Virus record (IMG/VR): IMGVR_UViG_3300020576_006124
Location: 1-64,000 of that record
Source of the DNA: a virus
Taxonomy: Duplodnaviria; Caudoviricetes
Direction: 5' to 3' (one strand)
DNA length: 64,000 nt
Both the position numbers and the translations under genes were made by a program. Numbering within the stretch: the stretch's first letter is position 1; each line of letters begins with the position of its first letter. The notes under the pieces were generated by a model. It ran no database searches. It was not told where the DNA came from and saw only the letters and a program-made list of their open reading frames with translations. Below are positions 1 to 64,000 of this stretch, one piece after another.

Positions 1-165
1 GAAAAATTTTTCATGTACCTTAAGGAAAACCCTGAATTCCTAAGAGCTATTTTTGGTCCTAGAGAAGAAATACAATCTATAGAGTATTTTGAATTAATAG
101 CTTTAGGAGTTCTTATTGAGGGTTTCAAGCATTATGGTCATACCTTAGAGGAAGTTTTTAGCTAG
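1..165 (+). CDS. 3' end of a hypothetical protein (partial)
   Basis: Frame 1 is open from base 1 (EKFFMYLKENPEF...) to TAG at 163-165. Confidence 0.6.
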   Translation, partial: EKFFMYLKENPEFLRAIFGPREEIQSIEYFELIALGVLIEGFKHYGHTLEEVFS

Positions 166-181
166 TTGAGGGAAAGGCTCT

Positions 182-460
182 ATGGACATCATCAATCAAA
201 ACCTAACATTAATCTCTGTAATCTTCTTAGGACTTTTTGTACTTTTTATTGTTATTCCTTTTCTTAGGAAATTTATTTTTGATACTCAGACCTCAAAGGA
301 ATGGGAAGAGAATTTTCCTAAAGGAAGACTAGTAATGGCTCTAACTTTAGTTCTAGTAGGAATTACAGGACTATGCACTTCTTGGTTTTTCAATGTCAAA
401 GAAAAGAAAGAAATGGATAAATCCTTTATTAACCAAAGGGAACAAGCGGCGTCCAAATGA
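182..460 (+). CDS. small two-TM membrane protein, partner of the SPFH protein
   Basis: Two hydrophobic segments; ATGA overlap with the next gene. Confidence 0.65.
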   Translation: MDIINQNLTLISVIFLGLFVLFIVIPFLRKFIFDTQTSKEWEENFPKGRLVMALTLVLVGITGLCTSWFFNVKEKKEMDKSFINQREQAASK

Positions 461-1314
461 AAAAAGTCACTCTCTCACTCATCTTCCTTCTTACAGCCAT
501 CATTCTTTGGGGATGTAGATCCAACTATTCAACTGTTCCACCTAACTTTATTGGGAAGATCCTTACACCCCAAGGGTGGTCTGATGGAATCGTTGAATCT
601 GGTCAGGTAGATATTGGCCAGACTGATTCCAATGGATTAGAGAATACTCTTGTCCTAGTGGAGAATTCTACTGTTACCGTTAAAGAGTCTTTCTCTAAGA
701 CGGAAGAGGGTGACCATCGTATTAGTACGATGAACCCTGAGAAGAGTCCGCCTCTTTCAGTAGGCGTTCGTGTCCAAATTGGACTACCCCAGGACAAAGC
801 TCAAAGGGAGGCTGTATTTTCTATGGTTTCCCCACAAGGAAGGAGAGAGGGAACTCCTGGATCTGATCGGAACTCGGAGAGAACCTCCTACATCTATTTG
901 GACTCAATATACTACAAGATGGCCACTGGTGTTATCAGGAATAGAATTAGAACAGTCTTCTCCAAGTATAACAATTATAACGACCTTATGGCAAACTATT
1001 CAAAGTTGAATAACGAGATTTCTCAGGTAGTTAGCTCTTCTTTTAAAGAAACCAAGACTCCTCTTGTCCTTCTCTCTGCAGAAGTTTCCAATGTTAAACC
1101 TGACGAGGCTATTACTCAAGCTCAAAATCAGCTAGCAGCAGCTCAATCAGAGATTGATCAAATGGATGCTGTTGGTGAGGCTATTCAGAGAAACCCTGGA
1201 TATCTTGAGAAGTATAAGTGGGATGTCATCAGGGAAGCGGCTGGCAAGGGTTCTACAATCATTATTGACGCTTCTGAGAAGAAAAGTACTACTACAACCC
1301 TCCCTCTTAGATAA
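457..1314 (+). CDS. SPFH/band-7 (prohibitin-like) lipoprotein
   Basis: Signal peptide with lipobox-like LWGC; 'TVPPNFIGKIL', 'IRNRIRTVFSKY', 'VSNV..D..I..A' and a C-terminal coiled coil typical of SPFH. Confidence 0.7.
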   Translation: MKKVTLSLIFLLTAIILWGCRSNYSTVPPNFIGKILTPQGWSDGIVESGQVDIGQTDSNGLENTLVLVENSTVTVKESFSKTEEGDHRISTMNPEKSPPLSVGVRVQIGLPQDKAQREAVFSMVSPQGRREGTPGSDRNSERTSYIYLDSIYYKMATGVIRNRIRTVFSKYNNYNDLMANYSKLNNEISQVVSSSFKETKTPLVLLSAEVSNVKPDEAITQAQNQLAAAQSEIDQMDAVGEAIQRNPGYLEKYKWDVIREAAGKGSTIIIDASEKKSTTTTLPLR

Positions 1315-1712
1315 TGCTACTCCCTAAATCAGTAAAAAATATCAACCCCTCAACTGAAGAATCGGGGGGGACTAATACTAATACAGACTACATTCTTAAG
1401 ATTTTAGTTTGGGTTAACTTTATTCTTACTTTTGTTCTTCTAGCTCTTTTAGCTCTCCTTCTCAAACGACAATGAAAAACATCTGCTTTCTCGCCCTGAC
1501 CTTAGCTTCCTGTGCATTAGTTGTGTTAGACTTTCCACTATTAGGCTTAGTCTTATTATTTGCTACTTTCTTATTAATTCTAGTGTCCTCTTATTTTGAG
1601 GATAAAAATACACTATCCAATCCCTCAGCAAACTTTGAGTACTATCGTCTTCCTGATGACCCACTTAAAAACGGATTTAGAGTCAGGAAGAATACTTATG
1701 TAAAGCCTGTGG

Positions 1713-2705
1713 ATGATACAACTGATGAAAAATCAACTTGAGGATAATCTAGAATTTAGGGAGGATTTTTCTTCCCTAAATTCTATTGATACCTTAGATA
1801 AAAGACAATTAAAGCTATCTATATTAAAGCTTTCTTTATTCAAAAAGTTTTCTCCTTTAATATTTATTAGATGTTTGTTTACAAAGAAAGAAAACTTACT
1901 GTCTAATAGGAAACTCATGTTTTTCTTTTCTAATACCTTAATAAGAAATCCAAAAAAGAGGACAGTTGTATTGGAATCTAAATTGGATCAGCTTAGAGAC
2001 AAATACTTAGGGATTAAAAATAATGTAAAACTTGAATTTCTTCGTAATTTAAAGAACACACCAGATTCGATTAAAAGATTCCTAAATACCCATTTTTACT
2101 ATTTACTTAGAAGAATAGGTATAGATTTAGATTTTCTCCTACATACTTCGAGCGTGGGGGACATACCTTTTGACCAGAAAAAACTTAATATCTTTCTTTC
2201 AAAGATCCATAATATCTCTGAAATAGAGAGCTACTTAATACCTCTAAATTTTCTTTATTATGTTGCCGATCAGGTTAAAAAAACGGAACAAACTAGTTTT
2301 CGTCTAGACAATTTTTATTACTCTTATACTCAAAACTTTCATTTAACTGATAGAGAGCAAGAAGTAACTTCTTCGGTAGAAAGAATTTATGAATTAATCG
2401 AAGAGAAGACAGAGAATCTAGAACTACTTTCTTCCAGACTAAGAGAGCACTCAGAAAAATTAGATCAAGCGGCTGTTAAGTTTAACACTCAAATATCTCT
2501 TTCTATTTTAGAGGAGAATCTACAAGATATAGAAAGATCTATTATTAATGGATCTAAGGAAGAGAGAAATCTATCTAGACAGGTTAGGGATCTTGACAAA
2601 GATGTTAAATACAGCCTAGAAGAAATTGGTAAATTAGATATTGAAATTAAAGAACTTCAAATAGCCACTAGAGAATTTAACTACCTTATTAAACTTAGTA
2701 TTTAA
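1713..2705 (+). CDS. hypothetical protein with C-terminal coiled coil
   Basis: 330-aa ORF with heptad-rich C-terminus. Confidence 0.55.
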   Translation: MIQLMKNQLEDNLEFREDFSSLNSIDTLDKRQLKLSILKLSLFKKFSPLIFIRCLFTKKENLLSNRKLMFFFSNTLIRNPKKRTVVLESKLDQLRDKYLGIKNNVKLEFLRNLKNTPDSIKRFLNTHFYYLLRRIGIDLDFLLHTSSVGDIPFDQKKLNIFLSKIHNISEIESYLIPLNFLYYVADQVKKTEQTSFRLDNFYYSYTQNFHLTDREQEVTSSVERIYELIEEKTENLELLSSRLREHSEKLDQAAVKFNTQISLSILEENLQDIERSIINGSKEERNLSRQVRDLDKDVKYSLEEIGKLDIEIKELQIATREFNYLIKLSI

Positions 2706-2736
2706 TTTAGGGTTAAACGCCTCAGGAGAAAAAACA

Positions 2737-5315
2737 ATGGCCCTATACGTAACAACGAACTCAAGTCCCTCTTTAGATTTTCCTCATTATATAGGGAATA
2801 CTTATCCAAAGTTTGACGATCCTAATTTTATTACTACCGTTGTTGAAGTTCAAGCTGATAGTGACGAGTTAGAAAGAATTCTCAATAAGTTTAATAACAT
2901 CCCTTATTGTAAGTCTAGAGTAGTACGCTGGACTGGAGATTATGCAAGGTTTATTTTAAGCAACTGGAACTTGATAAATTCATGAAAAATCTAGGTAGGC
3001 TCTTAATCTTACTAACCTTAGTTCTAATAAGCTTATACGGTTGCGATAATAGTAAAAGTACTAATGGATATATTGAATGTACGGATCCAGTAGCAGTCCG
3101 TAGATTCCTTTATAGGGATCCTAACAGAGAGGATCTTTATTTTGAACGATATGTAGAGTACTCTTGTCAAGAAGGTACTACATATAAAGTACAGTGCCCG
3201 TAGATCTTAGAAGACTTATGCTGCCTCTATTTTTACCGACTTGGGGGGACCAAGTTGAAAGCAGTAATGGCCATAATGCCGGGGTATACTCTCCAGTTCT
3301 ATACAAGTATAGTGAAGAAGGAAAAAATCTAAAGGATCTTCTTAGTGATTATGGGATAACTGTAGAATTTCTAGGAGAATTATCAAAACTCAAGCTAGAA
3401 AAAGGAAAATGGGAAGATCCGTGCATTAGACCCAAATCTAGTAACTCTATTTGGGAACCATTAAAAAAGGATGTAGATTCCGATCTATACTTTTGGTCCA
3501 ACTTATTTGCGGAAGCGAGATTTCTTCAAGTTCGTTCCGATCAACTCAGAGACCTATCTGAAGCACTAGATCTTTTAAAAGGATAAAAGAATGACATCAA
3601 TAGCAATTCTATTTTTAGTTCTATGGATAATTTTCCTGGTCCTCTACGTTATAGAATCCCTTAACCATAAAGGAACACTAAAGCATTGGGGAGATACCCT
3701 TGACGCTTGGAGAAAGACTTTAGACGATTGGGTAGATAGTAGTAATAACCTAATAGAAAAGATTAGAATAAGTAGTCAGAAGTGCCTCTGCAACAAAAAA
3801 GAAAATGAAGTTAGAGAAAGTAAAAATTCCTGATTCTTTAGAGATACTTAATCTTGGAAACTACAAGAAGATTTCTTATTTGGAAGAGGTCTTAAACCGG
3901 CAAATAGAAAGCTATACTAGTACAGATGAATTTCTTTTTAGAATTTCTTTGTCAGAAGGTGTTATAAAATTATACAGAAGATCTCCATTTAAAGGCTCGT
4001 ATAAACTTAAACTAGTTGCTATATATGACTGTTCTTATAAAACCAGACACAATTTCTGGAAATTCTGGGTGTTTTCAGTAGAAAGATTCTCTATTGATCC
4101 TAAATTCTATGATTTTTTAGTTGAATTAAAGTTAGTCTGGAAGACATTTGTGCCACAGCTAAAAGTAAAACGGAAAAACTCTCTTAATATAGACTCAAAA
4201 GATTAATCCAATGGAGTTTAAAAAACGAACAGACATACCTTTTTATCAATACCATACTTAGTTATGGAAATTATAGGCATAGTATTAATAATTTTCGATT
4301 ATAAGAAATCAGAAAAAGGCGAAAGTGATGGGGGGTTAGTCTTTATAGGGCTTATTCTAGCTTTTGTTGGTTTCCTTAATGGTTGGAACTATCTTACTGA
4401 TGGATTATTCCCCTTATCCTAAATAGCTTTAAGAGACTAAGAAAAAAATGATCCTGGAAGAAAACAGAACCCCTTTCCAACCACCATTCAAACCAAGAAC
4501 TAAAGAGGATTACGAGTTTTGGGAAAAAGTAGCCACTTTACTAGATATGGATTTAGTAGGTTTTACTTTTAGAGATTCCGCCACTTTTGGTGCTAAGGAT
4601 AGAAGATTTTCATTTAGCATAGATAAGATTTTAGCGGATAAGATTATACAACTAGAAAAAGAGAGAAAAAAAGGATGCCCTGTAGAGAAACAGAATCAGA
4701 AATAGAATACTATAAAAATTTGTTCAAAAGAGAGGGAAATTATTCTAGTTTAGATAACAGATGTCTAAAACTATTAGATTATATTAAGTACCTTTATTCT
4801 AGATTAGAAATACCCTTTAGTTTGATTGATAAACATATTGGGAGCTTAGAACGACTTAATTTATACACAGTATTACTCTGTGCTACTCTTAAGTCCTTAA
4901 CCCAAGAGCAATTAGAAGCATTTGTTTACGATGGGAAAATTAAAGAAGCAAGACAGCTAGCTGAATGGTGGGAGGATCATCAAGTAAAGGATAGAGAAAG
5001 AGAGGAATTAGAATCCAAAGCAAAGTTAAAATGAGACGCATACTGAACATAGACCAATTTAGAATTAACTTCCCCGAACTTCCTCATTACCTAGAAGTAG
5101 TTGGAACTCTTATAGATTCACGGACTATGCGTGGTGCTCCTTTACATAAAAGTATATCTATAACGGTTTACAGTTCAATACATGTTAATAAAGAGTGGCA
5201 AATACCTACTACATTTAGTTTAGATTATTGTCATAGCAGTGATAGATGGAAGGATAAAATTTTATCTTTAATTATCAACCACTACAACTTAAAGTTTGAA
5301 GGCAGCTATCTTTAA
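2737..5315 (+). other. run of short co-directional hypothetical phage genes (2737, 2982 lipoprotein-like, 3194, 3591, 3805, 4448, 4675, 5031)
   Basis: Abutting or overlapping ORFs of 70-135 aa; 2982 has an LYGC lipobox. Confidence 0.6.
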
Positions 5316-5363
5316 CTGTACACTATTTAAAAAAGTTTAGGGATATTTCCCAATTTAAAGAAT

Positions 5364-5590
5364 TTCCAGATTGATAGGTCTGGAACTCCTCGTGGTCAAT
5401 GGGAGGTTAAATAAGTTGACAAGTTAAGAACCGGACTTACTAAAACTGGTGGTGGTCAGGAAAGGCGAGATCCATAAATAAAGCCTTCTGGGAAATGGAC
5501 AGACCCAGAGAGTCACTAATCGTCCTAGGAAGAGAAGTGAACGAACTAAGTTGTCTGGGGGAGCTATTATTTCTTCCCCTTTAAATTTTT
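5364..5590 (+). ncRNA. putative structured non-coding RNA
   Basis: ORF-free; hairpins TTCCAGA/TCTGGAA, AAGGC/GCCTT and TCTGGG/CCCAGA; ends in a GGGGGA/TTCCCC hairpin plus T-rich tract. Confidence 0.4.
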
Positions 5591-5606
5591 TAGACTAAAA
5601 GTAACC

Positions 5607-5688
5607 GTCTCCCAGTAATGGCGTGGGTTTCTACCCCATATGTGCATAAAGGACGGCAGATGCAGGTTCGAATCCTGTCTGGGAGGCA
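5607..5688 (+). tRNA. non-canonical tRNA-like gene, anticodon TCT (Arg), lacking a D-arm
   Basis: Acceptor GTCTCCCAG/CTGGGAGGC; anticodon arm GTGGG-TTTCTAC-CCCAT; T-arm GCAGG-TTCGAAT-CCTGT; only 7 nt where the D-arm should be. Confidence 0.65.
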
Positions 5689-5689
5689 G

Positions 5690-6220
5690 TTATAAATTTA
5701 ATAATCCTTTATCAAACTCCCAATGACAATTAGGGCAAAGTAAAACTAAATTTTCTTTACTATTTATAGTTGAGATTAAGGTATCATCTGTGAAGGTAGA
5801 TATACCTTTTTTATGACAAACTTCTACATGTTTATTATATCCACAATTTTCACATATTCTTTCAAGATTCTCTTTTTTTACTAGTGCTCTAGCTAAATCT
5901 CTTACTCTACTATTCCTTTGGTAAATTCGCTGTGACTTAACTTCTCCATAGGTTATCTTATCCCAATCTACTTGAAATCTCTCTAAGTAGCACTTTTTAC
6001 AAAAAGTGCTACTAGCAGGAATTTGACAATTACATCCTCTACAAAGCCCTTCCTCTTTTCTTTTAGGAAAATCTTTGTTATTTTTCTTAGCTGCGCAAGA
6101 TCTAGAGCAGTAAAAATTACCCGTTCTGTTTTTCTCTTTATCCCCGGGTGAAATATACTTTTTTACTTCTTTACCACAAAAAGCACAAACTATTACATGA
6201 TTTGAATTATCCATAATCAT
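5690..6220 (-). CDS. HNH endonuclease with N-terminal Zn-finger repeats (putative homing endonuclease)
   Basis: CENCG...VEVCHKK...NLVLLCPNCHWEFD HNH motif; CAFC, CSRSC and CRGC fingers; antisense to neighbours. Confidence 0.88.
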   Translation of the reverse strand: MIMDNSNHVIVCAFCGKEVKKYISPGDKEKNRTGNFYCSRSCAAKKNNKDFPKRKEEGLCRGCNCQIPASSTFCKKCYLERFQVDWDKITYGEVKSQRIYQRNSRVRDLARALVKKENLERICENCGYNKHVEVCHKKGISTFTDDTLISTINSKENLVLLCPNCHWEFDKGLLNL

Positions 6221-6229
6221 ATATAATAG

Positions 6230-6262
6230 AGGTCAACAGTTCGAGTCTGTTCGGGGTCGCCA
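6230..6262 (+). pseudogene. orphan 3' half of a tRNA
   Basis: AGGTC variable loop, T-arm AACAG-TTCGAGT-CTGTT, then CGGGGTC-G-CCA; no matching 5' strand upstream. Confidence 0.7.
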
Positions 6263-6272
6263 AATTTTCGTA

Positions 6273-6436
6273 TAAGACTACCTGAGTTACTAGTTTAGGG
6301 GAAAAATAATAGAAAAAGGTTACATTCTTTACCGGATAGACTGCAGCACAGATTGCAGATGATCCCTGGAGAGGCTATGCCTTTGCCGGGGGTGAGACCC
6401 AAGGAATTAAAGAAACCTTTTTTCTAAATAGTCTTA
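6273..6436 (+). ncRNA. putative stalk-and-multibranch structured RNA
   Basis: Nested pairings TAAGACTA/TAGTCTTA and TAGAAAAAGGTT/AACCTTTTTTCTA enclose CTGCA/TGCAG, CCCTGG/CCGGGG and GGGT/ACCC hairpins. Confidence 0.5.
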
Positions 6437-6464
6437 CCAATTTAACTCCCGCCAAAAACCTAAT

Positions 6465-8749
6465 ATGAAAACACCACAAGAACTTAGAGCTATTGTAGAT
6501 GAGAGAAAAAAACTTTTAGATAAAAAAAAATCCTTAGAAATAGAATCTTTTGAGGAGTTAAAGCAAGAGCTTGTTAATAAAAGATTAAAGAAAATAGAAG
6601 ATAGTCTTGAAAGTGCAGCCAAGACAGGACACCTCAGTGTAGATTTTTGTGTAGGTTTTCATGAGGATGAATATATAGAATTTTCCTCTAAAGTTCGAAG
6701 TAAGGGAGTAGAATCTCCATATTCTCTAGACAACTTTACCATGGAGATTACAAAAGATATAGCTACTTATTTTGAGGATAAAGGATTTACCGTAGAAACA
6801 TACCCCCGCAACGTTTCTGCTGTGTTAGTTGTTTCCTTCTAAGATAAAATGGTAGGGACTTTACTATTAAAAGACTTCAGGAAACTCTTTAGCCTAGATA
6901 AAATTACAGTTTAGCATCGCAAATCCGTAAGGACAAAGGAACATCCTTGTAGGAGCTTCGGTAATAAACTACGGGGTTGTCTGCACGAATAAGTTGAAAT
7001 AAACCGAAATAAGGCATGACTTACCTGGAAGTAAATCGGATCAGTTCCTTAAAGAGAAAGATGGAAGTAATAAAAACTTTTCAATGTCCTATCTGCCTTG
7101 AATACTATCAAACAGAAGAGGACGCCCAGGAGTGCTTAGATAGAGGATCACCTTCTCATAGATTCAAAGTGGGGGATACAGTCTATATCAAACTTAGATA
7201 TCCAAAAGATAATGGCGTTGAGTATATACGGGCTAATGTTTTAGGATTAGCACAATCAGATCACATATCCCCTAATTATGCTATAGATAAAACTGTTCAA
7301 ATTGGGAAAGACTACTATGCAGGGAACTCTCTATGTAAAGATGACTATACCAGTTGGATCGGGCCTTGTTTTGAATCTTCCATGTTTACTAAACAAGAGA
7401 TAGGAGACTCATTATACGACGATGAACCCTAATAAGTATTTTCTAGTTTACCTAGAAGGAGATAATAGTGATACTCATAGTGTTTTTCATTCAACCCTAG
7501 TAATAGCAGATAGTGAAGCCTCTGCCAAGAAGAAATTCTGCAGCAGAACTGAGTATTCAAGAGAAGATTTTGATAATGAATGTATAAGCATTATGGAGAT
7601 TAATCCTATCATTTAGGGGTATAAGTTAGAGCGAGACTGAGATACAAATGAAGAATCCAGATAAGCTTCCTCAGTGCATAGTCAGAGTATCTGATGGAGT
7701 TAAGTTTTTCCTGAACCCAAATGGTACTTATTCTCTAAAGGATGGAAAACTGTCTTATGCAATGGAGTGGTCATACGAGACCCTTATGGTTAATTATAGA
7801 CCACAATTTAAAATTTGGACACCAGAAATTCAAGAAAGGGTTGAAAGAGAATCTGTAGAAGAATACTTAAAGAGCCTTGAGGACAAAGAAATCCTTGAAT
7901 GGAAAACCCATCCAGACTCTTTTGAAGGATTTTGTGAAAGATGTGGGGCTCAAGAAATCTTAATTAGACAATTAGATCCTTATTTAAAAGAGATTGATAA
8001 TATTGAAGAGGATATCTGCTTCTGTAGAAAATGCTACCATGAAAGATTAGATGATATTTAGCATTTAAGGGAGCAACCCAGAAAACGACATGAACACACG
8101 AAGAAACTTTCTTGCCCTACTCTTATCCACTGTTTTATACCCTATTTCTTCTAGTCATACTAACACTAAAGAAGAAAGTAGGAGACTAAAGAAGGAGACT
8201 CTCATAACTTCTTTAGAAGAACTAGTTAAGTCATCCCGTACAGATACTTTTAAGATTGTATTTGAAGATGATACTTTCTTATTAGGCTCTTTTTCTACAC
8301 CAAAAAATATATGGGGATTTAATGACTACTTTATTTATTTCCATGTTTTAGGCAGCACGTTAGAAAAACTAAATTTTTTTGGGGATAAAGACTTAGGGAT
8401 TCCTGAAGGTGGAGTATGCCCTCTTATTGAAAATCTTCTTATTAATATTGATGGGACTGGTATCCTTGGAGCGGAAGAAGGCCCTATTAAATTCGTATCT
8501 CAAGAAATTATAGGAATTTACAAAATAAGCTGACTTATGAATAGAGACTATTTAGCGGGTTTTATACAAGAGTTTAATGAGTCTGAGGGATTTACAAAAG
8601 ATAACTCCATATGTACTTGTCCTTGCCACAATCCAGGAGCTAAAATTATGCATACTATGCCCTGTTGTACTATTTGTCCGGCCTGCGGTAAGAATATAAG
8701 AATCGGCTATAACTCAACTCATATAACATTTTGTAATGGTAACAAATAA
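6465..8749 (+). other. run of short hypothetical genes (6465, 7016, 7422, 7648, 8090, 8537), several with Cys-pair Zn fingers
   Basis: ORF track; CPIC, CERC/CRKC and CTCPCH...CCTICPAC motifs. Confidence 0.6.
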
Positions 8750-8760
8750 AAGAAGACGGC

Positions 8761-9657
8761 ATGGAAACTTTAGATTTTATAGTTAACACTTTTAATTCTA
8801 TTTTTCCAAAGATAGAATATCCTAAACTAGAAATTAGAAAAATAGTATTACCTTCGGACGATACCACTTTATTTATTTGTAGTGGGATGCAAGAATTCAA
8901 AAAAAGGTTCTTATCCAGAAAGGCAGGTAAGAAGTCTACCTTACAATCCTGTATTAGGACTCCTGATTTAGATTTAGTAGGAGATGGATCACATCTTACA
9001 TCTTTCCAGATGTTAGGTAACTTTGGTTTTAATACAAATGATTACGAAGTAGTTTGTTTAACCTGGTTAGATTATATCAACCAATTAGGAATATCCCCAA
9101 CACATATTACAGCCCACCCAAACTCTAATTATAAATTCTTTAAAGATAAGATTGATATAGTCTTATCTGATGATAACGTATGGTCTGATGGATCAATAGG
9201 GGGAAACTGTATAGAATTTTATGTGAATGATTTAGAAATAGGAAATTTAGTTAACCCCTTAGGTCACTCAGTAGATGTAGGATTTGGATTAGAACGATTA
9301 GTTCAGATAATAGAAAAGAAGAGTCATATAGAAGATACTTCTCTGTTCGATCAAACCCTTCCTATTGGAGTAAGAGATCTTCAAAGAACCTTAGAGTTAC
9401 TTTTTCGTAACTCAGTATATCCTGGCGCTAAAGGCAGAAATTCTGTTTGCAGATACCTATTAAGAAAGTATATGGAATTAGGGGGAACAGATTTTCAAGA
9501 TTGGATTAGAGAAGAAGAAAAATTATTATCTCGGAAGAAAAGCTTGTTAGAGAAAAAAAAATCTATCTTTCATACTAAACCCTATGATTATTGGTATCAA
9601 ACTTACGGAATAACCCAGAAGGATATAGAAGATTTTTTGAAATCTAGAGAAATCTAG
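8761..9657 (+). CDS. alaS: truncated alanyl-tRNA synthetase (aminoacylation core only)
   Basis: AlaRS motifs DDTTLFICSGMQEFK, QSCIR..DLD.VG...HLTSFQMLGNF, LEIGNLV, VDVGFGLERL, YPGAKGRNSVCRYLLRK, YQTYGI; 298 aa with no editing or C-Ala domain. Confidence 0.9.
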   Translation: METLDFIVNTFNSIFPKIEYPKLEIRKIVLPSDDTTLFICSGMQEFKKRFLSRKAGKKSTLQSCIRTPDLDLVGDGSHLTSFQMLGNFGFNTNDYEVVCLTWLDYINQLGISPTHITAHPNSNYKFFKDKIDIVLSDDNVWSDGSIGGNCIEFYVNDLEIGNLVNPLGHSVDVGFGLERLVQIIEKKSHIEDTSLFDQTLPIGVRDLQRTLELLFRNSVYPGAKGRNSVCRYLLRKYMELGGTDFQDWIREEEKLLSRKKSLLEKKKSIFHTKPYDYWYQTYGITQKDIEDFLKSREI

Positions 9658-9764
9658 AATGATTCTAAATAAAAGTCTATTTTCTGATATAGTAGTTAAA
9701 GTAACCCTATTCAAATTTAAGTTATCAAGACGAGAAAGAAAAAAGAAAGGATAATTGAAAACTA

Positions 9765-12700
9765 ATGATCAAAGTAGTTATTGTTGAGAGCACAGAAGAT
9801 TACGATCTGGTAAAGATACCCCCAGGGTATCTGAAGATAACTGATTTAGATGTCTTCCAGATTCCTTATGATAAAAGGAAATTCCAGCTTAAATCTTGGA
9901 TTAAGCAGTCTGAAACTTGCCCCCTTATTATAATTGCAACAACATACTGTCTATTTTCTGCTATTGAAAATATTGCAAGGTCTGAAGAAAAGTCTGTGTC
10001 TTTTGAATTGTTTAAAACAAAAGAACAAAAAGAATCTTATAAATATTTTTCTCCTTGTGTCTTTCCCCTTGAAGAATATATAGCAAATCTTTCCTTTGTG
10101 GTAGCTATAGGCAAACCACCAAAACAAACATTTTTTTCAAAGTTAAGCAAGGAAGAGTTTTTCATTCAAGCAAAACATTGGCGATGGTTTCCAGTTGAGT
10201 CTAATCAAGACTTTGTTTTTAAAAAATACCCCCATCAACAGAGCTCTAATTTTGAAAAGTATTTAAAACTCTCCCCAAAAGGAGAGCTTTACTTCTCTTA
10301 TTTGAATTCAAAAGAAGATATCTTTTTAGCTTCATACTCTTCTTTTGAAAATGTCCACAAAGCAACTTGTAATTTAGATGCTGATTATAATCAACTTTTT
10401 AGGGGTAGCCGCTCTAGATAGAAAGGCCAGAAATAGGAGACTTGACGGGAAATAGTATATAGAGAGATTGCCTGATCCGTAATGACTAAACAAGAGGTAC
10501 TGTTAGTACGCCTAGATAAATATTCTGGTTCTGAAGAAGAATCCTTGAAAAGATATGAAATATTAAATAAAGAAACAGTGTCTGGGATACTATCAGGAGA
10601 CTAAATGAATAAAAAAGAAAAGAAGGTTATTCTAATTGGGCACTCTTTATCCATAACATCCTCAAAACCTAATTGCTTTACTAAAAATAAGGCCTTCTCT
10701 AAACTACTTGAAATATTAGAAAGGAATCCTTATATATTTCAAGAGTGGGATACTCTACCTGGATACTTCCATCCTAATCAGAATTGGGTAGAAGTATTTA
10801 TTCCAAAAGGACTTATTTACCCAACTTTCGGATTTAACTTTCTAGAGCCCTACAATAAAAAGGATGCTGACTTACTTTTACCTGAAGAACTAAGGAAATT
10901 TCTATTCCACTCATTTAGGAGGGGAGACCTAGTATGTATGATAAAAAACTTTCTTATCAGAACTAGACAGGTCTATTCTAAAGAAGACATTGACAAAATC
11001 TTCAGTAAAGCCGTTATTAGTCAAAGCCATATACTAAATCCAGAGTTTTCCTATGAACAAAGAAAAAGAGTGCATTATAAGGGAAAGACATCAGAGCTCT
11101 TTTTCGAAGAGTACTAAATACATGAAACCAGAAATAATTCAAAAAATAGAAAATCTTAAATCCCTTTTAGAAGAAGCTGAAGGAGAGATTAAAGAAAGCG
11201 TTTATGTATATTTTGAATACTTAAAAGAGTTGAGTAATCTTCCTAATGAAAATTGGGTAATAACTTCACTAGATTATGTAGAAAATAGAATAAGAGTAAA
11301 TATGCATTGGGAAGCATTTTGGTCTTATGGGGGACATGACTCAGGAGATTATCAATTCTCGATCCCTTATAATCTACTAGATCAAAAAGAGCTGGATACT
11401 TTTTTAGTAACTAAAAGAAAAGAGTTAGAAGAAGAAAAAAGAGAGGCTCAAGCTAAAATTAGGTATCAGAAAGAACAAAGAGAACTAAACTTATATAAGG
11501 AGCTTAAGAATAAGTTTGGGGAAATTTAAACTCATGAAGAACAAGACTGAAGATTTCTGGCTTAACTTGGGGGTAGGGATTATTACCATAATTAAGTCCG
11601 GAGGATTTATTTGGGCCCTATATACCCTCTTTACTTCCTATGTATACTTTAACTCATTAAAAGGAAGTCAGCCGATTGATACTACTAACCTAAAACATTT
11701 AGCTAATTTAACTCTTAGTTTAGGTATTTTGGTACTTCTATCTATTGAGAGTCAAACTGAACAGATTATAAAGAATATAAGAATAGAATCTCTTATTTCT
11801 AGGAGATAGACAGTGAAGTTTCACTAACTAAAAGCGAAGAGGAATCCGAAGAATGGGAAATTCTGCTCCTTCCGTCCAAGAACTAAAGAAAGATACGTAT
11901 ATTTTAGAATATAAGGGGGTTACATTAGAATATAGCATACTTAATCCCCAAGTACTTCTTATTTTTAATACTAAAGAAGATCTGGATAATCGCTTAACTC
12001 TAGACAGTATTTATCGTACTGTCTTAAGATTCTACTCTGAGAAAGATGATTTGGCTTATTCTCTTAGCCTAGACTTACCAATAATGTCTCAATCCCTCTT
12101 TGATAGAATGGTAGATGATCTAAAAGACTATAGTCTAACTTCATTACTAGACAAATTCACTTATCCTAAAGGTACTTTGTTTTTTGATGTTACTACCTTA
12201 AAAAGAGTTTACCCTGCGACTTAAAGAGAGAAGATGAAACTAATACTTGTTTTATTTAGAGATATAGTTTGGGAGTGTGGAGATGGTTGTTGCTCATCGA
12301 GGGAAACAGAATATTACGTCTTTGGCAAAGATTCATTTCTTTCTGATTGGGTTCTTTTAAGAGAAAGAGATTCTGATATACGATTAGATTCAGAGTTCAT
12401 ATTAGATAAAGTAAAAAGCTTTACCCATCAAATTAATCCAAATTCTATTATGAAGATTAAGGAGTTGGATACACTTTACCCTAATCAAGAAAGAATAATA
12501 CCAGATCCCAATAAACACGACTCGGAATTCATTGAAGATTTCAGAGAGGCTTTGTCCGATATTTTACTGCAATACAACGTACATCCTTCGGATGAGTATG
12601 GAACAGACTTAGAATTTTGTTTAGTTCCTACAGAGTTAATTAAAAAGATTTCTACCTTTATCTAAATTAGGAGAACGAGAATGAAAAACAAAGACCATGT

Positions 12701-13688
12701 ACTTAGAAATCTAAAAGAGAAGGAAAAAGAATCATGCAGAAAACTTAATGAATTAATGGATAATGCAGGAAAGCCGCAGAATCCTACCCCCCTGGAATTT
12801 CTTATTTGGGCTTTAAGTAATACTACAGAGCAGGAACAGCTTTTGATTTGTAAAAAGGTTGATGAAGTTATATCTCAAGGGAATACTGACCAGTCTAGTA
12901 GCTACAAATTTGCAGTACCCTTTAACTCTGATATTCATATTGAAAGGTAACCGAACTCTTAGTATTCCGACGAACAGAACCTGAATCCTGACATTTATTT
13001 TTCATGCCGACCACACAACCCCAAAAAGTACTTGTTTTATCTGAGTCAGATTTCTCTAAGATAGGGGAATTAATACATGATTTTCTTTATTCCCCGGAGG
13101 AGTGTCCTAGAAAAGATGGGGCAAGGAAAAAATCTATGCAGATTTTCAATAGTGTAAACTCAGCAGAAGATATTCATAACCTTTTCGTTGTTTACGAAGA
13201 TCGAAAGTTTGTTTTAAAGAATCTCAAAAACCATGATGACAGCACTTCTAGTTATTAATACCACCACTTGGGTATTTCTTACTGTATACTTGACTCTAGC
13301 ATTTAAATCTAAAAATAGAGAGAATGATTATAAAGATAGATTAAATAAAGTCGAGAAAGAATACACTGAACTTTATAAAAAATACTTTGATCTAGTAGAT
13401 TCTTCATTTAAAAAAGATTCTACTAGTAAATTACATGTACCTATTTCTGCTTTAGCTAAATTGGGGTCTTTAATTGTTCATACTGATGAGCTACTATTTG
13501 GGGTTAGATCTGAACCAGAAGATAGAGAAGCAATTAAAACTCTACTTAAAGACCGAGAACTTCTTAAAACATTAGCTGATTTGGAGTCTTTATGTCTTTT
13601 ACCAGTAAGAAGGGATAGAGCTAAATACTCCGATGGAAAAATCTTTAGGGTGGATTTAGGTCCTACAATATACAAAAACAGATCATGA
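9765..13688 (+). other. run of hypothetical genes (9765, 10605, 11053, 11516, 11853, 12234, 12681, 13004, 13233)
   Basis: Co-directional, tightly packed ORFs with no family recognised. Confidence 0.6.
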
Positions 13689-14188
13689 ATAACTTAAACA
13701 TCAAAGAAATTAATTCCTTTATCCCATACTTATATAAAATGAGTCGGGTCTTTCATTATGAGACATCTAAGATTGAAAGGATGGATGGATCATTACCAGA
13801 GGACTGGGAGGATATTTCACAAGAGGCCCAAGAGGCATCAGTAATAGTTTTAGGATCTTTATTTCTATTTTTTAAAACCTATGGATCCTTTAAAGCCATT
13901 TCCCCTGAGGTACTCCATGGAGTATGGATGCATCAAAAAGAGACCTTAGGTTGGTCTTATGGAGAATCTTATGATTTACAAACTAAAACTCATCCTTCTA
14001 TGGTAAGTTTTGACAGGCTCTCTTATAAAGATCAACATAAAGATATTATCTGGTCTGGGTTATTCTTTATGATATATTCTGACATGTTAAAATTATACTT
14101 AAACTGTTCGAGTTCCTTTAGAACAGAGTTTGAAGAAATAATAATCCAAAAGAGAAGTATTTATAATTATCTTTTAAAATTAGTGTGA
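13685..14188 (+). CDS. RyR-domain protein
   Basis: EVLHGVWMHQKETLGWSYGESYDLQTKTHPSMVSFDRLSYKDQHKD fits the RyR repeat pattern (H..W...K...GW.YG...D...K.HP..V.F..L...K.D). Confidence 0.85.
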   Translation: MNNLNIKEINSFIPYLYKMSRVFHYETSKIERMDGSLPEDWEDISQEAQEASVIVLGSLFLFFKTYGSFKAISPEVLHGVWMHQKETLGWSYGESYDLQTKTHPSMVSFDRLSYKDQHKDIIWSGLFFMIYSDMLKLYLNCSSSFRTEFEEIIIQKRSIYNYLLKLV

Positions 14189-14200
14189 AGGAGTTTTCTT

Positions 14201-15709
14201 ATGAAACAAACAGGATCAAGTAAGTATTCAACCCCCTTTCAGTTCGCAGATGGCTATAAATTTAGCCATCCAGACCAATACCCAAAAGATATTTGTAATA
14301 TCTCTTCAGGGTGGACCCCTAGAAAATCCAGGCTACCTGGGGTAAATTTCTGTATCTTTTTTGGGCTTCAGTATACTTTATCCTACCTTAATAGCCTATT
14401 TGAGAGGGATTTCTTCTCTCTTTCAAAAGAAGAGGCGGTTGAGGACTTCGTACTTTATCATTGTACCTATATGGGTTATTCTCCCTCAGCCTACTTAATA
14501 GGTAGAATTGAATCTTTACATGGCTTGGGATCCTTGCCTTTATCAGTCCAATCTCTACCCGAAGGCACTAAAGTTCCTATCGGGGTTCCAATGTTTACGA
14601 TTAGATCATCCAGTGAAAATCATCACTGGCTAGTTGGATGGGCCGAGACTTTTATCTCAAACCACATTTGGCAGCCTTGTACAGTAGCTACTATTTCTTA
14701 CCTTTACAAACAAAACTTCGTTAAGTATTGTAAGGAAACCTCAGACTTAGACTTTCTTCCAGACTTCCAGGGACATGACTTTTCTCTAAGAGGATTGAAT
14801 GGAATGCTTGACGCGGGAGATGCAATCGGCGCGGCCCATCTTCTATCCTCTTTTGGTACTGACAACTGCCCCTCTTTAAACTTCGTTCATAAGTACTACA
14901 ATCCAAAAGGGAATGAGCTTCCTGAGAAATACCTTATTGGCTGCAGTGTCCCCGCAACAGAACATTCAGTTGCTCAGGCCGGAGGAGAGATCAATGAAGA
15001 CGAATACATTCAAAGAATGCTAGATCTTTATCCTAAGGGGATTGTAAGTGTAGTAGCAGATACTTGGGATTTCTGGGGTTTTATTACTAATCTTCTACCG
15101 AGGTTCAAGGATCAAATTATGGCTAGGGAAGGAAAGTTTGTCGTAAGACCCGATTCAAGCCCTAAGACTCCCGTCGAGATTATTATCGGAGACCCAGAAG
15201 CACCTACAGGCTCTCCTGAATACAAAGGTGCCATAGAGTGCCTTTATGAAATCTTTGGAGGAACTAAGAATTCTAAGGGATTTATTGAGCTTGATAGCCA
15301 TATCGGATTAATCTATGGGGATAGTATCACCCTAGGGCATCAAGAGAAGATCCTAGAGGGGCTAAAGAATAAAGGGTTTTCTTCAACTTCTGTTGTACTA
15401 GGAATTGGATCCTACACCTATCAGTATATTACCAGGGATACGTTTGGTATGGCCTTTAAGGAAACTGCTGTCAAAGATATTCAAGGTAACTGGATCCCCA
15501 CCTGGAAAGACCCCAAGACAGATACTTCAGGTAAGAAATCAGCTAGAGGGCTCCTTCAAGTTAGGAAACAAGAAGGAGAACTTACCCTTGTACAGGAAGT
15601 ACCTGAGAAAGAAAGTGGGACTGGAGAACTTACCCTCTCATATTTCCAGGGGGAGTTTGTTAATCCAGTAAACTTTCAACAGATTAGAGAAAAAGTAAAA
15701 GGGAATTAA
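14201..15709 (+). CDS. nadV: nicotinamide phosphoribosyltransferase-family enzyme (NadV/Nampt; likely Namat of NARP1)
   Basis: DGYKFSHPDQYP, FFGLQY, HDFSLRG, SVPATEHSV, SVVADTWD, VVRPDS, LIYGDSI, RDTFGMAFK, KDPKTD..KKSARG. Confidence 0.93.
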   Translation: MKQTGSSKYSTPFQFADGYKFSHPDQYPKDICNISSGWTPRKSRLPGVNFCIFFGLQYTLSYLNSLFERDFFSLSKEEAVEDFVLYHCTYMGYSPSAYLIGRIESLHGLGSLPLSVQSLPEGTKVPIGVPMFTIRSSSENHHWLVGWAETFISNHIWQPCTVATISYLYKQNFVKYCKETSDLDFLPDFQGHDFSLRGLNGMLDAGDAIGAAHLLSSFGTDNCPSLNFVHKYYNPKGNELPEKYLIGCSVPATEHSVAQAGGEINEDEYIQRMLDLYPKGIVSVVADTWDFWGFITNLLPRFKDQIMAREGKFVVRPDSSPKTPVEIIIGDPEAPTGSPEYKGAIECLYEIFGGTKNSKGFIELDSHIGLIYGDSITLGHQEKILEGLKNKGFSSTSVVLGIGSYTYQYITRDTFGMAFKETAVKDIQGNWIPTWKDPKTDTSGKKSARGLLQVRKQEGELTLVQEVPEKESGTGELTLSYFQGEFVNPVNFQQIREKVKGN

Positions 15710-15710
15710 C

Positions 15711-16607
15711 ATGTATCTGAACTACAAAATGGACAACCTAAAACTATACTCTAAAAAAACGGGCCAAGACTGTTGGGACCGGATAGGTGTAAACAAGTTT
15801 CCAGATGGTCAGATTCAACTTTACAATAAAGGTATTGACTTCAAGGATACCGTTTGTATTGCTAATCTTACTACCCCTGAAGATGTTCACCTATTACAGC
15901 AATTAACTTATTTGGGGCTACAGGACCTAAAAGTGTATTACTCTTATGGTTCCAGATGCGATAAGGACCATTATGGGGAATACCCCTGTGTTAACTTGAA
16001 TAGTTTCATGGTAGATATTTATTCTCAGATTCCAGGGGAATGCGAAATACTAATGCCTCATGGATCAGAGCTTAGCTTACTCCTTTCCCAAGGAGTCTAT
16101 AATTGGAGATTAGCAAGATCTCCAATAAGGCATCTAATAGCTGAAGTAGCAATAGTCGCTAACGTAAACATGTATGAGCCTTGGAGGGGAAAAACAGCAT
16201 TTGTTTTTCCAGATGAATCCGCAGCGGAAAGATGGGAAGGATATCATGAAAATGTAACTGATAATCCTGATAGGATTGATTTCAAGAAAGAAAGAGATCA
16301 ACTAACAGGAGAAATTAAATCTCTAGTACCTAACTCAATTAATAAAGATTACGAGCACCTTGTAGTTTTTGATGACATTATTGATGGTGGTAGAACCTTC
16401 ATTGAAACTTCTAATATCCTAAAAGAAAAGTTCCCTAATGCAAAGTTGTATTTAATTACTACTCATTCTCTTTTTTCAGCTGGTTATGAAGGTATTTCTG
16501 CAGCCTATGATCATACCTTTAGCTTTTTCTGGAAACCAGAATCTACTTATGATATTCCGAATAATATTCATCTATTAGATGCTTCGGAGTTAAAGTACTG
16601 GATTTAA
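15711..16607 (+). CDS. ribose-phosphate pyrophosphokinase-like enzyme (likely Adps of NARP1)
   Basis: KFPDGQ, R.DK, VFPDESA..R, KKERD..TG, VVFDDIIDGGRTF, THSLFS; 1 nt after the NAMPT-like gene. Confidence 0.88.
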   Translation: MYLNYKMDNLKLYSKKTGQDCWDRIGVNKFPDGQIQLYNKGIDFKDTVCIANLTTPEDVHLLQQLTYLGLQDLKVYYSYGSRCDKDHYGEYPCVNLNSFMVDIYSQIPGECEILMPHGSELSLLLSQGVYNWRLARSPIRHLIAEVAIVANVNMYEPWRGKTAFVFPDESAAERWEGYHENVTDNPDRIDFKKERDQLTGEIKSLVPNSINKDYEHLVVFDDIIDGGRTFIETSNILKEKFPNAKLYLITTHSLFSAGYEGISAAYDHTFSFFWKPESTYDIPNNIHLLDASELKYWI

Positions 16608-16608
16608 A

Positions 16609-16938
16609 ATGTACAAACTTGAGGAAACTAGTCTATCCAAGTATGTCCCTATTCCCTTTAAACTTTCAGACGAATACTCCTCAACAGAACCTAAGAGTCT
16701 CCTAGCTATACTTAGTTATAATGATCGTAATTTTACAATCTATCAAAACATAAAACTATTTCAAGGTGGCTGGCGCTACTTTTCAGGATTGGAAGGAGGG
16801 TGGGTTTTAATACCCAAAGCATCCGTAATATTTGATCTTCCTTCTGGTTACAGTAAGAGTATTTTAGCAGAGAATATAAAAGAAAGTAATAGGATCTCTA
16901 CCTCATTGAAAAACACAAGAATTCTTCTTCTAAGATGA
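16609..16938 (+). CDS. hypothetical protein with MYKL N-terminus and ILLLR C-terminus
   Basis: Termini resemble those of the 24-26 kb paralogue family. Confidence 0.5.
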   Translation: MYKLEETSLSKYVPIPFKLSDEYSSTEPKSLLAILSYNDRNFTIYQNIKLFQGGWRYFSGLEGGWVLIPKASVIFDLPSGYSKSILAENIKESNRISTSLKNTRILLLR

Positions 16939-17441
16939 AGCCACACCCTACTCTTCCCCAGCACCTCTTCGAAAAACTAACAAGTCAAGAATTAAGTTCA
17001 ATTAAAGTAGATCTTTCTAAACTAGATCAGCCAGACTGGTATTCAGGAATATCTATAGAATCTTGTCCACCAGCTAATGCTAAACAGATTGAAGTAGCGA
17101 GGTTTTATCTTCATGAAATTAATAAAAGCCAGAAATCTAGATTCTTATTTATCTCCACACTTCAAAAATATCCTCAAGCAAAAATAACATGTTTGAATAC
17201 AAGTATCCCTCTTTTAATCCTAAAAATACCTATTAGTAAAAAAGATTTAGATTCAATTAGGGAAAAATGGCAAGAAGAGAATAATACCTACAAAGAGGTA
17301 TTAGCATTAGCTCGGCTGGCTAAGAAGCTAGATAGTATCAATCTTAAGGAGAAAGAGTTAATGAAGCAAAGAAAACTAGCAGAAGAGAAGCTATCTAAAT
17401 TAAGATTGATGAAGAGGAAACTGGGTGATGATGGGAGATAA
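16935..17441 (+). CDS. hypothetical protein
   Basis: 168-aa ORF with coiled-coil C-terminus. Confidence 0.55.
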   Translation: MKPHPTLPQHLFEKLTSQELSSIKVDLSKLDQPDWYSGISIESCPPANAKQIEVARFYLHEINKSQKSRFLFISTLQKYPQAKITCLNTSIPLLILKIPISKKDLDSIREKWQEENNTYKEVLALARLAKKLDSINLKEKELMKQRKLAEEKLSKLRLMKRKLGDDGR

Positions 17442-18093
17442 TCTAATAACGCACTTATGTTTCAGTTCTGAGGCTTTCTACAAAGTAAATCAAATAGCAT
17501 ATAATAGATACCAAGAGCCTTATAGAAATTACCATAATAACTCTCACCTAGAGGATATGATTAAAGGACTTTATCAATACTTCCCAACCTGCTGTGAAGA
17601 TGATCAAAGTTTATTCGAGATATATCTTGATATCATTTTCCATGATTTCTACTATGTTCCTGGAAGTTCTTTCTCTAATGAGTACAGATCCTTTCAGAGT
17701 GCTGTAGACTACAACAATATTCTTAATAAGGATCAGTATTTAAAGTCTTTAAGATTAACCTACAATCCCTTCTTAAGTGGAATTAAATTAACGAGGAATC
17801 ACTCAGGGGCAATTACCAAAAGGCAACAAATTCTATTAGACCTAGACCTTTTAATTTTAGCTGCGCCAAAACATGAGTATCTTGCCTATCTTCTAAATAT
17901 CAGGGATGAGTATTTTACGTACTCACAAGAAGAGTTTGACAATGGAAGAATAAAATTTTTGAAAAAATATTTATCTAAAAGGAAAATCTTCGTTACTAAA
18001 GAAATGGAACATCTTAATCCTATAGCCCGAGAAAATATGAAAAAGGAGCTAGAAACTCTGAGAGTTGTTTATGATAAAGACATTAACATTTGA
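17425..18093 (+). CDS. HD-superfamily metal-dependent phosphohydrolase
   Basis: R.YHN..H, IIFHDFYY, NE..S, DLDL.ILA, Y...IR.EY, GR..FL. Confidence 0.85.
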   Translation: MMMGDNLITHLCFSSEAFYKVNQIAYNRYQEPYRNYHNNSHLEDMIKGLYQYFPTCCEDDQSLFEIYLDIIFHDFYYVPGSSFSNEYRSFQSAVDYNNILNKDQYLKSLRLTYNPFLSGIKLTRNHSGAITKRQQILLDLDLLILAAPKHEYLAYLLNIRDEYFTYSQEEFDNGRIKFLKKYLSKRKIFVTKEMEHLNPIARENMKKELETLRVVYDKDINI

Positions 18094-18643
18094 GGAGTTC
18101 TTTACTAAGAATAAAGAACTAGCTGACAAAATTGCTAGTCACTTTTATTACACTTCCTGTAGAAAAGAAGAATTTGAAAGAGGGGATATAATCAGTTTTG
18201 CTTACTCTGGTTTAAATAGGGCATACAAAAAGTTTTTACAGGGGACTCACTTCGAAACTAATGTTTCCTATTACGTAAAGAAGGAAATATTGGAGGGATG
18301 TAGAAAAGAATCCATATCAAGAAAAATGGGTTTTGTTTATTCCTTAGATTATATCTCAACCAAAGATGACTATGAAACCCATTTTGAAGATGAAGAATTA
18401 ACTTTAGAAGATAAAACTGCTGTTAACCTTTTAGAAAATGTTCTTCTTGACTATGATCTAAAAACATTACTAACTCAGGAGGAATCTTTTCTTATTGAGA
18501 AAATTTGTATGGAAGAGGAAACAATGAGAGAAGTAACTAGAAAATACGACTTACCTTCTTACAATTATACAAATAGAAGATACAACTCAGCATTAAAAAC
18601 TATCAAAGATTCTTTTTATGACTTGGAACATTTCAAGAATTAA
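18065..18643 (+). CDS. sigma-70-family RNA polymerase sigma factor
   Basis: Region 2 (IA..F....E..DIISFAYSGL.RA.KKF..G..F) and region 4 HTH (LT.EE......TMREV). Confidence 0.7.
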   Translation: MFMIKTLTFEEFFTKNKELADKIASHFYYTSCRKEEFERGDIISFAYSGLNRAYKKFLQGTHFETNVSYYVKKEILEGCRKESISRKMGFVYSLDYISTKDDYETHFEDEELTLEDKTAVNLLENVLLDYDLKTLLTQEESFLIEKICMEEETMREVTRKYDLPSYNYTNRRYNSALKTIKDSFYDLEHFKN

Positions 18644-19010
18644 AGGCACTCCCCTAGAAAAAAACATGTACAACCTCAAAGGAGACATAAGTTTAAGCAC
18701 TAAGTTTTTTGTCCCCGTAGTCAAAATCTTAAAGACTGGGGAGAATCTTCCAGAAGAAGATATACCTAGATTGGTAGGATTTACTCCAGGACCAAACCCT
18801 TCTTCCACCCCCATTTTCTACCCGTATATAGTTTTTTGTCCTGGTTGCAAAAGATACGAGGCAAAGAGAATAGTTGAAAAATCCTTTGTTACACAGGGAG
18901 AACAAGTGCCTAAGATGGTCGGTCTATTGGGCCCCACAACAGATAAAGAATCATTAATAAAAAAATTACAGAAGAGCCCTAATCTTATTATTTTTGGGAG
19001 GGGTGGCTGA
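18618..19010 (+). CDS. hypothetical protein
   Basis: 130-aa ORF whose stop lies within the 5' end of tRNA-Ser. Confidence 0.5.
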   Translation: MTWNISRIKGTPLEKNMYNLKGDISLSTKFFVPVVKILKTGENLPEEDIPRLVGFTPGPNPSSTPIFYPYIVFCPGCKRYEAKRIVEKSFVTQGEQVPKMVGLLGPTTDKESLIKKLQKSPNLIIFGRGG

Positions 19011-19084
19011 GTGGCTTAAGGCGACCGCCTTGAAAGCGGTTGATGTGAAAGCATCCGGGAGTTCGAATCTCCCTCCCTCCTCCA
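18997..19084 (+). tRNA. tRNA-Ser (TGA)
   Basis: GGAGGGG/TCCCTCC acceptor, ACCGC-CTTGAAA-GCGGT anticodon arm, long variable arm, GGGAG-TTCGAAT-CTCCC, encoded CCA. Confidence 0.95.
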
Positions 19085-19094
19085 GAAAAAGCTT

Positions 19095-20744
19095 ATGAAC
19101 TTTATCCATCAGCCTATTAAAACATGCAGCATAGATTGTCCCCTTAAATTTCACGAACTTGAGGTACATCCGGATGAAATCCAAATTAGAGTCGCTGCTG
19201 AAGATTATCTAGAATTAGAAGAGGGTGATTACCTTTATGGTGTCCTTCCCCTTACTTCTAGTAATTTAGATATTTTAATTGATAGCCTTCTTAAAATCAG
19301 AAATAAAAGAATAATCAAAAGAGAATACCCATAAAAATGAGTTTCACTCTTCTTCACTCTTTAAAAGAAAATTCTCTAAACCCTGACGAACGGTACGTAT
19401 TCTATGCTAATTCCGAAAATAAAGCCTTTTATGTAGACTATATGGACGAAACTTTAGGAAAGAAAGCTCTTATGATTATTGGTCTACCTGTCAATTCAAA
19501 TATTTCCAAAGTTATAGATTCACTTAGTCCTATTGAAGAGTGCTATGTCCAGCAACCAAAAAACTTTAATGAACTACTGCAAATAGCAGAAACCTCTGTA
19601 CTTGATGGATTAATTCTAATAAAGAATTTCTGTAAAGATGGAAGTCTTTCAGCCAAACAAGCCTTAACCTATATTTTTTAGGGAGTTTTCCTATGACTGA
19701 ACTACTAGAAAAACCTGACTTAGAAACCATGCCTCTTCTTAGTTTAGGAGACTCATTTCCAGAGAATCTTATTGTGCTAAAGGTAAATGACTCTGAGAAA
19801 TTTATTAGTGTTAATGCTACAGAGAGAGATAGAGGCCCTTGCAACTTTTTAGCTGTTTTTGATTCAGAGCAAGAGGCAAATAATTTTAAGACACTAATAA
19901 GTTACCCTAATTGCAATCCTGTTCCTAAATCTTTGGACGAGGCTTTAGACTTAGCTAAAATGAAGAAGTTATCGGGATTAGCACTTCAAGTTTCGGGAAA
20001 CACCAAATCTATCATGTGGGTTACCTAAAAGAATGAACCCATTACTTACTAAAACAATTAAATTCCTAAAACCTATCTTTACTTCATTGATAATGCAGAA
20101 TGTACCAATCTTAATATTCTCTATAAGGGCTAAGCAAGCCCAAATTAACCTAGAGATAAAAGTCCAGGGAAAAATCAATGAAATTAAAGAACCATTAATT
20201 TCATTAGATGAAACAGAAAACCCTTTTAAATAAAAAAAGATACGTAAGAAAAAAAGAACTTTACAAAGGATCTCTTTTTTTCCCTTTGAATATAGGAGAT
20301 ACAGTCTGGGTCAGGGATTTAAATTTACCTGCTACAGTTTATACAAAGATTGATAGAGTTAATTTTTCCCTGCTTTTAGATAATGGTATGTATCTTAATA
20401 GGTCGATAAACAGCCTAAACAAGCTCTATTAAAGTATGGATCAGGAAACCTTTTCTCATATTTCGAACGCTTTCTCCATTTATGATCAGGATCATTCTGA
20501 TACTTTAAGTTTACTAGAAAGTCTTAATTTACCTGTTGAAATTAAGAGACCTGCATGGTTAAGAATGTGTGGATTTCATTCTTATGCAGCCTATCTTTTT
20601 TCTTTAGACTACTCTTCTATTAAAGATTTTGATCTTGCAATAGAAGATTTTGGGATTAAGTTTAATGAGCTGCGAGGGGAAATACTAATGCTAGGGGAAC
20701 TTCCACCCCCTCCTCCTTTCCAAGCACCAGAGTTTAGCAGCTAA
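19095..20744 (+). other. run of short hypothetical genes (19095, 19337, 19693, 20033, 20208, 20436)
   Basis: ORF track. Confidence 0.55.
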
Positions 20745-20760
20745 TAAAAAAAAATACAGA

Positions 20761-20803
20761 AATAGAGGAAGGGTTCTTATGTTCCCTTCCTCTATTTTAT
20801 TTC
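20761..20803 (+). terminator. intrinsic terminator (possibly bidirectional)
   Basis: AATAGAGGAAGGG/CCCTTCCTCTATT inverted repeat followed by a T-rich tract. Confidence 0.75.
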
Positions 20804-20820
20804 TTCAGGAGAAAACTTGA

Positions 20821-21267
20821 ATGAAAGCAATAACCAGATTTGAAGGGTTCTACTCTTTTCTAAACAACGACAACCCTTATAGAATTAAGCTAGGAGACTT
20901 AGAGTACCCTAACATTACTAGCGCATATTATGCCTCTCTTACTACAGACTATGATCAAATGTTAGAGTTAACAACTTTAACTCCCAAAGAGGCAAGAGAG
21001 TTTTCCTTAAGAATTTCTTATAAGGAAAACTGGAATCTTCTTAAAGTTTCTATCATGGAGGAACTTCTAAGAATTAAATTCAATCCCGACTCAGCCCTAT
21101 TTAGGCTTCTTCTGGATACCCAAGATTCACAACTAAAATTCTATAATGACCATGGGGATATTTTTTGGGGGATCAACTCTTTCTCTCCCGACGAGGGTAA
21201 GAATGTTTTAGGTGGCCTACTTATGAATATAAGAGACGAACATCTAACAAAGAAAAAATGTTCTTAA
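20821..21267 (+). CDS. NADAR/YbiA-family protein
   Basis: F.G.YSFL.N, W......M..LLR.KF, LL.T, D.FWG, GKNVLG.LLM.IR. Confidence 0.88.
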   Translation: MKAITRFEGFYSFLNNDNPYRIKLGDLEYPNITSAYYASLTTDYDQMLELTTLTPKEAREFSLRISYKENWNLLKVSIMEELLRIKFNPDSALFRLLLDTQDSQLKFYNDHGDIFWGINSFSPDEGKNVLGGLLMNIRDEHLTKKKCS

Positions 21268-21387
21268 CAGCTCTTATTCTTATTATTATAGTCATCCTTA
21301 CTTTTTTTAGTATAGCTTTGTTTTCAATATTAGGAATGTTCTTATCTATACCAGCACATTTTATTCTTAAGAAAGAAAAAGAAGAGA

Positions 21388-21786
21388 TTGAGAAAAGTGG
21401 AAAATAGCTTTATATTCGTCTTTGGGTCTAATTTAAGAGGAATTCATGGTGCTGGTGCTGCTAAGTTGGCTAATCAGAAGTATGGCGCTGTATTAGGAAT
21501 CGGGAAAGGTCCTACAGGTAGATCTTATGCTCTTCCAACCAAATCTACCCCTTACTCTTCTCTTAAGCCAATTGAAATTAGAAGGCACGTAAACGATTTT
21601 CTAGTCTACGCTCGGGCTAATCCGAAAGAGACTTTCGTAGTAACGAGAGTGGGCTGTGGTTTAGCAGGATTCCCAGATAGACTAATAGCCCCCTTTTTCA
21701 TAGATGCTCCATCGAATTGTATCTTTGATATTAAATGGAAATTCTTTTTAGGGGAAGATAGAAAGTACTTTGAGGAGTCAGTATGA
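21388..21786 (+). CDS. macrodomain-like (A1pp-type) protein
   Basis: IFVFGSNLRGIHGAGAA..A...YGA..G.G.G..GRSYALPTK and F.VTRVGCGLAG. Confidence 0.75.
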   Translation: MRKVENSFIFVFGSNLRGIHGAGAAKLANQKYGAVLGIGKGPTGRSYALPTKSTPYSSLKPIEIRRHVNDFLVYARANPKETFVVTRVGCGLAGFPDRLIAPFFIDAPSNCIFDIKWKFFLGEDRKYFEESV

Positions 21787-22307
21787 ATTCAAGTGAACAT
21801 GTAATTACCACTGTATCTGGTAAAAAGATAGATATCCTAAAACCAGATCCTAAAGATATTTCAATAGGAGATATTAGCCACGCTCTTTCAAGAATTAATA
21901 GATATAATTCTCAAATAAAGGGCTTCTGGTCTGTAGCCCAACATTCATTGCTTTTAGCAAGCAAGAATTCAGATCCTGATGTTGCCCTAATAGCTCTTCT
22001 ACATGACGCCTCAGAGGCTTTTCTTGGAGATGTAATCTCTCCCCTGAAAACCTTGCTTCCCGCTTATAAAGGAATCGAGAGCGAATTTTCCAGAGTAATC
22101 TATCAAAAATACATCCCTAATGTTAAATTAAAAAATCTTGGGATAGTACATGAACAAGATATTAACCTACGTAAAGATGAAATTAGATGGTTTAGAGAGG
22201 GAGCTAAAATGAGTGCTAAGTCTTATCCTTTTTACCTTTATAACTCCTCACCAGAAACTATTGAGTTAGAATTTTTGAAGACTTTCTGTAGCCTAAAAGG
22301 AATCTAA
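21783..22307 (+). CDS. YfbR-like HD-domain 5'-deoxynucleotidase
   Basis: DI.HALS.INRY, SVAQHS, ALLHDASEAFLGDV.SPLK. Confidence 0.88.
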   Translation: MNSSEHVITTVSGKKIDILKPDPKDISIGDISHALSRINRYNSQIKGFWSVAQHSLLLASKNSDPDVALIALLHDASEAFLGDVISPLKTLLPAYKGIESEFSRVIYQKYIPNVKLKNLGIVHEQDINLRKDEIRWFREGAKMSAKSYPFYLYNSSPETIELEFLKTFCSLKGI

Positions 22308-22315
22308 AAAACCCT

Positions 22316-22615
22316 ATGAAAGAAAAAGAGAACTTAGATATAGACTTAATTATAGAGCTTACAAATAACAAGAGTATAATTTGGGGGTATAATTTTTTAA
22401 CTGGAAAATATAACTGTTGCTTAGAGGGATTAAAAATCTCTATCTATAGGTATTTAGGGTACGCCGAATTTTCTATAGATAGTGTTCCGATTTACCCCAG
22501 TTATCAATTTGATTCTTTATTATCTGCAGTTGAGAATCAGGTCTTAAAAAAACAAGAATTAATCCATCGTATAAATAGGTTTTTATCTACGCTTAGAAAG
22601 AGAGAACAAAAATGA
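22316..22615 (+). CDS. hypothetical protein
   Basis: 99-aa ORF. Confidence 0.5.
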   Translation: MKEKENLDIDLIIELTNNKSIIWGYNFLTGKYNCCLEGLKISIYRYLGYAEFSIDSVPIYPSYQFDSLLSAVENQVLKKQELIHRINRFLSTLRKREQK

Positions 22616-22791
22616 ACGACACAATCAAATTCTGTGGATGCACAGCAGACAAGTTTGGAAATACTTCTGGAGCAAAATTCCAAGACCAACAGTATGGAAG
22701 AGGGAATAGAGTACATACTCTATTAGGGGATAAAAGCCTAGGCTCATGCTCAGTTTGTGGCAAAAGCCCTACAAATAAGGTGAAAAAGTAA
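22612..22791 (+). CDS. small Zn-binding phage protein (59 aa, absent from the ORF track)
   Basis: Hand translation MNDTIKFCGC...QDQQYGRGNRVH...CSVCGK...; ATGA-coupled to the upstream gene. Confidence 0.7.
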   Translation: MNDTIKFCGCTADKFGNTSGAKFQDQQYGRGNRVHTLLGDKSLGSCSVCGKSPTNKVKK

Positions 22792-22802
22792 TTTTTTAGT
22801 TT

Positions 22803-23033
22803 TGGGTTCTCCTGGTAAGGAACCCATCTCCTAACGAGCGCGAGGCAAGAAAGGGGTGCCTTTGGAAGTATCTCAGTCTTCCTTTGGGTCTCTGTAGACC
22901 AAGATCTAACGAATGGGATCTTGCACCCCCAACTAAATTCTTCTCGTTAGACACATACGGGCTTTGTCGTTTAGCATCATTCTAAGACTTTACCTCTAGG
23001 GGTAAAACGGAGGAGAATACCCTCCCTGGCCCA
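22803..23033 (+). ncRNA. structured RNA with two tandem four-way junctions
   Basis: CTAACGAG/CTCGTTAG stalk; GGGGTGC/GCACCCC closes three hairpins; GGGC/GCCC closes three more. Confidence 0.6.
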
Positions 23034-23231
23034 TCAAAACTTAATGAAAACTCAAAAATGCCCCTACTGTGAAAGATTAGTAGAAAAAAATAGGCAGTGA
23101 GACAAATCCATTAAAACTGCCCATAAAAGTAGAATCTACTCCTGAAAATCCAGGGGGAGAAATAATACCGATTAGATTCACTAAGAATTTACCTTGTGGA
23201 TGTGTTAATATAGGTAAGATTTAAACAGAAT

Positions 23232-23965
23232 AAACCCTTTGTTTGAAGGTTTTGGGAGGTCTAGCTTCCAAGGTAACTTGTTGCCTAAAGATCATCTGTG
23301 GAGACACAGAAAAAGGTATCTTTTCTCTAAAGGTATCGCTTCAGATTGAAGACACCTAGACAAGCCTAAGCTGAAACTTTACGTAAAAGTGAAGATAACT
23401 CAGTAGCCGCACCCTCACAGGGACAAACCGGAAGAGTGGGGGTGTAGGTGATGGAGAAGCATTGAAGGGTAGGACAAGGTTCGAGGCGTAGTAAACCTAG
23501 AGCTTTGATCCAGGTAAAAGGTGAAAACTTGCAAAAACAGGTTGGAGTCTTGAATCCAGTCACTTGTAACTAACGAGTGTAACAGGTAGTAGCGTATTTC
23601 TCTGGACAAAATTCAGGGGATCGGTAAGCCAAGCACTACCTGAGAGAGAAAAATCCAAGAAAATAGAACCTTGAAAGTTCGAAAAAAGCAAAAGACTTGG
23701 CCTACTCCAAAGAAAACTGCCTTTACTCTTTGAAAAAATAAGAGATCAGATCCTCGCAAGGGATTTTGAAAGGTTGAAATAATCCTTGATGGGTAACTAG
23801 AACCTATTGTGGAATAAAAACAGCCTAGCATTTGGAGATAGAAAGATTCAGCTAGTTTTAAAACTAGCGGCAGTTACCTGCATCCTACCTAGAAATAGAG
23901 AGGGGACAAGACCAAGAACAAATAATTTGGTTGAAAGTCAGGATAAGACCTTAGTCTAGGGGTTT
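23232..23965 (+). ncRNA. large structured ncRNA (GOLLD-like)
   Basis: No plus-strand ORF; 5' and 3' ends pair; long-range helices CAGGTAGT/ACTACCTG, GCCAAG/CTTGGC, AACTGCC/GGCAGTT; GNRA-capped hairpins. Confidence 0.7.
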
Positions 23966-24014
23966 TAAAAGAGAGAAATTCTCTCAAAGATTAATTTGGA
24001 GCCTATGTGAGAAA

Positions 24015-24347
24015 ATGTATAAGCTGGAAAATGACAATTTAAGGTTATGTTACCATTACAGCTTCTCTAATTCAGATCTACTTATAGACCACATTTTTAT
24101 TTCTCATCAGAACGAAAGCATTTTCGAACGGGATGTCTATTTCTTTAAATCTTCCTTTTCATATTCTGGGCCTAAAATCATTTCATCATGCCTCCCCGAG
24201 CTGAACATACTTGAAAATACTCTCTTTATAAAAGGGGATAGGCCCGAAAAAGACAATTTAAATCTTTTACCTATGGGACTTACTATTGACCTTACTACTA
24301 TGTCAAGCTTCAGACTTTCTATTCTAGAAGCTTTAAGGCAATGTTAG
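24015..24347 (+). CDS. MYxL paralogue family member 1
   Basis: MYKLEND...HQ...S..LPE...LFIKG...ILEALR. Confidence 0.7.
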   Translation: MYKLENDNLRLCYHYSFSNSDLLIDHIFISHQNESIFERDVYFFKSSFSYSGPKIISSCLPELNILENTLFIKGDRPEKDNLNLLPMGLTIDLTTMSSFRLSILEALRQC

Positions 24348-24348
24348 A

Positions 24349-24660
24349 ATGTACCGGTTAGCTAGGGATCCTTTAGTCTTATCTTACGACTATAAAAATC
24401 ATCACTGTTTTATACAACATCAGGATGATAGAGTCTTTATAAGGGGGAACTTTAGATTTAAAAGAGCTTCTAACGGTATTTTGTACTCTTTATCTTCGTG
24501 CGCCTACCCCACCTTTCTCCCGAATGAAAGAGTACTTTTTATAAGAGGAACAATGAGAAGTAGGGATTCTAAATATATCATCCTTCCTTCTTCTGAAGTT
24601 TTACACAATGTAAAAATTACAGTACTAGAGTGTTTAAGAGGTTTAAGATGTATCAATTAA
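24349..24660 (+). CDS. MYxL paralogue family member 2
   Basis: MYRLARDP...HQ...S..YP...LFIRG...TVLECLR. Confidence 0.7.
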   Translation: MYRLARDPLVLSYDYKNHHCFIQHQDDRVFIRGNFRFKRASNGILYSLSSCAYPTFLPNERVLFIRGTMRSRDSKYIILPSSEVLHNVKITVLECLRGLRCIN

Positions 24661-24998
24661 TTTCTGATCCACTTGAGTTATCTTATACTTGGGAGTTCTT
24701 AAAAGAAGGTATTGCCACTAAGAGAATAGTAATCACAAGACAGAACTCAAAAAAGTTCGTAAGAGGTAGTGGTGTCTTTCTGAAGAAAGATATATTATTT
24801 AAAGGTAGCTTTGCTGTAGTGTCCTTTGATTACCCAGAAATAGAGAGTGTTGATGGAATACTTTATCTAAGGGGTGCGAATTCTACTTTAGATCTTAAAA
24901 ATGCCCTTTGCCCTGGTTACTCTGAATCTTTCTTTTTTGAAGATTTAATACTTCTTAAAAGAACGGTACTGGGGCTGGTGAGGATTGAGAATGTATAA
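24648..24998 (+). CDS. MYxL paralogue family member 3 (start moved to MYQL)
   Basis: MYQLISDP...RQ...S..YPE...LYLRG...TVLGLVR. Confidence 0.7.
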   Translation: MYQLISDPLELSYTWEFLKEGIATKRIVITRQNSKKFVRGSGVFLKKDILFKGSFAVVSFDYPEIESVDGILYLRGANSTLDLKNALCPGYSESFFFEDLILLKRTVLGLVRIENV

Positions 24999-25341
24999 TT
25001 TAACGAAAGATCCATTGCTTCTTACATATAGTTATATGTTCGATTTTAATGAAAATTTAATGCTAGATAGAATAACTATTATCAATCAAGAACTCCCCCC
25101 ATATAATAATAAGTTTTCTTTTTATTGGAGAGGATATCATCTTATATCTAAAGAGCACCCAGCTATTTATATAGAAATGAAGATTTTATACCTTAGAGGA
25201 GAAGATGTATTAGAAAACTACGCAAATATTCTTAATTGGATCTACTACAACCCTTTAAACAAAAGAATTGTCTCTTTAATCCACATAAATCCTTTTAAGG
25301 AGACTATTTTAGAGTTTTTAAGGGATCTTTCTAAGAAGTAG
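24991..25341 (+). CDS. MYxL paralogue family member 4 (start moved to MYNL)
   Basis: MYNLTKDP...NQ...S..HP...LYLRG...TILEFLR. Confidence 0.7.
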   Translation: MYNLTKDPLLLTYSYMFDFNENLMLDRITIINQELPPYNNKFSFYWRGYHLISKEHPAIYIEMKILYLRGEDVLENYANILNWIYYNPLNKRIVSLIHINPFKETILEFLRDLSKK

Positions 25342-25343
25342 TC

Positions 25344-25712
25344 ATGTACGAATTAATCAAAGATCCAGTAATTCTATCCTACAAATTGGATTTTAATTCT
25401 CTACTTTGTAGGGAAATCAATGTAGCCCATCAAGACACTTCGTTAATTACAAGAGATAATTTTTATTTTATCGGGTTATTAGAAGTAGAAAATAGATTAC
25501 GTTCTTATTTAGTTTTGACTCAAAAGTACCCTGAAATCTCCACTTATTTTAAGTCTCACTCCCATACTCGTACCCTAATAGTAGTGCATTTGAGGGGGAG
25601 TATTTTAGATAAAGACTTTACCCCTTTGAACAAGGAACCTTTTAACTTTTATGAAACATCCTTAATTAAGCAAGCTATTCTTTTACTTTTGAGGCAACCG
25701 CTAGATGTATAA
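25344..25712 (+). CDS. MYxL paralogue family member 5
   Basis: MYELIKDP...HQ...YPE...HLRG...AILLLLR. Confidence 0.7.
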   Translation: MYELIKDPVILSYKLDFNSLLCREINVAHQDTSLITRDNFYFIGLLEVENRLRSYLVLTQKYPEISTYFKSHSHTRTLIVVHLRGSILDKDFTPLNKEPFNFYETSLIKQAILLLLRQPLDV

Positions 25713-26106
25713 ACTAAATCTTGATCCTATTGTAACCTTCTTTCTGAACAATGGGGTTTTACGTACTATAAAGGGACCCCTTTTTCCTAAAGTTATTCCT
25801 AATGATCAAATGAAATTAATAGGTAGATCTGACGAAGAATATATTTCTCTACACTTTTACTCTATAAGCGATATTTGTATACATTTCAATTTAGGTTGGG
25901 AGATGGCCTGTAGTCAAGCAGCGGGGAATATTGAAGAAGCGTCAGACTTTGGGGAGTATTTACTTAAAGGTTTAATGTGGTACTCAATAGCTTTAAACAG
26001 AGCCGTACTCGTCCCAGAATCATTAAGTATTTCAGGTATTAGACCATTAGAAGACTTTGTTTGGTTTAAAAATAGTACTTTTGGGGGTGATGTTTGTACA
26101 GTCTAA
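25705..26106 (+). CDS. protein with MYKL..DP N-terminus but an unrelated body
   Basis: MYKLNLDP start; lacks the YP/RG core of its neighbours. Confidence 0.6.
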   Translation: MYKLNLDPIVTFFLNNGVLRTIKGPLFPKVIPNDQMKLIGRSDEEYISLHFYSISDICIHFNLGWEMACSQAAGNIEEASDFGEYLLKGLMWYSIALNRAVLVPESLSISGIRPLEDFVWFKNSTFGGDVCTV

Positions 26107-26453
26107 TTAGGGATGATTTAGAATTTACATATCATTACAAGTTTCAAAAAGAAATTCTCTTAGGAGCTCAAAAGATTAGAATTACCTTTCAGGTTGAAGA
26201 TCTAAGAAATTGTAAAGAAGAAAAAGCAAGATTTCTTTATACCGATAAAAACACTAAGTTAAGTATTATATCTGACTGTTATCCAGAGTTCAGAGATCCT
26301 AGTATTTATATTAGGGGCAGAGACTTGGAGTTGGATCACTCTCTTATTGTATTGGATAGACCTTATACCACTATCTCTACCAAAATAAAATCTACCAAAA
26401 TAAAAAAAACAATCTTAGGGTTTCTAAGGGAAAGAGAATTAAAAAAATGTTAG
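26094..26453 (+). CDS. MYxL paralogue family member 6
   Basis: TTG start; MYSLIRDD...FQ...S..YPE...IYIRG...TILGFLR. Confidence 0.7.
   Translation: MYSLIRDDLEFTYHYKFQKEILLGAQKIRITFQVEDLRNCKEEKARFLYTDKNTKLSIISDCYPEFRDPSIYIRGRDLELDHSLIVLDRPYTTISTKIKSTKIKKTILGFLRERELKKC
26376..26405 (+). repeat. in-frame 15-bp tandem duplication
   Basis: TCTACCAAAATAAAA twice (STKIK-STKIK). Confidence 0.85.
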
Positions 26454-27451
26454 AGGCTAAAATAATAAAAGATTCTTATTCAATAGTAAATGGCTGTAAT
26501 TGTAGAATTACGACTGCAGTCGTAATTCTACCAAGGACTTTACTGGCTCAATTTAATAAACATAGAGAGTTCTCTAGCAACACTACCTCTTCTAGGGCAA
26601 AACCTACTAAAGGACTTATAGAGACAGTTAAAAACAATCCATACTTTCCAAAGTTTCAAAAGAATAAGGCAGGTATGCAGTCCTCAGAAGACTACACTGA
26701 AGTGGAGTACAATGAGGTTAAAAGGGCTTTTGAACAGCTGAAAGAAACAACAGTTTATAAAGTAGAGGAGATCTACGACAAATATAAACCCCATAAGCAA
26801 GAAATAAACAGGCTATTGGAGCCCTATCTAACCTGCGAAATTCTTCTAACCTCCACAAGTTTTTCTAATTTTTTTGGGCTGAGAACCCATAAGGATACTC
26901 AAGATGGATTTAGTCAGGTTGCTAAACTACTAGTAGAAGCTTACGAAAATTCTACTCCTAAATTACTGGAATCATATGAATGGCACTTGCCTATGATATT
27001 AGAAGAAGAGATACCTTCCCTTTATGATATTAAATATAGTGATGTGCTATTAAGATTAAAATCATTTGATCTTGAAAAAGGAACTAATTTAATGGAGTCT
27101 TATACTAGGGAAAGATTTGAAGAGTTTCTTCTGCAGGATATTTCTGCAGGAAGATGTACAACAATTAGTTATACTTCTCTTTTAACAGGTAAATTTGATC
27201 CCATAGACGATATTAGGAGATCAGTGGGACTTTCTTACAGTACACCTATTCATGCAAGTCCTTTCGAACATATGGCAAGGCCAGCTAGGCTTGATGAAAT
27301 GAAATATACCTTAGACCAACTAGCAATACAAAGCGGAAAGATACTACCTCTTTTAGGACAAGTGGGCTTTGTTGGAAACTTAAAAGGGTTTACCCAATAC
27401 AGAAAACTTATGAAAAATGAGTACATCTATGAGTTCCAAAAAACCTACTAG
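26447..27451 (+). CDS. thyX: flavin-dependent thymidylate synthase
   Basis: PR..LAQFNKHREFSSNTTSSRAKP, HKQ..NRLLEPY, NFFGLR, SAGRC..SY, HASPFEH. Confidence 0.88.
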   Translation: MLEAKIIKDSYSIVNGCNCRITTAVVILPRTLLAQFNKHREFSSNTTSSRAKPTKGLIETVKNNPYFPKFQKNKAGMQSSEDYTEVEYNEVKRAFEQLKETTVYKVEEIYDKYKPHKQEINRLLEPYLTCEILLTSTSFSNFFGLRTHKDTQDGFSQVAKLLVEAYENSTPKLLESYEWHLPMILEEEIPSLYDIKYSDVLLRLKSFDLEKGTNLMESYTRERFEEFLLQDISAGRCTTISYTSLLTGKFDPIDDIRRSVGLSYSTPIHASPFEHMARPARLDEMKYTLDQLAIQSGKILPLLGQVGFVGNLKGFTQYRKLMKNEYIYEFQKTY

Positions 27452-28889
27452 TCCAAAATTTTTAGCTTCTACATTATCTTTATCCGCTAACAGGATGAAC
27501 AAAGAAGAGTTAACTGAGGGTTTAACCTTTTGTAAAAGAATCATAGACTCTCTTTCTTCTTGTGTAAAAAAAAGATCTTATTATGAAGAATGGAGGGGAA
27601 GAGAGATGCTAATACTCTCCTATATCTTTTTTATAAGACATGAGCTTAAAGGTAGATTTAATATTACTGATTCAATAACAACTTACGTAATTAATGAAGA
27701 TAATCTTTTAGACGATATAGACTAAAAATTAAATAGCATTATTCCATTTTTTTAGGGAAATTTCTACCATGGCAACCACAAAAAAAACAGCTTTAACCTC
27801 TACTCCTGTTAAGAAAACTGTCTCTCGACAAAAGAAAACTGCAAGTTCAGCAAAGACAGTAACAGAAGGATCTACACCAACTACTACCCCTGTGGATATA
27901 TCTCAGAGGATGCTAAATGGTCTTAATAATCAAATTAGACTTATTTTCTCTAATGAAGACCCAGTAGAGCACCAGAAAACTATTCAAGGTTTTCTAACCC
28001 TACAGCAAACTTGTAAAACTCTTGGGGATAAGTTCTTTACATCTAACCAGTTAACACTGATTGAGAAAACCCTCAAAAAGATCCAAGAGCATTTTGAGGC
28101 TAATCCTTTAGTTGAAAATAAAGATAATTACTATCAAAAGATAGATAGTAGTTTCTTTTTTAAAGACTTAGACTCCCTAAGTCTAGCAGAAGCTTACTTT
28201 TTTGAGACAAATGTAAAGGTTACTCCACAGCAAATGTCAGATTATCTAAATGTCTCATTAGCCATGAGCCACATGGCTCCTGAGGATAAGTATGAAGAAG
28301 TTCCTTGGGATAAGATCATTCTTTCAAAAGACGGGTCTCTTAGTCTACCAGCAGAATGTATCTCTCTCGTGGATGTTCAGGGGGACCTTAGCCTAAATCA
28401 GGCAATGTACCATATGGCAAATAAATGTCCTCATACTAGCAAGAACTATGTTCTTAAGTGGCTGAGGAACGCTGTAGCTATTTATTCATTTGTTGAGAAT
28501 GCCTACGCAGGCACCTCTAATAAGAGCAGTGAATTCTTTATTACCGAAGAGGAATGGAAAAAGTCGTAATGAAACAAGAGAGAATCAGGGTTGCTGATAG
28601 GGAATACCTCATTTACTTTGGGTATAATCCCGAGACAAGAACAACTACATGCTCAGTACATGCTGGGGCATTTAATTCTACCTCGGAGCAGAAACAACTG
28701 GTAGCCATAGGAAGGGTCAGTCGGCATCAAAATGACTCTGACAATCGCCCCAGGGCCAGGTTACTGGCAATGTCTCGGGCGGCTTCTGAGCTTTTCCCAG
28801 AGGACAGAAAGTCTAGAGCAGATTTCTTTAATAGAGCAGTTGAAAACTTGAGACTTAGAATTCCAAAGAAATCTTACTCTAACATTTAG
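27417..28889 (+). other. three hypothetical genes (27417, 27769, 28554)
   Basis: ORF track; 27769 has a K/T-rich N-terminal tail. Confidence 0.55.
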
Positions 28890-29158
28890 GATTCCTTATA
28901 TCCTAAATGGGTATAAATCTGGGCTATGCTATCAGCCATAAGTACCCAGATCTGACCCTCTCTATCCTGGAATAGGATATTGGTGTCTTCTATAAGGCCC
29001 ATATCCCCAAGGTGCATAGAGAATTCGGAACCATCTTCCATTCTGACTTGAACTTCCCCATGGGCTTCAAGCCTAGATGAGAACATCCGAATTTTAACAT
29101 TGGCGGTGTCCTTTACACCCGCCACTTGGCTCTTGAGAGATTGCAATTGCATACACAA
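28886..29158 (-). CDS. small antisense protein, possibly Sm-like fold
   Basis: Helix followed by a beta-strand pattern (VQVRMEDG.EF.MH...ILF.D..G.IWVL..DSI..I). Confidence 0.45.
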   Translation of the reverse strand: MCMQLQSLKSQVAGVKDTANVKIRMFSSRLEAHGEVQVRMEDGSEFSMHLGDMGLIEDTNILFQDREGQIWVLMADSIAQIYTHLGYKES

Positions 29159-29186
29159 TAATAGAGCCTAAATAGAAAAAAAAATC

Positions 29187-29543
29187 ATGAAGAAACTCAT
29201 CCCTCTTATCATCCTTGTTAGCTCGTTGGCTACTTTTGCCTTTGCTAACGAACTGACCCTGAAGCCCTTAGCTCTTCGAGATTTCTCCAATGGAGAATGG
29301 AGAGTCGGATTTGCTGGGGATCTCTCAAGTACACCTAAGAGATTTATGCCGCAATTCTTTGTTGCCTCAAATCCAACCAACTGGGAAAAGCCTTTTGCTG
29401 GACTTGCGTTGTCTACTAAGATTTATAATCGAGGTTGGGCCAATGTAAGTGCTGTAGTAGGTTACTCTGTCAATATTTCCAATCTCAAAAGCCTAAGTGA
29501 AGGTCGATGGGGCTATGGAGCAGAGTTTACCTTTAAGTTTTAA
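29187..29543 (+). CDS. exported beta-rich protein, putative outer-membrane protein
   Basis: Signal peptide ending AFA; alternating beta pattern; C-terminal WGYGAEFTFKF. Confidence 0.6.
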   Translation: MKKLIPLIILVSSLATFAFANELTLKPLALRDFSNGEWRVGFAGDLSSTPKRFMPQFFVASNPTNWEKPFAGLALSTKIYNRGWANVSAVVGYSVNISNLKSLSEGRWGYGAEFTFKF

Positions 29544-29560
29544 GGGTAATTTTTCTTGAT

Positions 29561-30037
29561 ATGAAGTGCCAGAAGTTTAACTTTATCGAAGCCCTACCTG
29601 CACAGAGAGGGACTAGAGGAGTAAAAAGTCTGGCACTTCTCTACAAAGAAAGTGATAGTAAAGCAGTTAATAATTACTATCTAAATCTCTGTAAGAGACT
29701 ACGGAAGCTTAACAACAAGGCTAAGGCATTATCTAGTAAGAATATAAAAAAGGTAAAAACTCTTAGCCTATTCTCTAATAATTTTTTCTTATATGATGAT
29801 ATTTATAAGAAATATTTCTTTATCTCACCCTTTCCTATATTAACTTTAAAGAATTTGGAGTTTGATGAGCCCCCCTTATATACTAAGGTTCTTCAGAAGA
29901 GTGATTTTCCCGAAAGCTTTCTTGAAAAGTATTATAAGTATAAAGAGCTTTGTTATGAATTAAGGAAAGTTATCAGTGAGGTTTCTTCAAATGAAAAGTA
30001 CCATACTTCAATTAGGTTTGGTAAGGATAGCACCTAA
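29561..30037 (+). CDS. hypothetical protein
   Basis: 158-aa ORF. Confidence 0.5.
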   Translation: MKCQKFNFIEALPAQRGTRGVKSLALLYKESDSKAVNNYYLNLCKRLRKLNNKAKALSSKNIKKVKTLSLFSNNFFLYDDIYKKYFFISPFPILTLKNLEFDEPPLYTKVLQKSDFPESFLEKYYKYKELCYELRKVISEVSSNEKYHTSIRFGKDST

Positions 30038-30527
30038 AGAAAAGGGAAGAAATGATCATCTTCTCTTCTATCTAAAGATTGAAACAGAATTATTAAAAAT
30101 AATGTGTAAAAATACAATCCCTTCTTCAATCTTGGGGTTATTAAAGCGGTTGATCGACATGAAAATGAAAAAAGCAGTCCTATTTATGTTGCTATTTCTT
30201 CCCTCAATTATAAAGGCCTATGATGGGTCTGTTTACTCTAATTCTCTTCACGGCTCTCAGGTAGCTTCTTCTAGAGGATATTACGATAGAAATAGATTAA
30301 CCTGTGCTACAGGGTCAGAGTTTAAACTAGGTACTAAACTAAGAATTACATACAAAAACAGATCCGTTATAGTTGTAGTCAACGATAGAATCGGAAGAAG
30401 ATTTTATGGAAAAAGAATAGATTTAAGTGGAAAAGCCTTTAAACAGCTTTATCCAAAATATAATTTTAGTGATAAGACAGGTACCCTACTAAAGAATATT
30501 AAAGTAGAAAAACTCACTAACCCCTAA
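29976..30527 (+). CDS. RlpA-like double-psi beta-barrel lytic transglycosylase (true start probably near 30159)
   Basis: LTCA...F.LGTKLRIT...RSVIVVVNDR.......IDLS..AF..L; signal-like MKKAVLFMLLFL. Confidence 0.85.
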   Translation: MRFLQMKSTILQLGLVRIAPKEKGRNDHLLFYLKIETELLKIMCKNTIPSSILGLLKRLIDMKMKKAVLFMLLFLPSIIKAYDGSVYSNSLHGSQVASSRGYYDRNRLTCATGSEFKLGTKLRITYKNRSVIVVVNDRIGRRFYGKRIDLSGKAFKQLYPKYNFSDKTGTLLKNIKVEKLTNP

Positions 30528-31369
30528 TGGATCTGGATCTCCTTCTTTCTACAATTAAAAATTCTCATCAAATACAAATTATAGAGGAAAAAGATGAGGA
30601 ACAGGAGCGCTGTTTAATAGATGGGGTGTCTTTTTGCCCTAAGACAAGGATATTAAACATATCACCAGAAGTATCCACAATCTTTTATCAAGACGATAGT
30701 GCTACCCTTAAACACTTACTTGTACACGAAGAAATTGCCATTAGTAACAAGGATCTTTGGCAAGAAGATTGTGAAAAATTAAAAGAAACTATCTTAACAA
30801 GACCTGATAAGGAACGGATTCATGATCTCTACCCAAAGAAGATAGATTTCCCCATTACTAAGGATTTATCTATTAAGCCTTCTTTAAGTATCTTTACCTT
30901 TAGGTATAAATCTCCGGGGCATCCAATTCCGGGAGGAAATTCTCTAGTTACTGCTTCCTTCGCAGCGAGCAAGACACCAAGTTCTTGCCTCCAAATGCCT
31001 CTCCTAGATGATAGTGGTCTTTACTTCTTAGTTCCTTCCTATTCTCTATGCCATAAATACAGAGAAGAGAGGTTCTCTGTATTTGCGCTCTCAAGCCAAC
31101 TTGATAAGGCTTATTCAAACTTTCTAGAACATCAAAATGACCCAGACTACTTTAGAAAGATTTTTTCTTATCTAAAAAGAAAAGAAGAATCTACTTTGTA
31201 CTATTTAAAGGGGTTTAGATGTGAATTTTACTCGGGCTTAATCGGAGAAGTTAGCTCTCAAGTAAATCCAATTGTATTTCCATTATTTTCTATGGAGGAT
31301 TATCTCTTGAATAAAATGCCTATTGAAGCTAAAAACTTAGAGATACTATCTATTTTAGAGCAGCTATGA
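30527..31369 (+). CDS. Cys-Glu paralogue family member 1
   Basis: YYLKGFRCEFY...NPIVFPLFSMEDYLL...LSILEQL. Confidence 0.6.
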   Translation: MDLDLLLSTIKNSHQIQIIEEKDEEQERCLIDGVSFCPKTRILNISPEVSTIFYQDDSATLKHLLVHEEIAISNKDLWQEDCEKLKETILTRPDKERIHDLYPKKIDFPITKDLSIKPSLSIFTFRYKSPGHPIPGGNSLVTASFAASKTPSSCLQMPLLDDSGLYFLVPSYSLCHKYREERFSVFALSSQLDKAYSNFLEHQNDPDYFRKIFSYLKRKEESTLYYLKGFRCEFYSGLIGEVSSQVNPIVFPLFSMEDYLLNKMPIEAKNLEILSILEQL

Positions 31370-32073
31370 TACAAATTAAGTCTAAGCATCCCTTCACGAA
31401 TAATATTTCTGGTACCTTTACTATTATAAATAATCGAATACAAGTAGTTTCTCCATTTTCTTACCAGAATACACTTGGTAATGTATCTGATATCGTTAAT
31501 ACTCTTTCCTTTACTCCAAGCCAGAATTTGGTATGGGAGGAAAAGCCCGAGGATTTTTTGCCCCTTGTAAGATTAGCGGATCTTAGGTCATTTGAATCTA
31601 TAACTCCCTCAATAAGTTTAATAATCCTAGAAGGTGGTTCATCTTTTGGCTTTTTATTAGATGTTAATAAACACATCCGTCTAACGGATAAACCCGTTTT
31701 AGTTTTAGGCACTTTTACTATTTCCTCTACTTTTAGAGATAAGATTCAATTAACAACTCCAGAGCTTATAAGGAATTCTCTTCTCATTAGTATTAAAGGA
31801 TCCAAGACCCTATCTCCAGTTTATAAAAAACTATTTGAGGGACTAGATAACAATGAAGCCATCCTGGTTAAGGGACCTAAGTGTGAATGGTTAGAGAATC
31901 TTAGGGTTAAAGGAAAAGGACATATAGCTAATCAGGTAAATTTATTCAAACCCAGTATAAGAACACTAGAAACATTTGCAATTCAAAATGATTTGAGATT
32001 AGGCAATCTATCTCAACCAACTAAGATAGATTTATATTCAAAACATCTTTTAGATTTAATAGAAGTCCTATGA
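31366..32073 (+). CDS. Cys-Glu paralogue family member 2
   Basis: EAILVKGPKCEWL...NQVNLFKPSIRTLETF...LIEVL. Confidence 0.7.
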   Translation: MIQIKSKHPFTNNISGTFTIINNRIQVVSPFSYQNTLGNVSDIVNTLSFTPSQNLVWEEKPEDFLPLVRLADLRSFESITPSISLIILEGGSSFGFLLDVNKHIRLTDKPVLVLGTFTISSTFRDKIQLTTPELIRNSLLISIKGSKTLSPVYKKLFEGLDNNEAILVKGPKCEWLENLRVKGKGHIANQVNLFKPSIRTLETFAIQNDLRLGNLSQPTKIDLYSKHLLDLIEVL

Positions 32074-32801
32074 TGCAGATTGAAGCAAAACACCTTTTTC
32101 CGGAGAGAGCCAAGCATCTTATTACTAAATTAAATCTAAACAAAGAGGGAGTAATCAATAAAGAAGGTTTTAATAAAGCTAAGAGCATTCTAGAAACCAC
32201 AACATTCTGGCATAATGATCAGAAAGGTGGTATAGAATCTTTCTTACCAATCATTACTCCTAAATTTCCAGAATATAAATCCACCCAATTAGATTTTATC
32301 CTTAGTTCTATCTCAGGTATTGTATTAAAAGGAGAATATGCTTACTATGGGAAAAGGTTCGATACCCCTTCTATTATCTTAAATCATTCCCCAGTTCTAG
32401 TACTCCCTACTTTCGTTTTGATTCCTGGTCGCCAAGAGGATTACTACCCTTTTACCTTAACTTTAACTACTAAAGAATTAATAAGAGAGTCCGTACTGAT
32501 TTCCCTTAATAACGACGGGGATCTTAAAAGTACTTCAATAACAGATGATTACCTGGAAAAGTTAGGACAATTAGATGAAAGAGAGGCTATCTTAGTTAAA
32601 GGCCCTACTTGTGAATGGATTAAAGGTCTAAGGGAGATTAGCCAAAGCCATAATACAAATCAGGTAGATTTATTTGAACCCTGTGTAAGAACTTTAGAAA
32701 TGTTCTGCATTCAAAACAATTTTACTTGTAAAGGACAGCAATTAAATGAACGCATACAGCTTCCCTATAACATTCTCGAAAGTCTCTTTGAGTTTCTATG
32801 A
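32070..32801 (+). CDS. Cys-Glu paralogue family member 3
   Basis: EAILVKGPTCEWI...NQVDLFEPCVRTLEMF...LFEFL. Confidence 0.7.
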   Translation: MMQIEAKHLFPERAKHLITKLNLNKEGVINKEGFNKAKSILETTTFWHNDQKGGIESFLPIITPKFPEYKSTQLDFILSSISGIVLKGEYAYYGKRFDTPSIILNHSPVLVLPTFVLIPGRQEDYYPFTLTLTTKELIRESVLISLNNDGDLKSTSITDDYLEKLGQLDEREAILVKGPTCEWIKGLREISQSHNTNQVDLFEPCVRTLEMFCIQNNFTCKGQQLNERIQLPYNILESLFEFL

Positions 32802-33421
32802 GTACGGATTTTAATTCTCTTTCTGGGATTGATATAAGCTTAGTAGGGGATAGAATTGAGATTAGAAGCAGATTTTATCCACTTTCTCCTGTCATCCATG
32901 CTAGATTTATTTGCGCGGGATTAATAAGTACTTCTACCCCTATACCTGGAGTAGAACTAAATATTAACGACGTTTCTTGTACTATTTCAGAGTGTGTCTT
33001 CTTCATTCCTTTTGCTGATAGTAAAGAAACATTTATGGAAGAAGATTTACATATAGTTCCTGGATTTTTAGCTAAAAATCCAAATAATGGAAATCATATT
33101 TTAGGTTTTTCGACAAAAAAATTGATACTTAATAATTCTATACATCGTTCTGAGAACATACCTAGGGAAAAGATTAGTCCTTATCTTTCTAGATTCTCAG
33201 ATTCAGATCTTATTTTTATAAAAAGCAAAGAATGTGAATATGACTCAGGTTACTTTGATTCAAGCTGTCACTATATCGCACAGAAGACTTACTTAGAACC
33301 ATTCCCTAGAACGGTAGAAGAATTTGTCCTAGGTTACTTAGAAAGACCTTTTGAGGGGAAGAAACCTTCCCCAAAATTAAAGGTAGCAAAAGAACTAGGT
33401 GAATTAATAGAGATCCTTTAG
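32798..33421 (+). CDS. Cys-Glu paralogue family member 4
   Basis: DLIFIKSKECEY...YLEPFPRTVEEF...LIEIL. Confidence 0.65.
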   Translation: MSTDFNSLSGIDISLVGDRIEIRSRFYPLSPVIHARFICAGLISTSTPIPGVELNINDVSCTISECVFFIPFADSKETFMEEDLHIVPGFLAKNPNNGNHILGFSTKKLILNNSIHRSENIPREKISPYLSRFSDSDLIFIKSKECEYDSGYFDSSCHYIAQKTYLEPFPRTVEEFVLGYLERPFEGKKPSPKLKVAKELGELIEIL

Positions 33422-33478
33422 TACAATTTTTCTTGGACAGTCGAAAGACTGGTCTTCGGAGATAAAAAAAACGAAACT

Positions 33479-33916
33479 ATGAATAGCTACTCTAGCAATT
33501 CCCGAGTCACGATTTTTGTGACTGCGGGTAAGGGCTCTACAACGCCCGAAGTTCTTTCTCTTAGTGATCTGGGAGTTGACCCAGCTAACTACACTGCAGC
33601 GACTGCCAATCAGTCTATTCAGGAGAAGATGGTGGAACTCATCGTCGAAAATCCTAATTTGACCGCTGATGCTTTGACTAAGCTTGCCCAAGCAAGTCAG
33701 GCTCTGGATGGGGCAGACCCCTCTAAGCTTCTCCCTGCAAAGGTTGTGGATGCTGTTTACGATCGACTCACTACGCACAGCCTCTATCAAGGAGCTACAG
33801 CAGAAAAGAAGCTTCAGGTTAAGAAGGGGGATCTTCAAATCTCTCAGAACCCCCACCCAACCAATCCTGATCTGTCAACCTTTACAATTACGGTTCCCAG
33901 TACCTGGGGATTCTAA
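33479..33916 (+). CDS. candidate ubiquitin-like modifier protein
   Basis: N-terminal beta strand RVTIFV; C-terminal strand and tail FTITVPSTWG-F; close to the ThiF gene. Confidence 0.45.
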   Translation: MNSYSSNSRVTIFVTAGKGSTTPEVLSLSDLGVDPANYTAATANQSIQEKMVELIVENPNLTADALTKLAQASQALDGADPSKLLPAKVVDAVYDRLTTHSLYQGATAEKKLQVKKGDLQISQNPHPTNPDLSTFTITVPSTWGF

Positions 33917-33932
33917 TCTAGAGGAAATGGAT

Positions 33933-33958
33933 TTGGGGGGAGGTAATACTCCCCCCAA
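33933..33958 (+). terminator. strong stem-loop after the Ubl-like gene (terminator or mRNA stabiliser)
   Basis: Perfect 10-bp stem TTGGGGGGAG-GTAATA-CTCCCCCCAA; no clear U-tract. Confidence 0.6.
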
Positions 33959-33990
33959 CCAGAGCTTTAAAGCAGGAGTGGTATAACCAA

Positions 33991-34716
33991 ATGAATCTAG
34001 ATCTAGTCTTCAAGACTTACCAAAAAAATCCAAACGCCATTTCAGGGAATTTTATCCACGGTAGCTTCTCTAGTACTGCTCTTCATCCTTTTTTTAATAG
34101 CGGACTAGATGAGGTTATTGAATCTATTAATCAAACTTTCAGGGGAGAGTTTAAGTCTGATGTGGTTCCCTGCTTTGGGTTCTATTTCAACGACGGGACA
34201 TCTTCACTGCATGCAGCTGCGAAACTAAATAAGTGTACCGTTATAGATTTTAGTTTAGTGGAGAAGGAGAACCTTTGTCCCTTTGCCGTTAGTAAAGGCT
34301 CTTCCCTTCCCAAAAACTATAAGATTACCTGCAACGAGAAAAGTTGTTTATTTGCGGGGAGGGCTTACATTATTAACCCTATCCATCTAGAGAGTAATAC
34401 TAGATTGGGATTCTATATGATCGCTCATATAGATGAAGTATCAAAATTCTATAACGATTTTGTCTCTGAGGAGTATTCAAATAGGGTGATAGAGACGTTT
34501 AAGGGCGAAGAATGGGTATATATCAGCTCTACCAACTGTGAGAGAGTTACTCCTAGTAGTAAACAAGAATCTATTCATTTACTTAATCCTATAGACTACC
34601 CATTTACTCCTTACAATTACTTAATATCGAGAGCTCTACTACAAGCTGAAGTAATAAAACCTATATCTTTTAAAGACTTGGGGTTACTAGCTGAATTGGC
34701 TAGTGTATTGGGTTAG
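33991..34716 (+). CDS. Cys-Glu paralogue family member 5
   Basis: MNLDL start (cf. MDLDL of 30527); WVYISSTNCERV...NPIDYPFTPYNYL...LAELASVL. Confidence 0.55.
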   Translation: MNLDLVFKTYQKNPNAISGNFIHGSFSSTALHPFFNSGLDEVIESINQTFRGEFKSDVVPCFGFYFNDGTSSLHAAAKLNKCTVIDFSLVEKENLCPFAVSKGSSLPKNYKITCNEKSCLFAGRAYIINPIHLESNTRLGFYMIAHIDEVSKFYNDFVSEEYSNRVIETFKGEEWVYISSTNCERVTPSSKQESIHLLNPIDYPFTPYNYLISRALLQAEVIKPISFKDLGLLAELASVLG

Positions 34717-34724
34717 TCAAAGAA

Positions 34725-35495
34725 ATGAATGTACTTGTCATTGGAAGTGGTGCCGTTGGAAGTTTTGCAGTTAATTATATTGCAAGACTTTCTAGGACTC
34801 AGAATTTACCATTAGCTCTCGTTTTAGCAGACTTTGATACTGTCGAAGAGAGAAATGTTTATAGTCAGGACTTTACCTTTGAGGATATAGGAAAGAATAA
34901 GGCAGAAGTTACTGCTAAGAAAGCCTCAGAGTACATTAACAGCATAACTGCCTTTCCTGAGAAGGTAACCCCTGAAAACTTAAAGTCTTTACATGAAGAG
35001 TATAACTTCGATTGTATAGTTATCACGGTAGATAACCAATTTTCCCGAGTAGTTCTTAACACAGCTGGAACCATGGGTCTAAAAATTCCAGTACTACATT
35101 CTTCCATAAACTTAAATGGTACTGGTCAAGTATCTTGGTCCTACTTTAGCTCAGCTAAAAACTGTTATAGGTCTTCTTGGCCGGAAGACCCGGATAAACT
35201 TACTGCGGAGCAGCTTACTTCTCTTATGAGCCCAGAGAAAACCTCATCTCCTCCCCCTTGTGAGTTATTCCCTTTTGTACCTCTGATTCAAACTGCCGCT
35301 ATGGAGACAGCTTTGTCCTTGAGCACCTTTATAGGAAATGACCTTCATAAGGAAGTACTAAAGGTTCTTCGGGATAAAGGTACTCCCGAAGAAACTCTCC
35401 AAAATCTACCTACTAGTACCAAAGGATTTATGCTATCGAGAATTATCTCATTTAACACTAGTACCCTAACAGATCTTTTTCACCAAGATGCCTAA
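34725..35495 (+). CDS. ThiF/MoeB/E1-family adenylyltransferase
   Basis: VLVIGSGAVGS, ADFDTVEERNV.SQ, IGKNKAE, VDN..SR; candidate catalytic Cys in PPPCEL. Confidence 0.9.
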   Translation: MNVLVIGSGAVGSFAVNYIARLSRTQNLPLALVLADFDTVEERNVYSQDFTFEDIGKNKAEVTAKKASEYINSITAFPEKVTPENLKSLHEEYNFDCIVITVDNQFSRVVLNTAGTMGLKIPVLHSSINLNGTGQVSWSYFSSAKNCYRSSWPEDPDKLTAEQLTSLMSPEKTSSPPPCELFPFVPLIQTAAMETALSLSTFIGNDLHKEVLKVLRDKGTPEETLQNLPTSTKGFMLSRIISFNTSTLTDLFHQDA

Positions 35496-37818
35496 AAAAA
35501 AGAGTAAATTCGGCAATAAGTCTAAAATTCATTCTACAGAAAGTAAAAATAATATACCACAAAAAAAAAGAAAAAACAGAAGGTACGAAGATTTGAGCTA
35601 CATCGAAGAATTTTACGGTCAAGGGAATCACGGGATGCATACAACTACTCACTACTACTCATCTAAGAAATGTAGAGTATTTGGAGTATGTGCAGAGGAG
35701 ACCCCTGATCAGATTATTTTCTGTGATGGATACTCCAACTATAAAGAGGAGGAGTTACGAAAACAACTAGCCATTCATTTCAAGTTTAAAAACTACGCTT
35801 GGCCCGATGGTACAAATTTTCAGGTTTTCATCGTACCTAAAAAGAATCTTCCTTATATTAAAAAAATCTCTTCAAATAAAAGTGTCCTTTGCTGTGCCCA
35901 TGACGGTACTAAGGCTTATTTAAAGGCACATCTCGGAATTGAATTACAGTCCTCTGATAGGGATTGGTACTGTAATCACCCACAGACAGAAAGTAGTGGT
36001 CTTCCAGCACATTTTACCTTCCCTGTAATTCAATCTCTGATTAAGCCTTACAATATAGGTTTCTCAGAAATAATGGTAAAGATTCCTATGAATCTTGCCT
36101 TCCCTGAAGGATTTACTTTCCAGGATTTATACGGAAGTTATATGGAAGCCCTTGGTTGGCATCCTCTTTCTATTGCTTTATGTAATACAATTTCTGAGCC
36201 TACTCACGAAAATATTATAAACCTTCTAGAGCAAACCTTAAAAGAGATTCAATCTAATGAGTCCTATAGTGATCTTATTAAAGATAAACTAAGTGAACCG
36301 TATAGAAACGCTATAAAAGCTCAAAAAACAGCTCGGTTCACTTTCTTTAAAGAGGATCAAGAAGTCTGGGGTAAAGCATGGGTCATTACTCGGGAAGGGG
36401 TAGCTAATGGAAGAGGGGGTGTTGGACACGCTGAGTATATGGCTGTTAGAGAAAGAAAATCTAATATCTATCAGGCATTTAGATTTGATCACCTAAGTAA
36501 CTGCAATTACTCTTCAGAGCCTTTCCTTTTAGATTATGATCTGGAACAAAACTATACCTATCAAATAGATCCAGACCTTATCATGATTGAACAGGTCAAC
36601 AGCAAGGGAGAATTAGAGTTAAAGAAACTACAGTTCATGATTAACTCTTCCTACTCTCCAAATAATAGCAGTAATGTTATCTACGGAAGGGGGAACAGTG
36701 GTTCAACCGGGGCAGCTTATCATCCCTCTGTAACCGCAAACCCCTTAGAAGGAAGTCTAGACGCTTACGAACTTGCTAAAACACTATTAGCAGAAAATGA
36801 GAATAGTAAAATTACTAGGTCTCTTTCTTCTAATAGCCCTTTGACTGTAACCCACTTCAACGTTGAAGATACTGCAGTAGAAGCTCAGTCGGGAATGTTC
36901 GATTTCGTTAACTCTACTGGGTACAATCTATTTGAAAATATGATGGAAGATTATCTTGATCCTAAAGACCTTCCGAATTTACTCCCACTATATTATATAG
37001 ATGTAGACACTCAGATTTCCGATTTGAGTACCCTTGATAAAATCTACCAATCCTTTGCTTTGGGTTCAGTGAACGAAAGTGGTCTAAGGTCTGTATTTAA
37101 GTCTATAAAGGATAGTGTTTTCTATGAAACATGCTCTCCTGCTTCTTTTTTATGGGTAATGGATGAGAATCTCCCTAGAGAGATTAACTCTGAGTTTTTG
37201 AGAGTTCTTACTAAAGAGTGGGAAGAAGTTGCCTTTCCTTATATCTTAAAAGAATCTTTTGGGCCAAGTAATTCCTCAGAATTCTTTAACCTAAAGAAAT
37301 CTATTACCTCTATTCCTAATATTAAGTCAATCAAGGCTTCTACGGAGATCTTAGAGTCTAAGCTGGGAACTAACTTTATTGCATTTTTGCATACAAAAAA
37401 TCATAGACCTGACTTACTCTCATGTTGGAGTTCTCCAATGAGTCCTAAGTCTCAATTTGAGTATTTTAAATTATCTGTAGTTAATGGCTTCTTGAAACTT
37501 TTAGACACCTTTAGTGAATCATTAATTAGTGACTGTGAAGACCTATCCTGTACTACAGAAGATATAATAAATTCTTATTATGATAATTTTAGAGCAATAC
37601 TTGCTAATATGCCTGGTAAATACCGGATAGAAGATAGTGAAGAGTTTGTATCCAATCTTGGTAACGCTGCTAGGTATTATGATGTATATTATTTTGCTGT
37701 AGCTGTTTTAGCCCTGTCTGATAATCCAGATATATGTTCCCTAAGACATAAACTAGCAAGCATTCTTCATATCTTAATTTTTAATGTAACTGATTTTTCC
37801 ACTACAGGAGTTTGTTAA
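35488..37818 (+). CDS. large hypothetical protein overlapping the E1 gene
   Basis: 776-aa ORF with basic N-terminal tail; no family recognised. Confidence 0.7.
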   Translation: MPKKKSKFGNKSKIHSTESKNNIPQKKRKNRRYEDLSYIEEFYGQGNHGMHTTTHYYSSKKCRVFGVCAEETPDQIIFCDGYSNYKEEELRKQLAIHFKFKNYAWPDGTNFQVFIVPKKNLPYIKKISSNKSVLCCAHDGTKAYLKAHLGIELQSSDRDWYCNHPQTESSGLPAHFTFPVIQSLIKPYNIGFSEIMVKIPMNLAFPEGFTFQDLYGSYMEALGWHPLSIALCNTISEPTHENIINLLEQTLKEIQSNESYSDLIKDKLSEPYRNAIKAQKTARFTFFKEDQEVWGKAWVITREGVANGRGGVGHAEYMAVRERKSNIYQAFRFDHLSNCNYSSEPFLLDYDLEQNYTYQIDPDLIMIEQVNSKGELELKKLQFMINSSYSPNNSSNVIYGRGNSGSTGAAYHPSVTANPLEGSLDAYELAKTLLAENENSKITRSLSSNSPLTVTHFNVEDTAVEAQSGMFDFVNSTGYNLFENMMEDYLDPKDLPNLLPLYYIDVDTQISDLSTLDKIYQSFALGSVNESGLRSVFKSIKDSVFYETCSPASFLWVMDENLPREINSEFLRVLTKEWEEVAFPYILKESFGPSNSSEFFNLKKSITSIPNIKSIKASTEILESKLGTNFIAFLHTKNHRPDLLSCWSSPMSPKSQFEYFKLSVVNGFLKLLDTFSESLISDCEDLSCTTEDIINSYYDNFRAILANMPGKYRIEDSEEFVSNLGNAARYYDVYYFAVAVLALSDNPDICSLRHKLASILHILIFNVTDFSTTGVC

Positions 37819-37824
37819 AACGAA

Positions 37825-38970
37825 TTGAACCTACATAAACTTGATATAATTTACGACAAAGGTAAGGTCTCATCCTTTGGGTTCAGGGACCTTACCTTCC
37901 TTGGTAACTACTCCATTTTAGGGAGTAGGATGTACTCTCAACCTAAGGCTAGAGTCCTGGACTATGGTCATGCTCTCCCCATAATCAATGCCAATATGTC
38001 TAATATAGCTGGTATTGATATGATTAAGGCTCTACTTATCAACGAGTGTTTTGCCAGCACATCGAGATTTCACTGGAAAAACGAAGACTACAAGTCTAAA
38101 CTACAAAGCTTGATAGAAAGTAACCCTGAGTATCTTTCTAATCTATTCTTTAGTATTGGTGCTTCTTCAGAAGACCTAAGAATCCTAAAAGAGTTTTGTC
38201 ATAAGATCTACCTAACTGTATTAAATAAACTACCACATACAAACTATAAATTTAACCTTCTTATTGATGTTGCTCATGCTAACAGCATTGCCGTAAGCAA
38301 CTTTATGAAGAATAATACCTTTGACGAGTTTAATATTTTCATAGGCAATTACTTTGGCCATGAATATAAAGAATTCGACAGATTATACTCTTTAGGCATA
38401 AAAGGTATTAGAGTAGGGATAGGCCAAGGAGGAAGTTGTCTTACAACTAATGGAACAACATTCGGACTTCCTACCCTAACTTCTGTATACCTTGCTGACC
38501 GATGGAGAAGAGAAAAGGGAATAAATCCCTCAGACTTCATTATTATTGCTGATGGTGGTATTACTGGCCCTGGAGACATTATTAAGTGTTTACATTTTGG
38601 GGCTAATATAGTCTGTCTTGGATCGTATCTTTCAGATTGTAAAGAAAGACCCGGAAGATTAAAAAGAGACTGGCTTAAATTTGGAAAACCTTACAAGGAA
38701 TTTTATGGAATGTCTTCTCACAAATCCATTAAGGAAAGAGTTGGGCTAGTAAGAGAAGGAATCTCCTCAGAGGGATTAGTTAAGAAGGTTTATATAAAGA
38801 CCGAGGTGGCTCATAAGGTATCTGATTTCGCTTCCTTTTTAAGATCTGCTATATCTTATGCTGGAGTTGAAACAGTAGATCATCTGCATCATAAGTGTGA
38901 CTTTGAGTTTATTAGCCCTAGTGTAGCAGCTTATAACGCGAGTAAAGATGAATTCCTTAGAAAGTACTAA
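37825..38970 (+). CDS. GMP reductase / IMP dehydrogenase family enzyme
   Basis: PIINANM, IDVAHA, RVGIGQGGSCLT, IIADGGI..PGDIIK, FYGMSS, SEG, LRSAISYAG; no CBS domains. Confidence 0.88.
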   Translation: MNLHKLDIIYDKGKVSSFGFRDLTFLGNYSILGSRMYSQPKARVLDYGHALPIINANMSNIAGIDMIKALLINECFASTSRFHWKNEDYKSKLQSLIESNPEYLSNLFFSIGASSEDLRILKEFCHKIYLTVLNKLPHTNYKFNLLIDVAHANSIAVSNFMKNNTFDEFNIFIGNYFGHEYKEFDRLYSLGIKGIRVGIGQGGSCLTTNGTTFGLPTLTSVYLADRWRREKGINPSDFIIIADGGITGPGDIIKCLHFGANIVCLGSYLSDCKERPGRLKRDWLKFGKPYKEFYGMSSHKSIKERVGLVREGISSEGLVKKVYIKTEVAHKVSDFASFLRSAISYAGVETVDHLHHKCDFEFISPSVAAYNASKDEFLRKY

Positions 38971-40170
38971 CTTGGAAAATAACTATTACTCCGTTATTAT
39001 TCCAGGTAAGGTTTCATGGTACAACACTTCTGAGAAAAATTTAACCACTTATTACATTTTCTTTGATAAAGAATTCGCTTTCAATTATGCTTCTGCTAAT
39101 ATAGGTGAATCCTTTATAGTTAAACAAATAGATTTAGAACATTTTAAGGAGAATTTACCTACATCTCTCTTTGGTAAAGTAATTATAAAATATTTAGAAA
39201 AAGACTTACCTAGTTACCAGGAGGAATTATGATTTTTAATACCCTATGGATTATTATTTTCCATCGAACATTAATGGAGAAGAATTAAAAAATCTTATCT
39301 TAACTGATGAAGATTTAAGAATACCTGTTTTATTCTCTAACAGCGTTCCGATGTTAATACCGAAAAATATATATTGTCACTATGAACAGACTGATCTAGA
39401 ACTTAAATGTCTAGCCTGCTCTCCTGTTCTTCCCCCAGATGGTAACTCATCTGTGAATATAAAGTATGTTCCTTACCATCAACTTAAAACTTTAGGAGCA
39501 GACTTAGCGTTATTTGGTCCCGATTTTTCTAGGCCAACCACCCTATTTTTAAGATAATGAGTAAGGACTATAAAAAGATTTATGAAGAAAGAGCTGACTT
39601 TTTCCTGGAGGAAGCAGAAAAGTACATACAATGTTTTGAAGAACTAAAAACTTTAGAATATCAAATAGATTCTTCTCTATCTTCTTTAGGCTACTCCTCT
39701 TATTCAGAACTAGGAAAGAACGAACTAGAAAGAAAATCTAGCTTGAGATCCTTACTCCCAAACGAGTGTGCTCGAATAGACATGCTAAGAGTAATATACG
39801 AGACTAGAAAAAATAAATTAGAAATATTAAAGTTTTATATAGAAACTTTAAGACCTCTTATCTAATAACTATGAACAATACCCTTAATACCAATCACATC
39901 ACTGTCTCAAACGGCGTAATGTATCTAATGTCATCGTTTGCACAAAAGTACTTGAAGGCAACCTATACTCACTGTAAGGTAACAGCCTCTGACAACAACC
40001 TGACTATTACCTTCTCTGATAAGAAAATGACTGGCTATTTACCTGTTAGGGCCTATCCAAATAGATCTTCATACAGAATCCCAGTCGGTATGGTTTTAGC
40101 CTCTACTATGGGGTCGTCCTATAAGATGACTTCTAATACGGGAAGAACTTTTAAGTTCTCAGTTAGCTAA
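38948..40170 (+). other. four short hypothetical genes (38948, 39246, 39557, 39871)
   Basis: ORF track. Confidence 0.55.
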
Positions 40171-40198
40171 CAAGGTTAAGGGGAAGAAAGAGATCACA

Positions 40199-41308
40199 CT
40201 AGATCTTTAGTACTCCCCTAAACTGATTTTCAAAAATCCAGTCGTTATCTAGCCTCTTTCTACTCTTTCTAAAAGAAATAAGAGAGTTACTAGAAATAAT
40301 TTCTACTATGGCCTTGCCACGACTTTCCTCTGATGTAAAATCACACAGAATGGTTTCGGGGGTTTTAAACTCTTGTACACATTCTATAGTTTCCTGAACT
40401 ACACAAGTTTGTTTACTGAGCATGGCTTCCATCCAAATAAGAGACATACTTTCACCAGCGGAGGAAAGTAGAAATAAATCACAGAAACTATTTACTTTCT
40501 CTACTATTTCTTTGGGTACTGAATTCCCTTTTTCAAAATAGTCATTTACAATAATAACCCTTATTTTACTTCTCTTTATTAAATCCCTTAACTCAGCCAA
40601 CTTTATAGGATCAGGGTAGGCTAAACTGAGCAATCCTAAACACTTCTTACCACTTTTAGATTGTAATTCTTCTAGGAATTTTATCCAAAGGCCTATTCTT
40701 TTCCCCCCACACAGCCTAACTGGATATTGACAAATATATTCATATTTCCAAAGATCTACCTCAGGAAATAACTTTACATCCTCTTTAAAGTTATAGATAG
40801 TTTTTATCTTACTCTCTGGAATTTTAAATCTAGATGTTAATTCTTCCCTATTTCCTGAGGAGGGAAATACATATTTAGATTTTGGAAATCGAGAAAAGCA
40901 TATGACTTCTGGGTAGGTTGCTATATAATCCTTACCAGGGGTAGAATGTACCCAATGATAAAACTGCTTCCCGTCTCTAGCCTCTAACAGGGCCGCAGCG
41001 TAGATAGAATAGTCTGGGAGAAATGCTATATCATGGGTCAGTATTTTATCTATCCCATTAAGGTAGGATTTTAAAATTAGACCAGTCTCAGTAATATATA
41101 TAGACTTATTTTGTTTATAATACCTATCAAAATACTTTACTTTGACATTTTTAGGGAGAAGGTTTTTGTCCTGAAAATCGCTTGTTGTTAAAAACAATAC
41201 TTCCTGACCCCTTCTACTTAGAACATCTAAAGTATTTTTTACTACCCCTGCTATAGAATAAGCCGGGTTTAAATCTCTCAAAGGAGCAACCAAAGCAATG
41301 CCTGACAT
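40199..41308 (-). CDS. GT-B (GT4-like) glycosyltransferase
   Basis: HWVHS, IYN, PVRL..GKR, DLFLLSS.GESMSL...EAM. Confidence 0.8.
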   Translation of the reverse strand: MSGIALVAPLRDLNPAYSIAGVVKNTLDVLSRRGQEVLFLTTSDFQDKNLLPKNVKVKYFDRYYKQNKSIYITETGLILKSYLNGIDKILTHDIAFLPDYSIYAAALLEARDGKQFYHWVHSTPGKDYIATYPEVICFSRFPKSKYVFPSSGNREELTSRFKIPESKIKTIYNFKEDVKLFPEVDLWKYEYICQYPVRLCGGKRIGLWIKFLEELQSKSGKKCLGLLSLAYPDPIKLAELRDLIKRSKIRVIIVNDYFEKGNSVPKEIVEKVNSFCDLFLLSSAGESMSLIWMEAMLSKQTCVVQETIECVQEFKTPETILCDFTSEESRGKAIVEIISSNSLISFRKSRKRLDNDWIFENQFRGVLKI

Positions 41309-41565
41309 GTTAGAAACTTCCTATGGTTTAAGAATCCAGTTTAAGTATATTCAAGATAGCACTGAAGCCTCCAGAATATACGGTAGATTAAGATATTTTT
41401 TTGTCGGAGCTAACAGAGAAAGGGAGATGTCTATTTTCTCTGAGTCCGAACTTGAAGAAATGTCTCAGAACCCCCAATCTATGAGCCTATCTCTTTACTA
41501 CGGTGATGATGCAGAGTTTAGGGATAAACTTAATGACTTTTTAAAAACTGAGCCCTCTGTAATAG

Positions 41566-42072
41566 CTACAGTAATTGATTAAGCATCCTATTTTCTTTAA
41601 AGTAGTCATCTACTATTTTATCTGCTTCAGATTTATTCTTTACGTAAGAGATATTTATAATAAAAAGAGTTATACCTTTATTTATACAGAGATTTGATCT
41701 TATTTTATCATTCTTTTGAACTTTTTTTAAATTCTCCTTCCCATAGATATTTTCTCTATGAACAGGGCCATTAACCTCAATTGCTATTTTATATTTAGGG
41801 ATATAAATGTCTAGTTCATACCCTATTTGCTTTCTGTCGTTCTTAAAAATTCTTATATCCGGTCTAACTCTTTCTCTTATACTCTCATAGATAAACTCTT
41901 CTGATTTACTTCTAGTTGTTTTTTTAAAGTGGTGGACTTTTAAGAGACACGCATAACAACAAAAGTTCTCTTCAACCCACCAGAACTTTTTCTTTAGTGA
42001 TTTAGGGATATTAGTTTCTGAAGAAAAACTAATTTTACAAGAAGAACAAACTCGAATCATGACTCTTATCAA
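41566..42072 (-). CDS. PD-(D/E)xK (Vsr/DUF559-like) endonuclease with Zn finger, putative homing endonuclease
   Basis: SKSEE, ELDIYIP..KIAIEVNG..H, D..R...C...GI.L; antisense, overlapping the start of the RNAP-like gene. Confidence 0.8.
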   Translation of the reverse strand: MIRVMIRVCSSCKISFSSETNIPKSLKKKFWWVEENFCCYACLLKVHHFKKTTRSKSEEFIYESIRERVRPDIRIFKNDRKQIGYELDIYIPKYKIAIEVNGPVHRENIYGKENLKKVQKNDKIRSNLCINKGITLFIINISYVKNKSEADKIVDDYFKENRMLNQLL

Positions 42073-43168
42073 ACAGATTTCTAGTCCCTCTCACATTTTA
42101 AATACGGAACTACCTAAAACTATTAGAGTAGGTAATGAAGAAATTTCAATTCCTCAATGCCTCTTACATAAGTCAGTACAGTTCTCTCTTACTAAAGAGG
42201 GGATTCTAGAAACTTGTTTTATTGCACCCACTCTAGCTTACCTTCTAAAAGCAGCCTCATCAGAATCCCCACAAAAAGACTTTCAACTAGCTAGAAAGTT
42301 TCTTCTTTCTGCTATTCAAGACCTAGTAGAAAGTCAGCTTATTTCTGGCAGAGTACACCAAGGATATATGGGATTGGTTCAAGTTAATTCCCATTTAGAC
42401 ACAAATAGAGTAGCCCTTTCTAAAAGAACCTGGGAAGTCCTTTGTGAAGAGAGTAAAAAATGGAAAGACTGTTCTAAGATTATAGCCATTAGGTATCCCA
42501 ATTTAGGGCCCAAAACTACTTCCGTCCTGGAACTTCAAATTATAGAGGACTCTCCTTTAGGACTATCATTTGGAGCTTCTGATGGTATTTTAGATGGAGT
42601 ATATGTACATCCTACTACAATAAAAGAGAATTTTGAGGGTGATGCAGATGGAGATACTTTATTTTTAATACCCTTTGAAAATAATGGGAGCTTTATTGCA
42701 CCCCTTGCAAATTCTAGATCTAATGATTTGTTTTTAACAGAGAATCTTAGAGAAGAAATGCTTAAGAAGTTTTCTAGGTGTGATAGGTCAGATTCTAGAC
42801 TTAGCAATCATCTTTCTACTTGCTTTGATCCAGGTCTGATTGGTCTTGCTACCTATATAGTTAGAAGCAGATTAAGGAGATATGCTACAGCCAATAAATG
42901 TACTCTTAAGAAAGCATGGGATGCGGTAGCTCCAGAGGGACTACAATTAATAGAATCTGTCATGGATCTTAAAAAAGGAAATATGACACCCCAACAAGTA
43001 GATTCTCTTGTTAAACAAATAGAAAAAGAGAGTCTTCAGGTTGCAACTATAAGAAATTCTGGGGATCCTTATCACTCACTTATTACATCTAGCACATTAC
43101 CAGAAAACTTCCCATTAGTTTATCCTACTCTTTCGTCATTTGTGGAGCAGGCTTTTGGAACCCATTAA
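42059..43168 (+). CDS. RNA polymerase beta'-like catalytic double-psi barrel subunit
   Basis: IRYPNL and VHP....NFEGDADGD (DxDGD Mg-binding motif). Confidence 0.8.
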   Translation: MTLIKQISSPSHILNTELPKTIRVGNEEISIPQCLLHKSVQFSLTKEGILETCFIAPTLAYLLKAASSESPQKDFQLARKFLLSAIQDLVESQLISGRVHQGYMGLVQVNSHLDTNRVALSKRTWEVLCEESKKWKDCSKIIAIRYPNLGPKTTSVLELQIIEDSPLGLSFGASDGILDGVYVHPTTIKENFEGDADGDTLFLIPFENNGSFIAPLANSRSNDLFLTENLREEMLKKFSRCDRSDSRLSNHLSTCFDPGLIGLATYIVRSRLRRYATANKCTLKKAWDAVAPEGLQLIESVMDLKKGNMTPQQVDSLVKQIEKESLQVATIRNSGDPYHSLITSSTLPENFPLVYPTLSSFVEQAFGTH

Positions 43169-43430
43169 AATATTAGTATCTGGTACCTTTATTATGGGAG
43201 AGAATAATCCCATTTGCATTTGTGGTTGCCCCCTAGAGAAGTTTACTGGATTTATACCTAGTCAGCTCTCTATGAAAAATTCTAGGGAGGTTGACTTACT
43301 TTCTATCCCAAATGATCAGTTTTCAGGAGAAACCTTTTGCCCACTTTGCGAAAGGATTCATACGTATACTTTTGAGATTGACAGAAGCACATCTATTCCT
43401 TTTTTAAAAGCCACTCCACTAGAAAAATGA
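43140..43430 (+). CDS. Zn-ribbon protein between the RNAP-like genes
   Basis: CICGCP...FCPLC. Confidence 0.55.
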   Translation: MWSRLLEPIKILVSGTFIMGENNPICICGCPLEKFTGFIPSQLSMKNSREVDLLSIPNDQFSGETFCPLCERIHTYTFEIDRSTSIPFLKATPLEK

Positions 43431-44767
43431 AAATAGCAACCAGAAACCATTTTACCACAAACTTTGTTAGGGAAGTAGTATCTTACTCTGGTACGGATTA
43501 CTATGGAGTGGAAATTGCTATACCACCTGTTTTTACCTATGATCAAAAAGAATACACACTAGAGGCACCACAAAAGATTTTAACTTCTTACAAGTTTAAT
43601 CCATTTAAAGATACAGGAAAGTCTTATCATATCTTCAGAAAGTCATTCTATGAATCCCTCTCTAGATTTCCTAAATTAAACTTAGATAATCTGGGGAAGA
43701 AGCATACTCTAGCAGAGTTCCTTTACTCATCCATTGTTTATTTTAGGCCTACATCCACTTTCGAATCTTATCTTTCTAAGCTTCCTTTTTCTCAAAGGGG
43801 TGAAGAGTTATCTTCTACTCTTATTACCTTAGCGGATAAAATTAAAAAAGACTACTCTCTCTCTTTAGACCTCTGGGCTGTACCTAAAAGAGAAGTTGGT
43901 AGTCTTATCCATATATCAGATGAAAACGGTTATTCTAGAATATCAAAGTTAATTTCTTTTGGATACCATAAGACTTTTCCACAAGACAGAATAACCAGAG
44001 AATCTGGATCCTTGAAAGAGTCTTATCGGTACAATAATCCTAACCATTTGGGGTATAAGTTTAATGAAATTATTGCCCCCTACGTTACTATGCTGAAAGT
44101 AGCTGTTATTTTCCCTAGGGAGAATATGGCTGATGGGGGTGAGTTTTTCTCCTCTGCGATTCCTCATTTATCTACATCTTTTACTCGGGACCGAGAAGTA
44201 GATCTTTATTCTAAGGAATACCCTGAGTCTATCATAGATATAAATGTCTCTAGTACATCAATTTCTCTAAAAAGAGTTCTAAGGACTATTATAAATGAGA
44301 ATCAATATTTAATGGGTCCTCTAAGATTGGTTTTACCTGGAGGAGTAAAGGTTTGTGCAAGTTTTAATAATAACCAGGCCATAGATAAGAATAATCAACC
44401 AATTGATCTTCTACTAGATTATAGAACCTTTGTCTCTAAAGGGGCAGTAGGAACTTTAATGATGCTGCAAAAAGGATTAGGGATTTGCCCTACGGCGGAG
44501 GAAGCATTGGAGTATTTTAACTCAGGATTAAAAATGACTACTATAAAGATAGGAGCTGAAACCTTAAACGCCCTAGTAGGTCATTTACCTATTTTCAGAC
44601 CTAGTCAAAGTTACTTAACACTCAATAAGCCCGGAGTAGTAGGATTAGATATTATTTCTAGAATTGTAACGGATTCTTCTCTATATCCTCATAAAGAAAC
44701 AGAAAGAGACTACCAAGAACTCTCCAGACTTTACTCACAAATCAGAACCCATGAACTCATCAACTAA
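43427..44767 (+). CDS. RNA polymerase beta-like double-psi barrel subunit
   Basis: LKVAVI...ENMADG (cf. N.ED), GGVKV (cf. G.KG), PIDLLLDYRTFVSKG (cf. PDLI.NP....SR). Confidence 0.55.
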   Translation: MKIATRNHFTTNFVREVVSYSGTDYYGVEIAIPPVFTYDQKEYTLEAPQKILTSYKFNPFKDTGKSYHIFRKSFYESLSRFPKLNLDNLGKKHTLAEFLYSSIVYFRPTSTFESYLSKLPFSQRGEELSSTLITLADKIKKDYSLSLDLWAVPKREVGSLIHISDENGYSRISKLISFGYHKTFPQDRITRESGSLKESYRYNNPNHLGYKFNEIIAPYVTMLKVAVIFPRENMADGGEFFSSAIPHLSTSFTRDREVDLYSKEYPESIIDINVSSTSISLKRVLRTIINENQYLMGPLRLVLPGGVKVCASFNNNQAIDKNNQPIDLLLDYRTFVSKGAVGTLMMLQKGLGICPTAEEALEYFNSGLKMTTIKIGAETLNALVGHLPIFRPSQSYLTLNKPGVVGLDIISRIVTDSSLYPHKETERDYQELSRLYSQIRTHELIN

Positions 44768-46274
44768 GTCCGAAATCGTTTGTTTAGTCCCTGAGCTTTT
44801 ATTTGATCAGGCAGCGGGAATGTTAGAGAGAATTGCTTACTCTAACATTGCGGGGAACCCTGAGAGGCCCATTATTCCTCTTTTTGTAGCTCCCCCAGGA
44901 GTGGGAAAAAATGCTCTTATTAACGATCTTTTACGGAACCTAAACTCCGGACAGTTAAAAGAGAATATCATTAACTCTGGTGCAGTAAAAGCTGAAGATT
45001 ACAAAGAATGGGAGATCTTCCCCCTTAGAGTTAGCCAGAAAGATAATGTAGGTATTGCGGGGGCTTGTACAATTGTTAAGGATTCTGAGAATCAATCTTA
45101 CACCTATACTGCTCCTCCTGCCGGTTTTCCTCTTCTAAATAACCCCTCTTCCGCAAAAGGGAAAAACATCTTAATTGTCTTAGATGAGTTTGGGCAAGCA
45201 GTTCCTGCTGTTCAAAGTTTAGCCGCTAGTTATCTAGATGGAGAAATTGGGTCTGAGAGGTTTGATCCTTCTAGAGTTCTTTTAGTTATACTTACTAATG
45301 GAGTCAAAGATGGAGCGGCATCAAATATGATTCCAGCACAGATTAGAAATCGTGTAGTCATGTTCTCCCTTAAGCCAAGTATTGCCCAGTGGACTAGGGA
45401 TTTTGCTCTAAAAAATGGCATTCCAATCTCAGTTATCAGTTACCTAAACGAAAAGGGTAATTCTTATTTCTTTTTAGATACTCAGGAAGAACTAAAGAAG
45501 GTTGTAAATACCATGTCTCCCTTCCAGAGCCCTAGAAGTTGGACCACTTTTTCAAATTTGCTTTCTGCGTGTTATACTAATGAAAAACTGGAACATATTA
45601 TGTCCAAACATTGGGACTCAAAAATAAATCCAGCAGAGGATGCGGAACAAAACCTAATTAGAGCTATGGCTATAGGGGCGCTAGGTCTGGATAAGGGGAA
45701 TGATTTTATTACTTGGTTGATAGAGATATCCAAATTAGTAAGACTCTCTGATATTATTTCCGGCACCTCTAAAGATGCATCTCAAATTAGTAAAGAGAGC
45801 CATCAAAAAGTTCTATTCTATATATCCTATCAATTAAGGTCCTTTATTAATTCTATTGGGGCAGAGTTCCAGGAGTTTAGAAATTCCAAAACTGCTATAG
45901 ACCCCAAAAACCCTAATGAAGTTAGAGACCTATTTCAAGGATTTTTTAAGGGATCCGATCTAAGTACTTCAATAGACCGAGTATCTTTATGGATTATGGA
46001 CCTACTATCAAGAACTCCTAAAGATAACTTGTTTATTCTTATTCCTACTCTTAGCCTTATTTTACCTCCAACTAATCAGTTAGCTTATATGCCCATTTCC
46101 AACATTAACGAAGCTAGAAAGCTAGCTGCTTCATCAGAAACCGTAAAAAGAAATCTTGACTTTACTCTTTCTACCTGGCCAATGTCTTTTGTAGATTTAT
46201 ATAGCCTTTGTCAAGAAGGGGGAGAGAAAGATCATAATTTAGTCTTGAGTAAATACTCAAAAGAAACAAGATGA
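44751..46274 (+). CDS. MoxR-like AAA+ ATPase
   Basis: Walker A APPGVGKN, Walker B IVLDEF, sensor LTN, IRNR, SPRSW. Confidence 0.88.
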   Translation: MNSSTKSEIVCLVPELLFDQAAGMLERIAYSNIAGNPERPIIPLFVAPPGVGKNALINDLLRNLNSGQLKENIINSGAVKAEDYKEWEIFPLRVSQKDNVGIAGACTIVKDSENQSYTYTAPPAGFPLLNNPSSAKGKNILIVLDEFGQAVPAVQSLAASYLDGEIGSERFDPSRVLLVILTNGVKDGAASNMIPAQIRNRVVMFSLKPSIAQWTRDFALKNGIPISVISYLNEKGNSYFFLDTQEELKKVVNTMSPFQSPRSWTTFSNLLSACYTNEKLEHIMSKHWDSKINPAEDAEQNLIRAMAIGALGLDKGNDFITWLIEISKLVRLSDIISGTSKDASQISKESHQKVLFYISYQLRSFINSIGAEFQEFRNSKTAIDPKNPNEVRDLFQGFFKGSDLSTSIDRVSLWIMDLLSRTPKDNLFILIPTLSLILPPTNQLAYMPISNINEARKLAASSETVKRNLDFTLSTWPMSFVDLYSLCQEGGEKDHNLVLSKYSKETR

Positions 46275-47650
46275 AAGACACACTATCCAGATTCTTTCGA
46301 AGGGCGGGCGGATCTCCTGTTGTAGGAGCCGCTCTCTCTTTAAAGTGGGAAACCTCAGATATAGGAGGACCCCACCCCTTCTATATTAAAAAAGACTCTA
46401 TTATTACCAATCTTAGCTGGATAGCTAGAAAACCCACAGAGTCAGAAAAACTAAGGATAGAACAAACTCTTGCTTTTGCTGCTTATTTTTATATACTAGG
46501 GTTTTCGAAAAAAGAAAAAGGAACTCTTTTTCCTCATATAGCTTATTTATCTAAATATATTTCTACAGCTTTAATGGTATCTTTTGATCCCAACATTAAA
46601 TTTTTAATGTTAAACACCCCTAATGGACAAGAGGATTGTACTATAAATGGGACATTTTTTAAACCTTTGCAAGAAAAAGGTTTAAAAATAAGTCTTCCTG
46701 TAACTCTTAAAAAGAACCTACTATTAAATGTTAGCATGGAAGAAACTGTAGCTTCCATTAATCTTTCTGAGAAAGCTACATGGACCTACATTTATTCAAG
46801 TCTATGCCAGACATTTGACAGTGCTAAACTAGATGAGGACCTTAGAAATATCTTTATTATCCCAACAGAGAATGAAGATAGTGATCCAGACTCTGAGATT
46901 TGGAAAAATAATGTTCTTGTAAGTCTTGGTCAAGAAGAATTTACATCCGGTCAGGATGAGGAAAGAAAAAGCCAGATGACAAACTTCTTTTCTCAAATGA
47001 AAGGGGTTTGGGGTAGTCATTCTGACGGATTCTTAGATGTATTTGAAATCCCAGATCAAGAGACATCTTTTATTGATTTTAAAGATCTTCTATCTTCTAA
47101 TATAAAATCTAATCTTCATACTGATGGGGATTTTTCCTGGCAAGTAAAAAGACATGGAGAAAATTCTTCCATACCCTTAGAGCCAAGATTAATCGGAACA
47201 AAATTTAAGACTTTATTCTTTTGTACTGATACCTCTGGTTCTATGTCAAGAGAGGAGCTGATTGACTCAGCGTCTGAAACAAAGAACTTCCTTTCGTCTG
47301 ATGCTAAAACTAGTTTTATAAATATTCAATTTGATACTGATATTCAGCATGTAGCAGAATTTACCCCTTACGATTACATAGAACTCGACGATATCATTCC
47401 AAACGGTTTTAAGGGAAGAGGGGGAACTGATCTTAATAAGCTCTTTTTCTATATTGAAGATTACATCTATGATAATTCTTTATCTGTAGAAGATTTAGTA
47501 GTCGTAATCCATACAGACCTAGGTTTCGCAGTTCCTGTTGAACCTTCTTTTGGAGAAAAGATAGTTTGGGTAAGTAGATTTGAGAAGACTATGCCATATG
47601 GAACCCTTGTTCAAGTTAGAGACACGACCAAAATCCACGGGATTTATTAA
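46271..47650 (+). CDS. VWA-domain protein (DUF2201-like), MoxR partner
   Basis: MIDAS DTSGSMS, QFDT.I, GRGGTD, IHTD.G. Confidence 0.85.
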   Translation: MKDTLSRFFRRAGGSPVVGAALSLKWETSDIGGPHPFYIKKDSIITNLSWIARKPTESEKLRIEQTLAFAAYFYILGFSKKEKGTLFPHIAYLSKYISTALMVSFDPNIKFLMLNTPNGQEDCTINGTFFKPLQEKGLKISLPVTLKKNLLLNVSMEETVASINLSEKATWTYIYSSLCQTFDSAKLDEDLRNIFIIPTENEDSDPDSEIWKNNVLVSLGQEEFTSGQDEERKSQMTNFFSQMKGVWGSHSDGFLDVFEIPDQETSFIDFKDLLSSNIKSNLHTDGDFSWQVKRHGENSSIPLEPRLIGTKFKTLFFCTDTSGSMSREELIDSASETKNFLSSDAKTSFINIQFDTDIQHVAEFTPYDYIELDDIIPNGFKGRGGTDLNKLFFYIEDYIYDNSLSVEDLVVVIHTDLGFAVPVEPSFGEKIVWVSRFEKTMPYGTLVQVRDTTKIHGIY

Positions 47651-49221
47651 TACAGAGTACTTCTCCATTCCGGGATATTTACAACCTATATTAAAGTTCC
47701 CTAAAAACCACATTAATTATATAGTATCAGAGAATACGGAAGAAGCCACCTCTCTAGTTAATTATATACTAGAAAGATATCAGAACAGTATCCTGATAGG
47801 GTTTCAGATTAATAAAGACTTATACCCTGAAGAGTCTTTAATCTTCAACTATTCTTCTGAGGAAGAATTTACTTCTATGATTAGAGATATAGTCATGAAA
47901 GTAAAAGACTGTATTCTTTTAATTGATGGAATTCGGTTTCTTCCAATGAATTCTTTAAAACTTTTAAAGGCTTTAGGAATAACCGCAATAGTAGTTTCTT
48001 TGAAGGGAAGAAGAAAAATTTTTCTTGACGAAAATACCATTTTCATTAAAAGAAGAAAACTAATAAGTTACATACACCACCAAATCGGGTATATTGTACA
48101 AATAGATTCTATTTGGGGCTCTAAAAAACATTTTTTTGCTTTTTCTACTTTAAAACTCTCATCTTTCTATGATAACAATATTGAGTCTTATAGTAAAGGA
48201 GTAAGAAAGTTTGAAATAAACGGTAGAAAACTGTCCCTACTAAAATGTCTAATTTTGGAAAATTATAAAAACTATGATCACATTATCTAACGGAAAAGTC
48301 GTCCTTGAAACACAAGAGGGCAAGATTGAATTTGCTCCAGACAAAAGTCTGCAGACTATACATGTTCATGCCGAAGTAGATACTACTACTGGTAAGATTG
48401 TTAGTTATTCTCTTTCTCCTGGTAGTCAGAAAGAAATTATCGAAGAGGTTACTAAGGAGTCTACGAAATCAAAGGATACAGGGGCTAAGAAAGTCTCTGA
48501 GGAGACGGTAAGGGAAAATGATAGTCCAACAACTTCATCTTAACTTTATAAAGGACGGAGAAGACCATTATTCTGTAACTGTGCAACAGCCTGACGGATC
48601 CTTTAAAGTAGTTCCTGTAAGGGTGCCCTCTGGCTCCAGTCTGGATTTAATTCCAGCACTTGCATCAGAGGCGGTTTCTAGTCTAGATAAAGCTATCCCA
48701 GACTTATTTACTAGCTTAAAAGAGCTCTCATCTATAGATCTTTCCTCTATAGATGAAAAGTATGAAAAGAGTGTCTTAGGAAATCCGATCTCTAATCCAT
48801 TGAAAGCTAAAGTGGAGGAACTGGTAGGAAAGTTACAATGGCCAGCCATTAGGAACTTAGAAACTTATACTAATAAAGAAGCTATCGTACTACTAAAACT
48901 CTTACAGATTAAACTAGGAGAATAAGAATGACAGTTTGTTTACAGGCTGTATGTCAAGTAATTAATAATAATTACTTTCTGAAGGATTTGGATACTGGAG
49001 AAAGGTATCCAGCAGTCTTCTTAGAAGAGATTACTCCAGGAACAGAGGGACTATTCATAGGAACCTTCTGTTCCGGAATAGTCAACGTCTCCAAAAGAGA
49101 TGTGAGAGAATTTATTAATCCTTTTTACGAGGAGGATGTAATCTTACTCGGCTCCGAATTTTTTGCTGAGAACACCCTTCCATTTGATTTAACTACACTA
49201 TATGAAACTATCCCCTCTTGA
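47580..49221 (+). other. hypothetical genes (47580 possibly a degenerate RecA-fold, 48274, 48518, 48928)
   Basis: 47580 has Walker-B-like ILLIDGI but no Walker A. Confidence 0.45.
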
Positions 49222-50275
49222 AACTTTTGAAAAAGCCAAAGGGAACTTATCTAATGCTATTATAGGGGAGCTTGAAAAGGCCAGAATAGCTTTTTCTAAA
49301 AGAAGTGGTCCCTACCTAAAATGGTTTCCAGATATTGATCCAGATGATAACGCCCTAGTCTTTCCCTCTCTTTATGGAGATGATAAAAATACTGTAACTA
49401 AAAGTCTAGTAGACTTTACAGAAGGTTTAGGGGTTATAGCTGGAAATCCTAATGCAGGTAAAAGTTCGGTAATAATCTCCCTTATTCATGGCCTACTATC
49501 CCAACAAAATGATGTAGTCGTAGTAGATATATCTTATGATGATGGCTACTCCTACAGATATTTACAACACCTTTGTTTTCTTACAGGTCTTGTGTATAGT
49601 GAGGTTAGTAACTATTCTCTTCTAAGCCCAGAAAAGAAACAGGTTTACGACAAAGCTGATAAGCACCTAAAATCCATAATTCAAAGTGAAACATTCTATC
49701 TTTTTGGTCCTAGTTTAAAAGTTGATACTGAAGAAAGACCTATAACTCTCAGGGTTGATCAGCTTAGCCACATCCCCTCTTTATTTACTTTTCTTCGAAA
49801 GATCCATCCAGATAAAAAAATAGTAGTCTTTATCGACGCTCTTAATGATATAGTATTTGACAGTGTAGCCAACTCAGATCTAACCAAAGATGACATGGTC
49901 ATCACTACACTCTCCAAATCCTGCATAGAGAACAAACTTGTCTGTATGCTGAGTACCCATTTAAGGAAAAACAAAGACGATATTTCCATCGAGGATATTA
50001 AAGGATCCAAAACTTTAGAGTATGCAACTAAGGTTGTATACCTCGTTAGAAACATGAGAAGAGAGGGGGTAGAAAATTGTCCTAAGGTAAACATTAATGG
50101 CTATCTAATAGACCCTCTTATACTCCAAGTAGCTAAATCGAAAGTCTCTAGTTTCCAGACCAATATAGTTTTTGGGATAGATAGTTCAAGATGTAGACTT
50201 TATCCTGTAACTTTAGAGGACTACAATAAGGTTAATAAGGACTTTTATAATTATCTTAAGTATAAAACAAAATGA
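49202..50275 (+). CDS. DnaB-like (SF4) replicative helicase
   Basis: AGNPNAGKS, VFID, STHLRK, DIKGSKTLEY, VAKSK. Confidence 0.82.
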   Translation: MKLSPLETFEKAKGNLSNAIIGELEKARIAFSKRSGPYLKWFPDIDPDDNALVFPSLYGDDKNTVTKSLVDFTEGLGVIAGNPNAGKSSVIISLIHGLLSQQNDVVVVDISYDDGYSYRYLQHLCFLTGLVYSEVSNYSLLSPEKKQVYDKADKHLKSIIQSETFYLFGPSLKVDTEERPITLRVDQLSHIPSLFTFLRKIHPDKKIVVFIDALNDIVFDSVANSDLTKDDMVITTLSKSCIENKLVCMLSTHLRKNKDDISIEDIKGSKTLEYATKVVYLVRNMRREGVENCPKVNINGYLIDPLILQVAKSKVSSFQTNIVFGIDSSRCRLYPVTLEDYNKVNKDFYNYLKYKTK

Positions 50276-50709
50276 TAACTATTGACTTTTTAAAAATCTC
50301 CTCCTCTTTATCAGACCTAAGTATAGAGGAGGCTGAGGATGTAAAAAAACTTATAAGAAACTTTTATAATCAAGAATATACTAGGTTTGAGAAACTAAAG
50401 CAGGATGTTGATGATAACAACGAGATAGACCCCGTTATACTCTATCCTAGATTCCTATATTACAAAGATACCTTCAGTAAAATTGTAGCTATCGGAGACT
50501 CTCTGAAAGAGCAACTAGTAGCCCATTGGTATAATAATTTGATTTTAACCAATGTTGAGACTAAAGAAAAAAAAGTATCTTACACCGCTGAGGACAGGAA
50601 GGTACTAGCTAAAGGAAAAACAGCAGACATAGACTCCTTAGTGTCTCTAGCCAAAGCCTCTCTTGCTGAAGCTACAAGTAGAATGTACCAATATAGGGTT
50701 ACATTCTAA
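50272..50709 (+). CDS. helical hypothetical protein (UvsY-like position)
   Basis: 145-aa helical ORF between helicase and resolvase. Confidence 0.45.
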   Translation: MITIDFLKISSSLSDLSIEEAEDVKKLIRNFYNQEYTRFEKLKQDVDDNNEIDPVILYPRFLYYKDTFSKIVAIGDSLKEQLVAHWYNNLILTNVETKEKKVSYTAEDRKVLAKGKTADIDSLVSLAKASLAEATSRMYQYRVTF

Positions 50710-50871
50710 AAAAAAGCATTATGAAAACAATCCTAAACCAAGAGCAAATACTAGATATTCTTTCCAACCACTTAAGCATTCCAGTAGACCAAATCGCAAT
50801 TAGGTGCGAAACTCTATCTTTGCCTGATGGAAGTTGGCCCATAGGAAAGGAATTTTCCTTAGTTTCCTTAC

Positions 50872-51312
50872 ATGAAACCGAGGAATAATATAAAGGAGCC
50901 TATCTGGAAACAGGTAGAAAAGAGAATAGCCTCTCTCTCAGGGGGTCGTCTAACTCCGGCATCAGGCTCCGGGAATATAAAAGGGGACATAAGACTAAAG
51001 AACAGAACAAGTAATGGCTTTGCCCAAGAGCTTTTAATAGAAGCTAAAAGTACTCAAAAAAATTTCATTACACTTCAGAGAATATGGTTTGTAACTTTAG
51101 ATCAGCTAACTACCCCTACATGCCTTACTTGTTTGTATTTGTATATAAACAATAAGATAACCTTATACATACCTGAGTCAATAAATTTATCCCAAGAGGC
51201 AGATTCTTGGGAAACTAAGAAATGTTCTTATGAAGACCTGCCGGATCAAATTCTCACTAAGGAGCAGATATGGAAGAAGAAAACGGAATTGCAGCTATTA
51301 TCGCTAATATAG
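50872..51312 (+). CDS. Hjc-like PD-(D/E)xK Holliday junction resolvase
   Basis: EKRIA, TPASGS...KGDI, IEAKST. Confidence 0.75.
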   Translation: MKPRNNIKEPIWKQVEKRIASLSGGRLTPASGSGNIKGDIRLKNRTSNGFAQELLIEAKSTQKNFITLQRIWFVTLDQLTTPTCLTCLYLYINNKITLYIPESINLSQEADSWETKKCSYEDLPDQILTKEQIWKKKTELQLLSLI

Positions 51313-51686
51313 AAGAGGCCTTAAATACACCCATCAAAAGCAGTGTTCTGGATTCAACTGCTACCTTAGAGGGGGATACTTACATTGCTAATGAGGGCGT
51401 ACTAGCTCTTCAAATAAAAGGACAATCTCCTGAGTCTGGCTTTATTGAGTTTATTGCTAAGCAAGAATTATACAAAGATAGTCCAGAAGGTAAAGAAAGT
51501 GAAATAGTTTTAGCCCTAAACAAACCCCTATTTATTAGATCTATGGGAATTTTACTTAATCCTGAAATTAAGATTCTTAAGTTTGAAATTTATGCAAATT
51601 TAACTATTTGCATTGCTAACCTTTGTTACTCTATACCTGAAAATCTGGTATCCGAACTTTTAACCAAGATAGATAGTGCGTTTTGA
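51270..51686 (+). CDS. hypothetical protein
   Basis: 138-aa ORF. Confidence 0.5.
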   Translation: MEEENGIAAIIANIEEALNTPIKSSVLDSTATLEGDTYIANEGVLALQIKGQSPESGFIEFIAKQELYKDSPEGKESEIVLALNKPLFIRSMGILLNPEIKILKFEIYANLTICIANLCYSIPENLVSELLTKIDSAF

Positions 51687-52605
51687 CTATCATTTAATTG
51701 AATATGAGCTAGGGTCTATAGTCAATAATTCTTCCCACGCTGACAATATCAAAATAAAATGTAATCATTGTGATAAGAAAGCCCTCTACTTAAAATCAGA
51801 CACACTTCAATATAACTGCTTTGGTTGTGGCAGGCATGGAAAATTAGCTCTTGACTCCCCAAGTACTCCTACCAAAAAAGAGATTGATCAAGGATTACAG
51901 ATAAAGATCTTACTTTATCTCATAAAAAACTCAGAGTTATCCCAAGAGCACTCCTTAGAGTTACTAGAAAGAAGAATCTTTAGACCTAATAGATTCTTAC
52001 TTAGGTCTATACCCTTTAATGTTTCGAAGATTCTCTCAGAGAAATTCTCTTCTAGAGAACTTAGATCCGCTGGACTCCTAAATGAAGGAGGAAATCTAAT
52101 ATCCCAGTTCTCATATGGGAATCTACTTATACCCTTTATAAGCCAGGGAGTAATAAAGGGATTCCAAGTAAAGATAAACAAAAGGGACACATCTGACAAA
52201 TTCAAGTACCTTATGTTTCCGGGGTCTAAGGTAGGTCACCATTTCTATACTACTCTCCCCTCAGCCCCAAATAACTACATTATAGTTACAGAATCACCTC
52301 TTAAAACTATATCAGCTTTAGATAATGGATACAACTGTGCTGGGTTTGTAGGCATAAATCCTGCAGACAAAGCTATATTAGATCTTAAGCAGTTTCTCTT
52401 TAGATCGAAATGTAACACCTATTTAATCTATGATTCATCAGAATCTGACTTAGTAGATTCAAATCTGAGATCTGCTCAGGAAAGATTTATTCTTAATTTA
52501 GGGAGAAAAGTACAGATAAAATCCCTCCCACTATTAAAATACTCTAAGATGGATTTAGATAAATATCTTTTTATAAAAGGCAACTTAGATGATATTATCA
52601 CATAG
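51676..52605 (+). CDS. DNA primase (Zn finger + TOPRIM)
   Basis: CNHC...YNCFGCG, LLIPF, KYL, IVTES, YD, KMDLD. Confidence 0.82.
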   Translation: MRFDYHLIEYELGSIVNNSSHADNIKIKCNHCDKKALYLKSDTLQYNCFGCGRHGKLALDSPSTPTKKEIDQGLQIKILLYLIKNSELSQEHSLELLERRIFRPNRFLLRSIPFNVSKILSEKFSSRELRSAGLLNEGGNLISQFSYGNLLIPFISQGVIKGFQVKINKRDTSDKFKYLMFPGSKVGHHFYTTLPSAPNNYIIVTESPLKTISALDNGYNCAGFVGINPADKAILDLKQFLFRSKCNTYLIYDSSESDLVDSNLRSAQERFILNLGRKVQIKSLPLLKYSKMDLDKYLFIKGNLDDIIT

Positions 52606-52618
52606 GAGATAAGTCCCC

Positions 52619-52855
52619 ATGGAAAATAACTTAGAAAAAAAGCCCTTAAGTTGCCCCCACTGCAAAAGCAAAGATACTGTTTTATCAACTGATGGAGAAA
52701 TGTGGTGGGGCGCCTGTTGGGATTGTCAAATGGAAGGACCCATAGTTGAAACTGACTTAGAGGCCCTTAAAACTTGGAATAATCTTTCTCAGTTAAGATC
52801 TTTTAAAGATAACATTCAAAAAAAAATCTTAGATAACAAAATCAGAGAACTTTAG
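52619..52855 (+). CDS. Lar-family restriction-alleviation Zn-ribbon protein
   Basis: L.CPHC...C..C...GP......A...WN. Confidence 0.7.
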   Translation: MENNLEKKPLSCPHCKSKDTVLSTDGEMWWGACWDCQMEGPIVETDLEALKTWNNLSQLRSFKDNIQKKILDNKIREL

Positions 52856-52877
52856 GTTTTGGTCTTAGGAGAATAGC

Positions 52878-53177
52878 ATGAGGGAGAACAGGACATTGAG
52901 GTCGGGAGAACCATGCCGACACCCTGGGTGCCTAAGTCACATTTCGCACTCTTGCGAGTGCTGTGGGCGCGTAGGTGGGAGAAGCCTACGAGACCTTTTG
53001 CTGCATGAACGGGTTGATGTTAGGTGGTACGGTCAAAATGACTACTTGGGGCCATATGTATTCGAGGTGGACCTACATGAAGGCGACGTATTTTGTTCGC
53101 AGGGGCTCATTGTTGGGTCTATTCGCGACGTGGCCTCATGGCGATTACATGTGCCAAAAGAGCTGGCGGACCTATGA
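52878..53177 (+). CDS. Zn-finger protein with C-terminal 'D..SWR' domain
   Basis: PCRHPGCLSHISHSCECCGR; RDVASWRL. Confidence 0.6.
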   Translation: MRENRTLRSGEPCRHPGCLSHISHSCECCGRVGGRSLRDLLLHERVDVRWYGQNDYLGPYVFEVDLHEGDVFCSQGLIVGSIRDVASWRLHVPKELADL

Positions 53178-53263
53178 CGAGCAGGAACAAACGCCTACCC
53201 CATGTAAGACCAGGACGCTGGGCCGCGTTTGGGTCAAGCCCCTGGGAGTGAGAAGAAAGAACG

Positions 53264-54193
53264 ATGAATATTGGAACAAGTTGGCATAGCTACCCAAAGA
53301 TTTACAACGTAGGCCACGCCTATCTGGAAGGTTTTTTTGATGGATCGTCCTGGTTGTCGGTTGAAGAAAAGGTAGATGGATCACAGTTTAGCTTTGGTGT
53401 ATTCGGGGGCGAGATTAAGTGTCGCTCGAAAGGCCAGGAATTGATTGTTGAGCGTCCCGAAAAGATGTTTGCCCGCGCGGTGGAGTCTGTCAAAGAGATT
53501 GCCCATCTGCTTCGGGATGGTTGGACCTATCGGGGTGAGTATCTACAATCCCCCAAGCACAACACTCTCAAGTATGATCGCGTGCCGAACCTACACATCA
53601 TCGGTTTCGACGTGTCTCCCACCGAAGAGCAATATTTGATCTACGATGACAAAACTGAGGAGTTTGCTCGTATCGGGCTTGAGGTTGTTCCTCGCATCTG
53701 GCAAGGCACGCACCCTGACCCCAAATCTCTCATGGATACCGAGAGCATTCTCGGCGGATCGAAGATTGAGGGGCTTGTGTTCAAGCGACATGCGAACCCA
53801 CTGTACGGGCCCGACAAAAAGGTGTTGCTTGCCAAGCACGTTTCGGAGGCGTTCAAGGAGGTCCATAGCAAGGAGTGGAAGAGAACTAACCAGACCGGAA
53901 AGGACTTCGTGGGCGCTCTTGCCGAACGGTATTGCGCTGAGGGCCGATGGGCCAAAGCCGTCCAGCGGCTCACGGAATCAGGCGTGGCGACGAACACACC
54001 ACAAGACATTGCAGCACTGATCGCTGAGGTTCAGCGTGACATTAAAGATGAGTGCCGCGAAGAGATCATCAAAGAGTTACTTTCCTATGCCTGGCCCCAT
54101 ATTGCCCGAGCATCTGTGCGCGGTTTGCCGGACTGGTACAAGAACCGACTCATGGAATCCGCCATTGGGTCCATGCCCCAGGAGGTCGAATGA
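53264..54193 (+). CDS. Rnl2-like ATP-dependent RNA ligase
   Basis: Motif I EEKVDGSQ, RGE, GFDV, IEGLVFK, AKHV; YPKI N-terminus. Confidence 0.85.
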   Translation: MNIGTSWHSYPKIYNVGHAYLEGFFDGSSWLSVEEKVDGSQFSFGVFGGEIKCRSKGQELIVERPEKMFARAVESVKEIAHLLRDGWTYRGEYLQSPKHNTLKYDRVPNLHIIGFDVSPTEEQYLIYDDKTEEFARIGLEVVPRIWQGTHPDPKSLMDTESILGGSKIEGLVFKRHANPLYGPDKKVLLAKHVSEAFKEVHSKEWKRTNQTGKDFVGALAERYCAEGRWAKAVQRLTESGVATNTPQDIAALIAEVQRDIKDECREEIIKELLSYAWPHIARASVRGLPDWYKNRLMESAIGSMPQEVE

Positions 54194-54967
54194 AGATCAC
54201 CGTCCGCCAGGCATTCAAGAAGGCGTATGGGCCGATCCCAGATGGGGCTACGTGCCATTTGGCAAACTGGCCCGGTCCTACTTTGCCCCAATTTATGAAC
54301 ATTGAGCCTACCATATGGGAAGACGGCTGGCCTGAATCCCTGGGAACACGCGAGGACGGTAGCCCTGGAGTAATGGAATATCCCTTTGGCCCCGACATCT
54401 CAGATCGCGACGCAGAAGCCTTCCGGGGTTTATTCGGGGACGATTACGACAAAGCCCTAGATGGGCTGTTGGGGGCTGAATGACTTGGTCCGAGGCGATT
54501 GCCACTTTGGGGGTGGTTGGTCTATTTGGACTCCTTGTATGGACAAGCCACAGGGAGAACATGGCAAGATATGCTCTCTTACAGAAGACCGTGGAACTAG
54601 AGGAGATATTGAAGGATGCACCAAAGCAGGTGAGCGTCGGCAAGAAGTGCATCGCACGAGGAGTGATACGCAAAGTAGCACCACCGGTAACATTGGAGGA
54701 TGAGAATGTCTAAGCAGAGTGTGGAGGTGCCCCGTGGCTAAACACGACCTCAAGATCAGGCAGATCACCGCTGTAAGCGTTCCAGAGAACTGCTTTACGC
54801 AATGCGAGGCGATCCTATTTGCCTTGACCGACGATGGCAGGCTCTTTCACACAACCAACAGGGACATGGGGGCCGTTTGGTACGAGGTAGGGCAGCCTTA
54901 CCTGACGGTCGATGAAAGAGACGCCATAGCCCCCCTCATGGCTGAGCTGGAGGTGCCCCGTGGCTAA
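54190..54967 (+). other. three small genes in the GC-rich block (54190-54483, 54480-54713, 54734-54967)
   Basis: GGAGG RBS before 54190 and 54734; ATGA coupling at 54190 and 54480. Confidence 0.6.
54722..54967 (+). repeat. 20-bp direct repeat flanking one gene
   Basis: TGGAGGTGCCCCGTGGCTAA at 54722-54741 and 54948-54967. Confidence 0.9.
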
Positions 54968-55381
54968 GAAGCTGTACGGGCAAGTCGGGCGCAACGGGGA
55001 GTTGCATTGGGTGGAAGCCTCTTCCGCTAAGTGGATCGCCGGGAGAATGTGGTTTGTGTACAATGCCCCCAACTGGGTCTTTTCCTATGAGAGTCCTGGG
55101 GGCTTTATACACTTTTCATAATAAGTACTCCTGGAAGTGTTATCAACTAACACCAAAAATCCTTAGTTCTACTCAGAAGTTAAAACTAAATATTAATGGA
55201 GAATGCCAAAACGGAGAAGTAGTTAGCACAGAAGGGATTTTCAAGATCATTACTGATGGAAATTTGCTCTTATCCCCTGAAGATATTGAATCTTGGAGAC
55301 TTGTTTTTTCTTCTACGACTTAACCACTAAAAAGTAGTGTAAAAATTTAGAGGATTTCTTATACTTCTACAGAACCGGAAA

Positions 55382-55918
55382 ATGGAAATTAAATCAAAGC
55401 ATTTATCTAAGGTAAAGGACCCAGGAATTCTCTCTCTTATTTATTTGTCTCTAGGTGTATTAGAAAAAAGCTTAGAAACAGACTCCTACCTTAAAGAGAC
55501 TGGTTTTTTAATTAGAGATTACCGATATATTGGGACTAGATTAATCTACAAAAATTGCCATATAGCAGAGAGAAAATCTATTGGATGGGTGCTTTTACCT
55601 AAAATTAACAAGATCTTATTTGACATCTGTAAAGATCTAGGTTTATATAAATATTTTAACCCCGAGCGAACTTTCCTAAGAAATTTTTTAAATTCTATAA
55701 TCCAGTTCAGCATATTACATAATTGGAACTCTCCCACTACCTTTTTAGATTCTATAGAACCAGGAGATTACATAGAAATAAAAACTGAAGAGAGATCCTA
55801 TAACGTTACCGTCCTAAGGGAAAGTATAGAAATGGAATTCATCCTCACTGATGAAAATATCATTCTTCAGCTCCAAGACATCGTTTCATGGAGAAAAATT
55901 TATGTTCGACCCAAATAA
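55382..55918 (+). CDS. hypothetical protein, paralogue of 57345
   Basis: LF...DLG.KYF, W.....FLD, ILTDENI....D...WRK.Y shared. Confidence 0.7.
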   Translation: MEIKSKHLSKVKDPGILSLIYLSLGVLEKSLETDSYLKETGFLIRDYRYIGTRLIYKNCHIAERKSIGWVLLPKINKILFDICKDLGLYKYFNPERTFLRNFLNSIIQFSILHNWNSPTTFLDSIEPGDYIEIKTEERSYNVTVLRESIEMEFILTDENIILQLQDIVSWRKIYVRPK

Positions 55919-56462
55919 ATTATGGTTTACCTCTGATACTCATTTTGGACATAGAGGGATTCTTAAACATCAGCAGACTAGATCACACTTTTCCTCTCTA
56001 GAGGAAATGGATGAGACACTTATTTTTAATTGGAATAGTCGGGTTAAGCCTGGGGATTGTATCTTTCATTTAGGGGATTTTTTTCTGTGTTCTTCTGATC
56101 GAGCTAAATCTATTCTGTCTAGATTGAATGGAGAAATACATCTAATTGAGGGTAATCACGACTCAAATGCCCATACTTTAAGAAAAAAATTAGCCAGCTA
56201 TAGACAGATAGCTGAAGTAAACGTTGATGACCCAGACAGGAAAGTGTGTATTATCTGCTGCCACTACTGTATGAGAACCTGGAACAAATCACACCACGGT
56301 TCTTGGCATATTCACGGGCACTCTCATGGGTCTCTACAGCGGCCTGAGGGACCTGTTCTAGATGTAGGAGTAGACTGCCATAATCTTTCCCCTATTTCGT
56401 ACTGGGAACTGAAAGAATTTATGCTGGGAAGAACATTCCCCATAGTAGATCATCACAAATAG
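55851..56462 (+). CDS. calcineurin-like metallophosphoesterase (likely start 55902)
   Basis: TSDTHFGH, HLGDF, GNHD, HGHSHG. Confidence 0.9.
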   Translation: MKISFFSSKTSFHGEKFMFDPNKLWFTSDTHFGHRGILKHQQTRSHFSSLEEMDETLIFNWNSRVKPGDCIFHLGDFFLCSSDRAKSILSRLNGEIHLIEGNHDSNAHTLRKKLASYRQIAEVNVDDPDRKVCIICCHYCMRTWNKSHHGSWHIHGHSHGSLQRPEGPVLDVGVDCHNLSPISYWELKEFMLGRTFPIVDHHK

Positions 56463-56472
56463 GGAATTTAAA

Positions 56473-57348
56473 ATGGAACTAACGAAACCTGAAGATATAA
56501 AGTTTGTTTACTGCTGGCATTGTTTACATTACACAGGATTGTGCCCCCACTGCGATGGCAATGCCTGTTCCTGCTTTTGTCAAGGTAATAGCATAGAAGA
56601 ATTCAAAGATCTATCCCAAGAGGAGATGCCCTGTAAAAAATCTAAGTACTGGGAAGCTTTAGAGAAAGCTGAGCAAATGGGATTAGAGCCTACTGTTATA
56701 TCTAGAGAGGAAATAGATAAAAGATTAGGAGGACTATTTAATTGGCTATCATCTTTAACACCAGAGCAAAAAGAAAAAAATGAAGCACCATTACAAGATG
56801 GGCTTCTAGAAGAAGATGACTACTGGTATATAACTAAAGCCGCTAGAGAAATTAACTACTCAATCCCTTCTTTAGAAGAATTTGCAACTAGTGTTGGAGT
56901 AAAACCAACCTATAACTGCAATACAGGCAAAGGATTTACAGAAGAAAGGGACATACCTATTTTAAATCCCTCCGGCTGGCAATCTTTACAAGGTTACGAG
57001 AATGAGAGAATACCCTGGTTTGAATACTGTATAAGAAGAGAAAAATCCGAGTGTGATTATCGTCAGCACCGACATAAAGACTCATTCGGTAGAATCACCA
57101 TTTCAAAAGTACCTTTAGAGCTAAAAGCAAGAGTACTTTCTGGGATCTTTAAGAGTAGGATATTCACTTTAAAGGCAAAAAATGGAAAAACCTGTACAGT
57201 TAAGTTCGAAGATACTCAAGAAACCCTTGAAATAAACTCTTATGAAGATTCAATTCTAATCACAACAGAAGAACTTCAAAAAAAAGAAAGAGAGGAAAAG
57301 TTTAAACAGTACTTAGATGAGAAAAACTCAAACAAGGAAACAAAATGA
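56473..57348 (+). CDS. Cys-rich hypothetical protein
   Basis: CWHC...CPHC...CSC.C N-terminus. Confidence 0.55.
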   Translation: MELTKPEDIKFVYCWHCLHYTGLCPHCDGNACSCFCQGNSIEEFKDLSQEEMPCKKSKYWEALEKAEQMGLEPTVISREEIDKRLGGLFNWLSSLTPEQKEKNEAPLQDGLLEEDDYWYITKAAREINYSIPSLEEFATSVGVKPTYNCNTGKGFTEERDIPILNPSGWQSLQGYENERIPWFEYCIRREKSECDYRQHRHKDSFGRITISKVPLELKARVLSGIFKSRIFTLKAKNGKTCTVKFEDTQETLEINSYEDSILITTEELQKKEREEKFKQYLDEKNSNKETK

Positions 57349-57866
57349 AATCAATCTTAACCTCATATTTTGAACTAATAGAGTGCTGGATAGAAAAAAA
57401 TGAAGAGTTAGCAAACCAAATAGGTATTACAACAAAGTTTGAGGGGTTCGTACTAGATACTTTTCTCACCTCCCACTTATTAAGTTCTAATCTTCTATAC
57501 AAGGGGGACGTTTTTGCTTCTCAGCCTTATCCAGGAGGGAAAGTTGAAATTATCTGCTACAATACCCTAGTCTCTCTATTTGATGATTTAGATTTAGGGA
57601 AGTACTTCCCCGATAAGGGACTTTTACTAGAAAGAATATTCAAAGGTCTATTTGACTTTCTAGATCCTTTTAGTTGGCATGATGACTCTCACTTCTTAGA
57701 CTGTCTTAACACTAGGGATAGAATAGAAGTTCTAACCTCTGAGGGGAATCATATTGGGGAGATAGTTTCTGGTGATGAGTGGTATGACAACATACTGACT
57801 GATGAAAACATCTTAATATCTTATAATGATGTACTAGGCTGGAGAAAGGTATATGTTGGATCCTGA
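57345..57866 (+). CDS. hypothetical protein, paralogue of 55382
   Basis: Same motifs as 55382. Confidence 0.7.
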   Translation: MKSILTSYFELIECWIEKNEELANQIGITTKFEGFVLDTFLTSHLLSSNLLYKGDVFASQPYPGGKVEIICYNTLVSLFDDLDLGKYFPDKGLLLERIFKGLFDFLDPFSWHDDSHFLDCLNTRDRIEVLTSEGNHIGEIVSGDEWYDNILTDENILISYNDVLGWRKVYVGS

Positions 57867-58275
57867 AATTATTTTCTTCATTATTTCCTTACTAGGCGCA
57901 ATAATCTTCTCTTATCCATTTCTATCTTTCTATAAGTATAAAAAAGAATTAACCCATATAGTTTTTCAACTCTTAGGCACCAAGGGCTCTTCTGCATTAG
58001 AGAAGGCTCTTGACCAAATTCCAATGAGTCAAATTAGAGAAATTGTTAAATATAAGGCAATAGTTGAAGCTTCTATGGGAGCATCCAGAATCTTAAAAAG
58101 ATTAGAGGGAGTAGATTATAGAATAATTTGGCTTATATCTGAGACAGGAAGAATAGAGGTTGTAATAAAGTATCATAAAGACCGTGAGTCCCGAGTAATA
58201 GTTCCTCCTGGTGAGGACTTCAGAATCTTTAATGACATCTAGGGATTTAATTTAAGGGAGAGAATTTCTGCTGAT

Positions 58276-59178
58276 ATGAGCCACTTAATTTTCAAGCTTT
58301 TAGAGAATGGAACACTCAAGAGGGGAGATGTTCCATCACATTTTCCCACTAGTATACAGTACTTAACCATTACTGGATCTAAGGCTTATGGTGTAAGTAA
58401 GGACAGTTCTGATTTAGATATATATGGATTCTGTATACCTAAAAAAGAGGATCTGTTTCCACATTTAAGGGGGGAAATACCTGGCTTTGGAATACAGAAA
58501 GGGAACTTTGAACAGTGGCAGATGCACCATATTAAGACAGAAGAAACAGAGTATGATTTTTCTGTTTATTCTATTATAAAGTATTTTCAACTTTGTATGG
58601 AAAATAACCCTAATATGGTTGATACTTTGTTTACTCCTTTAGATTGCGTTGTGCATTGTACTGAAATAGGAAGAATAGTTAGGGACAATCGAAAACTTTT
58701 CCTCAGCAAGCTCTCTTATCACAAATTTAGAGGATACGCATTTTCTCAACTTCATAAGATGTCGATTAAGACTGATCCTAAAAGTGAATCAAGGAAGAAA
58801 GACGTTGAAGATTTCGGAATAGATTTAAAGTTTGCTTACCATCTTGTAAGACTTGTTCTAGAATCTGAGCAGATTCTTAAATATGGAGATTTAGATCTAA
58901 GAAAAGATTCTAAACTTCTATCAGATATAAGGGGGGGTCTTCTTTCGAAGAGTGACATAACCAACATATTTGAATCTAAACAGAAAGAACTAGAGATTTT
59001 ATACAAAGAAAGTAATGTAATTCCTCATAAGCCTAAAGAAGATCAGATTAAATCTCTCCTCCTAGACTGCCTAGAGCAATATTATGGAAGCATTAGCTCT
59101 TTAGTTAAACTGGGTAATATAGAAGAAAAATTAATATCAAATATTGAAAATCTTATACATAGTTACAGGAACCAATGA
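58276..59178 (+). CDS. RlaP/YcgL-like nucleotidyltransferase
   Basis: GSKAYG.....SDLDIYG, NNPN, F.GYA.SQ, K..YHLVRL, L..IR.G. Confidence 0.85.
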   Translation: MSHLIFKLLENGTLKRGDVPSHFPTSIQYLTITGSKAYGVSKDSSDLDIYGFCIPKKEDLFPHLRGEIPGFGIQKGNFEQWQMHHIKTEETEYDFSVYSIIKYFQLCMENNPNMVDTLFTPLDCVVHCTEIGRIVRDNRKLFLSKLSYHKFRGYAFSQLHKMSIKTDPKSESRKKDVEDFGIDLKFAYHLVRLVLESEQILKYGDLDLRKDSKLLSDIRGGLLSKSDITNIFESKQKELEILYKESNVIPHKPKEDQIKSLLLDCLEQYYGSISSLVKLGNIEEKLISNIENLIHSYRNQ

Positions 59179-61326
59179 AAGCAAAAAAAGAACCAGTATT
59201 TCATAGCACAGTACCAGAAGCTGTAAGGGTAGCTTTTATTGACTATTTAAATTGCTGTTATTCTTTAGGGTACAACTATCTAGATCTGAAATATAATTCT
59301 CTATCAAATTTACAATGGTGGGATGAAATCTTAAGAAAAAAAGTAATACAGGGCCTTCAAAAGCCGGAGAAGGGAGCCATAATAGAGCGAGTAATAACAG
59401 AAGAACTTACGGATATTGGTGTTTTACACGACTGTAGCATAGGTGATTTTATAGGATCTATAGAAAGCTTAAAAGATAGATACCCAGATTCCAGAGTTGT
59501 TTTAACTTCCAAGGAGGATTACGAAAGCTATAAGGATTATTACTTCTTAGCTTTAGAGTATAAACTAAGAATTCCTATTAGTGATAGGGAATATGAAGAA
59601 CAGTTAAGAGATTATAAATACTACATAGTACTAAACGAGTTTCTAAGAATTACTAGCCCTATAGCTAATATTGCTAAAAAACAGTGGCAAAAATATCAAA
59701 AATCTCAAAAACCGTTTACTCCAGATTTTTCTGATCTGAAGGATAAGGATTAATTAAAGTGTCTTCTAGAGCAGTATCTTACCATCACACAGTCCTTCCT
59801 GAAGTGAAGGAAATAATAGAAACCCATGCTTATTTCCTTAATAATATCTTGAAAGATGAAATATTAATAGGATTAACAGATTTTGAGCTACTTGTTTTTA
59901 GAGATTCACCGTTTATTTTCTTTACTTTTGAAGATTTGGAATCTGTAACTTGGTGGGACATTAGTCCTCTAGCTAAAAGCGTAGGTTACTGGGGTTTAAA
60001 TGGAAAAACTACAGAGACCCCTCTTTTACCTGTAACTAGCCATTACTACCGAGAGCCTATTAATTTAATTAAACTAATACCCTTAATATTAACTCAGTTG
60101 CAGAAGGATCCTTCTGCAACTGTTTCCTTTACATCATACCCACGAGAAAACCTTGTTGTTTCATGTACAACAGAGAAAGATCTATCTGACTCTGAGAAAG
60201 AGTTGATTAAAGCCTTAAAAATAATCTACCAAAAAGAGGAGGAAATATATCAACTATTCGTTACTATATTTAAACCACTAGAAGAAAACTATAGTAGGTT
60301 TCTTGATAATCGAATATTTGATATTAATAAACAATACTAACTTATGAGCAAGATAGATCCTAGAAAAAGCATTACCTATATAAAAGCACTGAAAAGAAAG
60401 GACGAAGCTCTAAATGAGCTTAGTAAAGTATCCAGAGCCTTAGAACTAAAAGCCAAAAAAAGATGGTCAGGTAAGTTTTTCAAAATAGAGCAGGCTCATT
60501 TAAATGAGTATTTCATACTCGGATTTATGGATAGTGGGGGTACTATTACTAAAATAAAAGAGTATGGAAAAGATCTCTCTGTGGAAGATAGATATTATTC
60601 TATAGAAGTAAACAGGTATAAAATAGAGGCATCCGAACTTCTTTGGAATGATACCTGGATTCCATCTAATAGAAAGGAGTGGAACGATTTAATTATAAGA
60701 TTCATGGAGTGGCTAAACTTTGGCTCTCCTAATAGTTAACATCTTCATTTTAATTTTCTATTGAGTTATTCAATGCTAGAATAACAAGGTATTAAAGGCA
60801 TGAAGAAACCTCTAGTTAGCAAAGTTATTGTAGGAGCAATTGAGAAGGGGATTTCTATTCCCCCAATTAGATCTAATAATAGTAACAGCCTAGACAAAAA
60901 ATACCCCCTTCCTTTAGAGAAAATGGAAGTGAACGATTGTATTCGTCTTAATTTAACATTATCCAAAGAAGATAATGGAAAAGTACAACAAAATATTTAC
61001 CAAGCTATCCTAAGGAAGAGAAAGATTTGTCCAGAAATTACTACTTATAAGTTCGCCGTTAGACAACTGTCAAAAGCAGATAAGAAAGTTACCCTGGGAA
61101 TTTGGAGGATTAGATGAGAAGCTACTCTGTATCTATACATGCTAATCTTAGTATTGATGTTGAGGAGGATCTTGCAACTCTTTCTAAGTCTGTACTTCTT
61201 GACAAATTATATAGTAAATTTGATTTAATATGTTCCGATCCAGAAACTAAAGAAGAGTTGTTTCTTGACACTATGGAGATAACTGACGTATGGGATAACG
61301 AAAGAGAGGAGGAGATTCTTCTATAG
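59175..61326 (+). other. run of hypothetical genes (59175, 59759, 60344, 60800, 61114)
   Basis: ORF track; 60800 has the KYP...MEV.D motif seen in small phage proteins. Confidence 0.55.
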
Positions 61327-61901
61327 AACTGTTAAACAAGGTAGACTCTTTAAATATAGCGGCTTCTGGTGGATTTGGAAATCATCTTAAATCTTGGAAT
61401 ACCTTGGACAGCTTCAAGAAGGATGTTCTAGTAAGCCTTAACAGAATTAAAGACTTCTTCTCCTTAAGAACCTGTAGTAAACCTGGAAGGGACTATCCTG
61501 ACTACTGCTTCTTTACTCCCGCTTATGATATAGAGCGACTAGTCAATCTTTGGGTAGAGAAGTACCAATGTCCCTTAGAAGACATTAGAATCTATGAGTC
61601 CACTTATGGGTACAACAGTATTTTACAGGGTGAAATAAGAAGATCAGAAAAGTACTTTGATCTAACTTACTCTTTAAGTCCTCTACCTCTTATGAGACAA
61701 GCTTTTAGAGAGGATATACACTACTGTTCTGGATTGAAGGCTTTTTTAATGGTTAAAAATTCTATGGATGATTATTCTTGGGAAAGATTAAACTTCCTTT
61801 TAGATATCTACCCTGACTCCATTATAGAATTCTCTGTACTCGATAAGCCTTTAGGGTCTCATTACTCCAATACAATCATCTGGGAGGTTAGAAATTATTA
61901 A
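61323..61901 (+). CDS. hypothetical phage protein, probably longer than the annotated 61404 start
   Basis: In-frame upstream GGFGNHLKSW; C-terminal YPDSIIEFS...NTIIWEVRNY. Confidence 0.55.
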   Translation: MELLNKVDSLNIAASGGFGNHLKSWNTLDSFKKDVLVSLNRIKDFFSLRTCSKPGRDYPDYCFFTPAYDIERLVNLWVEKYQCPLEDIRIYESTYGYNSILQGEIRRSEKYFDLTYSLSPLPLMRQAFREDIHYCSGLKAFLMVKNSMDDYSWERLNFLLDIYPDSIIEFSVLDKPLGSHYSNTIIWEVRNY

Positions 61902-62116
61902 TACGTTATTTCTTCTGATTATACTTTTAATCCCATGGTCTCTTCTATTCTATTACTATTTTAAATATATACATTTATTCTATGAGAATAAAAAGATTTC
62001 ACTAAAGTATGAGCATCTTTCTCAAGATTTCCAAAATCTCCTTTCTCTTTTAAGTAAGTATTCCAGAGAAAGGGATAGTAACGGAAGATTCAAGAAAAAA
62101 CTCTAGTTATTTTTAA

Positions 62117-62195
62117 CTGCGTATAGAGGAGCTTGGTTTATCTCGCCTTCTTTGGGAGAAGGAGCACGTCAGTTCGAATCTGACTACGCAGACCA
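62117..62195 (+). tRNA. tRNA-Pro (TGG)
   Basis: CTGCGTA/TACGCAG acceptor, CCTTC-TTTGGGA-GAAGG, GTCAG-TTCGAAT-CTGAC, ACCA end. Confidence 0.93.
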
Positions 62196-62219
62196 GTTTT
62201 AACTCCTACTTGGGGTTAT

Positions 62220-62906
62220 TTGAAAGGAAAAGTAAAACGTATAATGCCAGAGATAGAAGTTTGTGTAGTATCAGACATTCATGGGTATATCCCCTCAAAT
62301 GTTCCTGATTGTGATTTATTTATAGTTGCAGGGGACTTAACACATGAAGGAAGAAACGGAGTTAAAGGGGCCTCTTGGATTAATAAAAAGTTTGTACCTT
62401 TCGCTGAAGATCTTAAACGGAGAGGAATACAAGTTTTAGTTATTGCAGGAAACCACGACTATTGTTTCCAAACCCATTGGCACCTATTACAACCTAATGT
62501 CCCCTGGAAATATCTAGAAAATACTGCTTTCCATTTTAAAGGGCTGAAGATTTGGGGAAGTCCTTGGACCCCTTTCTTTTTTAACTGGGCTTTCAATACT
62601 ACTGAATCTGATCTTAAAAGAATGTACTCTGCTATTCCTAAAGATACAGATATATTAATAACACACGGCCCCCCAAAAGGAATTTTAGATCTTTCCCCTT
62701 ATGGAATGGTAAATGCTGGATCTACGTCTTTAAAAGATATTATTCCAACCTTAACGAATCTTAAGTTACATATTTTTGGTCATATTCACCATTCGAGAGG
62801 GGAACTAAGAACAGATTCTGGTCTGATTCATGTTAATGCATCATATGTAAAAGAGGATTATAAGCCTCATGGTTCTCCTTTACAAATCTTCAAATTAAGT
62901 GTTTAA
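62220..62906 (+). CDS. metallophosphoesterase
   Basis: SDIHG, AGDLT, AGNHD, THGPP, FGHIH, NAS. Confidence 0.92.
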   Translation: MKGKVKRIMPEIEVCVVSDIHGYIPSNVPDCDLFIVAGDLTHEGRNGVKGASWINKKFVPFAEDLKRRGIQVLVIAGNHDYCFQTHWHLLQPNVPWKYLENTAFHFKGLKIWGSPWTPFFFNWAFNTTESDLKRMYSAIPKDTDILITHGPPKGILDLSPYGMVNAGSTSLKDIIPTLTNLKLHIFGHIHHSRGELRTDSGLIHVNASYVKEDYKPHGSPLQIFKLSV

Positions 62907-63318
62907 AATTATGTATTCTCTCCATCCTCTAAGCTTAGTTCTTCCTTACTACCTAAGACCCTCTTATTTTAATGGGTGTCTTACTATTTTCTCTCCTGAG
63001 ACACTAAAGTACTATACTATAGATTTAAAGAAATCATTTCAACACAACTCTACTCCAATAATTTGCATATTAGAACACCTTAAGCTGGAGTTATCTTCTT
63101 ATTCTACCAAACTTTCCTCTAACAAATTATTTCACCCTTCTCATTCTTCATACTGGGAATACTGTGAATGTAGAGAAGTTATTAATAGTTTAAGTATATT
63201 AAACGCCTCACAGGAGGATATACTTTCTTCTTTTGAGGTAGCCTTTAGATTTCTAAAATTAAATAACAACCTTAAACAAGAAAAACCAAAGCCTTTATTA
63301 TTCTCAGGAAGGGATTAA
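62899..63318 (+). CDS. hypothetical protein
   Basis: 139-aa ORF. Confidence 0.45.
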   Translation: MFKIMYSLHPLSLVLPYYLRPSYFNGCLTIFSPETLKYYTIDLKKSFQHNSTPIICILEHLKLELSSYSTKLSSNKLFHPSHSSYWEYCECREVINSLSILNASQEDILSSFEVAFRFLKLNNNLKQEKPKPLLFSGRD

Positions 63319-63324
63319 TAGAAA

Positions 63325-64000
63325 ATGGATCTAAAAAAAATTAAAGGAAAAGTCTTAGTACTCGAAAACGATGATATTTTACTGTTTGTTTCGGTTACTA
63401 AGCAGGGTATTAAAACTACCCGCACAACTTCTGAGGGAGAAGAAACCACTTTCTTCTTAGACGAGAATGGAATTCTTGAGTTTATGACTCAGGAAGAACT
63501 AGAAGATCTTTGTACTCCTAAGAAAAAAGAAAAACCTTTACCTTTTAATAATCCAATTCTTTTAAGGATTTATCCCCATCTAAAAAAAAGTGAGAATCTT
63601 CTAGAGTTATTAGGGGTAGATTCTGAGGAAGGACTACCTACAACTGAGGAAGAGTTTCTAAACTGGTATTGGCATACCAGACTATCTAATTGCAAAAGAT
63701 GTTCTCTTTGTGAGTCTAGAACTAACGTTGTAAAATATGATGGCAAAGTTTCAGCTAAGATTATGGTAGTAGCAGAGGGGCCTGGATTTCTAGAGGATCT
63801 TACAGTTCTTCCTATGGTAGGCTACAATCAACTACTGGTTAGCAGATGCAATACGTGTGAGGAAGTTAAGAGGTGTTTCTCTCATAGACTATTAAAGTCC
63901 CCCACCTCTTGGGGTGGAAGGTCTAAAATAGTAGAGTGTAAGTATAAGAAGAGTAATACCCCCTTATTACAACCTAAGAAATTCTTTATTAGATCTGCTG
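63325..64000 (+). CDS. family-4 uracil-DNA glycosylase-like protein (partial, runs off the window)
   Basis: Hand translation: CKRCSLCESRTNVV..DG...AKIMVVAEGPG..ED....PMVG. Confidence 0.82.
   Translation, partial: MDLKKIKGKVLVLENDDILLFVSVTKQGIKTTRTTSEGEETTFFLDENGILEFMTQEELEDLCTPKKKEKPLPFNNPILLRIYPHLKKSENLLELLGVDSEEGLPTTEEEFLNWYWHTRLSNCKRCSLCESRTNVVKYDGKVSAKIMVVAEGPGFLEDLTVLPMVGYNQLLVSRCNTCEEVKRCFSHRLLKSPTSWGGRSKIVECKYKKSNTPLLQPKKFFIRSA

Follow-up and report, generated by a model that had tools for sequence, protein, structure and literature searches.

The plus strand of an uncultured phage, recovered from river and freshwater samples, carries at positions 23254–23965 an RNA gene of about 710 nt that we identify as a GOLLD RNA, and its product would, by analogy with other members of that family, assemble into a cage. 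We put the probability of this reading at about 0.88. The window (the whole stretch of DNA that was analyzed, 64,000 nt) makes up the start of an IMG/VR virus record that is 197,239 nt long. The completeness of the record is estimated at 85% by CheckV, and it contains phage-family genes (PHROGs hits) and ten tRNAs. Very few RNAs in nature, GOLLD among them, are known to form protein-free cages. The RNA described here is a diverged but genuine GOLLD, and thus a further member of an established family and not a new kind of RNA.

Identification of the RNA

A first-pass annotation of the window had proposed a GOLLD-like or new giant RNA at 23232–23965, based on size and architecture only. In an Infernal scan against Rfam with E-value reporting, the full GOLLD model (RF02032, positions 1–416 of 416) aligned to 23582–23963 on the plus strand with a score of 107.5 bits and an E-value of 6.5e-29, and the same placement was obtained with an E-value of 2.0e-30 in a second search. 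Among all 4227 Rfam families, this was the sole significant match in 22700–24200, where no other family appeared at E < 0.5. The ROOL, OLE, group I and group II intron models, against which a check had been suggested, gave no matches in this region even at E-values up to 10; a hit to one of the intron models had been named as grounds for reclassifying the RNA. The RF02032 alignment thus supports the GOLLD-like assignment and decides for GOLLD over a new giant RNA.

A scan of the window at the Rfam gathering thresholds reported tRNAs only and no GOLLD. The standard scan misses this copy because its 107.5 bits fall below the RF02032 gathering cut-off of 150 bits, which is an operational annotation threshold and not a structural feature. 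The score was also lower than those of all 14 GOLLDs used for comparison (L120 and L187–L199; 158–312 bits, all above the threshold), which were collected by scanning viral contigs for motifs and then searching the records they came from with RF02032. Despite the low score, the RNA was treated as a diverged GOLLD, since the E-value and the independent features described below agree. RF02032 covers only the 3′ domain of GOLLD (P14–P27), and the part of the proposed RNA from 23232 to 23581 therefore corresponds to the variable 5′ domain.

The annotation had also described the region as the longest ORF-free stretch on the plus strand of the window, which is correct when ORFs of at least 60 aa are counted (22616–24014, 1399 nt). 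Only short ORFs, on either strand, are found inside this stretch; none is longer than 72 aa and none has a family match. The RNA is AT-rich (39% G+C), and CTAG is about twice as frequent in it as in the window, a count that is matched by other 1-kb stretches. On the plus strand, 23254–23965 folds at −203.4 kcal/mol, compared to −173.2 ± 5.2 kcal/mol for dinucleotide shuffles (z = −5.8), so that the proposed structure exceeds chance, while the minus strand of the same region gave z = −1.3. Only the plus strand thus folds unusually well. The 300 nt upstream fold no better than chance (z = −1.76).

The 3′ domain and its long-range pairings

The 3′ domain (23582–23965) starts with an element at 23582–23643 that, by the RF02032 alignment, is probably P14. 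It consists of an outer helix, formed by CAGGTAGT (23583–90) and ACTACCTG (23635–42) and equivalent to the first helix of the Rfam model, and an inner hairpin (23598–23620), the helix of which is paired at 9/9 positions. An A-rich variable linker of about 41 nt follows (23644–23684, by the RF02032 alignment), in which a tRNA search found no tRNA. Then comes the most conserved motif of the family, AAAGCAAAAG, and directly after it CUUGGC (23696–701), the two together occupying 23685–23701. This CUUGGC is the 3′ strand of a long-range pairing, PK-A, whose 5′ strand, GCCAAG (23628–33), lies in the internal loop of the first element. Through PK-A, the internal loop that immediately precedes the conserved CAC is paired with the nucleotides that immediately follow GCAAAAGN. 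PK-A has 7 bp in 14/14 comparison GOLLDs, with sequences such as GGGGAAG/CUUUCCC, UGGCAAG/CUUGCCA and GACGGAC/GUCCGUC, and 6 bp (6/7) in the window, where both strands are changed and CC/GG stands in place of the GG/CC of the majority.

The bracketed helix of the Rfam model corresponds to a 7-bp long-range helix, CUCCAAA (23705–11) with UUUGGAG (23831–37), that encloses hairpins at 23726–44 and 23750–64, the latter with the GCAA loop that had been noted before, and a multi-stem at 23772–23825. The L21-type hairpin (23789–23807) has a 7-nt loop, AACUAGA, that includes the self-complementary CUAG (23797–23800). Palindromes of 4–6 nt are found in 8/15 equivalent L21 loops (GGCC in five, and CGCG, UUGCAA and CUAG). 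A second long-range pairing, PK-B, connects AACUGCC (23715–23721) to GGCAGUU (23869–75), which follows the hairpin GCUAGU-UUUAAA-ACUAGC (23851–68) in the segment 23851–23875. PK-B is conserved across all 15 sequences with varied strands (GCGCC/GGCGU, GGUGAC/GUCAC, GAAGC/GCUUU; ACUGCC/GGCAGU in the window, 6–7 bp), a recurrence that can be read as covariation. The segment 23876–23942 is closed by a helix (23876–82/23937–42) around a GAAA hairpin (23883–23904) and a hairpin with a conserved A-rich loop, AACAAAUAA (23911–32). The last hairpin (23944–23965), of the P27 type, is made from UAAGACCUU and AGGGGUUU with the loop AGUCU; in the end pairing considered below, these nucleotides would serve as the 3′ side. 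In the solved structure, L27 is a tertiary hub (PMC12286853).

In a MAFFT alignment of the set (A2), several helices of the window were shifted out of register, and the pairings were therefore compared by anchored extraction instead. In PK-A, PK-B and the bracketed helix, the window sequence differs from the consensus on both strands while the pairing is kept. All helices and hairpins given in the first-pass annotation were found at their positions by string search. Its internal long-range helices, 23583–90/23635–42 and 23715–21/23869–75, are real and conserved family-wide, and the pseudoknot that it had proposed between 23628–33 and 23696–701 is PK-A itself, compensated in the window. Since PK-A and PK-B recur in the 14 other GOLLDs, the pairings picked out there were genuine conserved tertiary pairings of the family. 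At least one of the GOLLD “pseudoknots” predicted from covariation is an inter-chain bridge in the solved structure (PMC12286853), and on the sequence alone each of these pairings could lie within a chain or between chains.

Just past the RNA, a string search showed a further hairpin, GAGAGA-AAU-UCUCUC (23971–23985, plus strand), that may mark the 3′ end of the RNA or be a weak terminator. In the JGI assembly of the phage (L213), the substitution C23981T changes a G-C pair of this hairpin to G-U.

The 5′ domain

The 5′ domain (23254–23581) has a length of 328 nt, compared to 294–376 nt in the comparison set and about 300–420 nt expected of a GOLLD. This domain is known to vary in GOLLD (PMC12286853, PMC12990946). 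Eleven of the comparison GOLLDs share an opening (alignment A1) that comprises a 3-bp hairpin with a 6-nt loop, GCAUGG, pairing with a downstream CCAUGC, followed by a GNRA hairpin, GAAAGG and two more hairpins. The 3-bp stem is 100% paired and covaries at 3/3 pairs, the GNRA hairpin is likewise 100% paired with covariation at 5/5 pairs, and the pairing of the loop with the downstream 6-mer is 98.5% paired. Over the whole of A1, 98.6% of the cells are paired and 15/19 pairs change on both sides; shuffle and slid controls came nowhere near these values.

The opening in the window is canonical. Its first hairpin, s0 (23254–23269), is present in the predicted minimum free energy (MFE) fold; it has the stem GGGAG/CUUCC and the loop GUCUAG (23259–64), and comes after a U-run like that of the canonical GOLLDs. 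The conserved second hairpin is UCUGUG-GAGA-CACAGA (23295–23310), identified through alignment to the model R1 (see below); this GAGA-capped hairpin had already been recognized in the first reading of the sequence. Two hairpins at 23315–37 and 23339–51 (together 23315–23351; R1 alignment and MFE fold) take the order of the canonical third and fourth. They are followed at 23356–23366 by CUAGAC (23356–61), which makes 6/6 pairs with the s0 loop, and then by AAGCC, an order shared with canonical GOLLDs (CCAGACAAGGC in L198). An extra hairpin, AGGUAA-CUUG-UUGCCU (23271–23286), was seen in the MFE fold and by alignment to the canonical 5′ domains, and has an equivalent at that point in 0/14 comparison GOLLDs. 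Because the s0 hairpin, the 6/6 loop pairing and the AAGCC all lie at canonical places, the conserved core starts at 23254, downstream of the start at 23232 proposed at first.

R1, a covariance model of the 11 openings that was trained with the window left out, had its best match in 22800–24100 (1301 nt, filters off) at 23278–23372 on the plus strand, at the expected upstream distance (17.9 bits, E = 2.5e-4). Scaled to the whole window, the E-value becomes about 0.01, and a run of R1 over the whole window with default filters gave no match. On held-out GOLLDs, R1 scored 25.1 bits for L192 and found nothing at the expected place in L120 and nothing in L194. In the window, the R1 alignment picked a weaker first helix (4/6 pairs) than the hand alignment (s0, 23254–69), which is due to the extra hairpin at 23271–86. 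The distal part of the 5′ domain (23367–23581) is well folded and unalignable to the main GOLLD subgroup. The corresponding model, R2, had no match in the window, nor in L120, L192 or L194, all of which score above the Rfam threshold; since R2 fails in these bona fide GOLLDs, the distal 5′ domain does not define the family.

In canonical GOLLDs (L187–L199; A1 columns 3–14 and 108–113), strong covariation is seen both in the 3-bp hairpin and in the pairing that takes up its entire loop. Formation of both an s0-type hairpin and its loop pairing within a single chain looks sterically hard, and one of the two may be an inter-chain contact in the cage. The s0 loop (23259–64) and the loop region of the last hairpin (23954–59) of the window RNA are both GUCUAG, and both are complementary to CUAGAC (23356–61). 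No such double relation was seen in the comparison GOLLDs checked by eye, and it may be due to chance.

The leader and the pairing of the ends

Directly upstream of the core, the leader at 23232–23254 contains two arms, AAACCCTT (23232–39) and AAGGTTTTG (23246–54), that are complementary to the 3′ end at 23944–65 (TAAGACCTT, 23944–52, and AGGGGTTT, 23958–65) and also to each other. The first-pass annotation had taken the two ends to pair. The complementarity is real, with a duplex energy of −18.9 kcal/mol for leader and 3′ end (z = −2.9), but a closing helix is not a feature of GOLLD: significant end pairing was found in 0/14 comparison GOLLDs (z from −1.4 to +1.8). The two arms of the end pairing are not independent, because the leader arms pair mutually and the last hairpin is built from the two 3′ arms. 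Since the closing helix would compete with this conserved hairpin, we regard it, and any use of it in the folded RNA, as unproven. A local leader hairpin is present in the predicted fold of the upstream region, and L120 has a similar AACCC...GGGTT hairpin immediately before its first hairpin. In a relative of the phage (see below), the substitution G23248A would weaken the end pairing unless compensated; the partner position lies outside the listed changes.

A possible extended −10 promoter element, TGTTAATAT, was seen by eye at 23203–23211 on the plus strand, and would put the start of the transcript near 23218–23220. It did not appear in the list from a consensus promoter scan because there is no fitting −35 element. 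Among the changes listed for the 96% identical relative, none falls inside this motif, the nearest being at 23200. The roughly 130 nt upstream of the core (23126–23253) are about 96% conserved in the relative, like the RNA itself, and show no folding beyond chance; the promoter (TGTTAATAT) and the leader hairpin may lie within them. A late-promoter motif was not enriched in the window (20 matches versus 17.5 expected).

Natural variants, relatives and transcription

The same phage is present in a Logan assembly, where it is identical, and in a JGI assembly with four SNPs, none of them within the RNA; the RNA is identical in the three assemblies. Identical pieces were also found in a river run (X4). 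A relative was found in a freshwater run (X6), a wastewater run (X8) and a sediment metatranscriptome (X11), of which X6 covers all stretches quoted here for the relative, while X8 and X11 contributed one contig each, inside the RNA. Parts of the stretch that were uncovered in the metagenome runs carry no evidential weight. The X6 relative is 92–96% identical over 23126–24068 and only 83–86% identical at 22166–22311 and 22918–23072.

Eleven substitutions were listed for the relative in 23476–23748. Two of these (23530 U>C and 23539 A>G) form a compensatory pair that turns U-A into C-G in the hairpin at 23525–23544 of the distal 5′ domain. The others comprise six switches between A-U and G-U, two changes at unpaired positions and one whose partner lies outside the contig. 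In a test based on low-depth contigs, with 14 further differences outside the listing, a mean of 3.2 pairs were broken when the same changes were placed at random (P = 0.074 that at most one pair breaks), and a double-sided canonical change arose in 2.5% of the random trials (a chance of 0.025). Applied to the minus-strand fold, the same changes break four predicted pairs. The substitutions thus provide modest, independent support for a selected structure on the plus strand.

A GOLLD would be expected to appear as a discrete RNA with increasing levels in lytic growth. The metatranscriptome contributed a single contig of 229 nt from the 96% variant, which gives no strand or ends and could stem from DNA carry-over; such a contig from an RNA library does not prove transcription. 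We observe homology, strand, fold quality and conservation directly, and infer cage formation, stoichiometry, the ends of the transcript and the timing of its expression.

Searches for a full-length homologue of the window variant found none. Single-sequence nhmmer and blastn searches with the RNA against the comparison loci, the phage database and the metagenome hits returned nothing. A scan of viral contigs for the A-rich motif gave almost entirely chance matches, with one GOLLD in 49 records, at a different place. Scans with window-specific motifs gave zero matches in viral contigs and chance hits only in metagenome (12) and genome (2) contigs. A search via the neighboring proteins turned up no relatives, the closest dNMP phosphatase homologues being at most 53% identical, and an exact-protein look-up retrieved the same phage only.

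Genomic context

No tRNA is located within 1.5 kb of the RNA or inside its 41-nt linker, and the nearest is a tRNA-Ser 4.2 kb upstream. Among the comparison loci, 11/14 have tRNAs within 1.5 kb, the exceptions being L120, L192 and L194, and 4/14 have a complete tRNA gene inside the linker (L187, Ile; L188 and L189, Gln; L193, Pro). The three tRNA-free loci are also those with divergent 5′ domains. One record (G064, a 345-kb phage) contains two separate GOLLD genes, L190 and L196, which score 223 and 176 bits and are about 81 kb apart.

The upstream neighbor of the RNA is a dNMP phosphatase-like gene. Directly downstream, at 24015–26453, are seven abutting small paralogous genes with pairwise identities of 28–40%. 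No Pfam or PHROGs family was assigned to them (five were scanned against PHROGs and two against Pfam), and relatives of these genes were not found within 1.5 kb of the 14 other GOLLD loci. Beyond 24068, which lies in the first paralogue, the freshwater relative diverges in sequence. A capsid candidate had no match in the phage database, and no host or taxon is therefore given.

Elsewhere in the window, an island at 53000–55000 has 53–55% G+C in a genome of about 35% G+C, contains ORFs that overlap on both strands and includes an RNA ligase family gene (53264–54193; PF09414, E = 4e-14); it may be a recent acquisition. At 5609–5686, adjoining a 1.1-kb stretch of the plus strand that is free of ORFs, there is a weak Rfam tRNA match (31 bits, barely over the gathering score) for which ARAGORN made no call.

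Discussion

Large structured RNAs with cage-like assemblies include ROOL, which also occurs in phages and forms 8-mer or 6-mer cages. ROOL resembles the RNA described here in being a large phage RNA with RNA-only cages and a disordered internal linker; it is unrelated in sequence and fold, and its model gave no match here at E-values up to 10. The solved GOLLD cages are a 14-mer (PMC12286853) and a 12-mer and a 10-mer (PMC12990946), their stoichiometry varies with the peripheral stems that each RNA carries (PMC12286853, PMC12990946), and the two halves of the cages are joined by self-kissing of L21 (PMC12286853, PMC12990946).

The env-38 GOLLD, an RNA of 833 nt that forms a 14-mer cage (PMC12286853), resembles the window RNA in its two-domain layout, its location in a phage, its canonical 5′ opening and its two covarying long-range pairings. 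The conserved 3′ cores of the two RNAs have in common the AAAGCAAAAG motif, the GCAA hairpin and the loops of the L27 type and the A-rich L26 type. Compared to env-38, the window RNA is about 120 nt shorter and AT-rich, has one L21-type hairpin instead of two, a short linker (≈41 nt), an unalignable distal 5′ domain and no nearby tRNA, and scores below the gathering cut-off. The Streptococcus agalactiae GOLLD (700 nt) forms a 12-mer, and its 3′ domain alone mainly a 10-mer (PMC12990946). It is similar in length to the window RNA (700 versus ≈710 nt) and also has a single L21 hairpin, but sits near tRNAs in a bacterial chromosome or prophage. Its sequence is too distant for direct alignment, and it was compared with the window RNA by description. 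P21b and some portions of the 5′ domain are missing from it, yet it still forms a cage, joined by L21 self-kissing (PMC12990946).

By analogy with these structures, the transcript would fold without protein into a 5′ cap domain and a 3′ ring domain, and copies of it would assemble through kissing loops and A-minor contacts into a closed, two-layered, dihedral homo-oligomeric nanocage. Its short, A-rich linker would face the interior, and the halves of the cage would be held together by the self-complementary CUAG loop, which fits the self-kissing of L21. A variation on this scheme is a tRNA-independent subclass of GOLLD, made up of this RNA and its freshwater relatives, in which the leader (23232–54) pairs with both strands of the last hairpin and closes the molecule, turning the L27 hub loop into an internal loop. 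We consider such a subclass doubtful, if worth keeping in mind; together with the extra 5′ hairpin, it could change the stoichiometry of the cage or allow the RNA to alternate between a closed and an open form.

We considered the possibility that the RNA belongs to a separate giant-RNA family, linked to GOLLD by no more than an ancestral 3′ core, with its own 5′ domain, an end-closing helix and perhaps a different assembly or action. Such a family would accommodate the RF02032 score below the cut-off, the lack of an R2 match together with the extra hairpin at 23271–86, an end complementarity (z = −2.9) reached by 0/14 GOLLDs, and the absence of tRNAs. However, the Rfam alignment spans the full model with an E-value of 6.5e-29 and the 5′ domain opens in the canonical way. 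Furthermore, the above-threshold L120, L192 and L194 equally fail R2 and are without tRNAs, which places these traits within the known variation of GOLLD, and variable 5′ domains have been described for the family (PMC12286853, PMC12990946). A separate family is therefore unlikely, and membership in GOLLD is the preferred reading.

A decaying, non-functional remnant of a GOLLD gene would account for the lowest Rfam score of the set and for the roughly one sixth of the model pairs that are non-standard in the cmscan alignment, but most of these pairs fall where the alignment is uncertain, and all conserved long-range pairings are intact via compensation. With a plus-strand fold at z = −5.8, a sequence that is identical in three assemblies and, in the relative, stronger conservation of the region than of its flanks and mostly structure-preserving changes, decay is very unlikely. 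It is scarcely credible that the region is a long leader, some other regulatory region or an unrecognized coding sequence in place of a stand-alone RNA gene: about 460 nt of additional non-coding DNA do lie upstream (22792–23253), the last part of which (23126–23253) is as well conserved as the RNA (96%), but this upstream stretch folds at chance level (z = −1.76), the ORFs of up to 72 aa on either strand are without family matches, and GOLLD homology accounts for 23254–23965.

The copy described here is a genuine, diverged GOLLD that is compact, AT-rich and tRNA-free and has a short linker. Its conserved long-range pairings offer compensatory variants that arose in nature, and its palindromic kissing loop, CUAG, is new. 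These traits make it useful as an additional entry in covariation models and, being a simple construct, for studying the elements that set the stoichiometry of the cage, although by itself this copy opens no new question. Standard Rfam annotation misses diverged GOLLDs in large freshwater phages, of which this copy is an example, and the GOLLD family is thus probably wider, and its link to tRNA arrays looser, than the catalogues suggest.

Follow-up and report, generated by a model that had tools for sequence, protein, structure and literature searches.

The window analysed here is a 64,000-nt stretch (positions 1 to 64,000) of a 197-kb record from an uncultured phage of about 200 kb. It holds a block of overlapping or abutting genes, all on the + strand, whose coordinates agree with those of an earlier reading made from the sequence alone. 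The block starts with four genes joined one to the next by ATGA overlaps: p1 (280 aa; 30527-31369), p2 (235 aa; 31366-32073), p3 (243 aa; 32070-32801), and p4 (207 aa; 32798-33421). These are followed by a GC-rich structured interval (33422-33990), which contains an orphan 145-aa ORF (33479-33916) and, just 3' of its stop, a 10-bp G+C hairpin (33934-33959). A fifth gene, p5 (241 aa; 33991-34716), is placed between the 145-aa ORF and the gene for a minimal E1/ThiF-like adenylating enzyme (256 aa; 34725-35495), from which it is separated by 8 nt. The start of the last member of the block, an orphan 776-aa ORF (35488-37818), lies 8 nt before the E1 stop, and the two are translationally coupled.

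What we define here as Cys-Glu (CE) genes are p1 to p5, placed around the 145-aa ORF, on both sides of it, and around E1. All the motifs quoted in the sequence-only reading are present: KGFRCEF in p1 (C232-E233), KGPKCEW in p2, KGPTCEW in p3 (C181-E182), KSKECEY in p4, SSTNCER in p5, PPPCEL in the E1, and the ...PSTWGF end of the 145-aa ORF. The genes flanking the block belong to nucleotide metabolism (ThyX-like and GMP-reductase-like). The same reading had stated that thiamine, Moco, and sulfur-relay genes are absent nearby, and Pfam, NCBIfam, and profile searches indeed found none near the E1, nor any gene for a cysteine desulfurase, rhodanese, PP-loop protein, or sulfur-carrier Ubl in the region or the genome.

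A minimal E1-type enzyme

The product of 34725-35495 matches the Pfam ThiF model (PF00899) with 79.1 bits (cut-off 28.1, E 3.6e-22; 80.6 bits in the genome scan) and keeps its PPPCEL cysteine in its orthologues, which bears out the initial description of a clear ThiF/E1 enzyme. Its best solved relative is ThiF (1zud, 2.6e-8), followed by Uba1, MoeB, and MccB, and its family scores highest with the models of ThiF, MoeB, UbaA, and MoeZ, staying below every NCBIfam equivalog cut-off. MccB and TcdA are weak matches (1.6e-3 and 8e-5, respectively), the Cap2-type E1-E2 models of PADLOC match the E1 domain at 8.6e-8 by covering the Rossmann core alone, and the nearest non-orthologous relatives are ThiF-rhodanese fusions (P0004-P0006).

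As in ThiF, MoeB, and UbaA (E. coli ThiF 1zud, PF00899), the phage enzyme has the Rossmann GxGxxG, the DxD pair (D36/D38), the Asn (N44), the Lys (K59), and the Asp of the DN motif (D103), together with Q48. In an alignment of ten sequences, comprising phage E1s and two bacterial ThiF-type E1s, G7, G9, G12, D36, D38, N44, Q48, K59, and D103 are invariant. Unlike those enzymes, it has neither the N-terminal YxRQ (Arg-finger) helix, since it begins at beta-1 with just 7 codons open upstream, nor the CxxC zinc site; Ser47 takes the place of the canonical phosphate-binding Arg in the N..RQ motif, the crossover loop is about 17 residues longer, and there is no ThiS/MoaD partner. The same N-terminal truncation is seen in the E1 of the virus Rctr197k. 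Judging by these residues, the phage encodes its own real, stripped-down E1-type activating enzyme, with an adenylation activity that is putative, given that the Arg-finger helix and the canonical Arg are missing.

The cysteine of this enzyme, C179, is situated in the crossover loop just before a P-x-x-(G/Q)-x-x-A helix, as in ThiF and MoeB, whose crossover-loop cysteines we take to be C184 and C187, respectively. It is invariant in P0001-P0003, which include two orthologues of the E1, and aligns with a cysteine of six other phage E1s, among them two adjoined by a ThiS-like Gly-Gly Ubl (L026 and L019). The two bacterial ThiF-type E1s do not have it, including one that adjoins ThiS and ThiG (L005). 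C179 is a conserved crossover-loop cysteine of the kind found in Cys-dependent E1s, with a putative catalytic role.

The CE family

The CE genes are, by sequence comparison, a real, very rare, and phage-only family, in which paralogy goes beyond chance but is uneven. The five genes had been read as paralogues, and this holds firmly for p2, p3, and p4: p2 and p3 match each other in BLASTP at 3e-30, p4 matches p3 at 1e-4 over the CE module, and p4 is the top match of the p2/p3 profile. With leave-out profiles run on the 1,527 genome ORFs, p4 and p1 each score best of the non-members (E~0.03-0.06). The membership of p1 is probable: it heads the non-members matched by the profile of p2, p3, and p4 (E 0.025 in the same set of ORFs) and aligns with the family at the CE and at the C-terminal Leu helix. 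The link of p5 is weak, consisting of the C-terminal 74 columns alone (hhalign against the p2/p3 type, E/P 0.024). This gene forms a divergent subfamily with P0009, its orthologue (alignment A6), and P0016, characterized by the motif TNCER(V/T)TPSSK and sharing with p1-p4 only the C-terminal CE module.

Searched with a profile, 1.84e9 representatives yielded P0009 and four new sequences as members from outside this phage, and the Cys-Glu pair is invariant in the ten CE sequences (five here and five outside), with K(G/S)xx as the residues ahead of the cysteine. These proteins have a variable N-terminal part of about 160 aa and a constant C-terminal module of about 80 aa that ends in a Leu-rich helix, the module having a mean identity of 25.6% vs 15-17% in the rest of the protein. 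The extreme C-terminus (L..L[IL][ED].L) is the second most conserved feature; the tails end in a bulky Leu/Phe, to which three members add one more residue (G, K, or S), and are predicted to be helical in the AF2 model of p3. Regarding the role of the conserved cysteine, a metal-binding function was considered, but C173 is the only cysteine of p2, which argues that the invariant residue belongs to no metal cluster or disulfide and is not structural.

The sequence-only reading also proposed that the CE proteins act in the manner of E2 enzymes, a role for which the searches give no support. The AF2 model of p3, built on a 10-sequence alignment, is of limited quality (pLDDT 66, pTM 0.68) and places the CE cysteine in a low-confidence loop after the strand 172-177. 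Compared with PDB and BFVD, this model, with its poorly modelled Cys loop, gave no fold match (best E 0.2, Z 2.9), and no UBC, other thioester-carrier, or JAB/MPN chain appeared among its Foldseek/VIA matches. Even with the threshold at E 10, Pfam returned nothing for the ten members, none of which has an HPN-type motif before the cysteine. In hhalign, comparing the CE alignment (A4) with the Rpn11-like phage JAMM family (A9) gave a probability of 0.06%, and the same value was obtained for the CE family and the phage Cys-protein family, which is E2-like by motif.

Apparent co-occurrence of the E1 and CE families

For the E1 orthologue P0002 and for the CE members P0009, P0014, P0015, and P0017, the records each give a JGI contig 13,208 nt long, which is almost certainly a single sister contig. 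The presence of the E1 orthologue with four CE members on it suggests that the co-occurrence is conserved, the point on which the sequence-only reading had staked the association of the paralogues with ThiF. As far as it is known, the distribution of the two families is very narrow and the same for both. Related phages are, however, collinear in any case, so that synteny in two of them is weak evidence for the genes working together.

The 145-aa ORF and the structured interval

The 145-aa protein had been put forward as the ubiquitin-like modifier, an assignment that the comparisons do not favour. No homologue was found in 5.8e9 clusters, no ThiS/Ub/Prok_Ub profile of Pfam or NCBIfam matches it, and hhalign against real phage ThiS-like Ubls gave a probability of 0.2%. 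Its C-terminus, ...VPSTWGF, has a single Gly (position -2) and thus lacks a Gly-Gly. The PSTWGF end is as described, and the terminal beta strand comes only from a low-confidence model (AF2 single-sequence pLDDT 42.7; ESM Atlas 0.52); the VIA matches of this poorly modelled protein are helical bundles that cover a three-helix core alone (best Z 6.0). We consider the 145-aa ORF only a positional candidate for a modifier.

It is somewhat unlikely, though it would be compatible with any other reading since it covers one part of the locus, that the interval 33422-33990 serves chiefly as a structured RNA, or is a highly expressed gene that was acquired independently, and is not the modifier, with the 145-aa ORF outside the E1 chemistry. 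The interval has a GC content of 0.48 vs 0.33-0.39 in its neighbours and an RNA fold z of -5.8/-4.2 (-3.2 on the reverse strand; +0.7 to -1.8 in neighbouring genes), ORFs are open on both of its strands with equal sense and antisense codon scores, and the G+C hairpin directly past the stop and the lack of a protein homologue noted above point in the same direction. Against this, the + frame of the ORF shows GC1 > GC2 ~ GC3 and a protein-like translation, and no Rfam family matches the interval. GC-rich islands are moreover common in this genome, mostly past 111 kb.

The 776-aa ORF and the genome-wide search

The 776-aa protein has a Lys/Arg-rich N-terminus and 14 Cys, one of them as its final residue. 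It matches nothing in Pfam, PHROG, PADLOC, PDB, or cultured phages, and scores 0.1% in hhalign against the phage Cys-protein family. A terminal Phe would require a trimming enzyme, as the sequence-only reading had anticipated, and the 197-kb record contains no JAB/JAMM peptidase (PF14464; best E 2.4 for the phage JAMM profile A9), its sole HxH..S..D motif lying within a 2,199-aa ORF. The genome likewise holds no match to E2 (PF00179) or ThiS-like (PF02597) models, no small ORF ending in Gly-Gly is found near the E1, and the Cys-protein, JAMM, and ThiS-like Ubl families of phage cassettes are absent from the whole record.

Comparison with known systems

A related layout is that of IMG/VR loci L012-L030, phage cassettes that consist of a Cys-protein (PxPH-x6-CLG), an Rpn11-like JAMM, a small E1, and a ThiS-like Ubl ending in GG. 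Like these cassettes, the present locus has a small, phage-encoded E1 with a crossover-loop Cys and the DFDxVEE.N...Q motif in common, and partner genes immediately upstream of it. Unlike them, it has five CE genes and the orphan 145-aa and 776-aa ORFs, with no detectable homology to the cassette partners. Bil (BilABCD) is the bacterial counterpart of the phage JAB-E1-Ubl cassettes (Chambers et al. 2023, 10.1101/2023.09.26.559546). In type II CBASS, Cap2, whose PADLOC models match the phage E1 domain as given above, sets the example of an E1 whose substrate is not a Ubl but the C-terminus of a large protein (Jenson et al. 2023, PMC10097602). Contrary to Cap2/Cap3, the phage locus has no fused E2, JAB, or CD-NTase.

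Another resemblance concerns the tail of the 145-aa ORF, where TWG-F shows an aromatic-Gly plus one residue, as in Atg8 (FG-R) and GABARAP (YG-L), with Atg12 ending in WG. The non-canonical E2 carriers Atg3 and Atg10 do not have an HPN motif either. However, the phage E1 is not Atg7-like, there is no Atg4-like protease, and no sequence or fold evidence points to a beta-grasp in the 145-aa ORF. That an enzyme with an E1 fold can do without a Ubl is shown by the E1-like MccB and TcdA; the phage E1 differs from MccB in having no peptide-clamp domain, and its MccB/TcdA matches are weaker than those to ThiF/MoeB.

Possible activation mechanisms

Our leading, though tentative, reading is that the lineage-specific operon encodes a minimal, Cys-bearing E1 together with the CE family, working as an E1-to-cysteine relay. 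Consistent with this are the invariant E1 core residues, C179 and the 10/10 conservation of Cys-Glu, the tight operon, the apparently shared sister contig, and the other phage cassettes, in which the E1 is adjoined by the proteins it works with (JAMM, Cys-protein, Ubl). On the other side, no modifier is recognised, the CE model matches no UBC or thioester-carrier fold, the E1 lacks the Arg-finger helix and the canonical Arg, and synteny counts for little between related phages. The broader proposal that the phage has its own modifier cascade thus stands as far as a phage E1 and an operonic, multi-copy CE family are concerned, and since the Ubl, the E2-like role, and the trimming enzyme lack support, such a cascade would be an analogy rather than a demonstrated system.

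A possible, equally tentative explanation is that there is no functional link, with the E1 acting outside the operon (on a ThiS/MoaD-like protein of the host, on a peptide, or on the carboxylate of a small molecule or nucleic acid, as MccB and TcdA do) beside an unrelated CE family, for example of cysteine-dependent hydrolases/transferases or anti-defence proteins. The similarity of the E1 to ThiF, MoeB, UbaA, and MoeZ, and weakly to the Ubl-independent MccB and TcdA, would fit this, as would the nucleotide-metabolism genes on the flanks, a record without Ubl, E2, or JAB, and a CE fold that resembles no conjugation enzyme. It would fit less well with the translational coupling along the entire block, the position of p5 between the 145-aa ORF and the E1, the equally narrow distribution of two families found together on the 13,208-nt contig, and a crossover Cys with aligned counterparts in other phage E1s but not in the two bacterial ones. 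It is quite unlikely that the CE proteins are instead the substrates of the E1, their C-terminal tail being adenylated and ligated to targets, as Cap2 does with CD-NTases, or cyclised onto their own cysteine. The conservation of their extreme C-terminus and the Cap2-type matches of the E1 speak for such a role, but the helical tail, the bulky Leu/Phe end, and the extra residue of three members are more in keeping with a docking helix than with a carboxylate that has to be placed precisely.

A sulfur relay, where a ThiF/MoeB/MoeZ-like E1 would work with a CE cysteine bearing a persulfide for the thio-modification of nucleotides, tRNA, or cofactors, is very unlikely. The ThiF-rhodanese fusions closest to the E1, its best-scoring models, and flanking genes that act on nucleotides agree with it; the region and genome have none of the sulfur-carrier Ubl, cysteine desulfurase, rhodanese, or PP-loop genes, and five diverged carriers would be unprecedented.

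Turning back to the E1-to-cysteine relay, we infer all of its chemical steps, from a basis of direct observations (the identity and residues of the E1, the CE family with its conservation, the operon structure, and the apparent co-occurrence). Going by its family, the E1 would adenylate a carboxylate at the expense of ATP, the most probable one being the C-terminus of a protein, and the acyl group would then move onto the conserved Cys179 of the crossover loop and be handed to the invariant CE cysteine. Through their variable N-terminal parts, the CE proteins may steer this group to different targets and would then resemble E2/E3 enzymes in function without being homologous to them, with the 776-aa protein as a putative partner, scaffold, or target.

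Genomic context

The phage record (197,239 nt, CheckV completeness 85%), of which the window represents the first 64 kb with a mean GC content of about 35%, carries between positions 29976 and 38970 a co-directional gene run in which neighbours abut or overlap. ATGA overlaps join the first four Cys-Glu (CE) genes, p1 to p4 (starting at 30527, 31366, 32070 and 32798), only 8 nt separate the fifth, p5 (33991), from the E1 gene (34725-35495), and a 776-aa ORF (35488-37818) starts inside the last E1 codons. The E1 and the co-directional Cys-Glu genes that the sequence-only reading had described are confirmed. Thiamine, Moco or sulfur-relay genes were found neither in this run nor in its flanks.

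A truncated E1 enzyme

The recognition of the enzyme as a ThiF/E1 protein with a PPPCEL cysteine also holds, with 79.1 bits against Pfam ThiF and a cysteine, C179, conserved in all the orthologues. Among solved structures, its closest relatives are ThiF from Escherichia coli, Uba1, MoeB and MccB, and it also matches Cap2-type E1-E2 models and, weakly, BilD; in NCBIfam it stays below every equivalog cut-off, the top scorers being ThiF, MoeB, UbaA, MoeZ and PRTRC ThiF. Among 5.8e9 clusters only two orthologues were found (P0002 and P0003, about 51% identity), and the alignment of these proteins retrieved just distant ThiFs from IMG/VR, JGI metagenomes and GTDB genomes. When the three sequences are aligned with small E1s from other phages and from bacteria, G7, G9, G12, D36, D38, N44, Q48, K59 and D103 are invariant, and C179 aligns to the cysteine of phage E1s, a position at which two bacterial ThiF-type E1s have no cysteine. 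The protein begins at beta-1, without the YxRQ helix and with only 7 open codons upstream, a serine takes the place of the arginine of the N..RQ motif, and the CxxC zinc motif is missing. Judged by these sequence features, it is a stripped-down enzyme. The same N-terminal truncation, together with a TCE crossover motif, is seen in the ThiF-like E1 of the virus Rctr197k (KX853510.1, locus 4943-8615); 3 kb upstream of that E1 lies an ORF of 132 aa that carries a JAMM motif (HTHPx7SGTD).

The Cys-Glu family

The five Cys-Glu genes had been proposed to be diverged paralogues, which stands firmly for some of them and less so for others. The paralogy of p2 and p3 is clear (3e-30), and p4 and p1 are the top non-member matches of leave-out profiles among 1,527 genome ORFs (E 0.025-0.06). 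p5, which forms a subfamily with the outside members P0009 and P0016, aligns to the p2/p3 type over the last 74 columns alone, with Cys-Glu in register (hhalign E/P 0.024), and so counts as a plausible rather than a proven paralogue. The family is tiny: a HMMER pass of 1.84e9 representatives gave just five outside members (P0009, P0014, P0015, P0016 and P0017), IMG/VR scans with the two subfamily alignments gave no matches, and no more copies were found elsewhere in the 197-kb record.

In the ten-sequence alignment, Cys-Glu is the sole invariant feature, two leucines of the C-terminal helix are nearly invariant, and a histidine lies about 12 residues C-terminal of the cysteine in eight of the ten sequences. 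Mean identity reaches 25.6% in the last 79 or so residues versus 15-17% elsewhere in the protein, which gives the family the appearance of a variable domain fused to a constant module. Since p2 has a single cysteine, the invariant one, a disulfide or a multi-Cys metal site is excluded and a role as nucleophile or attachment site is favoured.

The AF2 model built from this alignment (pLDDT 66, pTM 0.68) is beta-rich and places the cysteine in a low-confidence loop following a strand, while ESM Atlas on p3 was uninformative. Neither Foldseek against PDB and BFVD nor an exhaustive search of VIA matched this model (best E 0.2, best Z 2.9), and with the threshold relaxed to E 10 the members still had no Pfam family in common. 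A place for these proteins among the E2 enzymes was not supported, as no Pfam signal, PDB sequence match or fold match (at a model pLDDT of 66) was obtained. Derivation from JAB proteins and kinship with a Cys-protein family of other phages likewise found no support (hhalign probability 0.06% against the phage JAMM family, and 0.06% against the Cys-proteins).

The association between E1 and this family appears to recur outside the window. The orthologue P0002 and four CE members covering both subfamilies (P0009, P0014, P0015 and P0017) are each recorded on a 13,208-nt JGI contig, which is almost certainly one and the same sister contig; co-occurrence is read from records sharing this length, because scans for relatives gave only distant ThiFs or nothing. 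P0016 comes from another contig, of 13,768 nt.

The 145-aa ORF and the 776-aa ORF

The 145-aa ORF (33479-33916) had been put forward as the ubiquitin-like modifier (Ubl) of the system, a proposal that finds little in its favour: it has no homologue, no family match and no Gly-Gly, and comparison with phage ThiS-like Ubls was negative by BLASTP and gave an hhalign probability of 0.2%. Its AF2 model, with a pLDDT of 42.7, has three helices between two N-terminal and two C-terminal strands, with fold matches to the helical core alone; the ESM Atlas model (0.52) is uninformative. Its tail, VPSTWG-F, resembles VPAVKGG-R of phage Ubls and also the tails of Atg8 and Atg12, which likewise have an aromatic residue before Gly; we take both resemblances as leads only.

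The interval around this ORF (33422-33990) is unusual as nucleic acid. Its GC content is 0.48 versus 0.33-0.39 in its neighbours, and its RNA folding z-scores are -5.8 and -4.2, against +0.7 to -1.8 for the flanking genes and +1.5 to -2.9 for other GC-rich islands of the genome, with one exception. That exceptional control, a 569-nt stretch outside the window (185000-185568 of the full record), has a folding z of -6.25. Reading frames are open on both strands, the codon statistics of sense and antisense frames are indistinguishable, and a 10-bp G+C hairpin (33934-33959) lies just 3' of the stop codon. The interval has no Rfam match and the hairpin no exact match in IMG/VR, and the late-promoter motif VCTCTATW, absent near the ORF, is not enriched in the window (28 versus 27.7 expected). 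One possibility is that a highly structured mRNA yields an abundant protein here; another is that the interval is chiefly an RNA.

The 776-aa ORF has a Lys/Arg-rich N-terminus (PKKKSKFGNKSK...KKRKNRR) and 14 cysteines, one of them its last residue, and gave no match in Pfam, PHROG, PADLOC, NCBIfam, PDB or cultured phages. A stretch HAEYMAV resembles a deaminase motif, but this reading was dropped because the PCxxC partner is absent.

E1 cassettes of other phages

Distant phage E1 loci (L012-L030; for instance L026:7362-11247 and L019:8608-12400) share a recurrent gene layout. The first gene belongs to a family with an invariant cysteine in PxPH-x6-CLG, E2-like by motif only; the second encodes an Rpn11-like JAMM protein, E..HxH..S..D (PDB Rpn11, E 3.9e-10); the third, a small Cys-bearing E1 with the YxRQ helix; and the fourth, often present, a ThiS-like Ubl whose C-terminus is GG followed by a single residue. 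The Ubls of L026-L028 are tandem SAMP2+ThiS proteins with the C-terminus VKGG-R, that of L019 ends in EGGGK, and that of L011 matches ThiS, while L003 and L004 have Gly-Gly-ending ORFs without Pfam match beside their small E1s. Genuine phage Ubls do occur next to small E1s. We found no description of this cassette in the literature.

Neither the CE family nor the 776-aa ORF shows a detectable relation to these partner families, and profiles of the Cys-protein, the JAMM protein and the ThiS-like Ubl found nothing in the 197-kb record. Should the E1/CE operon serve conjugation, proteins unrelated to these families have taken the partners' place.

Proposed readings: acyl relay, conjugation, or unlinked enzymes

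The modifier cascade originally proposed is retained in part: the phage has its own E1 and an apparent E1-CE co-occurrence, but no Ubl, JAB or E2-like gene was found elsewhere in its 197 kb. The preferred reading, held tentatively, is an acyl relay from the E1 to a cysteine, in which the CE proteins would be diversified carriers or adaptors. About as likely is an E1 with no link to the CE proteins, which would then be an unrelated family of Cys-enzymes.

A phage-owned conjugation system with the whole E2/E3/DUB tool-kit replaced appears unlikely. Here, an unusual modifier, either the aromatic-Gly-tailed 145-aa protein or another C-terminus, would pass from the minimal E1 to a diversified family of new-fold CE carrier-ligases, each binding its particular targets through an N-terminal domain of its own. 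Were this conjugation reading true, several host or phage proteins could be tagged during infection. To our knowledge, work on E1-dependent tagging of proteins in prokaryotes has until now dealt with sulfur transfer or with defence against phages (CBASS Cap2, Bil, Bub), and our literature search found no description of a phage E1 with such companions. A phage E1 whose sole conserved companions are a new, expanded family with one invariant cysteine would suggest thioester chemistry arisen independently of the UBC fold, and an offensive use of tagging by phages. Even without a link to the E1, the CE proteins represent a clean, tiny family without a fold match and with an obvious catalytic-site candidate, and the E1 marks a clade that is truncated and lacks the Arg finger.

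Flanking genes

The surroundings of the run comprise a ThyX-like gene, an RlpA-like DPBB lipoprotein gene, a GMP-reductase-like gene and several orphans; Shine-Dalgarno sequences are present at few genes. The GMP-reductase/IMPDH-family gene (37825-38970, TTG start, best match human GMPR2, 4.8e-28), which immediately follows the 776-aa ORF, probably serves nucleotide salvage and stands outside the E1/CE module. A 118-aa ORF (29187-29543) encodes a signal peptide and an outer-membrane beta-barrel-like C-terminus, ...AEFTFKF. This ending and the RlpA-like lipoprotein (29976-30527, internal start MKKAVLFMLLF...) hint at a Gram-negative host.
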